From: Basidiobolus meristosporus CBS 931.73 | Lineage: Eukaryota > Fungi > Basidiobolomycota | Direction: 5' to 3' | DNA length: 64,000 nucleotides | Assembly (NCBI GenBank): GCA_002104905.1 | Contig: MCFE01000021.1 | Span: 62,001-126,000, forward strand | In this document: piece after piece, positions 1-64,000 of the stretch | Numbering within the stretch: position 1 is the first letter of the stretch | How the letters are laid out: every line of letters begins with the position of its first letter | Notes under the pieces: generated by a model | Databases searched by the model: none | What the model saw: the letters and a program-made list of their open reading frames with translations, nothing else | Told to the model about the DNA's origin: nothing | Program-made: the position numbers and the translations under genes

Positions 1-533
1 AAACCGGTGAGTTCTCGAGAAGTAAGCCCCTTCAATAATTGCAGTAGCGTTCGTGGAGGTTGCTGAAAGGTTCTAGTTTTGGCCGGCAATTCATCCTCCT
101 CCATCAATTCACGCACCCGTTTTGAGTGTAGGCCAAAAGTCAGCTTAGGGTCGGAAACAAAAGTCAAGATTGGGAATAGATGACGACTTGATTCCAAAAT
201 TTTTATCTTCTCCGTGGTCGATTGAGTACTCTTGAGACGAGTCTGGAGTTCAAGCAACTGCGCTAAATCAACATCATTCGATTTTAAAACCTCTGAGAAT
301 TCCGAGGTCTTATAAATGCGAGGATTTACTTCGCACTTTCTCCGAGTGGAAAATCCTCTGTGGGCCAAAATAGTAGCATTGTGGTTATCCCTAAGAGTGA
401 AAGGACGAGTAGCTAAAAGAGGACAACCCGAGGGCCTCGGTAGCTTAGGTTTACTGATCTCAGTACTGAGAGTTGGGGTGTATCTGAAAAGCTTATCCAA
501 CTGATGTACCAAGGAAGTTATCCGAGTTTTCAT
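1..533 (-). CDS. 5' part of a probable ATP-dependent DNA ligase (T4 gp30-like N-terminal DNA-binding domain) with a mitochondrial-type presequence; runs off the window edge
   Basis: Absent from the ORF track because there is no stop in the window. Open frame from ATG at 533 to base 1: MKTRITSLVHQLDKLFRY...AHRGFST...LQTRLKSTQSTTEKIKILESS..LFPILTFVSDPKLTFGL...TLLQLLKGLTSRELTG. This matches the recalled T4 ligase pattern L.S..ST..K..ILE ... TL..ML...LATRKLTG. The catalytic KxDG motif lies outside the window. Confidence 0.6.
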   Translation of the reverse strand, partial: MKTRITSLVHQLDKLFRYTPTLSTEISKPKLPRPSGCPLLATRPFTLRDNHNATILAHRGFSTRRKCEVNPRIYKTSEFSEVLKSNDVDLAQLLELQTRLKSTQSTTEKIKILESSRHLFPILTFVSDPKLTFGLHSKRVRELMEEDELPAKTRTFQQPPRTLLQLLKGLTSRELTG

Positions 534-938
534 AGTGGTGGAAACTCCTTTTGACAAACCTTCAAATGACCAATTTTGCCAGTTTTGCCATCAAACAAAA
601 ATGATTTAAAAAATTTGAATTAACCTTGATTACCGGAGGGCTGTCCATTGAGTGTATGATGCGGGTGGTTGACCAACGGGTTCTAGAATCGGATACCAAA
701 TTAAATGATTCGCTTAGACGCTCTACATACGTTATTCCACCTGGAATATATAGAAGGGGTCAGTAGAAATGTTGTTTTTCAGGTGTATTCTGGATTACCG
801 ATCTAGCCTTATTCACAAAAACATTTACAAAAAGAGCTTTAAATGGGAATTCTAGATTTAACTTGACATTGGTCATATGGTCAACACAGCTATAAAACTA
901 GATAGAGGTCGCCCGGATATCTGGTGTAATAAGTGAGT

Positions 939-2431
939 ATGACAGTGCTAAATGGTTCCGAGAAGCGTTCCTTGTCAGAGGAGGAGCAGAGTTGCAAAAA
1001 AGCCAAGTCTGTTTCCAACACCTTCAACTCTCGCTATTACGAGCCAGATTTCGTAAGCAACTTCAATCGCGGCTTCACTACTCGCATCCCTTTTCAGGAT
1101 GACCCCGAGAAGTCCCAAGCTTATACTCTTGGCTACCCCTTCCGAGCAGGCGCTTTGAGTGACGTTTTTGATCCCGATTTTCTGAAAGAAGTGAAGAAGG
1201 AGCTCCTCAATGAAGTCTTCTATCACAAGTCCAACGACCTGTACGAATTCTATCAATCGGAGGATTTGAAGCTCACCAAGAAACCCTACCTTTCAGCCTT
1301 GAGATCAGCCATCTTCAGTCCTGAATTTGTAAACCTCATGACTCGCTTAACCGGGATAAAGCTCAACTCCACTATAGATCTCGCTGGACAACGTTACAGT
1401 GATAAATCCTTTTTGTTGTGTCACGATGACGACGTCCGCAACGAGAATGAGGGGCGTCGCATAGCCTTTATTATCTACTTGGTTCCCGAGGATTGGTGCA
1501 AGGAAGATGGAGGATTGCTCAGTTTGTATTCCACGTATGTATCCCAGTTATTTTGAGGCCGAAGCATATTCGCAGTCGCTAAATCTTCCAATTCACTAGT
1601 GATATGCAAGACCAGCCCGCAGAGGTAATTCATTCCATTATCCCCAAATGGAACTCGGTTGCCTTCTTCCAGGTTGGAACCACCTCTTTCCATGAAGTGA
1701 CTGAAATCCTCACCGCGTCCAAAGACCGTGTTTCTATCACTGGCTGGTTCCATGGATCTGTTGATGATAATGCGGAAATTCCACTTCTAGAATATCAGCT
1801 GCTGAAACCTGAGCCTTCTCAATCAATTGAGGCATGGATCAACCCTAGATATCTCAACGAAGATGCCAGTAAACAGATCTCGGATATATTTTTGGAGCAG
1901 TCTAGTGTTGAGCTCCAGAAATTCTTGCGTCCTGAGGTGTACGATGAAGTCCTTAAAGCCTTATCCGATGCTTCTTGGTCCCGTTCGGTTGGTCCTGCCC
2001 ATGCTCGTCGTTACAGACGCATTGATTTTGATAATACTCCCAGAGCCGCACTCCTTCAATCCTTGCAAACATTCCTTCAGTCCAAGGAGTTCAGTCAATT
2101 CATTTGTAAGCTTACTAATCTTGAGCTTATCCATGTTTCCTGTGAAACACGCGCTTTTGGAAAGAGTGAATACACAATGTGTAACGACCAGGCACTTGAA
2201 AGAGAAGGCCTAGATGTAGTTCTTTCATTGATAGACAATGAATGGAATGAGGAATGGGGTGGTGCTACACACTACGTCGCCGAAGACGAAAATCTTTTGA
2301 CTTTGTGGCCCACAAAAAACACCCTTTCACTAGTTCTGCGAGATGAAGGAACCATGAGATTTGTACGCTACATCAATCACCACGCACAAATGGAGAGACG
2401 TGAAATGTCTTTAATTTTCACCGAGAATTGA
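939..2431 (+). CDS. TPA1: OGFOD1/Tpa1/Ofd1 prolyl hydroxylase (2OG-Fe(II) oxygenase plus degenerate C-terminal domain)
   Basis: LLCHDDD (HxD), RRIAFIIYLV, FHEV (distal His), RVSITGWFH. One GT-AG intron at 1535-1599 joins the two ORFs in frame. Confidence 0.9.
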
Positions 2432-2695
2432 GGGGTGAAGCATAGTTTTTTATGTATTCACTAATCTGCTGTCAATTTTGTCATAGAATTTAATAAACTT
2501 TATGGAACCCAAGCATGCAATAAATTGCCACTATTATACAGGAACAGAGCACTGTATCTCAATTCTTTGCCCTTTTCGGGACACTTTCCATCATTTCAAC
2601 ATCCACACGACCACCCTTCCATGATGATTCACTTTAACGGAGATCATTTAGGTAAATATGATCTTTATATAGCACGACTACAAAGCGAGGACTTC

Positions 2696-2711
2696 ATATA
2701 TATATATATAT
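2696..2711. repeat. (TA)n microsatellite
   Basis: Run of alternating TA between the converging 3' ends of TPA1 and CUL1. Confidence 0.8.
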
Positions 2712-2795
2712 TGGTCAAGTGCAGAGCCGAAAAATTATAAGATATCAATATTATAGAGGCAGATTTTATGTGTATACTTGGTGCGAAATTGGTAT

Positions 2796-6189
<3,394 letters not shown>

Positions 6190-6851
6190 GTTTTACTACC
6201 AATGTGAACCACTGTACAGCGTATTTGGTATGCTACAATGATTACGGCCTTACAATAAGTAATATTTAGAATATCAGAATAGATATGGTGAATTCCAAAT
6301 GAGCGCAATGATTGCATCAGACTCAAAACTCCAGAAAATGATTATGGTACAGGGGATAAGCTCAATTTGAGATCACATTTCTGGACTTTACGTAATAACC
6401 AGGTTCATTGCAGAAAATTCGTGACGAATACAGACTCGATAAAATGGTAAGATCGGATTTCTCAGACACTCCCATCGCACTCTTGTTGCTAGTAGCTTGA
6501 AGAAGGGGGACGATTGCTTATCTAATCAAGCTTGGCAGATTGTATGGTATAATTGTAAACTCAGGCATAACTCCTCAATCTATTCCATATTCTTTTTGAA
6601 TATGTACGAAAGGTCAGAGGCCGACATGTACAAGTAGGGTTATTTTCTGCAACTTCTGGACCCTTGCTACTTGCAAGTGAACTTCTAGAACACAAATTTC
6701 CAGTTTATTTTTAATCGAGTTCAATTGATATGAGAGGACAAAAAGGGCAAAATTTCAATATAAATTTCTAGACATTCAAATGGGGCCACCCAAGTGTAAT
6801 TGAAATTCATTTATATACAGGCAATCAACGAAAGATTCCACAGGTCGTCAG

Positions 6852-8048
6852 TTAGGGCTCCCATCCCAGGTGCTTTCTTTGTAAAACTGAACAGGTTGAC
6901 TGGCTGCGCGCTCTTCCTTCACAGGACTCTTTGTGGGTAAAAGGTGGTGCTGGCGGACTATACTGGGGAACTGGAGGCTGTGGTGGTAGTGAACGCCACG
7001 AGTAGGATTTCGAGCGGAAGCGCGAATGAGGAGGGGCGGATTTTGTGGATATACGACGATGTAGATCAACTTCAGGTTTGGACTCTGGTATGCTGTATAG
7101 ACAGGATGTTCTGTTTCCTGCCAGTTGATTCTGATATCCAAAATTTGAAATATTAGATTTAATTGTGGTGAACCATAGTTGAAGTTCTTGCTCAGACTCA
7201 AATTGCAAGTGCCATGACTGTGTATTCTCTTTGCAAGATGGTGTGGTGATCTGAAGTATACTTCGTCTATTCGAAAATCGGTCGAGAATTTCTACTTCGG
7301 TGTCTGGCATTATGACCAGTGCGCTTTCACAGCTGGTTGTTGGTGAACAGTTCTTGAAGCGGAGCAGCCGAAATTGGGTTAATATGAAATAGCGACGTTT
7401 CCAGATATGGTGTGTCAAGAACGTCGAGTTATATCTACAAGCCCAGCTCGCCAATAATGCTAATGACGCTGCTTTCTGAAAGGTCATCTGTGTACTATCA
7501 GCAGTAAGGGATACTGATAGTGAACCTCGCAGTAAAGGTAGTGTTGTTATCACGGTTGCTTTGTCCTTTTTGATAAAAGAGCCGCCATTGACGGGTATCG
7601 GGGCTCCGGATACCTGTGAAAATACCGCCGATAAATATTTAAGCTTTGACTGCTTTTCGGGTTCGTATGCTTTTTCAAGACACGTTTCAAGCCCTTTTAA
7701 GAGATGGAGAACACGCGAAGACATTTGAGGACAGCCCAACGACATATCATTGGTTTTCGATATTTCTGTGTTTTCAGTGAATATGTCAGCTTCGTTCCTT
7801 TTTGTCGTAGATTTGCGGTTTGTCTCAATTTTTTGCTGTTGCAATATGCGACTAAGGCTATCACGCATGAACTCCAACTCGTGAACATAGTCGAAACTAA
7901 GCAAGTGTTGTTTGGGTAGGAATTTGTCGTTGATTGTCTGATCTACATCATCAATTGGATGAATAATACAGTCGTCGTTTGCATAGTGGTGAGCTTTCAA
8001 TTCACCAAGCGCCAACGGGTTTGTGATTATTGAAACGGGTGCTGCCAT
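6852..8048 (-). CDS. PH-domain protein with proline-rich C-terminus, single exon
   Basis: 398-aa ORF with WKRRYFILTQFRLLRFK ... WHLQFESEQELQLWFTTIK (PH strands and terminal helix) and a PPQPPVPQYSPPAPP tail. Confidence 0.75.
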   Translation of the reverse strand: MAAPVSIITNPLALGELKAHHYANDDCIIHPIDDVDQTINDKFLPKQHLLSFDYVHELEFMRDSLSRILQQQKIETNRKSTTKRNEADIFTENTEISKTNDMSLGCPQMSSRVLHLLKGLETCLEKAYEPEKQSKLKYLSAVFSQVSGAPIPVNGGSFIKKDKATVITTLPLLRGSLSVSLTADSTQMTFQKAASLALLASWACRYNSTFLTHHIWKRRYFILTQFRLLRFKNCSPTTSCESALVIMPDTEVEILDRFSNRRSILQITTPSCKENTQSWHLQFESEQELQLWFTTIKSNISNFGYQNQLAGNRTSCLYSIPESKPEVDLHRRISTKSAPPHSRFRSKSYSWRSLPPQPPVPQYSPPAPPFTHKESCEGRARSQSTCSVLQRKHLGWEP

Positions 8049-8887
8049 CCGTAGATAAAATAGACGAGGTGGAGTGTACCAGTAACTGTTGATAAATTCA
8101 CAAAAGCCAGGCTTTAGCTATAGTCGAGTGTGTAGTAATAGGGTGAGGAGGTGGAATTGCTTTGATACTCTAGATATCGCTTTGTTACTAAATGCGAAAT
8201 ATTCGAATGGAAAAAGAGTCCAAAAAAAATATCAACACCATTTAACGAACTGAAATACTAGAAAACGCGAAGTGCAGAGTGGATTAGGTCTCACATATCT
8301 CATCTAAACATACGCAATAACCACTCAACATATGCTTCCTCAATAAATGTGAACAAATTGATGGATGACCAAGATATGATGGAACAATTGTTCTCGATCT
8401 ATTGGCTCGTTATCACATTTCGCCACGGTGTACTTCATCATGTAAAGCAGAGTGGCCAAGGCCATTTTTATCAACCTTTCAATCACATTATGCATCATCG
8501 ATTCCTGCAGCGTATCCAGTCGGGTTTTCGACCATGCGGTAGATGTGACTTAATATCGATCTGACCACTTAATTAGGCATGAATATATATATTCTGGTTT
8601 CCCGAGTACGAATCTTCCCAAGACCCTGGGTTATTGTGTAAGTTATACCTTGATGGCCCAAACCTATAGGCTCAAACATTGACGAGATAGTCTCTGAGAG
8701 CTTTTATTAGTCAGCAAGTAGAATGCCAGTTTTAGCTTGATGTGATCGACGATGTGTCCATCACAATATGGAGCATTATTTGTAGCATGGGCAAACGTTA
8801 AAGGTACAGCTAGGAAGTATACAGGGTTACTTTCGTCCGGCCAGCTACTGGCTATCCTGGTAACTGGGTGCGGTAAAGGGTGCTGAT

Positions 8888-10404
8888 TCAAGAGAATTGC
8901 TGCTGCACTACAGCTGTGCCAAAATATTGAATCAGATCTTCAGCTAACAACTCTGGGACCTCAAGAGCTGCGAAGTGACCTCCCTGAAGCGAGATATCGG
9001 TTAGTCTCAAGTACTAGTAGCGTCATAGCAAAGTGCAGATATTCACATGATCGTGGTGACTCATCCATTGTATATTGAGTTCGGCTTCCAACCATTCCTT
9101 AGGCAGCTATCAAAGCAAATCCATCAGAAACTAGTGTAGATTAATTTTGCTATGTCAAGTACCTGAACCAGCTCCTCTTTGAAATTACTAATCCCGACAG
9201 GGCATTCAACGCGATATGGCTGATGTTTCTTATTTCCTATTATAGGGTTACTCGCATTCATGGCTTCGTAATAGAGACGCATGCTAGAAGTAATAGTTCC
9301 GGTGGTATAGTATATCATAACATTAGTCAACACCTCATCCCGAGTGAATGCTGACTCATAATTGTTTGCAGGTCTGCTGTCTGACCATGCTGCGAATTTC
9401 TCAAGAATCCAAGCTATGTAAAGGTTAGTTCGATCTGGAAATATGTATTCATATTATTATTAGTATAGCATACCAAGCAAGCCAACCGGCGAATCGGTCA
9501 AGGCATAACCCAGGGTTTGTGGCTTAGTTCCTTGAATAGATGAATAGCCAGTCCCATTTTCCCGGAATAGCATGGATTTATGAAGCCCTTGAACCTCTGC
9601 TGCAGTATACACCCACTCAGGCTTGAAGAATGATATCATCATTCGAGCAAATTTCATAGGAGTCCAATAGCTGGGCCGACCTGCAACAGCCATATTCAGA
9701 TGTATTGCTTTACAGTTTCTTGGGAAGTCATGAGCAATTTGACGTGAGATAAAAGAGCCCCAATCTCCCCCTTGTGCAGCTATTTGTAATATCAGCCCGC
9801 TGTGTAAGAGCAGTCAATTCTAAAACAACCTTACCGTATCGCAAGTACCCCAAATTGACCATTAGTTCGTTTAAAGTCTTTGCCATTTCACCTATTCCAA
9901 AGCCGGGACGTTTGGGAGCTATTTGTCAAGAATGGTTATAAAGATTCAACTTACAGATTCCCTAACTTCACTCTTACCACTGGAATATCCATAGCCAGGT
10001 AAACTAGGAATTACCAGGTCAAAGCTCTCTCTTAATCTTCCTATAATTTTTCCAAATTCCATGAAGGAGCCTGGCCAGCCGTGAATAAGGAGCAAAGGGA
10101 TACGTGTTTCTCTCGACTGTTCCTCATTCTCGCTATCTGACTTCTTTACTAGTATATAATGTAAATCGATGCCGTTACACTCCATTTTGTAGTGGTCCAA
10201 TTCATTGAACTTCTGGACTTGTTTGGACCAGTCGAAATCCTTCTCCCAGTACTCCGCCAAACTCTTTAGCGTGGCTTTTGGTGTCCCATATGTCCAGCCA
10301 ACGTCTTCCAATTCATCTGGATATTGGGCTTGAGCTAACCGTTCCCGAAGCCTTTTAACTTGCTCCTCTGAATAAGGTATTTTGAAAGGGACTGCTGCAA
10401 CCAT
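8888..10404 (-). CDS. Microsomal-type epoxide hydrolase (EHN domain plus alpha/beta hydrolase), multi-exon
   Basis: PFKI..SEEQVKRLRERL, YW..DFDW, LLLIHGWPGSF, VIPSLPGYGYS, nucleophile GGDWGS, TKPQTLGYALTDSPVGL, SSMRLYYE, catalytic GGHFAALEVPELL. An alternative in-frame ATG is at 10446. Confidence 0.9.
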
Positions 10405-12006
10405 GGTTTTGTATGAGATATTAAGCATGATTGCACCATTGGGCATTTAAATAATCCAGTCATTGGACACGAGCGAATGAGACATCATAAACTAAAAATA
10501 GTAGTATATAAAATTTATTGGTACTGCTATCCTCATCTGTTTCAAATTCGTGGACGTCTGATCAGCTTCGTCATTCAATATATTTCTAATGGAAATTCTT
10601 GGGTATTAGAAGGAATTTGGAAATGATGGCCACTGCACAATTTAGAGGACTAGAGCAAATAGTACTTGAATCCTATTCACCAATACCCACAGATTCCAAG
10701 TAAGATGCGTATTTATACACTATGTTCATTCAAACCTCAACAGACGTGTTGCTTATCGCAAATGATACAAGTCAACCAGACCTGTAGTAAACAGATGCAC
10801 TAAACATGTGGTTCTGGAAATATCTTGGGCTTTACTTGCAGTGCATTGATTAAACTAGTTCACATCAGTCCTCTTGCGTTTCACAATATTCCTGTCATCA
10901 AATTCAACCGTTCTTACGATTCATGGTCGTAGTATTTGCAATAGGATAACATTCTTACGTCGGCTAGCAACAAGACACGAACAATAAAGACTGGTATTGG
11001 ATATGGCTAAATAGTTCTATTCGATAATTCTGGCTGTTGCGCATCAAGGTTATAATACCCTAGTAGTTGCGACAATGAGGACACTTGATTAAAAAAGACC
11101 GTTTAAAATAGATATTATCTTGGATGTGTGCTTCTTGGCTGAAACTTGCAAGAATAGTTTCCTGTCGACTTTCATTACCAAATATACGTGTCATCGAAGA
11201 TAACGGCTTCGGCATTGTATACTTTCAAAGTTTATTCTAGTCCTGAGTAGCCTTAGAGAATTGCTTGGAAATGCCTTCATACTATACTACAGACTGTTTC
11301 AGGTGCGGTGAAACCCTGTCCAAGTGAATGTCTTGCACTTGTGCTGATTGCTATTGCCAGGCCAACATGAATTACCGGTAGACAGCTGCTCCCGAGTGCA
11401 CCTCTGTATGGTCTACCGTTGTTAATGGAACGGCCCATTGTTTGCAGGAGCTTGGCTGGGTATTATCGGTTTGATCTACTATAGTTCCTCAAACAGCAGA
11501 TTGTGTATAAACAAAAGCGCTCCTGAATATACTATGTTTTGATCAACATGTTTGAGTGCATCCTCCAGGAAAATTATGAGAACATTCAAAACTTATTGAC
11601 ATCATCAACAATAGCAGGCCCCATAACCCAAGATTAAGCAGTAACTACCTCAAACATGGACTTACATCAGAACTGTGCAGATAATGCCAGCTTTCCATTC
11701 AATGGATAGCTAAGATTGCGATTTATAAAGCGAGGACGATCCCGTCTTGCTGCCCGAAGACTTGGTGTCTCTGGCTTGTTTGACCTCACTTGACTTCGCT
11801 GTCCTCAAAACTTAAAGATTTCGAGATCCTGTGACATAGTACATACGCTTTGATTCCCTTAGTCTTCTTCCTGGATTTTTCAAATCTGTATCGATAATTG
11901 ATAGAGGCCTTGCCCATCTAACGATTATACTACCTTGAACGTCTCTACCACTAAACGATATCGAAGAATATTACGAGACACTAGATAACTCTTTAACATA
12001 TACACA

Positions 12007-13067
12007 ATGGTGAATTGGAAACCACTTCCGCTTTTACTAACGTATCTAGTAGAATATGCCTTAGTGCGAGCTCAAACTCCAGGATGGCCTCAGTGGGATC
12101 AACCACCGCCAAGTATTCCTGAATTCAAGAATTTGATCTCAAATATGAGTTTACCAAAGATACCGCCTAGACCACAGGCACCTGCTGGTTCACCCCCTAT
12201 GTGTACGCAAAATCCTTGCGGTCCAGATTGCGGTTGTTGGTGGACATGTGGAAACTGTGTTCGTCCAGATGATATAGTAGCCTGTCCACAACCTAAAGTG
12301 TGGGGACTTACTTTTGATGATGGGCCATCAACAAACACCTCCTTCCTTTTGGACTACTTGAAGCAACAAAACCTTAAAGCCATGTTTTGTGTAATTGGCA
12401 GTCGAGTGGTGGAGCGTCCTGACATCCTTCGAAGAGCCTACGCTGAAGGTAACAGGTTTCCACAATCCCTTCTCCTTCAAACTTGCTTAACCAATGTCTA
12501 GGTCATGAAATTTGTTCTCATACTTGGAGCCATCGTGGATTAACCACCCAGACCAACGAGCAGGTTGTTGCTGAAATTAAATGGACTGAAAAAGCAATCT
12601 TTGACACAATAGGTGTGATTCCAAAATACATGAGACCACCTTTCGGAGATATTGACGATCGAATTCGAGAGATAATGCGAAACTTGGGTTACAAAGTAGT
12701 CCTGTGGGATATGGATACGTCAGACTGGAAACTTAATGACCCTAGTAGTAACTACAATCCAGCCAACGTAGAGCAGACGTTCCGGGACTTTCTCAATGTA
12801 CGTGCACCCACGCTTAACCAAGGAGTAATCTCACTCGAGCATGATTTAAGAATGGAAGGCGTTCAGCAATTTCCGATTGCAGTTGAAATGATGAAGGCTG
12901 CCGGATACTCTATGATGAGCATAGGCCAATGCTTGAATGACCCAAAGATCTATCAAAATCAGGTGGTTGGGACTATCAACGCAAAATCCGCCAGCCCAGT
13001 TTTGAGTGCTGTAAATCCATACCTATTTCTCGGTCTGCTACTGGTGAATATGGCAAAGTTCTACTGA
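12007..13067 (+). CDS. Secreted, probably GPI-anchored chitin deacetylase (CE4)
   Basis: Signal peptide, Cys-rich CWWTCGNC segment, motifs TFDDGP, HTWSH, RPPFGD, DWK, LEHD, and a hydrophobic C-terminal tail. Intron at 12449-12501. Confidence 0.92.
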
Positions 13068-13274
13068 ATCTTGGAGCATGCACGTGTCATCCTAGAGTCG
13101 TTTGAAAAGCGATTTTTGCGGCAATATATACACTCTCTTTATAAACCCTTAACTCTCCACAAGTATTCCGCTAGAACTGTATTACTACACTCCTTCGAGC
13201 CATCCTGACCTAATGACAAATAAAAATAGGGAAAAGACCTCGACAATTTGGATTAACAAGTACTATCTCCCAGT

Positions 13275-14240
13275 TTATTGAAATTTCACCGCCATGAAAT
13301 CAAACATTGGTAGAATGTGCTTCCTGAACACCTCACCTCCATCCTCAATACAGAAGTCGAAACAATGGCCTGCTCCTGGGACAATATCCAGCGTCACTTC
13401 CACTCCCAATCTCTTACACGCGCTCTCTATCTCTTTCGGATGCTCACTTGGAACCAACAAGTCATTAGCACCATGTACGAGGTAGATAGGAGGATAATTT
13501 TCATTGATCATAGATGAAGGAGTTAATTTTTCCAACTTACTAATGTTCTCAGATGATCTAGGGTTGAATCCAATTATCAAGGGGGCAAGGATGCCTAATT
13601 CACGAAACTTCGTGTTCCGGACGTTTCGTTTCGAATTGAAATTCACATTATATATAGTTGGGACGCCGTCTTCTAACTCGATTTTTACTGGTTCGCCAGT
13701 AGGCAGAGGACTGGTTTTTGTAGCATCGATTTCCTGCATGAGCTTTTGAATCTCGCTGAACTCTTCAGAACTGTATGATTTTTCAGACGAAATAGTTCTA
13801 CAGTCATTATAAGGATAGATACCCACCAACGCTACTGGCTTTGGTGAGCAGTAATATCCGGATAAGACGGCTGCATTACCGCCAGCGGAACCACCAACAA
13901 CGATGATTCTTGATGTATCGATTGACGAAAAGCTACATGCGTTAGGCAGCGCCTCATGCACCCATGTATAGGCATCTTTAACATCTTGAAGGATCTCTGC
14001 TTGTTTAGTCTCAGGAGCCAAACGATAATCAATGGAGACTACAACCCAATTACGCCGGACTGCCTCAGTAACAAAAGATTTAGGAATAGTTTTACGGTCA
14101 CCACGTATGTAGTACCCTCCATGGATGTACATTATCACAGGGGCATTAGAGTCGACAGGACAGAGAGGAGTATAAACGTCTGCATGAATCTTGGTCTCTT
14201 CGATCTCTTTGTAAATGAAGGTGCTTAATGAGTATGTCAT
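13275..14240 (-). CDS. HSL-family esterase (alpha/beta hydrolase), intronless
   Basis: HGGY oxyanion loop, VSIDYRLAPE, GGSAGG nucleophile elbow, HGANDLLVP (Asp), GAGHCFD (His). Confidence 0.9.
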   Translation of the reverse strand: MTYSLSTFIYKEIEETKIHADVYTPLCPVDSNAPVIMYIHGGYYIRGDRKTIPKSFVTEAVRRNWVVVSIDYRLAPETKQAEILQDVKDAYTWVHEALPNACSFSSIDTSRIIVVGGSAGGNAAVLSGYYCSPKPVALVGIYPYNDCRTISSEKSYSSEEFSEIQKLMQEIDATKTSPLPTGEPVKIELEDGVPTIYNVNFNSKRNVRNTKFRELGILAPLIIGFNPRSSENISKLEKLTPSSMINENYPPIYLVHGANDLLVPSEHPKEIESACKRLGVEVTLDIVPGAGHCFDFCIEDGGEVFRKHILPMFDFMAVKFQ

Positions 14241-15763
14241 GTTCTGGCTTGGATTGCCATGCAGTTGATGCTTTCGTATATACTGTTTGCCACGTCATGT
14301 AGAGCCCATGATTGGGTCAATCTGAAGCTCAACGTGTGATGTATGAATCGTGATTATTCTCACCAATTTAGTTCTGGAGGTTGATTTCAATCGTTTCATT
14401 ACCTATCTGCATATAAATAACCCAAGAACACAAGAAGTGAAGTGAATAATATAATGTATTACTAACGTAAGTCTTACCAGTATAATAATGTTCCAAACCA
14501 GTCAGTGGCTTACTCCAGTGAGTAGTATGATGACGCTTTACAATTCAGAGTCGAAAATGTAATCGTAAGCTTTTCGGAATCGAAGAGATAATACACTAAG
14601 GAGAACTGTAGCCGCTATATTCGTAACATTCATCTGATATACGTGCATAGAGCAACTGAAGTGATACCATTTTTTGGATAGCGACTCCAGAAAACTGGAA
14701 GTGTATGGTCTATCATACATCATACCACAACAGGAATAATCCAGAGATTGAATGTATTTCCGCACAATGGTATAGAGTAACAGCCAGATGGAGATTTTTC
14801 AGGATGTTGGCTGACCTATCTGCAACAAGAAATTTCGTACAACTTGATAAACTCATATAACGAACAAGTTAGATCAAGCACAACGGCATTGTTTAATGAA
14901 ATGATGAAAAATACTTCACGAATTCCCGTTGTAGAATAAATTAAACTAGCCAGTTACATTCCATTCAACGCCATCAACACATTCCAATTTCCTTAAAAGA
15001 AACAACTAGAAGAGGACAGGCTTGAAAACCATTTAAACTCAATGGGTGGCTGAACTTGATGATCACAATTGCCAGACACCGTTTCAAACAAGTAAGAGCT
15101 TGTTGATCTCAAACTCCGTACCATACAGAAAGATAATGAATCTTCAGGCGTAATTAGTAACAAATTACAACTGATTACTCCATCGATTGTTAACTACTCA
15201 TTCAGCCTATGGGCTCATGAAGCAGTGACGTTAGTAAACTCGAAGACTGCTCGCGATCATGGTTTCTCACTAATGTTAATATCATGGTTCCCGGTTAACG
15301 GTTTCAAACTAATTTGTATACTCGCCGGTTTTAGAAAAGCAAAGAATATACCATTTATTATACCCAGGACTAAACCAAAATTGTCGGCATAGGTCGTCAA
15401 CGCTGATGACCATGACACGTCGTCCAAGATACCTCATAAAAGCACCTTCTGTTCAATTATTTAACAAAAATAAGAGAACTTCTAAAACTGGATGATCATT
15501 GTTTCCAATTGGTAATGAATTTATTTAGATACTGATTGTTCAAAACTGGAAATCATCTGGTAATCGTTGGGCTCCTTGTCACACTATGTACTCTATAAAA
15601 CCCTCCGATTAAGAGATTTTGTATGTGGTATTTCTTAATCAATTCCTTCGCTCTTTCGTAACTCGACAACCGTCTCTGGGTTGCGCTTCGCTCGTCTAGA
15701 TTCAACTCTTGAATCTCCGTTATTTGTAGTTAGGGCGTAGTGGATTCTTTTTCCAGTTTACCC

Positions 15764-16397
15764 ATGGCGATCAACAGAACTTCAGACCACTTGAGTGGTG
15801 TAAAGCCGGAAGGGCTTACTTCACCGAAATACGAAAGTCGTCAACAAATCGAGCACCTCAACGCAGTAAAACGAATGATATTGAGCCTTCGGTTAACTAG
15901 TAAGCTACTGGAAAATCCTAACCTTGTGGGCACCCTTATGCTGGATAAAGTCGATCAGTGTGAGCCAGAACATTTAGAGCCTGCTTTACTGCGTTTCGAT
16001 CAAGCTGTGGACAATTTTATTACCGTCACCAAGCAGCTCCACGAACTACAAAGAGCAGGGATAAAGATACTAGGTAGATCTAATCGGTCGAAGATCTCTA
16101 TATGGCTTAGAAAAGTGTTTCATTATAAACGGGGAATGAGTCAAGGTAAGCTTCAAAATAAGTGATGTACTTGCAGTAACTAACATGGTTAATTTAGAGG
16201 AGCCAGTATTAATGACAAGCCGCCTGAATCATGCCACCAAGATTATGACTGTAGCTAACCATCTGTTAAACTCGGATGTGAAACCAGCCAAGTTTAATCC
16301 ACCAGATGACTCTTTTCAAGCCAGCTTTATCACGACATTCGTGCTATTCCTCAGTACAATCAAGGAGGTTCGCAACAAAGCTTATTCTCTATTATAG
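15764..16397 (+). CDS. Hypothetical helical protein (~190 aa), two exons
   Basis: Two ORFs join in frame through a GTAAGC...ACTAAC...TAG intron at 16146-16197. No family recognised. Confidence 0.6.
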
Positions 16398-17136
16398 ATT
16401 CGCCATTTGAGATGAAACAGTGAGCAATCCGAAGCCAAGACAACATAGAACAAGCACGGGCTTTGCTTTTTCACTTGCGCATTATCCTACACTAGCCGAC
16501 AATTGCTGTTTTTTATCGAGGATCTATTGTTTACTCCACAGTTCTATTTATTAGATCCCTTTTGTAAAATTCTTTCTCCGCTTCTAGTTCATGGTTTATC
16601 TTTCGGTGTGAAACAGTATTTTATGTAATTTAAATGACTATATATTACTCTTCGTATAACATACTGAGAACGGCAGGTTCCATTTCACTTGGATGTGCTT
16701 CAAAGTTGAACATCGTTAGCTAGTTCCTATTTAATCTAGATACTGGATGAATATACTAATACTGGTTAGCATTCTCTAGGAAGTGCACCGTCCTATATAT
16801 CTGGAGTAAGGCTCCCAGCTTATTATTTATCTAGATGGTCATTCAAATACAGGAGTATCCATTGCCTCTTTTGTGAGTTTGATGGATTCCCAATCTTCGT
16901 GCATCAACTAAATCAAGGAGGAATCTGAGACTGATTTTTGTTTATTAATGAAGCAAAAAGTTGGCCAACTCATAATTAACAACTGCAAAATGTTTCGCCT
17001 TATGAAAGGAAAAGGTTAAGTAAGGTAAGCGGAAATGTAAACCGCCCTTATGGTTTGTTTGGTTGGGCCGAACTGTATGAAACATAGTACTCAACGTTAG
17101 AATTGATTGAGCCCACTCTTCCATCCGATTTGCAAC

Positions 17137-19058
17137 TTAAATAATCGCATGAGTAGAGACTGGAACTAGTGGCTTTTGCAACCCTGGTTCATCATCCGTT
17201 GTCTCGAATACTGCATTAGAGTTGAGTAAATGAACATATAATCGTCTTGATATGATTTAAACAGTCGCATACCTGCATAATCTGGTCGTTTACTAATTGA
17301 GGAGCCATCATTTTCAGTTATTGGCCGATTTATGGAGAGTCAAACGAATCATGAATATGCTTACCCTAGCTTCTTGTCTGAGGGCTTATTGCCCAGTTGA
17401 CTGCCTCCAGGATCGGCGAATGGGTCTTGTTCATGATCAGAGCCAAGGCTTGAGTGTGAAGTACTGAGTATTTATACGTAAGTGATGCGTAAACAAAAAT
17501 GACAAATGAAAGCCAACCCTGAGCCTGCTCCGATCGTTTCCTCATGTTGGATTAGGTCTGGTAATTCCTATAGGTTTCAAATTAATCAATTACTCCATCA
17601 TAACTGAGTGTGGTTATTTACCTGCTTCATAGAGTCGGTCAACGATGCTTTAGTAGCTGCAGCAACAAGTTGACGCTCAACCATCTCATTATAAAGGTTT
17701 AAGGTGTTTATGAGTTCGTGATTGACCTTCAGTAATGAGCCTTAAACGTTCGAAGAAACATTAGAATACGAGCTGCGTTGTGTATTTACCCAGCCTCTTA
17801 CTTAAATCAGCTTCGTTATCAGTAAGCGCAAGTATTTTTGCTATCTTAGCTTGTGATGATTTGCACTTCTCATAGAATTCCTAACAGACGTGCATTTGTT
17901 AAAAAAGTTATTTGATAAGGTTGCTATATTATTTACCTGAATCAAGTCATCTCTTGTTACATCAGTTGTTTCGGGGTCAGTGAAAGCAAGTGCTTCAGCC
18001 AACATTTGTGAATAACTCCGGCCAGAGTTGATAGTCTTTTCCACATGTTCAGTTGACTATTACATGCACTGAATTAGAAATCTTGATTCCAAATAATAGA
18101 AAACAATACATACAAGTTGTATATCTTCTGAGCTGTTGTTTGCTCTATTATCCCCCTGATTTAAAGAATTCATTAGTCATCGTCCACCATAGGATAACAA
18201 TTGACTGTTTTGAGATTAGTTACCGTAGGGATGCTACCTAAATATCGTTTAAAATTAACTCTCGGCCATTAAATTTAAGAGAGCGGCGTATTTACCTTGG
18301 AAAGCTAGTTTCTCGTACAAACTTTTGATCGGACTCATGCTTGGGTCATTTTCGAAAGTCACCGTCCAAATTTGCAGAAGCTCTATTACACGATTCCGTA
18401 CAATAACGTCACTGTACTAACAATTAGAAACGGTAAATAAAATTCACATATTATTTCCATTGAGCGATTATAATGCATACTCTAGAAGTGACTAATTTCT
18501 GTAGTGTGTTGAGAAATTTATCCGAAATGATGTAGCCTATATAATTGAATATTAGCACACAGTTACCAAGCACCTTTGTTATGTCCAGTATCAGTTATGA
18601 TGCACTGAAACTATGACCATACCATAAAATTTAGCCCCATATCGTTCGATCAAACTCTCATAAAGCTTCAAACAAAACGGAAGTTAGCATGTTTCAAGCA
18701 TCAGTAACTGTGCTCAACTTACTGATAGGCTAATCAAGACTGCCTGGGACTCTCGAGATTTGAGTTTGTTTTGTAAAGCCTTCGCCGCCTCTTTCATTCT
18801 GGATTTGGAGGAAGTATTTACACATAACTTTGTCTGATAATGCTTAATTGAAGTTTCGTACCCATTTTCTCTTGAGTTCACCAGGTTACACAATTGGCCC
18901 AAATCATCTTTAGAATAGTCTGGTTTCTTTACAAGCTTGTCTATAGAATAAATTCAAGATGTGAGCTTCACTTGTTTACAAGTACAATGTAATTAACGAT
19001 GTTAATAATTTGACAAACCTATGCTATCAGACACAGGGTTGGAGCCAAAAAATTTCAT
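17137..19058 (-). CDS. Lsb5/TOM1-like VHS-GAT endocytic adaptor, many small exons
   Basis: Reconstructed from exons: MKFFGSNPVSDSIDKLV..; VHS ALQNKLKSRESQAVLISLS..LIERYGAKFY..VRNRVIELLQIWTVTFENDPSMSPIKSLYEKL; GAT SYSQMLAEALAFTDP..LLKVNHELINTLNLYNEM; DPFAD motif near the C-terminus. Confidence 0.8.
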
Positions 19059-19889
19059 TAGAATATATGGAATTAAGATGTATAGTATGTGACGGGGGAG
19101 TTTTAACGAGATAGAAAGCTACTGTTTCTAAGAGGGTCAAGGTTGGTCGTATTTTCAATAGAGTAGTCAAAGAAAGGGATTGATAGAGGGGTTAAATCAA
19201 GTGGAAATTACGGACCACGCTTTACAAATCTAATATGGTCGGAGTAAAAAAGCAGTACCAATTATTGCGTCAAATGGAAATGCTCAAACCAATAAGACAG
19301 CACCGGTAAGTGATTGGATATGGCAGTATCTATTAATGTTGATGCTATAGATTTAAATCAATCAGTAGTCTTTCCATGCCCATCATTCAACAAAGTCATA
19401 GGAAACATATTCCTAACAAAGTAGCTAAGGGCTTCCAAAACTAGATGCCAAGATTCAGATTGTTTATACACCGCATAGCACATGTTCAGGGTCTCTGCAT
19501 TGTACCGTATATATATTAAATTAGAATTTCTACACCTTCTCTAGACTGTTCTGCAGAAAATCGTGAATGATACATACAAACTCCCTACCGACGTTTATGC
19601 TACACAGATGAATGCAAAAGAACTTGGCTGATAAAGTACTTGTTGGTTGATGATTGGTGTAATAAGGGCATATAGCTGGCTGATCGTTAGTCAGATAGAC
19701 TAGCCAATACTGAACTTGCTTAATTCTGAAGCAGTTTAAACCTGAAGACATGAAGGAATTTGTTAACTTGTTTTATTCATGTTACCATGTTAATCTTTGA
19801 TTTGTCTAACAAAACTGCTAAATTCCATGGACTTTGAAGGCTCGAGCTCAATTTTGCATAACCACGCTGTGCCAACTTCGTAAGTGTGG

Positions 19890-19909
19890 ATATATATATA
19901 TATATATAT
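19890..19909. repeat. (AT)n microsatellite
   Basis: About 20 nt of alternating A/T. Confidence 0.85.
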
Positions 19910-21632
19910 TAGAGATTATAAAAGGTGATGAGCATTGGTGAACTATCGCAACACTTTGGCGGGATTACATCAGGAACAGCTTGGCTCAGAACACCCAGGC
20001 TTCCAAGCATCTTGTAGCTCATTTTATCATCCCTTTCGTCGGGCATTGATACAACAATGTATGTTCTCTTAATTGGACAGGGCACAGCCCCCACTGGTTG
20101 AAAGCATTATACACCTGTCTTCACAGTTTCAGTTCATAGCTCAATTAATAATAATGATGAGCTAGTGGAATGGAGAGCTCCCAAAACATCCATCGCATGG
20201 CCAGGAAAGCAGGATAATGCCCAATCATAACGCCATTACAGAGACATCTTGAATTCCTATTCGACTCACGGAAATTGTAGATCAGAATCAACAGGACTTT
20301 GTTGGTACACAGAGAAACTGGAAATTCATGCAAACCCCATGTAGCTTGCTCTAAAAAGGATTCAAATTACAAAACTGATACTAAACAGGAAAATTCGTCT
20401 GAACAATGCCTATACACAGGACAAAGGTTCCTTTATTATCTGATGGTCAAGACAATGTACTATCTTCCCAAGAAGGGACAATATGTGGAAATAGATGTCA
20501 ATTATCATTTGTTGTGTATTCTAGCATAGCATCGATAATAGGAAAAGGGAATTTCCCAACTGTGTCTCCTAGGGTAATGTTGCGTCACATGGATTTAATT
20601 GTTCTTCTTTGTATAGAGACTTCGAAACAGAACGGCATTCGATATAAGCCCACTTTGGAAAAGCGCATAATTGATATTGAACAATTAAGGAAATAGTACA
20701 ACCAAAAAGGGTGTCACACAAATATTAGAATATCTCGCTTGACCAGATTAGTAACGTCAAGGTTCCTAAAACCTCACCGATTCATTGCAAATCAGATATA
20801 ATCAATAGCCTGTGGTTGCCTCCTATACGATGAACATGGTTAGTACTCATTTCCATATTAATTATTTTGTACGGCACCTGTATGCTGCCATTACTTACTC
20901 TTCGTTTGACCAAACGCGGCCTCATAATCCATCTATGATTACCCACGGAATGCAACTAAACACGAACATGTAGACGAGGTACTCATCCGGGTGGTAGAAC
21001 GGGTATGGACACCGAAGCTTACGCTTCTGACAACATATGGAAGATGTGTGGGCATCCTTTAATGTCTCAAACCACCCAGGGGTTTGGTGTTCATAGATGC
21101 CATTCTGAAGTATTTTCTCTTACAATTAAACAGAAATGAATGAAATTACCACAAAATTCAGATTCAGGGGTCCGAATGATAGAAAGACTAATGCTAATTT
21201 AGGTCCTTATGCTATGTCCGTAGTATTCTTCACTTGATCTCACATTCGTATATATCCCGATTATTACATCAATTTATTAATCACCAATTCTGGTTGGTTT
21301 TACGGTTACACTTGGTTAATGGATGCCCAGTCAGTCCCCGAACAACTGATTCTAAATTATTTGAAAAGTGCCTTGCAATTTCTTTTGCACTTTTGTTTGC
21401 GAAACAAAGCATCCTTCTTGACTCCCATATTTGTTCTTGTTTGTATAGTTCGTTTCGATTGCGTGTATACACTCAAAATCCTTGACAGCTATCCTTCATG
21501 AATAGCAGCTTCGAAGTTTCAGTGTCGTTCTAATCACCTTACCTTTTTCTGCGATTCATAGTATTACTTCGACTTGTTTTCTATCTCCTACACAGAGAAT
21601 ATTTATAATATACACCAACCACTGGTGTAGAG

Positions 21633-24600
21633 ATGAGCTCTTCTCAGAATAGCTTCAAAGCATATCCCAGGAGCCCCGACTCTAAATACAACTATCCACC
21701 AACCAAAGGCGCCACAACTTCCAGCGGTATCCCACCTTCTGACAGCCCTCGAGTTAGACAGATAAAAACCTCGCAGTCCAAATCTTCTTTTTCCAATGCT
21801 TTTACTGCACTTTTTGGAAAATCTCGAACAGTGCCTGGAGATGATTCGTTGTACCTGAGTAGGAACTCAGAGTTCTACGATATGTCACCTGAGCGCATCT
21901 CAGTAAACGTCTCTCGCGGAGACACAGTGATATCTTCCTTTTTACCTGAAATAGAGTCAATGCCGCAACTTACTATTTATCCGGAGCCTGATAAGGAGCC
22001 AGTTGCAGTGGATAATATTGAGCCGGCTAAAGCCAAAGAGGAAGTCCCGATACGTTCAACTATCACCGAGCTACCGCAGCCGCGCTCTTCTTCGCTTAAA
22101 ACTAGCAAGGAAAAGATTAAAAGACATACAAAAGGCTCACCCAGCACAGTTGCCATTACCAAAGAAGGGTATCTCAACAAGAAAGCCGATCTTTACCAAG
22201 GTAGTACTATGGGACTAAGTAGAAGCTGGAAGGTATATCGAGTCATGTTAAAGGGGTCCAAGCTGTATTTCTATAAGCCTCCGTCGGAGAGCGAACTTAA
22301 GAGTATATTCCCGTTGACAACCATAGAAAAGAGACCGCTTACCATAGCGACAACATCACTAGGACCCCCAGTATCATCCGCTTTTTCACCTTCTACTCAT
22401 TCACCAGACCTTAGTGATAAGGGGATCCCGTTGAATAGCGCCAATTTCGCCAATTCCGCTCGAGTGCTAATTTTTGAGCCGATACCAAGATCAAACGATC
22501 GTCACTTATCGATTTCTTTCCCGATACCAGTTGATGAGCCACTTTATTACCGTTATTGTTACGGTGAATGCTTCACAGAAGTGGACCCCGGGAACTTTCG
22601 CTTCAAACGTTTCGTTTGTTTGCTTATTTTCAACGACACGATAATGATATGCAAACGCAAATGGGTTCGAAACAATAGACCTAGTATCTTTGATGCAGTC
22701 GGAGATGCCATTCGTTTTGCTAGCTCTTCTGGCTCTGGTCCACATCCAGACATATTTGATGATAAATCTGGGAACTCCGCCAAGGGCTACTTTACAAAAT
22801 GGAAGCATGATACTACTTTGCCTATTGAACGTGTTGATGTAATCGAGGCATCGTCCACCTCATTCTCCTATTCAAATAACCAAAGTTCCACCGGCACTAC
22901 GAATAGGTCGACGCTTTTCTCACTTTCAAACTCCTCCGCGTCTTCATTGTTCGGATCATCGTTCGATGTTTCGCAGTTAACGTCGGGAAATGTTCAGGCC
23001 ATTCAAATTTTCGTAACCGGTCCTAACGCTACTCAAAGACTTTTTGTGGCTAAAACGGATGAACAGCGTATTACTTGGTTGAACAAGTTTAGTACCGTCA
23101 AAAATTCGCACGGGAAGAAAGCCGGGAAAAAAAGCGATGAAGTTCCCCGAACTCTTTCAAGAGTCGCAGATCCGAACTTCAGTAAGGTAGATTTGATGAG
23201 GGCACAGAGTAAATTGAATTCCAAGAAAAGCGACCCTGTCATCAGAGGTAGATTGTACTGGAGTACGGCTCAACATCCAGAACTGGTGCTTTCGCAACTG
23301 TACAACACGAACTCTAGTGATGGTGCCTCAGCAGAGCCAGCATTTTTCAAGGTGAATGGAGGTACCATAGATTCATTAATTCATGAATTACTATTCGGCA
23401 ATATTACAAATCGAAGACAAAAACAAAGTGGAGATATATCAACCCCTAATGAGGATTATATCAGCATTTTCTTGTCTACTTATTACTTATTCACGTCACC
23501 ATCACATGTGCTCCGAGAGATCCGTAGGTGCGTTGGCATGGTTGTTTTTGATGATGAACTGGATGAGCAGGGAAAAATGGTTCTTGAGCGTTTAACGACC
23601 ATTCTCCGACTTTGGATAGAGGATTTCAACGAAGACATGGATGAAAAGTTACAGAAAGATATTGAGAGCTTGGTGAAAGAAACTTTAGAGAAGCACAATA
23701 TCGACGGATTTAGTGAGCTGATTCAATTCTTAGAGAAACCCAATAATGGCCCAGCTAGACTTCAATTATCAAAAGAGCAGCCTTTACAATCTAGTACCGA
23801 GGCGGAGGATACTTCTCTTTTGCATCTTCTTCCGGATCTCTCTAACCTTGCTCGTTCGGGTTTGACTCCAACTTTGTTTCTAAAGATACCCGCTCAGGAC
23901 TTTGCTGAGCAGCTATATATTTTCCACAACCGACGTCGAATGGAGATTACAGATCACAATCTACTTCATATTCGTAATTTCCTTCCGTTTAACGAGTATT
24001 CCCCAGCTTCTGCCAACTCGAAAAAGCTGAATCCATTTATATGCACATTGTCAAGTCCCCACTTCCTGACTCAGCTGATCCATACTCACCTGGTAACCAC
24101 AGCTCAATCAATGCACTCGTCCAGAAGAAGTACAATTTTATTACACTGGATCCGCACTGGTATTGCATGCCAACAGCTTGGAGATATGGCCTCTTGGGTT
24201 TCCATTGCTTTAGGAGTGTGTAGTCCTGCAGTTGTAAGACTAAGAGAAACGTGGAAAGGAATTCCGGATGCGCTAAAGGTTCAAATTGCTTCTGAATGGG
24301 TACCTCGATTGGTTGATTATGGCCTCTATGGTACTGAGATCTCCGACCTTGCAAGGCTTAGCAGTGTCATCAATGGCAGCGCTGACAAGGCTATGATCAA
24401 AGGACAAATCCCGTATTTTGGCGCAATTAAACAAGCCATTGAAAGAATAGACAAGGCGGTTCCTAGTGCCTTGAATACCGATAGCAATGGAAGTACCAAC
24501 TCTGGAAGGAGCGGGAATACCAGCACATCCGTTGTAAATTTTGACAAGTATCGTCAAATGTACCTTGTTTTCATCCGCGCAAAGAGAGAATGGTGCCGTT

Positions 24601-27600
24601 CCCGTGCTCGATCATCGCCGACTGCTTCCAACACACCACACTGTAAACCACTTCAGATCTATTTTGATGGCATGCTATCCAACGACGATCCTACTTTGGA
24701 ATTTGATGTCAAGCATATCTTCCAGTGTTCACTGGATTCCGAGCCACCCATAGGTAGCCGCTACTACGAGGAAATTTACAAAAATCATCCCAATCGTATT
24801 TTAGGTTACCAGCCTCTACAATTCCCGGTTACTACACCGTATTCTCCGTCCTATTTGGAAATGCTTGCGACTTGTATGGCAACACAATCTGATTATGGCA
24901 TGAAGCCCAACGACGGTAGGGAATTTTCTCCCAATCATATTGAACGTGGCCGGTCCCCCACCATGTATGGTTCTGCTCGTCCAGGGAATGTCAATGAGAA
25001 TGTGAAAACAACCGTGCCACTATCAATCGATGTATATCAAGCTCGCAAGCGAACCCAATCGCTTACAACTAGCCCGGTAATGAACAGGCCAATCTCGCCT
25101 ATTGAAACCATCGGAAAATCAGGATGGTGGGGCTTTATGCAGAAGCAATACGACCAACAACATCTTTCGAACGCCAGTTGGATTCCGGACCTTCTGAAGA
25201 AAAATGAAATCCTACTCTTTGCTAGCAATAAGGAGCTTGTTTTCAAAGTCTCAAAGAATGACTTCTTTGAGTTGCGTAATCCCTCCTCGCCCCTAAGAGT
25301 TTATGTTAAAGGGGGTACGCTAGATCGACTCATTGACATTTTGGTTTTCGGTGTGCAACGTTATAACGACGAATTGGTTACTGAGTCCGATCATCCCTTC
25401 ACTATCGGCAAGTCAAGCTATCTTGAGATTGATGAGGACGAATATTCAGAAACATTCTTTCTGTCTTATCGAAGCTTTTGCATCCCCAGTGCACTGCTGG
25501 ATCACCTGCGTAAGCGGTATATGAAAGCCAAAAAAACTGTCGACAAGAAGTCAAGAAACCCTGAAGACCAGGAGAACCTGGAAGGCGTGTCGTGGATAAA
25601 GTTGCGTATTGTCACGATGTTTGAGTATTGGTTGAAAAACCATTTCCACGATTTTATGGACAGCTTAGAGGTTAGGGACAAAGCCTGCGCTTTTTTGGAC
25701 GCCGTAATCAAGCTGGAAATCAACAATCTGTCACGTTGTGCTGAGGGTGATTCTGGTTGGCGACTTTCTGACAAGTTGGTTAATTTCGCAAATAGACTGA
25801 AGAAGTTTATTGTCGCTACGTCATTGAAACCATCCCCACTCTCAGTGCAGCCCAGAGAATTGTCCATTACTGTCCCGAAGATGCACACCAACTCTGATCC
25901 CGATTACTTTAATCTGCCTTTTGAGCCCCAGTCTTCACCAAAGTCCGCGGATACCCCTCAAGCGATATGTCAAGGTGTAGATGGAAAAGCTCCTCGAGAT
26001 TTGGTTGCGGCTATCAACCAATGTATATTTAATCTGTTTTCCCCTATCCCGCTCCACGATTGGGTTTATGCCCTGAGCGATCTGGAGCTTCAAACCATTG
26101 ATCCACTGGCTTGGCATCCAAAAAAGAAACCTGCGCCTGTAACCGACGATGAGGTGATATTTTCCGACATTTATATTGCCATTGAACATTGCCGCCATTC
26201 AATTGCCTCTAGTAGTAATTCTCAAGCTAGCAGCACTCTCTTTTCAACAGTCCCGAGCTCAATCGTCGCCCTCTTTCGGATTCATGAGGCTATCAAAGTT
26301 TGGGTCATTTCGGAGATAGCTTCGTTGACAATTGACTATAAGTTGAGAATATCAAGAATTGAGAAATTCATTGAGATGATCTTAATATGCCGATACGAAA
26401 TGTCTGCTCTGGGGCCTGGCCGCATCAAGACATTTAGCCAACTAGGTGTATCGGGAGACTTGGGTGGAAAACAGAAGCTTTATGTTCCATCGTTCGTGGA
26501 ATCCGCGATAATAGCTGGCTTAATCAGTCCCGAAAGCAGAGCTTTTACTAAGGCTTGGAACGACGTATCCCAAAACCATAATTGTGGTCTGGACACACTC
26601 CATTCCCTGATAAATGGATTCGATATCAGCTTAGCTTCCGGATCTCCATTCTCGTCTCAATTTCAGGATTCGTCTACCACAGAGCCGCTTGGTCTTGTTC
26701 CATCCCTTGGCTGGATGATAGAAAGTATTTTGGAGATATTCTATTACCTCCCCGATCTCTTGTTTACTTCCGGACATCTGATTAACTTCGACAAGAGACT
26801 ACACATTTACTACCTAATTAGCTCATTCAGAGAATGGACTTCTCAATGTAGCTTATCCCAATCACCGAATCAAGACGTTGACATGAGCTTCTTGATTTCT
26901 CAGAGTGGATACGCTACAAAGCCAGATATTCGACAGGTGAAGGAGTTTGCAGCCCGTGAAAATGCCCTAATTCGGTTCAACTCTAATGGTAGTGCTAATG
27001 GCAACAGCTGGTCTTCATCTCATCATTCAATGCCGATTCGAAAAGTGTTCGCAAAATTGATTCATGAAGAGCAAGAGAAATTCAAGCGCGATACAAGAGA
27101 GCGGGAACGTCTAGAGCGGGAGGCTAGAGAATATCAGTTAAACGTGCAAAGGAAGATGCACGAGGAGGCCAAGATCATTGAAAAGCGAGTAAAAGAACAA
27201 CAACAACGTCGTGCCAAAACCAAGGAATTAGAGATGATGACAAATCTAATGAAAACTGTCCGGACAACCGATTCTGTATGCGAGAGTTCTGCCAAGTCAC
27301 CCGTTGCTGAGCCTGTTGCTTCTTACTTTTCAACCACACCTGATTCAATGAGCACACGTAATAGAGACTCGGAAATTCCTCGTACTTCTTCGTTGCCCTC
27401 CTTTTTGTCGAAGGCGCCCACAGTTAAGCCATCGCTGGCCATTAACCTTATCGACTCCACAATCTCTGTAGAGCATTCTCACGCAAAGCGAGATCACGTT
27501 TTCAAGGTGGAGTCAGAAGAAGGATGCCAGTATTATCTGCAGGCTATTGACCGGCAAGATATGATGGACTGGGTTCAGGCCATAAGTGATGCAGCTAAGG

Positions 27601-28747
27601 AAGCTGCAGCCCGAAGAATCACCGTTTTGGTGGAGGATGCTCAGAAAGAGATTATCGAACAAGAGAGAGCATCCAATAGAGTCTCGGCTACTGGTGCCGG
27701 TGCAGGGGATGGCAAATCTAAAATCGAGACTGAGCTATCTTCTGGTAAATGTGTTTTATTAATTTCGGATCAAGTCGCAAATTTGCTAACTCAACGGTGC
27801 AGTGTTCGGCGTTAATTTAGAGAAGATGATGAAGAATACAGACGGATCAGATGGATACACAGTACCTATATTGGTATCGAAATGCTTGAGTGAAGTCGAG
27901 AGTAGAGGTAACATATAGTTATTTACACAACGTTTACGACTTGTTTATTAACATCGCTTTTTAGGTCTTTGTGAAGTTGGAATTTATCGACTTTCTGGAA
28001 TGATGTCAAGTATTGAGCGGCTACGCCAGGAGTTTAACAGGAGTATGGCTACCTTTGCATCGTCCTACTACATGAAGATATTGCTAACCAAATTGAATAG
28101 ACGCGGAAGCGGTTGACTTATCTGATGAAGAGTGGAGTGACATTAATATTGTTTCTGGACTACTAAAACAATGGCTTCGTGAATTACCTGAGCCGCTTCT
28201 CTCATTTGAGCTTTACGAAGATTTTATCTCCGCAGTAGGTTAGTATATCATATTGAGGTAGTGCCGTAACCGCTGTTAACCTCGGTCTATTACATAGGTG
28301 TTGTTGACTACGATGAAAGACTTTTCGCCATCAAGGATTTGGTTCATGCACTTCCTACTCCTAATTACGTCCTTCTTAAGCGATTAGTTGAGCACTTGGA
28401 GATGTAAGGAAACCACTTTAGTACCAATCATTGATGAGTACTAATAATGCTGTATCACTAGGATTACTGACTACGAGGACATCAATCATATGTACGCTTC
28501 AAATTTGGCAATTGTCTTTGGCCCTACTATCCTTCGCCCTCCCCCAGGCCCAGCATCGTTTGCTACTTCGATGGCAAACTTGGGGCAACAGCAAAGCATT
28601 GTCAAGAATCTTATTCTGCAGTATCATTGGATATTTGATGTTGAGGCAGATGTGGAGCAGGAGAGCGAAAAAGCTGCCTACATGGAAACGTTAACTGAAG
28701 AAGCTGAAGAATATGAATATGAAGAACATGTGGCCACTGCTCGCTAA
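21633..28747 (+). CDS. Bem2-like multidomain protein (PH, two REM/RasGEF modules, RhoGAP)
   Basis: First exon of about 6.1 kb; REM-like GGTIDSLIHELL and GGTLDRLIDILV; RasGEF-like FAEQL..F, IPYFG and VNFDKYR; RhoGAP exons GLCEVGIYRLSG (catalytic Arg), LLKQWLRELPEPL and MYASNLAIVFGPTIL. Confidence 0.85.
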
Positions 28748-29265
28748 TGGGGAATGTTTATATTCAGATGTCCACCTTAGGATGGACACCGTCTCAGTTT
28801 TGCCATGTTTTTTAGGCTGGCCCTAGATATTCAAATTCCTCAACTTCTTCATGTTGGCATAGATTCATGAAGAGGATACTTACCGAGTGTTCACGGGGAA
28901 CCTCCTTGGTACTTTATAGTTTCAACTTGTACTCCCATCAATAATTATCCATCTTCCCTATACTTTCCATTGAATTGTTGCAAATACCCATAATACCATC
29001 ATAGCTTCACTGTATAACACTTTCCCACTTCGATAGCACCTTTTCCAGTCAATTTGACAGTAGGAAGGAAAACCCCCTATTCCACCACAACCTTGAGAAA
29101 TCGTTTTAATATGATTTATTGAATTTAAAATAGTATATATGTTAGAGAACTCATAATATCGTAATAAAAATGTGGTATATATATAAGGGAATTGTTGATC
29201 TATGACAAGCATGAAGAAAATTTGAAAATCATTCATATAAATATGTAGAAAACTGACTTCGCCTA

Positions 29266-30068
29266 TTATGCGTTGGAATAATATGATAAGAATAATTTAG
29301 ATGTTCGAATAGCCGCCTTTTCGTATCTTTCTTGATCGTTTCTTGCTTGAACTAGAATTACCAAGGCAAAGAAAGCAAACACGTCCACAGCTACAAATCC
29401 AAACAGAGCGGTATATATATTCCTCAAGTAGTTGTCCGAGTAAATGTGAATCATATCCACGCAACCGGGCCAGGCGTGTTCTTGGCTTCTACACGAAATA
29501 GAATCGGCGGGAAAATCTGTACTATCGAAGTAACCACAACAGCTATCCTATAAATCGGGCGCACTTTAGTACTAATTGATAGAGAAGAAAGTGAGGCGTG
29601 CTAACCGTTTCCTGAAATAACGCTCTCAATGCGGGGTCCCAAGTCCTCCATTTGTCGGAGAAGCTATCTCGAATGCTCAAGGACCTAAACCAAATTACTG
29701 CTCCTAGCGATAGCTCAATAACTAACACTGCTACCACAAGCCACCCATACACTATGAGCCATTTTTTCTTCCGAACTGGATGTGCGGAACCATGGAATCC
29801 TATGAACGAAGCAAAGGTTGCCACGATGCCCATGAAGAGCCCAGCTATGAATGAGCATTAGAATTCAGCCTTGGTTAGAATTTTTTAATTGGAAGCTAGA
29901 GTTCTATCTACACATACCAAAAAGTATATCCGGGGTAACGACCACGCGACGGCGAGCATATGGCGTTGCCCAGAAGTAGGACCCCACACTGATAGCAACA
30001 AGGCCAGATGCCATGAATATCATAGTGAGAATGAAAAAGGACACCCTTATATTGAAACTAATATCCAT
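29266..30068 (-). CDS. Fungal tetraspanin (Tsp2-like)
   Basis: Four hydrophobic segments; large extracellular loop with CCGYFDST..C...PGC; two introns. Confidence 0.8.
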
Positions 30069-30991
30069 CTCGGCCTCTTTACCAACAATAACGGTACGAA
30101 TGGGGTTTAAAGGGATTGGGATGATGATTGAGGTGCCAGCTCCACTGATAAATCAACTCTTTTTGTCAAGAATTCAAACGTTCGTACCAGGCGTAGGGTT
30201 TGTTGATATAAGGAGAAATTACTGATTCAAATCGAGTAGAGCATGCAAACCTGAGAATTCGGAAACCGAAGAATTGCATATAACATAAACAAAGTCCGTT
30301 CAATACCATTCTATTTTAACAAGATTGATTGATGAGGCGAGCCTCTGGGTTTTTAGATTTTTCAAGCACTGCATTAACATGGTTGTGCATATTGTATGTT
30401 ATGTTGGATTGTCAGAGATGCATCACAATTCACCGAGATCAGACGTACATCCAAGATATCCGTGTATTGGTATGTGACCTTCGTTCAACCGAACGTCGCA
30501 GAGATCTTGTAGTTTCCGGCTCTAAAACGACTAAGCCTTCTCTTGGCCTCTGTGCTCTGAATAAAGATGTGCGCTCATCAGCATTGAAGTACACCACTCA
30601 TAGTTCAGGAAGGCCTACATATCAACAACAGTTTATAGGTTGAATTTCAATTTCCATTGATTTAAAGATTGCAATCACTTGGTACAGTAGAAGCCTGGGC
30701 TGTACATTTATCAACCCCTGTTGATAGAGGAAGGGAAATTATCGTGAAGCAGCATTGATACCCACTATCCAAGTATTTCCCAAGGTCACAACGTACTGGC
30801 CCGCCATCTGGAGGGTCGCAGTGCTTGCATCGATTCCTCTTGATTTAGTTGTTTATGGCACAATATATCACATCACAGACATTCTAGCTGTACCCTCAAT
30901 TTAATTCCCTATCCAAAGACAATCATGGAAATTTATTCGCCGGAACAAGACAACAAGTCACAAAAACTATGGTCAACATGTTTGACGAAAG

Positions 30992-32041
30992 CTAATAGAA
31001 AGGCCCATACACCCCTTGTGCATATGTCGATTCAATCTTCGAAATTCTTTCAGATGAAAGTCGTTGGTTCAATTTGGAATATCTATAGCACAGTGGTTGA
31101 CGCTGCGTATTCACCAGGTCCTTGACCTTCATTCCAAAGGGCTCTATGACATCGTTAGGCTTATAGCCATGGTCGAACAGATTTTCTGGAGTATGAATCT
31201 TTTCCCAATCTGCAAATATTCTGTCCGCAAATGCCGCACTTAAGATATATAGAGGGCTTTGTAGCATGGATGTTAGTACCTTGGGAGATACTCTAATGTA
31301 TCGGCCATTGCACTTACTCATTGATAGCTGTTAATACGTTCTTCAAATCTCCACCAATCGACTGATGGACATGGCGCATCACCAGGTCTACCTGCTCATT
31401 GAGCAAAGGACATGTTTTAGACCTGACTATCATCGCTCTAATATATTCCGGAGGAGGGAAGGATTTGATCTTGTTGCCTAAGTCCCACTCTCGCTTGATA
31501 CAATGTGTTGTGGGATATTTAGCTACCCACTTCTTCACAACTCCCTCTGTCACACATTGATCACTCTTGCGGCCATTGCCCCCGAAAAGACCAAGGATGC
31601 GGCTACTCTCCGGTGAAACGCTATCCCTACTCCAGTCCTGGAATAGTAATTGATGTGAGAAGTCTGCAATATTTAACGGTGAGCAATCCTGACCCAACGT
31701 ACCCAAATTGTTGTATTCAAGTGGGGATTGATCTGCTTCAATTCCTTGTCGAACTTCAGCAAGAAGGCTCTATTATATAATAAAAAGTTATGTGTGCGGT
31801 GATATTTTTTGATGTATTTGGCGTGTAACTGGACAAATTCATCATATACTCCACTATCCTTCATCTCGTTCAGTCCCTCCAAAAATTCTTTGAGCTGAGC
31901 TTCATTCAATTGACGTATCTCTCGTCTAACCTCTAAATCAGCACAAGGCTTTTCTGCGTTGGAAGGTTTGATATCCGCACCGCAAGTAACACCAAGAGCA
32001 AAGGTAGCCAGAACGAAAGCACGAACAAAAGAACCACCCAT
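30992..32041 (-). CDS. Secreted tyrosinase-fold (type-3 dicopper family) protein with degenerate metal sites
   Basis: Signal peptide; PC..VRREIRQL, YDEFVQLH, WDWSRD, FGGNG..CVTEG, HC.KR, VHQSIGGDL, NDP and LCY.Y are all hallmark tyrosinase segments; two canonical introns. The C-terminus is uncertain. Confidence 0.8.
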
Positions 32042-32896
32042 TGTGATATGCTTTCATGTCCCTGGGTAATCATCAAGTCTTTTTATTCAAGATCGAATAC
32101 CAATTCTGCATATGATGTTTGGGACTGGATGTTACAGATGCTTATGGTGCTTTGGATAGTCCCGATGCTGATCAAACGACGTTCTGTGACAATACAACAT
32201 GGAGGCTTGTTGATAGAATTCAAATCACCGCTGATTCAGCAGAATCTGCACTTGGCGAACGGATATCTTGGGAATCACAGTGCTGAGGCTATACAACAAC
32301 ATACAACTCTTACAATGGTAATAAATAAAAAATCGCCAGCCATCAGTAAAGGATTCGAGTCTTGAAATTATCTGAACTACGATATTAACTTGAGACAATG
32401 TTGTATTCTTACTCGCCCTTTCTAAAACCTGCTGTAATCAGTACTTGGTATTTGACAGCTCAGTTTTCATGATAGAATCGGCTGTTCCGGGACCATTCAA
32501 CCCAGAACATATCCTGAGGTGCTGCATGCCAGACCGGAAGCAGGAAGGTTGAATAGTGTTAATGATAGTACTTGCTATGGCGAATGGGATGAGTTGCCTT
32601 GCAACCGGTCGTCCTGAATCCGTTGAAGAGAGGATACCAAGTTGCCGCTACACAGCACACAACGCAAACACTTAGGTTAACTGTTTTACTCCAATAGTAT
32701 TGCATAGTCACGATATCAACAAGGTAAGGAAAGTTTTCCGCTTTACAATAGATGATAAAAAGCAGCAAGCCATAGACTGATTAACGCAAACAGATACATC
32801 CAAATGGTTATCTAAAGTAGCAATGCGTAGGTTTTCAACATGTCTATGAAGCCAAATATAGATACATCTTGAAACTGTCGAGAAAGTAGCCAACAC

Positions 32897-33907
32897 TCAA
32901 GCAATACAACAACACGAGCTCTTTGTTTTACTCTGGGAATTGGGTGATTGTGGTGTTGACTTGGAAGTAGCAGCTGCAACTGCTTCTTGTCGGCGTATCT
33001 CCCGAACGATTTGCTCAAATGTCTCATCAATGTTGACTCGAGTTTTTGCACTTCATGAGAGAAATTAAAAATCAGTATGTCAGTATTATGGATGACACTA
33101 GCTGTATTACCTAGTCTCCAGAAACAATGTCTTTGATTGTTGAGCGAAGGTTTCTCCCTGAACGGTGGATACCTCACGCTCCTGCTCTAGATCGCACTTG
33201 TTACCCACCACAATGATCGGACACTAAATGAAGCTGCATAAATGGATCGGATCCATCAATGAGTACCATACACACTAGGGAAGCATACCGAGGTTCCTTC
33301 CTTGGCTCGACGAATTTGATGTATTATAGTAGCTAGCTCTTCTAGAGAGTCTTGCGAACTAATAGAGTAAACACAAACAAAACCATCGCCTTGTCTCATG
33401 AACTTGTCATCGAACAGGCCGCTAAAAGAACCGTTGCAAGTCAGCAACCGGTATTGGTGTTCTATACGCAAGGTGTTTACCGATATTCCTCCTGCCCGGC
33501 AGTGTCAGTGATGTCCAAGCTGTACTCCATTCCATCCATGATGAATGTCTTGCAGTAACAGTCCTCTATCAGCGACAGGGCAAGGTGAGAAAACTTGAGA
33601 ACGAGGTCAGAAAGGGGCTTGGAGCACATACCTATGGTAGGATCATATCTATTGTGGAAACAAGGAATAAGGTAGTTAGTCGCCGACAATGACGTATACT
33701 ATGCTGTGCATGAATCGCTCACTCTTCAACGAATCTACATAAGGGGAGGAGGTAAATTAGGCATTATACGTATACACGTATGTGTGTGTATATGGGAACT
33801 GCTTCGTACTGATTACGGACAAAGTTTAACGTTATTGCGGATTTTCCAACGCCACCTCCACCTAGGATAACGATGGAGTATTTAGCAGCAGGTAGCAGGG
33901 AGGACAT
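32897..33907 (-). CDS. Ras-family small GTPase
   Basis: G1 GGGGVGKS, switch I FVEEYDPTIED (built from micro-exons), G3 DTAGQEEY, G4 NKCD, G5 ETSAK, C-terminal CCCIA* CaaX. Confidence 0.92.
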
Positions 33908-34730
33908 GGAAGATAAAAATGTAGAATAATGGTTTAATGCTAAATCCCAATACAACAAACGGCTCAAACAATCCCAAGGTCGTAGGGAAACGTAAGGATA
34001 GCTACAAGTACGGCCCAACCTAAAACAGACCCTATATGGAAGTGCAGGTATTTATTCCAGCCAGTCAGACACACAATGGGACTATAATTGCCAATGTGCA
34101 TGATCGCTGATCCAGCATTGAATTGACCATAACACAAATGAATACGATCTATTCCATATATAATCAGGTGTCGACTAGGATCTCTAACATCAAAATCATC
34201 TGCTTTGGTGGTGCTTCAGGATCCAATACGCCATATTGATCCACAGGTGAAAGTAAATTGCTTGGAGGGTGATGTAGCGTCGTCATCTAATCTTCTGGAG
34301 CAAGTTACATGTATTGGTTTCATGTTCTGCAAGCTCGCAATCAAGAGCCCTGTGTGGTCAAGGGTTACATCATTGCTAGACGCTACAAGTTGGCTGACCC
34401 TCAAAGCATTCGCATCACACAACCTCAGCACTACGGCAATTGAGGTGTATCGATGAGTGCAACCCACTGGGCTCTCGACTACATCGATCCGAAATGAGCG
34501 AACGATTTCACACAAGGCCCCCCGACTATTGATGAGTGATGACCATCCAACACAACAACCGACACATCCATTATACTACCAGCTTTCAGATATCGTCATT
34601 TTCCGATGTTTTTTATTTTGCGAGTTAAGCTACACAAAAATTGAGCTCGGAAGTCGACGAAATAGTTTTTAAACAATTCAACGATACTTCGAGACCGTTG
34701 TCAGCAACATATCGTAAACGATTGAGCGGC

Positions 34731-34901
34731 TTAACGGTACTTGGCGAAACCAATGTCAGAAGCGTATTGACGGAAGCATTGTCTGCAGACGTTCAAGCCG
34801 TATTTGCGGATGAGACCGGCGCGGTGGGTGCATACGCGGCATTGACGAGAACCCTTGCCATATTGACGGGGACGGGAGTTCCAAACGTTTTCGTGGGCCA
34901 T
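34731..34901 (-). CDS. RPS29: 40S ribosomal protein S29 (uS14), coding region intronless
   Basis: [48 protein letters not shown]; 56 aa with four Zn-binding Cys. Confidence 0.97.
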
Positions 34902-35186
34902 ATTGTAAATACGAGTCTGACGAGAGAGGAAGAGAAAGTACACCCATCGAAATTCGGCTATTAAAGGGATGAAATTTTCTTCCCTGGCCCGTATTCCTAT
35001 AAACCCCTGATTATACTTCGCTGATCTCGAAGTAAATTGGCCAATTTCAGGAATCTGATTGTTGGCCCTCGGGCACCAGGGATTTGGAGATCGCTGCAAA
35101 ATTGCTCATGGAACCGACCCGCGCGTTTAAGATTTGGTTTATTTCATTGCATTTCTACATAGATATATGATTCTCGGACTATCCCT

Positions 35187-36241
35187 TCATTTAACCTCGT
35201 ATAGCTCGGCCATATTCTCCAGCTCCACTTGCCGTCTCGACAAATGCTGTGCGAAAAAGCTCATAATCGGCTGCCATTCCCTCTAATTTCAAAGAAAACA
35301 GTTAAAAGGATGGTCGCGGTTTAGGGCTACTGTGCTCTGTCATTACCGGTCCACTTGGCATAGCGTGGCCTTTGTTTGGCACTGTAATTGTCTGGGTGTT
35401 GGATTTACCGAACCGGCTCTGGATGTGTGCGGTCTGTGCATTACGTGTGATTAAAAACAGTCCGTTCCGAATGATTGTCCGAGGAAATTACTTACACGCT
35501 CTTGACTAGTACGGGGAGATATTGTTTCGTCTTTATCCCCTTGAATGATCAGCACATTGGTGTTTTGAGAGAACTCTGCACTAGAGGGCGTTTTCTCTGT
35601 TTCTTCAAGCAAATACCCTGCTACGCTAACCACGCAATTCACGTTGATTCCTCCGTGAATAGCCAAATCTAGTGCCACTGTAGCGCCCTGCGAAAAACCA
35701 AAGAGAATGATTTTATGTGCTTCGTATCCACAACCGCCAACGAGTTCTTCTATGAAAAACTTTTTCAATATTTCCCGTGTTTTCAACAGGCCTGGCAAAC
35801 GGTGTGGAGAATCCTTTGTAAGAACTGGGAGTTTACGTTGGAACGGTGAGTTATGGATGTGGTGGGAGACTCAAGCACAAGGTTTTACGTACGATCTCCC
35901 ATAGGGCCAAAGGAAGGGTACCATTGTGTCCCCTCATCAAAGTAGGGAATAGGTTGAGGGGCCTTTATAGACACTACCGCAGTTTGTGGTAATTTCAGTG
36001 ATTGTCCCAGTTTTAGAAAAGGCTTTTCGGTATCTCCTGTAAAACAATATTGCCGATAAGCGGATAATCACATATGAACGGGGCGTATTGGACTTGTACC
36101 TAGGCCGTGGAAGAAGACCAAGAGATTTTCGTCTACGCCATCAGGGCTGGGGCTATATTCAAATGTTAGCCCTTTGAACCTAGGTGCTCTCTTTTTGACA
36201 GGCAGAGAGCTGGGCTGGTTTTCTACTGGATAAAGCTGCAT
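35187..36241 (-). CDS. Phospholipase/carboxylesterase (acyl-protein thioesterase-like), multi-exon
   Basis: NLLVFFHGLGD, GFSQG nucleophile, QGDKD (Asp), NKGHAMP (His); GT-AG introns. Confidence 0.85.
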
Positions 36242-36460
36242 GGCTGATTATTCTTGGGCAAAATCCAGCTTTTATTTTTCCCATCACGAAACCATTGGTG
36301 ATTGGCCTTCCATATTTTGGTAAGATCGATGTTTATTTATTAACACCATTGACATCAACTCATCAAGCATTGATTACTGCTTTGGCTGGTCGGATAAATG
36401 AGCCTAAAACAATTAATTACAATTTTTGGCTGGGACAATTGCAAATCCTGTACAAATTAA

Positions 36461-37735
36461 TCAAAAATCATCATCGTCCAACTCGTAGGTTTCTGGGTTC
36501 CCTTCCTCATCATCTTCGGACTCGTTCAGGCTTACACTCTCCACGTCTTCAGACACCTCGGCCATGTCCTCATCCTCATCCTCACCCTCACCCTCATCCG
36601 ATTCGTGGTTATCGCTGTTTTCGGAGTCATGTTCAGAGTCGAATTCCTCTGCCACGTCTTCTTGATCGTCCTCTGGGCAAAAATCCTCGTCGTCCTCCTC
36701 GTCGTTGTCTGCCTCATCATGATCTCCTGGTTTGTCCCCCTCTTGCGAGTCTGTGACCGGCTTTCCTAGCGATTCCTCCCAGGCCTTGGAGGCAATTTTC
36801 TGATGGTCTATGTAGCCCATGATGGGATCGAATTCATCGTAGTCGATCATGGAGAACTCGTAGTTGACGCCTTTTTCTTCATCCTGGGGATTATCATCGG
36901 AGGAACTTGGCTTCATAGTGATGGATAAGTCAAATGTTCGTGAGGTGATTCCAAGCACGTTCATCGAGTCAATCTTATGTATGGGAAGAAATAGAAGCGG
37001 CTTTTTAAAACCAAAGAAAAGCCCGCTAGGTAGTAAATAGAGGTGACCCTCCTTAGACTTGAGATAGCAGTTAATGTGTGCTCTTTTTACTACGCTCTTT
37101 GCAAGACCAGCTTTCGCTTTGGATTCGAACAGGTCAAAATCAGGAATGGTCACTTTTCTGTTGGTACCTTCTTCCAATATCTGAGTAATTATTTCCCTGT
37201 TCGTGCCTGTTAATTTGGATATTTCGAGTTGATTGATGGTTCCCGACATTTGTATCGTGCTATCATCCGCAACTGTAAAAACAATTGCGTCCATATCAGT
37301 AGTTGCACCGGAGTTTGTGTTTCCGCTTTGACTAAACAAGATGAACGTGTACTGTGGCTTTTGCTTATCGGGGGTGGGTACGCAAAGCAGGTGTCTCACC
37401 GATTTCAGTGGATAGATCCCTTCGACTTTACCATCCTTGGTCTTCAATATAATCGAGGAGTCGGAGATGCCAAGGCTTAGTTTCTTTCGTGGTGTAAGGA
37501 ACGAAATATCCTGGATAGTGCAGCTGGATTCTGAGCTGGGCTCTTGGGATTCTTCCGAGTCTAACTTGCGTTTCTTGCTCTCACTACCATTTGCTTGAGA
37601 AGCATTCTGAGGGTTGGAGATAAAGTACTTGATCAAATCATCTATCAGTTGTTGAGCCTCAGGATGTGAGGATGTGTAGCTAGCAACAGCGGAACGCAGT
37701 TTTGTGTCTGTGATGGTGTCAAGCAGTGAAGACAT
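36461..37735 (-). CDS. Rtt106-like histone chaperone, intronless
   Basis: Tandem PH-like core (ISF.TPRKKL; KEGHLYLLPSGLFFGFKKPL; ITSRTFDL; EFSMID) and a long acidic tail. Confidence 0.8.
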   Translation of the reverse strand: MSSLLDTITDTKLRSAVASYTSSHPEAQQLIDDLIKYFISNPQNASQANGSESKKRKLDSEESQEPSSESSCTIQDISFLTPRKKLSLGISDSSIILKTKDGKVEGIYPLKSVRHLLCVPTPDKQKPQYTFILFSQSGNTNSGATTDMDAIVFTVADDSTIQMSGTINQLEISKLTGTNREIITQILEEGTNRKVTIPDFDLFESKAKAGLAKSVVKRAHINCYLKSKEGHLYLLPSGLFFGFKKPLLFLPIHKIDSMNVLGITSRTFDLSITMKPSSSDDNPQDEEKGVNYEFSMIDYDEFDPIMGYIDHQKIASKAWEESLGKPVTDSQEGDKPGDHDEADNDEEDDEDFCPEDDQEDVAEEFDSEHDSENSDNHESDEGEGEDEDEDMAEVSEDVESVSLNESEDDEEGNPETYELDDDDF

Positions 37736-37993
37736 TTTAATTGAACACTAGAGAAACCGAACTTATAATACATCTAGAGTTAAAAGTTTGCAGCGATGTT
37801 TTCATTATTTTGATCCAACAAACAACATCCATTTACAATACGTACCTATCCATATTCGCCTAAGTCCGTTTGCCAATTCTTAGGGCCCTGGTAAATTCAA
37901 ACTACTATGCCTGATATGGCAATAGCACGCGTACCCCGCGATAAGACAAAACAGCTGGACATACCTCTTCGCTCGACAACTTAACAATAGGTA

Positions 37994-40900
37994 ATGCGTC
38001 CCTTCCAAAGTCAAATATACCCTAGATTGTCGGATACTAGATACGTGCCTTCAAGCTATGAATCCGATTACACCTCGAGCATCAAAAATCCAATATTCTT
38101 CACTTCACAAGGAGCATTGACTTCTTTATCTGCCTCACCGGAGCGTGAGCAAGTAGTCGTAGCGGGCCGTGAAGGTGATGCAGTTCGCTTTTCTGTCCTT
38201 TGAGAATGATCTAAAACTTGCCCAACTTCGAGCAAATAGTCTTGAAAGTTTTAAGTGTAAGCGAACGTGAAGTGATTGAGGTCGTAAATCTACGCGCAGG
38301 GAGTCGATTAAATTTGAATTTTAGTGTCAATGACGTGAAATGGAGTATGTAAAGCAATTACTCTATGTTATTTTACATTCAAAACCCAAGCCAACCAGGT
38401 CTCAAGTATCAAAGGCGAAGATTGCCACTGCTGCCACTAATGGTGCTATAGTTTTATGGGACATCAATCGGACTGGACAGAAAACGGGTCATTACATATC
38501 TCATGGAGCCATTCACCAATTCTATTATTAAATATGTTATCTTAGAGCGAGTAATATCCGAGCATTCCAGAGCCGTCAACCGCATCGCCTCTGAAAGTTC
38601 TTCTGGCTTGACGTTGCTCAGCGCCTCCCAGGACTCTACCATGAAGCTTTGGGTAAACTCTTATTCTTGATGCCAACACGAGGCGCGTGCTTACCGCGGT
38701 ATATATCTAGGATTTGAGAGAGAAAACTGCCGCCAAGTTTACGTTTCAAGGAAAGTCTGAAAGTGTACGCGATGTACAGTTCAATCCGCTAAACCCCAAT
38801 GAGTTTGTGGCGGCATTCGAGAATGGAACAATTCAGGTAGTGTGGTGCATGGGTTACCCGTTAGAGCCATATCCGTTTCGCTAATTCTTGGAAATCCTCT
38901 GTAGAAATGGGACATACGAAACCCCTCAATGTTCGAAAAAAAGATCAGTGCTCACTATGGAATCGCGTTGTCAATAGATTGGCATTCTGATGGACGATAT
39001 GTGGCCAGCGGGGGAAGAGATAAAATAATTAAGGTGGATACCTGTGAAGCTCTAGATTTATTTGCTGGTTGCTTACCATCAGCCACTAGATTTGGGATAT
39101 GAAGTCAGATGGCCGCAAGCCTCAGACGTGTGTTCAAACCATTGCCAGTGTAGCCCGGGTTCAGTGGCGTCCGGGCTATGAGTACCAAGTAGCGTCATGC
39201 TCCCTAAACACTGATAACCGGGTCGTGGTCCACGATATTCGCAGACCGTACGTTCCCAAGTTTTTCCTAGACGAGCACCAGAATGTCACCACTGGTAAGT
39301 AGAGATCCTGCAGGCCCTCTCGACGCTATCTGATGCCTTGTGTCCTTTTAGGATTTCTTTGGCACGATTCGGACATCATATGGTCATGCTCTAAAGATCG
39401 AAATTTCATACGCCATGACGTTCGGAATGCCACCCAGCCATTGGACTTGCTAAATACCTCTGGCCTAGGTTGGAACGTTTATGGGGACGTAGCGTTCACG
39501 ACCGAAGATAAAACCGCTGCTGATGACACGTAAGATCAACTTCCCTCGTGCATGCCATTGACATATGATCCTTATGGTGACACCTACTAAATATGACCCG
39601 TAGACTCCGACCAGGATTTGGATCTTCGTTTCCACGGTCTTCAAGGAGAGGTTCTGAGATGACCGAACAGGTATGTTGCGCACAAAGAATTGCCTCTGTA
39701 CGATTATTGAGCCAATGAGAATGTAGTTCAACCAGTATCAAAACACTGGTATTGTGCATCTTCCTACATTCGACTACGAAAGCTTTGTGTTTATGGCGGA
39801 ACACTACGATATGAACTCGGGGAATGTTTGGGAAGCCTGTGAACACAATGCAGAGGTAATTCTCCGGTCCTGGACATATCAAGATTTCCATGGTAAACCC
39901 ACCTCCTCGATCATTAGGTGGCTCAATTCGTCAATCAGCCTCGTGCAGCACAAACCTGGAAAGTCATTCAACTTCTCTACAGCGCTCCGTTCAACTCCAA
40001 ATCGGAATTTCCAGAACAGACTCCATTTTCAACTGTTGGAGTGCTGGGTAATGTTATGACCTCCTCCCCCGTTGCCTCCTTAAGTATGCCTCTCTGTCCA
40101 CTGCTTTCCAGAATCTCCACCAACTCGAAACCTTCATAAATTTAGCCCAGAAAAACACTCCAACTGGTATGCACAGAATACCAATCATCACGACCAACGA
40201 CGAAATACACGAGGAGTCCCAGTGGATAGAGGTGCAGGCCGGCCTTAATCTTGTGCTTCTTTAGTGATCTAATGCCTTCCTGGACTTAATGATATAGAGC
40301 TCCGATCTATACGACGCTCTGGAAAGTGATTCCGAAAGCGAGAGCGATGATAGCGACTCGCTTCTTACAAAGCCATTCAAAGGGGAAACCAGAATTAACT
40401 CCGAAACCGTTGTTAACGTATTTGCCCCAACCGAGAAAGCGGCTCTTGATTGGAAGCACGAGAACATCTTGGAAAATTTGATGAAATATTACGGAGAGAA
40501 GGTGAGCCTTGTATTTCTCCCTGTTCAGGGACATGGCTAATTTACAAGTGGGTGTCGTATTAGGGTGATGTCCAGATGTGCGTAACATTGCTCATTGTTT
40601 TGGAGAAACATATCCAACATAAATTTGCCTTGGAAGAGCAATGGTTTTGGTCTTACGTTGGTATGTAAAAGCCGTTCTCTCAGTGGTTCCCGGTTAACTA
40701 ATAGCCTTCTCGTCAAGATCTGCTGCATCGTTTTAAGCTCTGGTCGGCTGCAGCCGCAGTTATCTCGAAATGTAAGATCGCGTCAGTCCGTCAGCGCAAC
40801 CAAGTTAGTCCGTTTCTATACTGCTTATTATGAATCTCGCATAACCCTTTGTTTCTGGGCGTATCTAGGAATCGACCACTGTATATACAAGCTGCAATTA

Positions 40901-41218
40901 TTGCTTTAAACCATTGCTGAATTCAAAACATGGATTCTGGGTGTGTGACAAATGTAGAAAGCTACTTAACCCTTGCACTATATGGTATGTCCCCATCACA
41001 TCAATCACTTGCGAGAGATCGATTCTTATCTTTCTACATAATGCAACAGCCACCAAACTGTCAGAGGGCTGTATGTTTGGTGTCAAGGTTGTAGCCATGG
41101 TGGACATTTGCTGCATATGCAGGATTGGTTCCGGGAAAATTCTACGTGTCCAACCGGCTGTGGACACCAATGCTCTTTTGCGCTTGGTTCAGTAGAAACT
41201 CTTCCATCGAATACATAG
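37994..41218 (+). CDS. WDR24: WDR24/Sea2/Rtc1 subunit of GATOR2/SEACAT (WD40 repeats plus C-terminal RING), multi-exon
   Basis: VVVAGRE, IATAATNGAIVLWD, SASQDSTMKLWDLR, ESVRDVQFNP, ASGGRDKIIK, TIASVARVQWRP; RING C..C..VRGLYVWCQGCSHGGH..WF..CPTGCGHQC. Confidence 0.88.
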
Positions 41219-41482
41219 GCTAGATTTATTTGCATAACACTATTGGATTTTGTATGTTTATGTAATAGCTGTGAATGAATAAATTGTAAGATAGCTCACA
41301 GATTCGATCCAATTGTCCCCAAAAGATGACACATATCCACTCGAGGATCAGGAGCTGCGTTGGCCCCAATCTGGCCGCCCTTTCCCCACTGCTGAGGGCA
41401 TAACCGCAAACTACTTGGTATATGTACCTTTAGCTCCTACTATTTCATAGTTCCTTTTCGGCCTGCAGTACCCTAATTCCAC

Positions 41483-41882
41483 ATGAGCTTTGTCCTTGGT
41501 ACCGTTGCTCGTAGAGCTTACTCTACCAGATCATATATCCCCCCTAATCTTGGTGCTGCTGTTAAATCAGCCACTCCCAAGGCTGAAACTGGAAGTAATG
41601 ACTTGAGCGGCTTGGTCGAATTTTATAAAAGAATCCCTAAAGGAGCCGCCAATTCCACCAAGCCACGTGGTCTTCTTGCTCGTTACCGTGCTAAATATTG
41701 GGAGGGTGACAATGCCTCTTTCACCCCTTTCATTCACGCAATGCTTTTGGTTGGTGCCATCCATATTGGCCTCCATTATAGTAAGTTCGTGAGCAAAGCG
41801 TTACGGTAACCGATACTAACCGGAATCGAACTTTCTTGCAGAGCATCATCAAGACACCCATGCACATGGTGAACACCATTAA
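41483..41882 (+). CDS. ATP17: Mitochondrial ATP synthase subunit f
   Basis: Presequence, IPP, LVEFYKRIPKG, RY.AKY..GDNAS..P..H, His-rich end; intron at 41781-41841. Confidence 0.85.
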
Positions 41883-44594
41883 ATTTTTGCCGGCACTAAG
41901 GGCATGACCGGATAACTTATCACTAAATTCAGGCGAATAGCTAAAACAACTCTGCATTCAACATGACAGTTGAAATATGTGAATAAAACCAAACTCTTAA
42001 TACCCGAAAGAAGGGACTGAGGTGTATTTATTCTTGTAGCCTACGGTTGCTTTGGCTTCTGTCACTGATATTCAGAACAGTGCTCTCCGAAGTGTCAATG
42101 CCTACCTAGCAATGGCACTGGAGGATTACTCTGGAAGTGTGTCTAAGCAACTAAGCTCGATACTTATCAGCTGAGAAAAATAGGCAAGTACAACCTCACA
42201 CGAAGTCATTCTTATCAATGCTCAGTCGACATTCAAGTTTTAAACCATCTTGTTGGGATGCTTGTCAATTGGATACCCCATTCCTATCTACCTTTTATGG
42301 ATATATTTAGGAATATAAAGATGTGCAGTGAATGAGAAACACAACTCCTCTGTGACCATTGTTCACTACTACTTTAGAGAAACCAATACATTCTTGTTCT
42401 GACTTCCACCAGATATTCAGTGTTAAGTCACTAGAAACCTAATCTAATTAGCCTATTTCCATATACAATAATTTTTGGCATTACCGGCTCTTGATGAGTT
42501 GATAGTGCTGCTTCAGAACTGAAAAAGTAACGAATCGTCCTCAAGGATATCCATAATTGGAAAGCCCCAGCCAACCCTCAGTCTACCCCTTATTTCCAAA
42601 CACAATTAACATTGATGTGTTCAATCGGTGTTTGCAAGTAATTTAAATTGGATGCGCTGATGCCCTTCCTCGTATATTTATCGTTGCAATGTGTTCTGGG
42701 CTGTTTCACAGTATATATGCACTCGAAAGCTAGTGTGATTCCAGAAATAGATTAACATCAGGTGAGCGTTTTTTGTGGTACAGTAGATTGCAACACTCCT
42801 CCTTTAATATGTCAAGGAAAACCGAAAATAACGGGTACTCGATATCACTTCATATGCGAATCACGTGGAGCATCGAGCAAAACCAGCTCTGCTCTCTTCT
42901 CAATTGCCCACGAATTTCACGAGAGTCGATCCACCACTAACTGCATATTGCACCAAGATGGATAAAGTTGATTCTTTGTATGAAATGAATGGCATTGAGT
43001 GGGGAGAGGGTTCAGATACTAGTTGAGACCTGCTTACACGCCGGTCACCAACTACTGTGTATCTGAGAAATTGGGTGGATGCCTTGAGCACATGCTGCTG
43101 ATCAGGTCTCAACTAATGCAGCTTCACTTCTTTTTAGTAAACTCTCCTATATCTCCAGCTGATGAGTAGCAACGGATGTAGGAAGGGGTGTGACGAATTC
43201 GAGTCCAAGACGATTCCAAAACCCTGATCTAGAAAATACGCAATGCCAAAGGAGATCTCTTCGAGTATTGCCAAATCTTACAGCCTTCATTGAGGTTACT
43301 CGTTGCTCAATGGACTTGGGCCTCCTTGTTGCAATCAGGAAAGCACCTTTGGCCGTCCAAAGTGATCAGGAATTGACGCCCAAAAGAAAGAATCCGGTTG
43401 ATGAGACAAGGATTCATTGTATCCACTCCTGATCAATGAGCCTGAGAGTTCTCGACTAATATCGACTGACCCAATCTGAGAATATCCCCGGGGACAACAA
43501 TCATAGGATTAATATATCGCGGTCACCTGCCTAGGAAATCACTCGGCATGCTAATGTAATGGCTATGCCATATGCATGTATTTGTGAAGGCAAGATGTGA
43601 TCACTACAAGCTACTAAAATTAAGATCCTGCCAATTAGTCCTGCTCGGCAGTGCTGAGAGGCGGGCAATCTTGGAGTATATGTATATCCGGGAATAGTTC
43701 ACAGCCATTGTTGTGGGGAATCCTCTCCAGCTGATTCATACATCACTTTCCACACATATATACATCAACTCTACAGTAAATCCATGTGTGTGTGCTACAT
43801 GGGTGACATCTCAGTGATTTTACCTGATCGAACAATGAGTTGGGAAATTCCCATCTCTATTTCGCTCACGTATATGGTGAGCTAATCAGTGGCAAGGGAA
43901 TTCATAATTATCCCAAATGTAGAAGAAATCCGCACATTGAATCCGTGTGATCTGGAATCGGTGGGATACGCCAATAAGGCATTTAGAGCTGAGCTTAAAT
44001 ATCGCAGTAAATGGCTTCCAAGACTGGAGCCAGCAAACTCAACCCGAAATCTGCATGGTTTCTCGAATAATACCAATAGCAAGATTAGGGGCAGTGGGTA
44101 TGTTCTTGAAACCAAATTAAAACATCCTAATATTACACTCATTAAAATCAACAGGTTAACTCAACAAAGGTGTTCTCTGACGTCCACTTAGATCTCTGCT
44201 CCACGTGACTTGGCTGGATACTGCAGCTGCGATTTAAACATGTACTAGTCGTGTCCAGTATCACGCGACCATCTTCCACTATGCTTTGTTCCCAACTATA
44301 GGTCTTACACTTGTTTCGTATTCTTAAATATATAGGTTTAAATGACTTGTCCCATCGCATAAGTGAAACCATCATTTGAATCTTGTTCAATCCACAAACC
44401 CGCTTTCATCACTCTACCTGTCCTGAATTCGGTATAAATACTTGGTCTCGATTTCCTTACTCTCGACTCAGCATTCATCTTTCTCTCATCCTCATTTTCA
44501 TATCAGTACAGCCATTCCGCTTTTCTATTACTCCAGTTAATAAGCATTCAACAAACTCTACTTCAACTCCCATCCCAAGCATTACACTCGAGCA

Positions 44595-45789
44595 ATGAAT
44601 CAAAGCGAAGAGATTACCACCATCTTTGTGATTGGTTTCCCCGAAGACATGCAAGAAAGAGAATTCCAAAACATGTTTCTCTTCTCTCCTGGCTTTGAAG
44701 CAGCCACTCTCAAAGTACCTCAAGGAAACGAGCCCGAACTTGGAGGTCGCAAACAAATTGTAAGTGTTCGATGCTTTATTGATTCATTGACCAGTTACTT
44801 AATCGGTATAATTCTAGATTGGTTTCGCTAAGTTCAGATCAAGACTTGAAGCTCTCCAAGCCCGTGATATTCTGAGCGGCAAACGTGTTGATGCAGAGCG
44901 TGGGTGCGTTATTAAAGCCGAGATGGCGAAGAAGAACCTACTTATCAAGAAAATGCCTATTATGGATGGTTCTTTCGCAAACTCCAGCATGAATTTGGCC
45001 CAAGCATTGACGCCAAATCCAATTCAGGGTGTCATGAAAAAGAAATACGGAAACACTGCATTTGATTCATTTTTTCCTGGTGGTCCAATCCTTCCAGCTG
45101 GGCTTCTTTCTCCTCAACCACAAGTTCATGAATTCAATATGGACTACGAAACCTCCAGCCTACTTTCATCCTCCCCACCCTACGACGATGAGCTTCTTGA
45201 TGCGAGCCTTGATGAACTAAGTAGCTCATTTACCTCGGGAGCCTCAAGAGCTGTTGGATACAACCCCAAGAGATCGCTTACCGCTCCTGCTGCTTTTGAT
45301 GGAGTCGGAAATTCATTCTCCTTCCCCAAGTTCACCATATCAAACACATACAATCAACACAGTATGCTATTTGGAAACAACACATCGGTTTCTCCCACAA
45401 GCGAATATTCTCCATTCTCCATGTCTGGAAACGAGCCGGGATTATCGACCTCTCTTTCGTCCTCTACTTCCAACTCCTCCTTCATGAGTCCCTCTGGCAG
45501 AGTAAACTCTGGTGATCAAAATCCACCTTGCAATACCTTGTATGTTGGGAACCTCCCTATCAGCACAATGGAAGAGGAGTTACGTCAACTTTTCACCCCT
45601 CAACCTGGGTACAAGAGACTCTGCTTTCGCATGAAGCCACACTCTGGACCAATGTGCTTCATCGAATTCGATGACATTCAGTATGCAACCTACAGCCTCC
45701 AGGAATTGCAAGGGCATCTTCTCAGCAACTCAGTTAAGGGTGGTATTCGATTGAGCTACTCAAAGAACCCCCTTGGTGTAAGAGCCTGA
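44595..45789 (+). CDS. Whi3/Scw1-like two-RRM RNA-binding protein
   Basis: N-terminal [32 protein letters not shown]; C-terminal [46 protein letters not shown]; one intron. Confidence 0.88.
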
Positions 45790-47728
45790 GTGTACAAATC
45801 CTTCCATGCCTCATTCATGTCATGAGCATATAGCAGAAGCTTCATCATCATTCAACATTAGTGTTCATCAATTATTCGTAACAAGGATTATCCAAGTTCC
45901 CCAACTCGCATTAACCCGGTTTTTCACACTAGTCGAAATCCAGCCATAGCACATCATTCTTATCTTTGTCATTTCTATTTTAGCATCTAACCGTAAATTA
46001 TAAGGAAATATTCCATCGACAGTTTAGTGCATTTCAATCCATGTAAACAATTTTGCCACATGTATATATTCGCTAACTTGCACAACCACGGTTTGTCTTC
46101 ATAAATACGTCTGAATAAACAATAATAACACGGTGACTGGATTTGAAACTGTGGACAATGACGGTAAAATGACATACGCAGATGCGTAGGAATGGCACCC
46201 AATCGTTGCATTCAAAATTTACGAAGTCATTTATTACAATGAATAAGAAGAGATTTCCTGGTGGCCCTTCCTTGGCTGGTATGCTATTAGTTCATAAGTG
46301 ATGCGATTGAACTGGATCCTATACAATCTAAAGATACACTGATCCACTACCAACTATTTGTTAAGCTTAAACAGGGATACCGATTGTGGTGCGATTTGGT
46401 GGCCCTTTTTGGTACGCCGCAATTCAGCAACGTGTAGAATACATGTTCATTAAGATTATATATTATATTCGGAATCAACAATTAGCCAGCGCTATTGGTC
46501 TCCATGAGGTATGGTAACTCCTATATCATGAATCTATCTATCAACACTTATCAGGTGTAGTTTAAAAGTGCTGCTTATCGTGAAAATCAAAACCCCTTGA
46601 TATTCATCATCAAATTTAATAATTACTAACAGCCGCGAAGTCCCGTAGAGCCCTTTATCTTTATCGCCTACCATAAATACGATGACGACTTCAGCCTGTC
46701 ACATGGGAGGGTTTGGGCCTTGTTTGATATTAATCCTATACATACATGCCACACCCTTACCAGATCAAATTCCCACCATTGAGTGGGAAATTGTTCCGAA
46801 GTTGGCCAGGCCCTTGTTCCTGCGTCTACAATGTGTGGCGGTACACTGTGTGGCAATAGTGCCATTGTCATCTGATTTGAGATTAGTGAATCGGCTATTC
46901 GAGGAAATTCCCAACTTGTAACTCCGCAAGCATTTGTGACTACACTTAGCAGCATGTACTTCATTCCCTCACAGCTCGATTGTGCCACTGCTGTTGATTA
47001 TGGGAAGAAATTGGGGGTGACATGTGATTGCTTTCATTGGCATTCCAGATGGAGGTGGTGTAGATAATCTGCTTGTCAATTTTGGTTATTTACTTGCAAA
47101 TCATGACGTCCCTGTGGCTCTTGAGCTTCATTGTGGAATACTTCGACTTTGGCTTCGTAGGGGATTCGTGTGAACAACCAACACTAAAGATGCAATTAAC
47201 TGGCCAGCCAATTATCTGTGCTACTCAGACCACATGAGGGATTGTGATCACCCATCACTCCTCACCATCCCCTTTCCTCAAACAGCCCATATCCACACTC
47301 TCAGAATGGATAGGGCTTGAGATTTGTACTGGGGACTTTACTAGTGGGGACGCAGACTCAATAGTTCTCGTGTAGACTCGAGGTCTCCAAACTTGCTTTG
47401 GTGAAAGAGTTCGAAGCATATTCGCCGCACCTTAAGAATCTTGACTGCATTTGGAGCGTATGAAATCAAGTGTCCCTCTACGCGGTAGAGATTTATTTGA
47501 AAAAGCTGAGCTGCGAGATTAAGGGGCTATTTAAAAGTATGCTTTGGGGAAGACTTTTCTGCTCCGCTTTTGGAAAACCATGAAGGCTAGGTTGAAATTA
47601 GGCTTGTGGAATGGATTGAGACTTATATCAGAACACTGGCCAAGTTATGTAGTGTACCAAAGGAGGTTAGAGTCCTAGGCCAGAATACTCTGCGATAAAA
47701 ATTGAGGGATGGTCGGTGGGTCTAGTGC

Positions 47729-48238
47729 TTATATTCCCGGAGCCACCTTTACCATCTCTTGTGTGTCGGCCAAATCGATCTCGCTAAATTGTGACATGTC
47801 CAGAGGGGTAGGCTCGGTTACGATCTCAGTTAGATATCTGGGCTCAATGAGATGCGCATCATCGTCATCCTCCGTGGAAGAAAACGTCAAAGTGGAGTCC
47901 TGGGATGTAGTGCTCCATTTTTTCGATAGCCACGACTTCTCAACATCCCCATACCCTGTAGGAAAGCAGCCCAGCACTTTTCTTGGATCTTTCTCTAGGT
48001 ATCCGATCAAATGGGTCTCACTCTTGGAAACCACGCAAATTCTGTCCCCCTTTTCAAAATGCAGTAGTGAATATTCAAGCTCATGGGGATTTAGGCCAGA
48101 TTCACCTTCATTGCTTGCTGGTGGATATTGTTGGTTTGCAATTAGAATGCTTCTAATCTTATGAGAGCTTGCGGATTGTGGCTGCGAAGCGGTCGAGTCA
48201 TTTTCCCCCCGAAAACAACACAAATATGTGAAAAACAT
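47729..48238 (-). CDS. Small protein with a degenerate SH3-like domain and N-terminal Cys-Cys
   Basis: LHFEKGDRICVV...G.....GCFPTGY resembles SH3; begins MFFTYLCCFRG. Confidence 0.55.
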   Translation of the reverse strand: MFFTYLCCFRGENDSTASQPQSASSHKIRSILIANQQYPPASNEGESGLNPHELEYSLLHFEKGDRICVVSKSETHLIGYLEKDPRKVLGCFPTGYGDVEKSWLSKKWSTTSQDSTLTFSSTEDDDDAHLIEPRYLTEIVTEPTPLDMSQFSEIDLADTQEMVKVAPGI

Positions 48239-48914
48239 GAATGGACTTTTCCCAATTAGTGAGAACTAAGTCCACCTCGAAGAGGCGTAGACTTTATACC
48301 CATTTGGCGGCGTCCGTACTGCGCTTCAGATCTCTGACGATTCCTCATACAGCCCCACCACCTCTGACATATCAAAGCGATCTCAAACGTGGCTGGGTTC
48401 AAGTGTGCAGCGATTAGTAGCACTGCCAATTTGCGACTTGGTGAATCATGCTGATAGAAAGCAGCATCACCAATAACCCTTCTCCCCATTTAAACCCTGA
48501 CGAGCACTGAATAAGCAGTAACCAGGATAAGACATACGTTCCTCAGCTGACCTACCAGATGTAGCATCAACCACATTCATCGACAGCACTAGGTTTTACC
48601 ACCGCTTGCTCTTACTCGACTAATACTGGATAGATAGCTACAATTTTGATGACCTCTCCCAGCAATGAACAATCCGATAAATGTAGCTTTGAGTATGATC
48701 AGGACAGGCCATGGGGCTGAAGCATACTTTAGGTTTATTACTGGTATGGACACTTCCTGGCTAACGTTTCAAAAATGCTAGGAGAGTATGGCATATCAGA
48801 GAACTCAAGTGGGATGTAAATGATATCTTACTCTTTACTAATATCATTTTGCCTTGAATTGATTGTTGACCTTTCTACTTGACCATCATATGGGCTTTCT
48901 AACTGGGTCAGGGC

Positions 48915-49388
48915 TTAGGAATAGTTTGATGATGCATTATCCAAAGACTCGTATGTTGGGAGATGCTCCGCTGTATAAAGTGGAAGGGGATCCAACCATT
49001 CGGGTGTTTCAAAGAGTAGACTTCGCTGTTCATCTCTCTCAGGATCCATCTCATTGGGCACCTTAAACAGAATTGGCCAAACTCCAAGTGCCCCTTTATA
49101 TAAGTTGACCCCAATGACTGCCACCAGGCATGCTCCAAAAGCAAATATCATTAACAGTAGGCCAGTAGATAGCATACCAGGGTTGCTTTCTTGATACAGC
49201 CCAGACTCACCCCCCTGTGTGTGATGCGGGTTTGACGGAAACTGGAGGTTTCTTTGACTAGCTTGTTGAAGCTGCAAGTGCAATTGTTGGGCTAGAGCCG
49301 TGCCCGAGCCACTCATAAACACCCAAGTGGCCAGCCACCAGGACCTAGTAGAGTGAAAGAATGCAATCTTGAATTTGATTCTCATCAT
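48915..49388 (-). CDS. Small single-pass membrane protein with two LPxY motifs
   Basis: Signal-like N-terminus, hydrophobic TM (LLLMIFAFGACLVAVIGV), cytosolic LPLY and LPTY. Confidence 0.6.
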   Translation of the reverse strand: MMRIKFKIAFFHSTRSWWLATWVFMSGSGTALAQQLHLQLQQASQRNLQFPSNPHHTQGGESGLYQESNPGMLSTGLLLMIFAFGACLVAVIGVNLYKGALGVWPILFKVPNEMDPERDEQRSLLFETPEWLDPLPLYTAEHLPTYESLDNASSNYS

Positions 49389-50492
49389 TTCACTATCAAC
49401 TTGATCTCTGATGCGGCTCGAGCTTACACCTTGCAGTACAGGAGCTGTCCACTTCCCTTGGACAGTTGGGATGGCCAGACTGGGGTTTTAACATCGATTT
49501 CAAACGTTGCTCAAATCAAAAATTAAGTTTTACTCTAGTTTGATTTGCTGTACGATTTAGATATGGATATTCACATTTGAGATTTCTCCGAACTTTGGAA
49601 CAAGCGGTTTTAGGTAGATGGAACTATGTAATCAATCCTTGTTACAAAAGTATCAACCAGTTACCTGGACTCTTTATACGCCAACAATTTGAACATACTA
49701 GCCTATTCTTTCAGCAGACATGAAGCTGTGCCAGTTTGACAACAGGCTATCTATGCTTGGGTAGCACTCATCAATAACCATGTACTTTCCACGCACACTT
49801 AGCAACAGACCCAAGGCCTTGCCTTCTTTGGGTTAGCAAAAGGATGTATGCCATCAGAAATGTGAATCTACATCAATATACTAAAAATGGGAATCTCAGG
49901 ACACTGCCACCGTAACTTGGCAGTGAGAGCACGAGATAACAGGAACCTGTGCAACACCAGGGTGAATCTCAGGATGCTAGTGAAAGTGGAATTTCAGTCA
50001 TTTCCTTAGTAAACCAAGACTGGTTTTGAAAACCATCAATCCAATGCCGCAATCAAAATGGCCTATGAAAGAATCGAATGAGCACTGCAAATTACATATG
50101 GAAGTAGTAGTCTCTAAGTAGCATGATTTCCGAAGGCCTATTTATTCAAATTCGATACAGAATCTTTGATTGGATTGATGAAAGCTACCGTAGCCATGGT
50201 TCAAACCACTACGTAGTGAACAAAATTTTCAACTATGGATGAATTGTTTCCGCAGTAAGGGTTAGGAACTCGCATCAATTCCATTGGCGCGAAAAGCTTT
50301 GTAGTGGGGTAGCTGAATGATTATCACCGAGAATCTTGACCTAATGCTCTGGAAATTATCGTATTTCCGAAATCCCCAAATTTATTCGTCACCCCGTTTT
50401 CAATTCTTCGAAATTCAAAATTTTTACTTGATAACTTCGTCGGCCCTACAGCCACTCTATTCTGCACTCTCACCCATACCTCCTCATTCACT

Positions 50493-51491
50493 ATGGCTTC
50501 CCAAGCTGGCTCTGCCCTCAGTAAAGTATCTAAGTTAGCAATAGGTCTTGGTACCGCTGCTACCTTTGCCAACTATTCCATGTATGATGGTAAGTACATA
50601 TAGTCGTTTATTGGACTCTAAAAGCCACTACGGCTTGAAGATTACTTCATTTCCATTGGCCTTTATTTCTAACCGTTACTTGCAGTGAAGGGCGGATATC
50701 AGGCTGTTATTTTCGATCGTATTCAGGGTGTCAAGTCCCAAGTCGTCGGTGAGGGAACCCACTTCCTTGTCCCTTGGCTCCAACGCGCCATCATCTACGA
50801 TGTTCGCACCAAGCCAAGAAGCATCTCCACCACCACTGGATCAAAGGATATGCAAACTGTCAGTTTGACTCTTCGTGTTCTTCACAGACCCAACATTGGT
50901 CATCTCCCTAAAATCTACCAATCGCTTGGTCTTGATTACGATGAGAGAGTTTTACCTTCCATCGGTAACGAAATCCTTAAGGCAGTTGTTGCCCAATTCG
51001 ATGCTGGTGAACTGATTACTCAGCGTGAGATCGTAAGTAGCCCTATGCACTCTATGGAGCGCTTGACATATTTTTAATCGGGCTTTTTACATCAGGTTTC
51101 TTCCAGAATTCGTGAAGAGTTAGTCAAGAGAGCTAGAGAGTTCAACATCGACCTTGAGGATGTTTCTATCACCCACATGACTTTCGGACGTGAGTTCACT
51201 CATGCTGTTGAGCAGAAGCAAATTGCCCAACAGGAGGCCGAAAGAGCCAAGTTTGTCGTCGAAAAGGCCGAGCAGGAAAAGCAAGCAGCCATCATTCGTG
51301 CCGAGGGTGAAGCCCAAGCCGCCGAAACCATCAACAACGCTTTGAATAAGGCTGGTGCTGGTTTGATTGAACTCCGTCGTATTGAAGCCTCTAGAGAAAT
51401 CGCTGGTACTTTGGGAGCTGCTCGCAATGTTACCTACCTTCCTTCCCAGCAGGGAGGCTCCAACCTTCTCTTGAACGTCAACGGCCTTTAA
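50493..51491 (+). CDS. PHB1: Prohibitin 1
   Basis: [55 protein letters not shown]; two introns. Confidence 0.96.
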
Positions 51492-52152
51492 ATCTCCACC
51501 CCAGGGTACAACCGTTCGCTATCTTGAGTGCATCGTAAAATATACATAGATATATAAGACCAATTGACCCAACTCATTCACACACGTCAAGTATTTTCTG
51601 ATCAGTGCAAACTCAAAACGATTTTTATAACCAGTTCATTTTGCCAGCATGTAGCAATCAATAAAATTGATATGAAGATAACTGTTGCACAGGACGATTG
51701 CTTCACGTAAGCACCGCCTGTGCCGATGGACATCAGTGCATGTTCGGTGGAGGCAGGTTGGCTGCACTTCAAAACGCCATTGACGTTGTAGTGATCTTGG
51801 CGCCCGGGCATCTCGCATTAAGGCCGAATTAAGGAGTTTGTTGGCAGAGGGTTGTAAATATGTGTATATAAACCGGCAAGCGGCCAAAAGTTCTGCAAGT
51901 AATGTATACCCTGACTAATGCCAAATTCAGTTAGAGGCGGTGCTAGAAGATGTGGCTGGACGGGGAGGGCCAGGGTAGCCTTTGATCTAAAGTTGATGTT
52001 GTGGATACAGATAAGATGGATCTAGTCAAAAAGTAGGAACGGCTCCCTCCACGGTGCTTGCTAGGCCACATGATTGAATCCGGAGATTAGATATGTATAT
52101 CTGTTCGGGAGATTCTAGGCTGCCGAAAATTGTCACCTTGCAGTGTCTTCGA

Positions 52153-52673
52153 TCAACTTCCTAAAAGACATCTCAAATTAAGCTTATTTCTGGCATACCT
52201 GAAGGTGGGACTATTGGAACCGGCCTGCCCTATCGCAGCGGACTCGAATCCTGATACCGTCCTGTTCATTGGGGAGTGGTGATAAACATCCACTTTTTCA
52301 AGATGGTGTGACTGATTTTGGAGTCGGATTGGCCTGGCTCTGGCACTTGGTCGTGTGGTTTGGAAATTCCACGAATTTACCACCTTCCATAGATCAACCT
52401 CGGGATTCGCCTGAATCACTTTTTTAATATACAGAGCCCATATTTGCCTAATCATTGCAGTAATATGTACCAAATTAGGGGCCAACCTGATTCCGTTTGC
52501 GTAAGAGGTTTCTAATTTGTTGCCTAATCTTCCATGGCTTGATATTAAAGGTCACTCCCAGTACTGTATCCACTGTACTTTGCCCTAATATCGAAATCAC
52601 GGTGATACTTGATCCCAAATATCTTATGGCTGGCTTCTGGGAATGATTCATCAACTTCCTTTTTGTTCAGCAT
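52153..52673 (-). CDS. Possible two-exon hypothetical protein
   Basis: ATG at 52673; a GT-AG intron at 52487-52578 would join it in frame to the 110-aa ORF. No family recognised, and only ~115 bp separates it from the divergent neighbour. Confidence 0.25.
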
Positions 52674-52789
52674 TCTGTCCCACCGTCCCACCAACCCGCT
52701 TGTAACCCTTGTCAATAGCAGATTTATTCATTATTTGAGCATACCACACGGCCGCTTCCTTGCACTGCTACTCCACTTATTCACTTAGG

Positions 52790-54019
52790 ATGGTAACTTC
52801 AAAGGTCATCCTCTTATTATACCTGTACATTTTTTCGATAGCGACCCCGGCCTCTTCACAAACCGTAGTCACCCCCTCTCCATTGCCATTGCCACCCTCT
52901 AACCCCGATTGTTTCAGCCTGAAGGAATCCAAATTTTGTGGGGGCAGTTTTGGAGAGTATTACATGTCCAACAGGACCCTGGTCAATGGAGTCCTGACTG
53001 CCGATGTGGTGAGCTTTGATCGGGCTATGGGTTTCTACTTCGGTTCACCCCAGGATGTCAAGGACATCAACACGAGGTTCGGTTGCCTGGGTGGCTCGGG
53101 TTGGGACGGGATATACGAACCACCCTATCGAGCTAGCTTTACCTGTCGTAGTTTGCTCAAAGAGCCGGCAGCTATGGCTTGCAACAAAGACAACCCTGTG
53201 CCCGATCTCTGCCAGAAGACGTGTCAACGATACATCCATGGCTGGGAGACGATAATACGAAATGAGACCGCCTGCCCAGCAACCCCCCAAGAGGAAGATA
53301 GAAAGATAGCGGATACTTTGGCCTGGTGTGATGTCGCCCCCTTCAACGGAGTCAAGGGCAACTGCATCGATGGAAAAGAGGATCAACAAAGAACCTGCGG
53401 TTTGTGACAAACGCTTCTATGTCGTATCACTCGCATTCTAATGAAATTCTTCACTGTAGGCTTTATTCTTCCTATGCAATTTCCTTACCTGTGCTCGTTC
53501 TGTCAATTCTCTGATGATCCTTGTTGTCGTTCGGAAAGTGCAAAGTCTTGCGGGATCCCCCCACCTTCGAAGAGCATTGCCGTCCTGGTATGCTCCATTG
53601 TTTTCGGATGCTTGGGAGGTATAGGGCTGATTATCGGGATCATTTTCTATTACAAACGAAAGAAACTCGACCAGATCCATCACAAGAACAGTGAACTCGA
53701 GAAGCGGAATACTTCATGCAGCACTGCTAGGCTGAATTCTTCGGTATCCTCCATCGGGGAGTATGTGTGCGAGTTTCTCTACAAACCTGCGTTGCCGGAT
53801 GAACTCGCCATCGAGGTTGGGGATAGTATCCTGGTGTTATGGATGTTTGATGATGGGTGGGCAGTTGGACGCAATCTCACACGCGGAGGCGAGGGGGCTT
53901 TCCCGCTCGCCTGCGTGGTACGAAAGATCGTCGACAGCGCCCAATCCTCGAAGTCCTCGATTTTTGGAAATAGTTATCCCCACAGAGGATCGTCGAAACG
54001 AAGCTCCCACCACTCCTAA
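52790..54019 (+). CDS. Type I membrane protein: Cys-rich (Frizzled/Mid1-like) ectodomain, TM, cytosolic SH3
   Basis: Signal peptide, 16 extracellular Cys, TM (VLVCSIVFGCLGGIGLIIGIIFYY), SH3 YKPALPDELAIEVGD..DDGWAVG..GAFPLACV; intron at 53400-53459. Confidence 0.8.
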
Positions 54020-54108
54020 CCAAATATATAAACAAGCATCCTAGGCAACCACGCCACCACCAGGCGATGGAAAGTAGGCGCGCATACAATGCCAAATCAC
54101 CTATTCCC

Positions 54109-54710
54109 CTAGCCGGAAACAAGAAACTGTGAAGATCTCGACGATCCAAAAGTTCCCCAAACCCTCCGTAGAAATTTTGTTCTTGTTTTATGTACATGAT
54201 TTGAGCAAGCTAGATTTATACTTCTGTACATTCCAAAAAACCCTGCCTCTATATCTCCCTCACCCTGATACAAAGCCATACCACCGGAGAACGGACCTAA
54301 CAGAGGCCTCTCTCGTTTTATATATAAAATTGATCCCTTCCCCCATACTGCGTGAGTTCCAGTGTGCTCTCATCCAGTCGCACAGATGTTCGAAAGTTGG
54401 GGTCTTCTGTTTGGTGTCTAGGCCGTCAACACCATGAAGCGGCCGATTAGGTATCAATTGGATGCCTCTGTTCCCGTAAGTTGATGTCGATTCGATATGC
54501 GTCGAAGTTTCCACTTCAAGCAGCCTCGCTGAATGTATAGCTATATGTCATTGATCGGCACGGCGGTGGGTGTTGTCACATATCAACATCTTGCCTACGG
54601 TGATCCTTCCAATTGCATTCTTCAGGCCCCGGGGTGGAAGAGAATCGATATTGCCGGAGCCAATCTGGGTAGTGCGTGGTCTTGTTGACATTTAAATGTG
54701 CGCCTATCAT
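54109..54710 (-). CDS. Possible spliced hypothetical protein, divergent from BUB1
   Basis: ATG at 54710; the 58-nt GT-AG intron at 54541-54598 joins MIGAHL..HYPDWLRQYRF in frame to the 84-aa ORF. The 3' end needs a further 39-nt intron, or the gene stops at 54260. Confidence 0.3.
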
Positions 54711-54951
54711 ACTCTCCTTGTCTAAATGAACCCTCAATGCTCATTACTTTTGTATCAGCCAGTCAGGAGGAATGTTTTGTCCATCACTTTCCCGGATCAG
54801 GTATAGAATGCTCAGCAGTGACTGCGCTTTGGAATCTGGGCTGAGTGGCATTGCCGCTTGCACAGGATTAGGGTTGGGTTCATGCGAGTTGTCTCGTGGG
54901 TAAATCACTTTTAAAAGCCTCTGACAGCGACGCACTCCCGTAAGTTTGGCC

Positions 54952-56947
54952 ATGGAGGCAGCCCACTCGTCGAACGGAGCACCAGCTACACAGGCATCGG
55001 ACATCTTGGAAGATCCCCTGGGCAAATATCTGGAGAGTTTGGACTTCCTATTAACCCTGGATTCGCCCGAGTCACTGGAGCCCTTGCTGAAGAAAATCAC
55101 AAAGATCTTCCTGGCCGATGAGAGATACTTGAACGACCCGCGTTACTTGAACGTTTGGTTACTAAGGTCGCGTAATTCGGTCAACCCTTTGAACGTGTTC
55201 AAGAAGATGGAGGCCCTGCGGGTAGGCAGTAGACAGGCGGCTTTCTACGACGAATATGCTAGATTCTGGCTAGGCGAGGGCAGGTAAGTGATGCTTAGCC
55301 AACTGCGCATCTTCATTTCTGTACCCTCATCAGCCACTTGCGGTCAGGATCGATATGGCAAGAAAGATATACCAACAAGGCATCGTCCATCAGGCAGAGC
55401 CAGTAAATCATCTACGGAAAATGTACAAAGGGCTGTCTTGTATGGAGGGTGGGAGCGCTAAGAAAACCAAGGGCAATTTGATGGTGGCCATCCGGCAGAT
55501 TTACAACGCCGAGGAAAGCTGCTTTGAGGAAATGCGGGCTCTTCTACCAAAGCATCGACTTCGATCCAACAGGCCGTCACCAGTTCCTCAAGAGATACCT
55601 TTGCAAGTCATGTACGGCTCGGAGTCAGGGACAAGGTGTCAGTTGAATGGAGGTTCTCTATCCCAGAATGATATTGCCGTGGCCTCTGACTCGGCCGACC
55701 GTAAGCCAGAGGATACCTGTCGCTATTTCGCGAAGCAACCGTGCCTGTTTTCCCACCAAGAAGTTTGCGATCCGCACAGTCCAATGTTGATCACTCAATA
55801 TCTGGAGAAAAATCTGTTGACATTATCGCAGTATGCAGGCTTCCACAATCTAAGCAAGCATGTCAAAGGCCGTTCCAAGCCCTTGGGCAACTCCAGCAAA
55901 CAAAGTCGCACCAACGCTTCCAACTCCATCAAACGATCCCTTCTATTTCTAGGGAACAGCTCCTTCATCATCCAAAGAAAGCTAGGTGAAGGTGGCTTTG
56001 GTAAGGTCTATCAGGTCCAGCATCTAGACCTCACTCCAGAGCTGAAGAGCTGGAAACGTGAGGGATGTCTTTATTTTGCTCTAAAAGTACAGACCCCGGC
56101 AGGCGCTTGGGAGTTTTACATCTTGAACCAGCTGACCCATAGGCTTAGTACAGAATTATCCAAGATGATCATTAAACCGTATGCGCTTTATTACTATCAG
56201 GATGTGAGCTACCTCCTCATGGAGTGCTCCACTCAAGGGACCCTCTTGGATGCCGTCAACTTTTATAAAGTTCAAGGCAAATTCATGGACGAACTAACGG
56301 TCATGTTTTTCACCGTCGAACTCCTGAAGATCATAGAAGGACTCCACAATATCCAAGTATTGCACGCGGACCTCAAAGCGGATAACCTTTTGCTGAGGTT
56401 AGAGAATGCCGACCGATGGGACGAACAGTATTCTCCAACAGGCGAACATGGCTGGGGGAAGAAAGGCTTGAAGCTGATAGATTTTGGCAAGGCGGTTGAC
56501 CTGACCTTGTTCCCTGAAGGCTGCAGATTTAGGTCTCGCAATAAAGGGGGAGCATATGATTGTCCGCAGGTCCGGGAGAAGAGGTGCTGGACTTATCACA
56601 TCGATTACTATGGCTTGGCTAATATCATCCATACTATGTTGCACGGGAAGTATTTGCGGGTCACCCAGACCTCCACCATAAAGGGCGCTCAAAGAGCATG
56701 TCAGCCTGTTCTCCCCTTTAAACGCTATTGGGATATCGAACTGTGGGAACAGGTATTCGATACTCTATTGAATCCAGAGGCTCACGGGACACTACCCATC
56801 ACCGAAAAACTCCACGCATTGAGGAGCTCCCTTGAGACCCGGTTGGTACGTAACGGAAGCCAGCTAAGCAAAAGTCTAAAAAGGAACTTGATTCTCCTGG
56901 AAAAGCATTTTAGTAGCTATGGTGACCCTAGGCCTGTGGACTCGTAA
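54952..56947 (+). CDS. BUB1: Bub1-type spindle checkpoint kinase (TPR, GLEBS, kinase)
   Basis: DPL..Y, ERYLNDPRYLNVWL, IG..A.FY..YA (TPR); ESCFEEMRA (GLEBS-like); LGEGGFGKVY, ALK, WEFYI, HADLKADN, LIDFG; intron at 55284-55347. Confidence 0.9.
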
Positions 56948-57397
56948 TAAAATTCAGGGTATCTGGATCCAAACTGTAATTAAACCCAGTGGAATGGCTG
57001 TACTCCGAAGGCTGATTTAATGAGATTCCATGGATCCATGGCTATTGACTTCCCACAGACCATGTCCAGGCTATGTGACTTAGTACTCTGCGTTTATTAC
57101 ATTACAAACAAGGTATTTCCAGTAAATTTCAAGACAATGATTTAGCATGCAACGGCTCTCTGCGAACCTTCCTATCCCATATCTGATTGGCCAGTAGTCA
57201 TTCTCCATTGTATATTTATCAGAATGTAAATCTCTCAAATTCTGTGCGACGAGCGAATAGCCTTGCAGTGGCAAGAGCCGTCGAGTGTTGATTGGGCAAC
57301 TTGTGTGTTGACTTGCGGATCAAAAGGATTAGGTATGCACATCACCTCCATTTTTCAAACATCCATTTTTACACTACCAAAGCTGAACAAGCTGAAT

Positions 57398-58526
57398 ATG
57401 CCTAACCCCATGGACATAGAGCAGCTGGTGAAGCAACTGGAGTTGGATTACAATGTGAACATCAGCGCCAAGGCAACCAAATTCCAAACGCGGGCAATGG
57501 AGAAGCTTGGGAATAGAATGACGAGTTCGTCGACGTTTTACTACATGCTAGCTTTCATCGAGCTTGCATGCCAAAGGTACCCCTCTCCACTTAGGCTGAT
57601 GTGCAGAGAAGATCGCTCACTCTTTCCACTCAAGTTTAGATGAAGATTTCGAACGCCTTGCCGCGCTCGAATCACACGACCTGGATGAGAAAACGTATTT
57701 GAAGAAGTTAAGCGAAACTCGTTATGTATTGCACCAAGATTCTGAGGAGTTGATTAGTGCCTTGACAGAGGAGTTCAAGTGCGACCGCATATACCACGAA
57801 GTGCATGCCCTTCTGGACGATATGAAAGCTTGTTACGACGAGCCAGAGGCGGTGACAAGTCCAGTATTTGTCGGGGCTGGTTTCTATCTGACGGCCATAC
57901 AATTCGGATACCGCATCGATAAGCAAAAGGTCATGGACGAGGTTTGCGCGACAAACTTCGAATTCAAACAAGTGACCGAGTATTTTCAAGATTTTGCAGG
58001 GGAGACGTTGAACTTTTTTTCCCAGATGAAGCTTCAGAATACAAAGAGAAGGGCGAAGTCTGACAACAGCTTCGACGAGGCCGCGTTCGACGACGTGGAG
58101 AACGGAAGCAAGCCAGAACACACCACCCATAAGAAGAGGAGGACAAAGAAGGCGGACAACCCCGTACCAAACAACCTAGAATCACAGGAGAATAAGCCCA
58201 CCAGCTGTCTCAATCTCCCTACGAAGGCCCCATCCAAGCCGTTGAAGCAACTTCGTCTAGTCGCAGTGAAATTGGCGACACTGAAAAGCCCAATCACTAC
58301 CACCGCTACGGAAAAAACCGTTTTCGAACCCTTGAACGCGGTGACCTCGATGGTACGGTTTCTATTCCGCACAAAGAGCATCTTATTCTGTCGTCACGTC
58401 TTGCTGTAGATACTCATGCTCTATACCTTCTAGGCCAATGATACATACTTCCGGGAAACACAGGATTATCGTGAGTATCTTGTCTGGAAACGAAACCTCA
58501 TAGCGAAGTTGCGGAGAACGATGTGA
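57398..58526 (+). CDS. ORC6: Origin recognition complex subunit 6-like
   Basis: ELAC, PVFVGAGFY..IDKQKV..EF..V (TFIIB-like core) and C-terminal DYREYLVWKRNLI; two introns. Confidence 0.65.
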
Positions 58527-58846
58527 GCCGAATCATCAATAAATGTAGAGATTTTGACGACTTCCGTAAGGACACATGGCGGCGGTTGGTTGGACAGGGC
58601 TCGTATGGACATGGGGGATCGGAAACACCAGCGCTTGCATGCCTCAATGGTTCAGTTGGGTTTATTTGCATTTGTGGTTGGAAATTTACATAAGAGTGTT
58701 GTGTACACGACATTAAGGCCATGCTGGCGAATCGGCGCAGTATATACGGTAGAGCTATATAGGCCACTAGATGGCAAAGTTCCTTCGGGATTGGTGTGTG
58801 TTTCCATCCAGGCCGCTCGTTTATTCAGCAACTGATGCCTCTGTAG

Positions 58847-59647
58847 TCAGCGGCTACACTGCAGCATCTCTTTTTGTAACAGGCCGAGGGGGACGTTGTC
58901 ATCTGGATTCCCGCCTTTCGTGGACAAGTCTTGATGGCTTTTCTGGATATTTAAGGAGCGGGGCACGCGCGGCCTGATCATCGGTGACGAATACCCGAAT
59001 TTTCGAGCGATGCTTGATTTTTCGTTGCGCGTGCTGTTGGATGTATGGAACCCTCTGCGTTGCAGACTGCCTCTGGTCCTTGACATGGTTTGGTGGATTA
59101 GCAGCACCTGGACCAAGGGTCTTCTCTCCAGCTTATGCAGCTTCCTCAAGCTGACGTTGTATGTGTGGTGGGTTTGTTGGATTAAGGGGGGCTCCGGTAA
59201 TTCGGCAACCGCAACCGCAACCGAATGCCGAATGTGGGAGGTTCTGCTCAGCCTGAACTTGCGTCGGCCTGAGCCTTGCTTTTGGTGGACGGTCTTTTTA
59301 CCCTGAAGCACGGAGCACAGGCCAGTGGATTCGGCGAAAGCAGAGGATTCGGCAAGCTGGCCTGAGATGTCCCTGGGCTTCTTGGAATGGAACGACAAGA
59401 CCAAAAATCGACTGAAAGCTTTGATTTTGTGGCTGATCTTGTTGGAGCGATTGGGGGGAACTTCTGTACATGGCGCATCAGGCTTGACGCAAGGCGGGGC
59501 GGGGGGATTGAGGCCGGCTTTTTTATACTGACCAGCCAAGAACAGGCTGGAAAGCTTCCGTTTTATGGAGGTTTTAGTGGGGGAAGGATGGTTATGCTCC
59601 CCGAGGAGTTGTGTTTCCTGAGTGGCTGGTCTTCGCCCTGTTAACAT
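58847..59647 (-). CDS. Hypothetical basic, low-complexity protein
   Basis: Long open frame (first ATG at 59647), Arg/Lys/Ser-rich, ending in a DDNVPLG motif. No domain recognised. Confidence 0.6.
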   Translation of the reverse strand: MLTGRRPATQETQLLGEHNHPSPTKTSIKRKLSSLFLAGQYKKAGLNPPAPPCVKPDAPCTEVPPNRSNKISHKIKAFSRFLVLSFHSKKPRDISGQLAESSAFAESTGLCSVLQGKKTVHQKQGSGRRKFRLSRTSHIRHSVAVAVAELPEPPLIQQTHHTYNVSLRKLHKLERRPLVQVLLIHQTMSRTRGSLQRRGFHTSNSTRNEKSSIARKFGYSSPMIRPRVPRSLNIQKSHQDLSTKGGNPDDNVPLGLLQKEMLQCSR

Positions 59648-60711
59648 GGTTGGAAAATCCCGAGATTTACACTTCACTTCAAACCAGCTATGGGCTGGGG
59701 AGTTCGATGCACAGCCTACAGGTGGAGGGGAGGGGACAAGTAGTTTAGTGTTATGCAATAAATATTGTCCTTTCAGGGCAGAAGCCGTCCCGAAGAAGTG
59801 ATCCAAAACAACGCTGGCTAAAAAATGATGGTCTACTTGGTGAGTCGGACACACCGAGAAGAGGGACAGATGGTTTTATAAACGTCGCACACAATCCAGC
59901 GCATTATCCCGGATTTGCTTTGTCAGGCTGACCAGAGGACATTATTCCAGTTCGCGGAATGCAAAGACGAATCGTGGTCGTGACTGGGCCAACATTCAAT
60001 AGCCCATTGTGTCCAGCATTGTAATGACGTTGGTATTGTGGATGGTCACCTGGAGATGATCAGGGCTGCTATTCTCAACATCGCCGTGCTGCCCCCCCAC
60101 CGTACAAAAGAGCGAAGGGTAATTCCCAGATGTAGGCTGGAAACCAATTCCCTATTCTTCTTGAGAAGTGACAATATGCCAGCTCCGAATAATGGGGATC
60201 ATTGTGCTATAAGCCATTTGATTGGATCTAGGTGGAAGCAGCATTAGATCCTGAATCGAAGCGCTCCTTCCCTCTCAACAACCGTTCTGCTGATCTGGTG
60301 GTACTCCTTGTCCAGCGCATCAGGGGACCCGACCTGTGACACACTTGATCTATGAAACGGCTTGTAGAATGGTAGCGAAGTTGGACTAAGTGGTGGATTT
60401 TAGTGCTTTAGTCGAGGAGCGGAGGAGAAATCTTTGTAACAATCGTTCATGTCTGATTATTTTGGATCTGTAATGGAGGTAGGGGTTGCAATGGATGGGA
60501 ATACCATTTCCGTTAAATTGGAGAAATCCACGCTAAATTTGGATCAGTACGTAGATTTCAATACGTTTGAGATCGCTGATATAGCTGGAAGATATTCATC
60601 ATTGTTGCTTGTTGTCTTTGGTGTTGGTGCTCCATGCAACTGTGGTGTGATTGCTACATACCTGTTGGGTTGCATGATCTTCTCTGGAGCTGCCCAATAA
60701 ATTTAGGAGAG

Positions 60712-61204
60712 GAAACCATAAAGTACCAGAAGAAAGAACAAAGTCCCTTCAGCTGCATTTACCCTAATGTCAAAGACAAATTGCTAGTTCAATGCTCAAG
60801 TGCAGAAACAGCAAAGAATGCCTGGAAGGCATTAGAAGACACCTACAAGTCAAGCTTGACTGCTAAGAAAATGTGTCTTAGAAAGAAGTTTTTTACTACA
60901 TAGATGCTGTTAGGAGAAGAAATGGAAAATTTAATTAACAGAATCACCCTGTTGGTTGATGAGATGGAATCAGTGGGCATACCAACTACTGATAAAGATG
61001 TGATAGTTACCCTCCTGAATAGCCTGACAGACCAGTTTCTGGGCCTTATTTCAGCCCTAGAGTCCAGAACTGAAGATTTGACCTTAATTCTTATTCCAGG
61101 AGCCTTCAATATACATAATTTAAGAAAATCCAATGCTAATATAAAAGAAGAAAATGCTTTAGAAAGCAATGCTAACCACCAAAGGAGGGAATCAAGACCC
61201 TTTG
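60712..61204 (+). mobile_element. Degenerate Ty1/copia gag fragment (element B)
   Basis: TAKNAWKALEDTY..KKMCLRKKF..*M..GEEM..LVDEMESVG..DVIVTLLNSL..ISALES, with an in-frame TAG at 60901. Truncated by an LTR before any zinc knuckle. The left boundary is approximate. Confidence 0.8.
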
Positions 61205-61261
61205 TGCTATGAATAGACACAAGATAGGAGAGTAGAGTTAGGCAAGGCAGGACCTGGAAAG
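61205..61261 (-). mobile_element. Terminal 57 bp of a gypsy LTR (same family as 63044-63571)
   Basis: 51 of 57 positions identical to 63044-63100, same orientation. Confidence 0.85.
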
Positions 61262-61611
61262 TGTTGAAAGAGTCTTGGAGATATTAGAAGTGATTTGGGA
61301 GAACAAGTAGATTATGTGGTTTTCACTTAATGATTTATTCAATGTAAAAGTAGTATTTATACTTTTACATGGTCTTGGCATGAAAAACATGTAAAATAGG
61401 TTAAAGAAGGTCCCAAGAGCATGTGTGCAAAGTTTGGGGCTGTCTGGACAACTTTGAGAATTTTCATGCTCTGGGTACCTGGTATTTTGGTGAAAATATT
61501 CCAAGTAAATCCCAATCAGGAATTTGGTCAGTATTTTCTAGGATTTGAAGGTAATGATCTAAGTGACTAAGTTAAGTGAGTTTTTAGGTGGAATTACAAA
61601 TTTTTACAACA
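61262..61611 (-). mobile_element. 3' LTR of Ty1/copia element A (350 bp)
   Basis: TGTTG...CAACA inverted termini; preceded by the polypurine tract GAGTGGGAG (61612-61620); TATAAATA (61354-61361) and AATAAA (61334-61339) on the minus strand. Confidence 0.85.
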
Positions 61612-63043
61612 CTCCCACTCAGCTAAATGTTCATACTGACTAGTCCTAAATTTGACCTAAGATACTCAAACTTCATTAGCTTATGATTTGGTATATATGT
61701 CTGCAATCATTTCATCTGAGGGACAGTAAACTAAGTTAACTAAGTTATTCTCTATAGCTTCACTTATGAAATGATGTCTAATATCTATGTGCTTAGTTCT
61801 AGCATGAAAAGTTGGATTTCTACCTAATTGTATACATCCTTGATTATCTTGAAATAAAGTAATAGGCGTTTTTTGACATAGGCCTAAATCTGTAGGAAGC
61901 ATTCTTAAACACATTGCTTCTTTTGTAGCTTCACAGGTTGCCATATACTCTGCCTCTGTGGTAGAAAGGGCTATGGTTGGTTGCTCTCTTGAATTCCATG
62001 AAATTGCTCCTTTACAGTAAAGCAAGGTGTATCCTGTGGTGGATCTTCTGTCTTCCAAATTTTGTCCCAAATCAGAATCAGAGTATCCCACAAGATCCTG
62101 TTCTGAATCCTTATAAGTGTAGCTTAAGCAGATATCAGCAGTTCCTTTTAGATATCTAAAAATCTGCTTAACTGCTGCAATATGATCATATCCATAGTTC
62201 TGAATATGCTGGCTGACAACACCCACTGAATGTGAGATATCTGGACATGTTCCAAGCATGATATACATCAGACTGCTACCATAGATTGATAAGGAAGGTC
62301 AGGGCTTTCAGATAGCACCAAGCTCTCTTGATTTGGTTAAGTTCTGACCAAGTTAAGGTTTATCTCCATTGGGGTAGATACAGGTTTACAGTCTTCCATT
62401 TTGTACTTCTCTAGTATATCTTGAATATACTTGGATTGGCTTAGGGTGATAGTCTGGGTACTTCTGTCTATGGAGAACTTAATCTCTAAGTAGTAACTGA
62501 GTTCTCCTAGATTGGCCATCTTGAACTCCTTAGATAGGCTGGATTTAGTCTCTTCCAATATTGCTAGATTATTGGTGGCTATAATAAGATCATCCACATA
62601 TAGAGCTAATAGAACTGGATTTGCTCTATCTGGCTTATAGTATATACTATAGCAGCATTCCTCCTTTGAAACTCAGAGATTCCAAATAAGAATCTATCTT
62701 GCAATTCCAGGCTTTTGGTGATTATTTGAGACCATAAAGAAACTTTTAAGCTTGCAGACCAAATGGGGGTTATCTTGGTCAGTAAACCCATCAGGCTGGT
62801 CCATATACATGTCCTCATCAAGTTCTCCATTCAAAAATGCAGCTTTTACATCCATTTGATGAATAAAAAACTTATATTTGGCTGCAATAGCCAATATTAA
62901 TCTGATAGAACTAAACTTTGCTACCATTGCAAAGGTCTCAGTATAGTTAAGTCCTTTTGTTTGAGAGTATACTTTGACCACATGTCCTGCTTTGAATCTT
63001 TCAATTGTACCATCAGCCTTGTATTATGTCTTCAAGACTCATC
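61612..63043 (-). mobile_element. Degenerate Ty1/copia RT-RNase H (element A)
   Basis: DGTIERFKA, QMDVKAAFLNG, YVDD, GYSDSD..DRRSTTGY, ALSTTEAEY, DNQ, HARTKHIDIRHHF; contains stops and frameshifts. Confidence 0.95.
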
Positions 63044-63571
63044 TGTTATGAATAGACACAAGGCAGGAGAGTAGGGCTAGGCAAGGCAGGACCAGGAAAG
63101 GACTTAGGTGTGGATCAACAAGGCAAGGTGGATTTCCAAGGCAAGGCTGTTTATTCAAGACCTGTGTTTATCAGACTGAGGAATACTTAAGGGGGGATAG
63201 GACTATATATACTTTTTGGTTATACTGATGCCAAGAGATATTGGCTAATACTAATGGTGTTGTGGGGTGAGGCACAGCAATGTGCTGGGGATAACAATAT
63301 AGAAGGCAAGGCTCTGAGACAGGATGGGGAAATAGATTTGGTCACCCAATTATGTGACTAAGTCATGTGACCTGGTATTTCCATATATGGTACTGGACTA
63401 TGAAAAATACAATGGGAAGCTTCCATGGAATGTTCCATTGTGTAACAAGGGTTTGGAATGGTCAGGAACTTTCTGGAAGGTGGTAGAAGGTTCCAGAAGG
63501 AATCTCTTAGAGATTGAGCTAGGAAGCTGAAACTTGGCATGGGTGTTCATGGTTGTCATGTGATCATGACA
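63044..63571 (-). mobile_element. 3' LTR of a Ty3/gypsy chromovirus (528 bp)
   Basis: TGTCATGA...TCATAACA termini; follows the purine tract GGAAGAGGAGAATAG; interrupts the copia RT frame at 63043. Confidence 0.85.
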
Positions 63572-64000
63572 CTATTCTCCTCTTCCAGGTGAAGCTCTGT
63601 TGCCCTTTGGGGCAGGTTTTGCAGAATATTGCTGGTGGAACTGGGTAACCAGTTCTTGACAATTAGTGAGATGGGTAGCTGGTTCCCATGTTTGGTCACT
63701 TGGACCATAACCAATCCAGTCTACTAAGTAGTACAGCTTTGACTGGATATACTTGGAGTCTAGAATCTGTTTAACTTCAAATTCTTGATGTTGGTCAACC
63801 TGGATGGCTTGGGGCTTTGCTTCTTGCTGGTTTGGCAAGGTGTTCCTACAATACGGCTCCAGGAGGGACACATGGAAAGTATCATGGATTTTCATACTTG
63901 CTGGTAACTGTAGCTGATATACTATAGGGCTAAGCTTCTTCTTGATCTTGAAGGGACCAAGTTTCTTGAAATCCAATTTGTCACAAGGGCGGTTGGTGCT
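63572..64000 (-). mobile_element. Gypsy integrase C-terminus with chromodomain
   Basis: GPFKI..VYQLQLP..IHDTFHVSLLEPY; FEVKQILDS..YLVDWIGYGPSDQTWEP. Confidence 0.93.

Follow-up and report, generated by a model that had tools for sequence, protein, structure and literature searches.

A phage T4-type DNA ligase gene in Basidiobolus meristosporus with a candidate mitochondrial presequence

The DNA analysed here (the window) is a 64,000-nucleotide stretch from Basidiobolus meristosporus CBS 931.73. At its left edge, the minus strand carries a stop-free frame of 177 codons from an ATG (533..3), which leaves the window at that edge; in the frame set from base 700, the same stretch contains many stops. 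The source contig (GCA_002104905.1, MCFE01000021.1, denoted L001) was recovered via the neighbouring 398-aa PH-domain gene, and it can be seen there that the full frame comprises 558 codons with no stop and no intron (ORF at L001 17516-19192). The deposited B. meristosporus model has 262 aa (L001 18404-19192), starts at Met297 and is without the catalytic lysine, and the stretch 3..533 is unannotated in the deposited record. The unannotated 177-codon open frame of the preliminary description was confirmed by translation. The frame is the 5' end of a nuclear B. meristosporus gene for a complete and probably active ATP-dependent DNA ligase. The truncated public model conceals the catalytic lysine, and in databases the ligase gene resembles a fragment. 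The features of the locus are displayed in Table 1.

Table 1. Features of the ligase locus (window positions unless marked L001).
Feature	Position	Strand	Remarks
Ligase codons 1-177	3..533	-	T4/Pmar-type ATP-dependent DNA ligase gene, 5' part; translation, Pfam, PHROG
Ligase codons 178-558	L001 18047-19192, left of window		contig MCFE01000021.1
N-terminal extension, residues 1-61, candidate mitochondrial presequence	351..533	-	ends R-G-F/S-T, R-3 motif
Amphipathic helix (predicted), residues 2-17	483..530	-	contains L-D-K-L-F; AF2, hydrophobic moment, alignment
Linker, residues 62-89	267..350	-	75% identity within Basidiobolus; dN/dS ~0.08
DNA-binding domain, first part, residues 90-177	3..266	-	hhalign, phmmer, P0001 match, family alignment
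Intergenic spacer, 405 bp	534..938	.	between ligase and divergent Ofd1/Tpa1-like 2OG oxygenase gene

The adenylation domain that the preliminary description expected in the rest of the gene is present (PF01068, DNA_ligase_A_M, 64.4 bits, E 1.5e-17, cut-off 26.2), and the KxDG motif and OB fold that it proposed to look for left of the window were both found there, the latter as PF14743 (DNA_ligase_OB_2, 32.9 bits, E 6.4e-8, cut-off 28). Motif I reads K257-L-D-G-V-R262 (KLDGVR), with K257, D259, G260 and R262 invariant in a 55-sequence family alignment. Motifs III, IIIa, IV, V and VI are intact as well, all in invariant columns of the same alignment; these include D323-G324-E325, F364-D365, E427-G428, R432, K447 and K449, and the motif VI region S541-L-R-F-P545...K548, with R543 and K548. 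According to sequence and structure prediction, the protein is built of three domains, i.e., a small helical DNA-binding domain, an adenylation domain with the catalytic K257, and an OB-2 domain. The entire T4/Pmar-type helical DNA-binding domain corresponds to residues ~90-235, and the AF2 model (mean pLDDT 80.9) places helices between residues 76 and 220.

The profile of PHROG 114 matches residues 70-549 of the ligase (E 4.9e-66) and, in the same family, the B. ranarum ortholog (4.9e-67) and T4 gp30 (E 4.8e-170). In the Foldseek search of PDB, the best match of the AF2 model is the T4 ligase 6DT1 (E 1.9e-27), Pmar-Lig is second, and a Rhizobium phage ligase is also among the top matches; the alignments to 6DT1 and 6RAS extend over 483-491 columns. 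In this fold search, the ligases of T4, Pmar and Chlorella virus all come ahead of the Lig1/3/4 structures, and a fold match in the Atlas covers residues 85-557 (TM 0.86 by the matched model). The assignment to the phage T4 type was therefore borne out, by PHROG 114 membership and by T4 ligase as the best match among solved structures. The second part of that assignment, i.e., that the protein is not of the Cdc9/Lig1 or Lig4 type, also stands, as no DNA_ligase_A_N (PF04675) or DNA_ligase_A_C (PF04679) was detected in Pfam at E up to 1; a relationship to Lig1/3/4 is rejected because their N and C domains are absent.

When the 55-sequence family profile was aligned to T4 gp30 (NC_000866) with hhalign, the probability was 99.7% (E 5.6e-26), the span was gp30 residues 3 to 440, and K257 stood opposite the motif-I lysine of gp30. 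Ligase residues 94-235 lie opposite gp30 3-140, with ligase residue 94 equal to gp30 residue 3. Both N-terminal gp30 alignments of the preliminary description proved real in this profile alignment: residues 94-116 (L-K-S-T-Q-S-T-T-E-K-I-K-I-L-E) are opposite gp30 3-25 (I-A-S-I-G-S-T-K-Q-K-Q-A-I-L-E), and L-T-S-R-E-L-T-G is opposite gp30 L-A-T-R-K-L-T-G. BLASTP alone also puts residue 170 opposite gp30 residue 76.

The ligase resemblance became convincing only with the full-length gene. The 177-residue fragment alone had no match in Pfam, NCBIfam or PDB sequences, and tblastn of 50,697 phage records with it gave no ligase. Among 1.84 billion representative proteins there was one meaningful match to the fragment, the protein P0001 (E 3.1e-5, residues 94-177), the other one (P0002) being a spurious repeat protein. 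This search missed the B. ranarum ortholog, which a word-based search found, so the set of 1.84 billion proteins has a gap at this point. With residues 1-235 alone as the query, only B. ranarum was retrieved, while the Atlas search with these residues returned small viral proteins whose relevance is not clear.

Compared with T4 gp30 (6DT1), the Basidiobolus ligase shares the layout of helical DNA-binding, adenylation and OB-2 domains; however, it is a fungal nuclear gene product with only 23% identity, and it is without the gp30 insertions in the adenylation domain. Pmar-Lig of Prochlorococcus marinus (PDB 6RAR/6RAS/6RAU) is the only solved structure that aligns by sequence from the DNA-binding domain to the C-terminus (phmmer to 6RAS: residues 120-549, E 6.6e-10), and it has a pared-down seven-helix DB domain, as in the Basidiobolus ligase (PMC7470946). 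Unlike the Basidiobolus protein, Pmar-Lig lacks an N-terminal extension; it is an accessory ligase of bacteria, ~430 aa long, and it is much more distant than the metagenomic clade described below (41 vs 245 bits). The best PDB sequence match of the C-terminal core is Lig E 4D05 (E 1.7e-10), over residues 376-535 only. Ligase E (AvLigE of Adineta vaga, MvLigE of Mortierella) has the same PF01068 + PF14743 core and is a prokaryote-type ligase kept by eukaryotes including fungi, where PBZ-type additions and a nuclear repair role are described (PMC10665377). However, ligase E is a minimal enzyme of only two domains (NT-OB_2), with a periplasmic signal in the bacterial forms, and it lacks the helical DNA-binding domain, whose presence here leads us to reject Lig E membership; Basidiobolus sequences are absent from the supplementary lists of PMC10665377. 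A mostly fungal NT-OB_2 ligase group is known from a sequence-similarity network (Williamson and Leiros 2020, PMC7470946). It can be compared here by its description, which is PF01068 + PF14743 with no Pfam-annotated DNA-binding domain and a link to delta-proteobacterial and Planctomycete WGR-ligases, not T4-type ones (PMC7470946). No member of this group is among the best 120 sequence matches. The top language-model neighbour (0.97) is an ESM Atlas Basidiomycota cluster (60 members, representative 594 aa). In the literature, we found no earlier description of a phage-type or T4-like ligase in fungi or mitochondria.

All of the best 120 sequence matches are Basidiobolus or metagenomic proteins. 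The B. ranarum ortholog (KAK9722727.1, 563 aa) shows 74% identity over 100% of the length, and the next-best relatives are metagenomic proteins of ~430 aa with 35-39% identity over the whole mature protein. These belong to an uncultured clade (P0004-P0122, ~420-470 aa, from large phage-like contigs) which comprises the closest non-Basidiobolus relatives; its phage-like nature rests on the two contigs inspected (173 and 292 kb, both with phage-family genes). P0001 is giant-virus-like, with RNase III and a 2C_adapt domain encoded on its AT-rich contig. The scan of prokaryotic genomes gave only three loci in Firmicutes MAGs with 26-29% identity and thus did not reveal a close bacterial donor. The tree places the Basidiobolus pair within the metagenomic clade (SH-aLRT 99%), with the Bacillus-group phages, Firmicutes MAGs and T4 all outside. 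In this clade, the pair sits on a long branch (1.16 changes per site) whose position the tree does not resolve; hence no donor is assigned. These comparisons suggest that the common ancestor of B. meristosporus and B. ranarum already had the gene, acquired from a phage-like or bacterial source, a horizontal origin and direction that we infer from sequence.

The gene now lies on a 236-kb contig amid intron-bearing eukaryotic genes, with Ofd1 and a cullin on one side and the Cch1 channel on the other, and DNA contigs from a second sample are identical to the window DNA, whereas no RNA run contained the locus. Its GC content is 44.6% (neighbouring genes 44%) and its codon use matches the host. 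The gene order Ofd1-ligase-Cch1 is common to B. meristosporus and B. ranarum, and in the latter the ligase gene is interrupted by a 55-bp intron. Over residues 62-558, the comparison of the two species gave saturated pS (0.67-0.94) vs dN ~0.12, and the ligase gene is under strong purifying selection.

The Basidiobolus proteins add 85-90 N-terminal residues to what is found in phage relatives. This part consists of the linker, for which the phage relatives have no equivalent, and, ahead of it, an extension of ~61-66 residues which is Basidiobolus-specific and absent in all phage and metagenomic relatives (including every member of the uncultured clade). The composition given for it in the preliminary description, 10 Arg/Lys against 3 acidic residues in residues 1-61 with the end in R-G-F/S, holds in the translation: there are 6 R and 4 K vs 2 D and 1 E (net +7), together with 12 Ser/Thr and 9 Leu, and the end reads H-R-G-F, then S-T-R-R-K. 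Acidic residues make up 4.9% of the extension vs 13.3% of the mature part, the depletion being confined to the extension, and the B. ranarum extension has 10 basic and 2 acidic residues. The extension is fast-evolving (only 24% identity between B. meristosporus and B. ranarum); however, the R-3 motif is kept at the same boundary, as R-G-F/S-T in the former and R-F-F/S-T in the latter. This candidate MPP cleavage motif sits exactly where the identity rises from 24% to 75% or more. AF2 predicts a helix at residues 2-17 (block pLDDT 78 and 63) and disorder at residues 18-72. The hydrophobic moment peaks at 0.74 in residues 7-17, where 69 of 2000 shuffles reach 0.74, so the test is a modest one. 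In addition, L-D-K-L-F of B. meristosporus stands against L-D-R-I-L of B. ranarum, both with the TOM20-binding-type pattern φ-x-x-φ-φ. The next in-frame Met after the start does not come before residue 144, therefore every translated molecule bears the extension.

It is already known that a Cdc9/Lig1 isoform in yeast and Lig3 in animals seal nicks in mtDNA, and that both are imported via an N-terminal presequence. Their nuclear and mitochondrial forms come from two in-frame starts, whereas the Basidiobolus ligase has a single possible ATG before residue 144. The distribution of Lig3 is summarised in PMC4488670. Dedicated mitochondrial ligases other than Lig1/Lig3 are the kinetoplastid LIG k-alpha/k-beta (ligase K), built on the PF01068 + PF14743 core (PMC10665377); these belong to another eukaryotic lineage, are reported kin of ligase E, and are likened to the Basidiobolus ligase by description. 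To hypothesize, a ligase gene would have come from a phage-like or bacterial source before the two Basidiobolus species diverged and would since have turned into an ordinary host gene, with its host-like composition, fixed gene order, B. ranarum spliceosomal intron and strong purifying selection as signs of domestication. The extension of ~61-66 residues would have been added during this process and would most likely serve as a cleavable mitochondrial presequence, and the enzyme would seal nicks in mitochondrial DNA. We lean slightly towards this whole reading, in which both the enzymatic activity and, above all, the mitochondrial location are what we infer. Mitochondrial import of the Basidiobolus ligase, which had been put forward from the first 533 letters, is consistent with the sequence features and the predicted structure, and we consider it plausible, with a chance a little better than even. 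The further step, that Basidiobolus maintains its mtDNA with a dedicated ligase of phage-like source, appears to us evenly balanced.

A less probable but serious possibility, which we hold tentatively, is that the same domesticated phage-type ligase acts as an extra DNA-repair ligase in the nucleus, where its extension would be a disordered basic tail for nuclear import or protein interaction. Nuclear proteins too can have basic, hydroxyl-rich and disordered N-termini, and Basidiobolus inhabits soil and the guts of animals, settings in which its DNA is likely to be damaged; we count this in favour of such a role together with the predicted disorder of residues 18-72 and the richness of the extension in basic residues. 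There is also a parallel in horizontally acquired ligase E, for which a function in DNA repair is known from bdelloid rotifers and induction by radiation from Mortierella; the acquired eukaryotic ligases investigated to date, of the ligase E type, act in nuclear DNA repair, and acquired PF01068 + PF14743 ligases are radiation-induced and raise damage tolerance in eukaryotes including fungi (PMC10665377). However, there is no clustered K/R motif of the nuclear-localisation type, and the Pfam search of the ligase gave no PBZ, other repair-recruitment domain or any other added domain. Moreover, the features kept in both species (N-terminal amphipathic helix, φ-x-x-φ-φ, and R-x-F/S-T at the start of conservation) fit a presequence, and the acidic depletion restricted to the extension also speaks against the nuclear tail.

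If the mitochondrial reading is true, Basidiobolus would represent a further independent eukaryotic answer to mitochondrial nick sealing, beside the Lig1/Cdc9 isoforms, Lig3 and kinetoplastid ligase K, and another phage-derived part would be added to the mtDNA machinery, with an acquisition so recent that the sequence itself would show directly how a foreign gene gained a presequence. The mtDNA ligase is known in few eukaryotic lineages only and differs among them, and here a complete T4-type enzyme with one obligatory extension offers a concrete, easily tested candidate in an early-diverging fungus. Comparison of the two species reveals the extension boundary, a probable cleavage site and conserved import features. 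The steps from foreign to host gene are visible in the host-like composition, the intron in one species, the fixed synteny and the new candidate targeting segment. If the ligase is nuclear, fungi would have two kinds of repair ligase gained by horizontal transfer, ligase E and this one. A T4-type ligase that is compact and adapted to eukaryotes may be of interest in enzyme engineering as well.

It seems very unlikely that we see a relic here, decaying or put to another use, whose true product is the 262-aa protein from Met297, unable to ligate, with the frame upstream of Met297 open by chance or serving as a 5' leader. The annotation of GCA_002104905.1, which calls L001 18404-19192 only, agrees with such a product, and if the Met297 model mirrored a real transcript, the product would be without the catalytic lysine. 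However, residues 62-296 share 75-84% identity with B. ranarum despite saturated synonymous sites (dN ~0.12-0.17), a conservation which is not expected of untranslated sequence. The intact catalytic motifs, the full-length protein annotated in the B. ranarum record, and the length of the 558-codon frame, which at 44.6% GC far exceeds chance, all argue against a relic.

Phage or bacterial contamination of the assembly, or a recent viral insertion instead of a fungal gene, would agree with the phage-like contigs of the closest non-Basidiobolus relatives, but it is refuted by synteny and intron (the same arrangement, with an intron in the ligase, recurs in an independently assembled second species) and is practically negligible given the 236-kb contig with intron-bearing eukaryotic neighbours, host-like GC and codon use, and only 35-39% identity to any phage-like protein.

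On the other side of the spacer, the Ofd1/Tpa1-like 2OG oxygenase gene starts with an ATG at window position 939 and is divergent from the ligase, and the spacer is presumed to be a bidirectional promoter region. The Ofd1 ORF in the window has 275 aa.

Translation of the left end of the window bore out the unannotated open frame of 177 codons claimed in the preliminary description, and a frame set from base 700 has many stops across the same stretch. Residues 1-61 are basic, as had also been claimed (6 Arg and 4 Lys vs. 2 Asp and 1 Glu); the last four are H-R-G-F, and S-T-R-R-K comes next, which gives the R-G-F|S described. The locus was anchored by an exact-protein look-up of the intronless PH-domain protein (398 aa, window 6855-8048), which led to contig MCFE01000021.1 (236 kb) of GCA_002104905.1; this gene plus 10 kb on either side was taken as locus L001, where the coordinate equals 10001 + (8048 - window position). 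The ligase frame continues unbroken to its stop in L001. The deposited ligase model is without the N-terminal extension (residues 1-61), the DNA-binding domain, motif I and the catalytic lysine K257; by contrast, the record of Basidiobolus ranarum annotates a full ligase of 563 aa. The frame appeared unannotated because the deposited model starts at Met297, without motif I. The neighbours of the ligase within the window are ordinary eukaryotic genes.

Coordinates of the ligase gene, its neighbours and two related genes (L001, recovered B. meristosporus locus; L008, B. ranarum locus; L009, metagenomic contig)
Feature	Position	Strand	Remarks
Ligase open frame in the window	window 533..3	-	177 codons from ATG, stop-free, leaves window at left edge
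Ligase stop codon	L001 19190-19192		558 codons in total
Deposited ligase model	L001 18404-19192		262 aa, begins at Met297
Cch1-type channel gene	L001		downstream of ligase
Spacer between ligase and Ofd1-like gene			405 bp
Ofd1/Tpa1-like 2OG oxygenase	window 939-2431	+	divergent, upstream of ligase; one short intron near window 1557-1603
Cullin gene	window 2796 to ~6190	-	several introns
PH-domain protein gene	window 6852-8048	-	398 aa, intronless
B. ranarum ligase	L008 8001-9747, JASJQH010006941.1		55-bp spliceosomal intron
P0001, ligase	L009 4156-6252, ENA ERZ23491429		698 aa; 2C_adapt domain (N-terminal) and ligase OB-2 domain

The Pfam scan of the full protein found DNA_ligase_A_M (E 1.5e-17, residues 232-449) and DNA_ligase_OB_2 (E 6.4e-8, residues 476-535), and neither of the flanking domains of Lig1/3/4 type. 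A single PHROGs family was matched, phrog_114 "ATP-dependent DNA ligase" (E 4.9e-66, residues 70-549), to which T4 gp30 from NC_000866 also belongs (E 4.8e-170), while PDB sequence matches were Lig E (4D05, core only), the Prochlorococcus marinus ligase Pmar-Lig (6RAS, residues 120-549) and T4 ligase (6DT1, residues 169-329). In the family alignment of 55 sequences, the nucleotidyltransferase motifs K257-x-D-G-x-R262, D323-G-E325, F364-D365, E427-G428, R432, K447 and K449 are invariant, and so are R543 and K548 of motif VI. Alignment of this profile with gp30 by hhalign (probability 99.7%, E 5.6e-26) pairs residue 94 with gp30 residue 3 and reproduces both N-terminal gp30 alignments given in the preliminary description. 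The AlphaFold2 model built on the family alignment (mean pLDDT 80.9) has a helix at residues 2-17 and disorder at 18-72, and its three folded domains follow from residue 76; Foldseek placed T4 ligase 6DT1 first (E 1.9e-27), followed by Pmar-Lig and a Rhizobium phage ligase, with archaeal and human ligases lower, and the best fold matches in the ESM Atlas were tailed-phage protein clusters (TM 0.86 by the matched model, residues 85-557). Given these Pfam, PHROG, motif, profile and fold matches, the Basidiobolus protein is, as judged by family, motifs and predicted fold, an intact three-domain ATP-dependent DNA ligase of the T4/Pmar type, and the ligase interpretation is thus confirmed beyond what the window alone showed.

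The 177-residue fragment alone gave no match in Pfam, NCBIfam or PDB sequences, and tblastn of the phage collection with it found no ligase. Using phmmer against 1.84 billion representative proteins, residues 1-177 gave only two matches: P0001, a giant-virus-like ligase (E 3.1e-5, residues 94-177 vs. P0001 273-354), and a repeat protein regarded as spurious. Neither the B. ranarum ortholog, although 66% identical over residues 1-235, nor any representative of it came up in this exhaustive search of 50%-identity representatives; as the 90% collection does contain the ortholog, the set searched probably has a gap at this point.

The top database match is B. ranarum protein KAK9722727.1 (563 aa, 74% identity over the whole length), and the gene order Ofd1-ligase-Cch1 is the same at its locus. 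The intron of the B. ranarum ligase lies between the E-Y-E-G-K-R and S-R-N-L-L-K codons, between motifs IV and V, a site at which B. meristosporus is intronless; the difference is a gain or loss of an intron in a phage-type gene. The ligase ORF has a GC content of 44.6%, its GC and codon usage are the same as in neighbouring genes, and contigs from a second sample in the same study match it exactly in the part covered. Because synonymous sites between the two species are saturated (pS 0.67-0.94) and dN is about 0.12 for residues 62-558, the comparison points to strong purifying selection along the entire mature protein, and so also on the residues missing from the deposited model. The ligase is a fungal gene.

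The next-best 119 matches are metagenomic proteins of about 406-472 aa with 33-39% identity (one 31%), aligning from residue ~86-90 to the end. The Basidiobolus ligase is no more than 29% identical to cultured-phage sequences and 26-29% identical to three Firmicutes MAG loci, and the metagenomic relatives are themselves only ~31-33% identical to cultured-phage ligases. The nearest relatives outside the fungi make up a large uncultured clade of ligases ~430 aa long. Two of their contigs (292 kb and 173 kb) were inspected and have small, packed genes on one strand, with phage-family genes for an exonuclease, a homing endonuclease, NMN-adenylyltransferase/NUDIX and pyrimidine-dimer excision. Radical SAM and NAD-salvage genes are among those of these large, phage-like contigs. 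A quick maximum-likelihood tree (LG+G4 on 62 rows, T4 as root) has the Basidiobolus ligases as a long-stemmed pair within a clade of metagenomic proteins and P0001 (99% SH-aLRT), with Bacillus-group phages, MAGs and T4 outside it; the place of the pair inside the clade is not settled by the tree. The simplest reading, in which both donor and direction are inferred, would be a single horizontal transfer into the fungus from a phage-like source (phage, bacterial prophage or giant virus) predating the split of B. meristosporus and B. ranarum. P0001 looks like a giant-virus gene; its contig is 7.8 kb and AT-rich (gene GC 20%), RNase III and MscL genes adjoin, and its best solved relative is Pmar-Lig. 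P0001 carries the beginning of a T4-type DNA-binding domain twice in tandem (~residues 137-179 and 269-354).

Residues 1 to ~85 are absent from all 53 non-Basidiobolus sequences of the family alignment, and a search with residues 1-235 alone returned B. ranarum as the sole match. Between the two species, residues 1-61 share only 24% identity, with indels, and identity climbs to at least 75% from F-S-T-R-R-K on. Both species keep the opening pentapeptide M-K-T-R-I, a Q-L-D-[K/R]-φ-φ segment within the predicted helix 2-17, the composition (net +7 and +8; acidic residues 3-5% in the extension vs. 13% in the mature part) and, exactly at the conservation boundary, Arg at -3, an aromatic residue and Ser-Thr (R-G-F|S-T and R-F-F|S-T). 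By these rule-of-thumb features, the pattern is that expected of a matrix-targeting presequence with a candidate R-3 cut by the processing peptidase. The hydrophobic moment is only moderately unusual, being reached by 69 of 2000 shuffles. It is plausible, and in our view slightly favoured, that the Basidiobolus ligase would be imported into mitochondria, and less likely, though still a serious alternative, that it would be a nuclear DNA-repair enzyme. Since the next in-frame Met comes no earlier than residue 144, the gene cannot yield a second, nuclear form by starting at a later ATG, unlike Cdc9/Lig1 and Lig3.

Ligase E of bdelloid rotifers was horizontally acquired, has the PF01068 + PF14743 core and serves radiation/desiccation repair; its Mortierella counterpart is induced by radiation, and the same core is found in kinetoplastid mitochondrial ligase K (PMC10665377). 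In a similarity network, a mostly fungal NT-OB_2 group was connected to bacterial WGR-ligases (PMC7470946). In contrast to ligase E, ligase K and this fungal group, the Basidiobolus ligase has the T4/Pmar helical DNA-binding domain, clusters with phage-like sequences and carries the presequence-like extension. No account of a fungal T4-type ligase, or of a mitochondrial ligase of phage type in fungi, turned up in text searches of the literature. Eukaryotes with horizontally acquired ligases are known; the Basidiobolus case is of the T4 type and has a probable organellar address. The top language-model neighbour in the ESM Atlas is a Basidiomycota cluster with 60 members (representative 594 aa, PF01068 + PF14743), which may be the NT-OB_2 group of PMC7470946; if this cluster is orthologous, the ligase gene would have a greater age and a wider fungal distribution than inferred.
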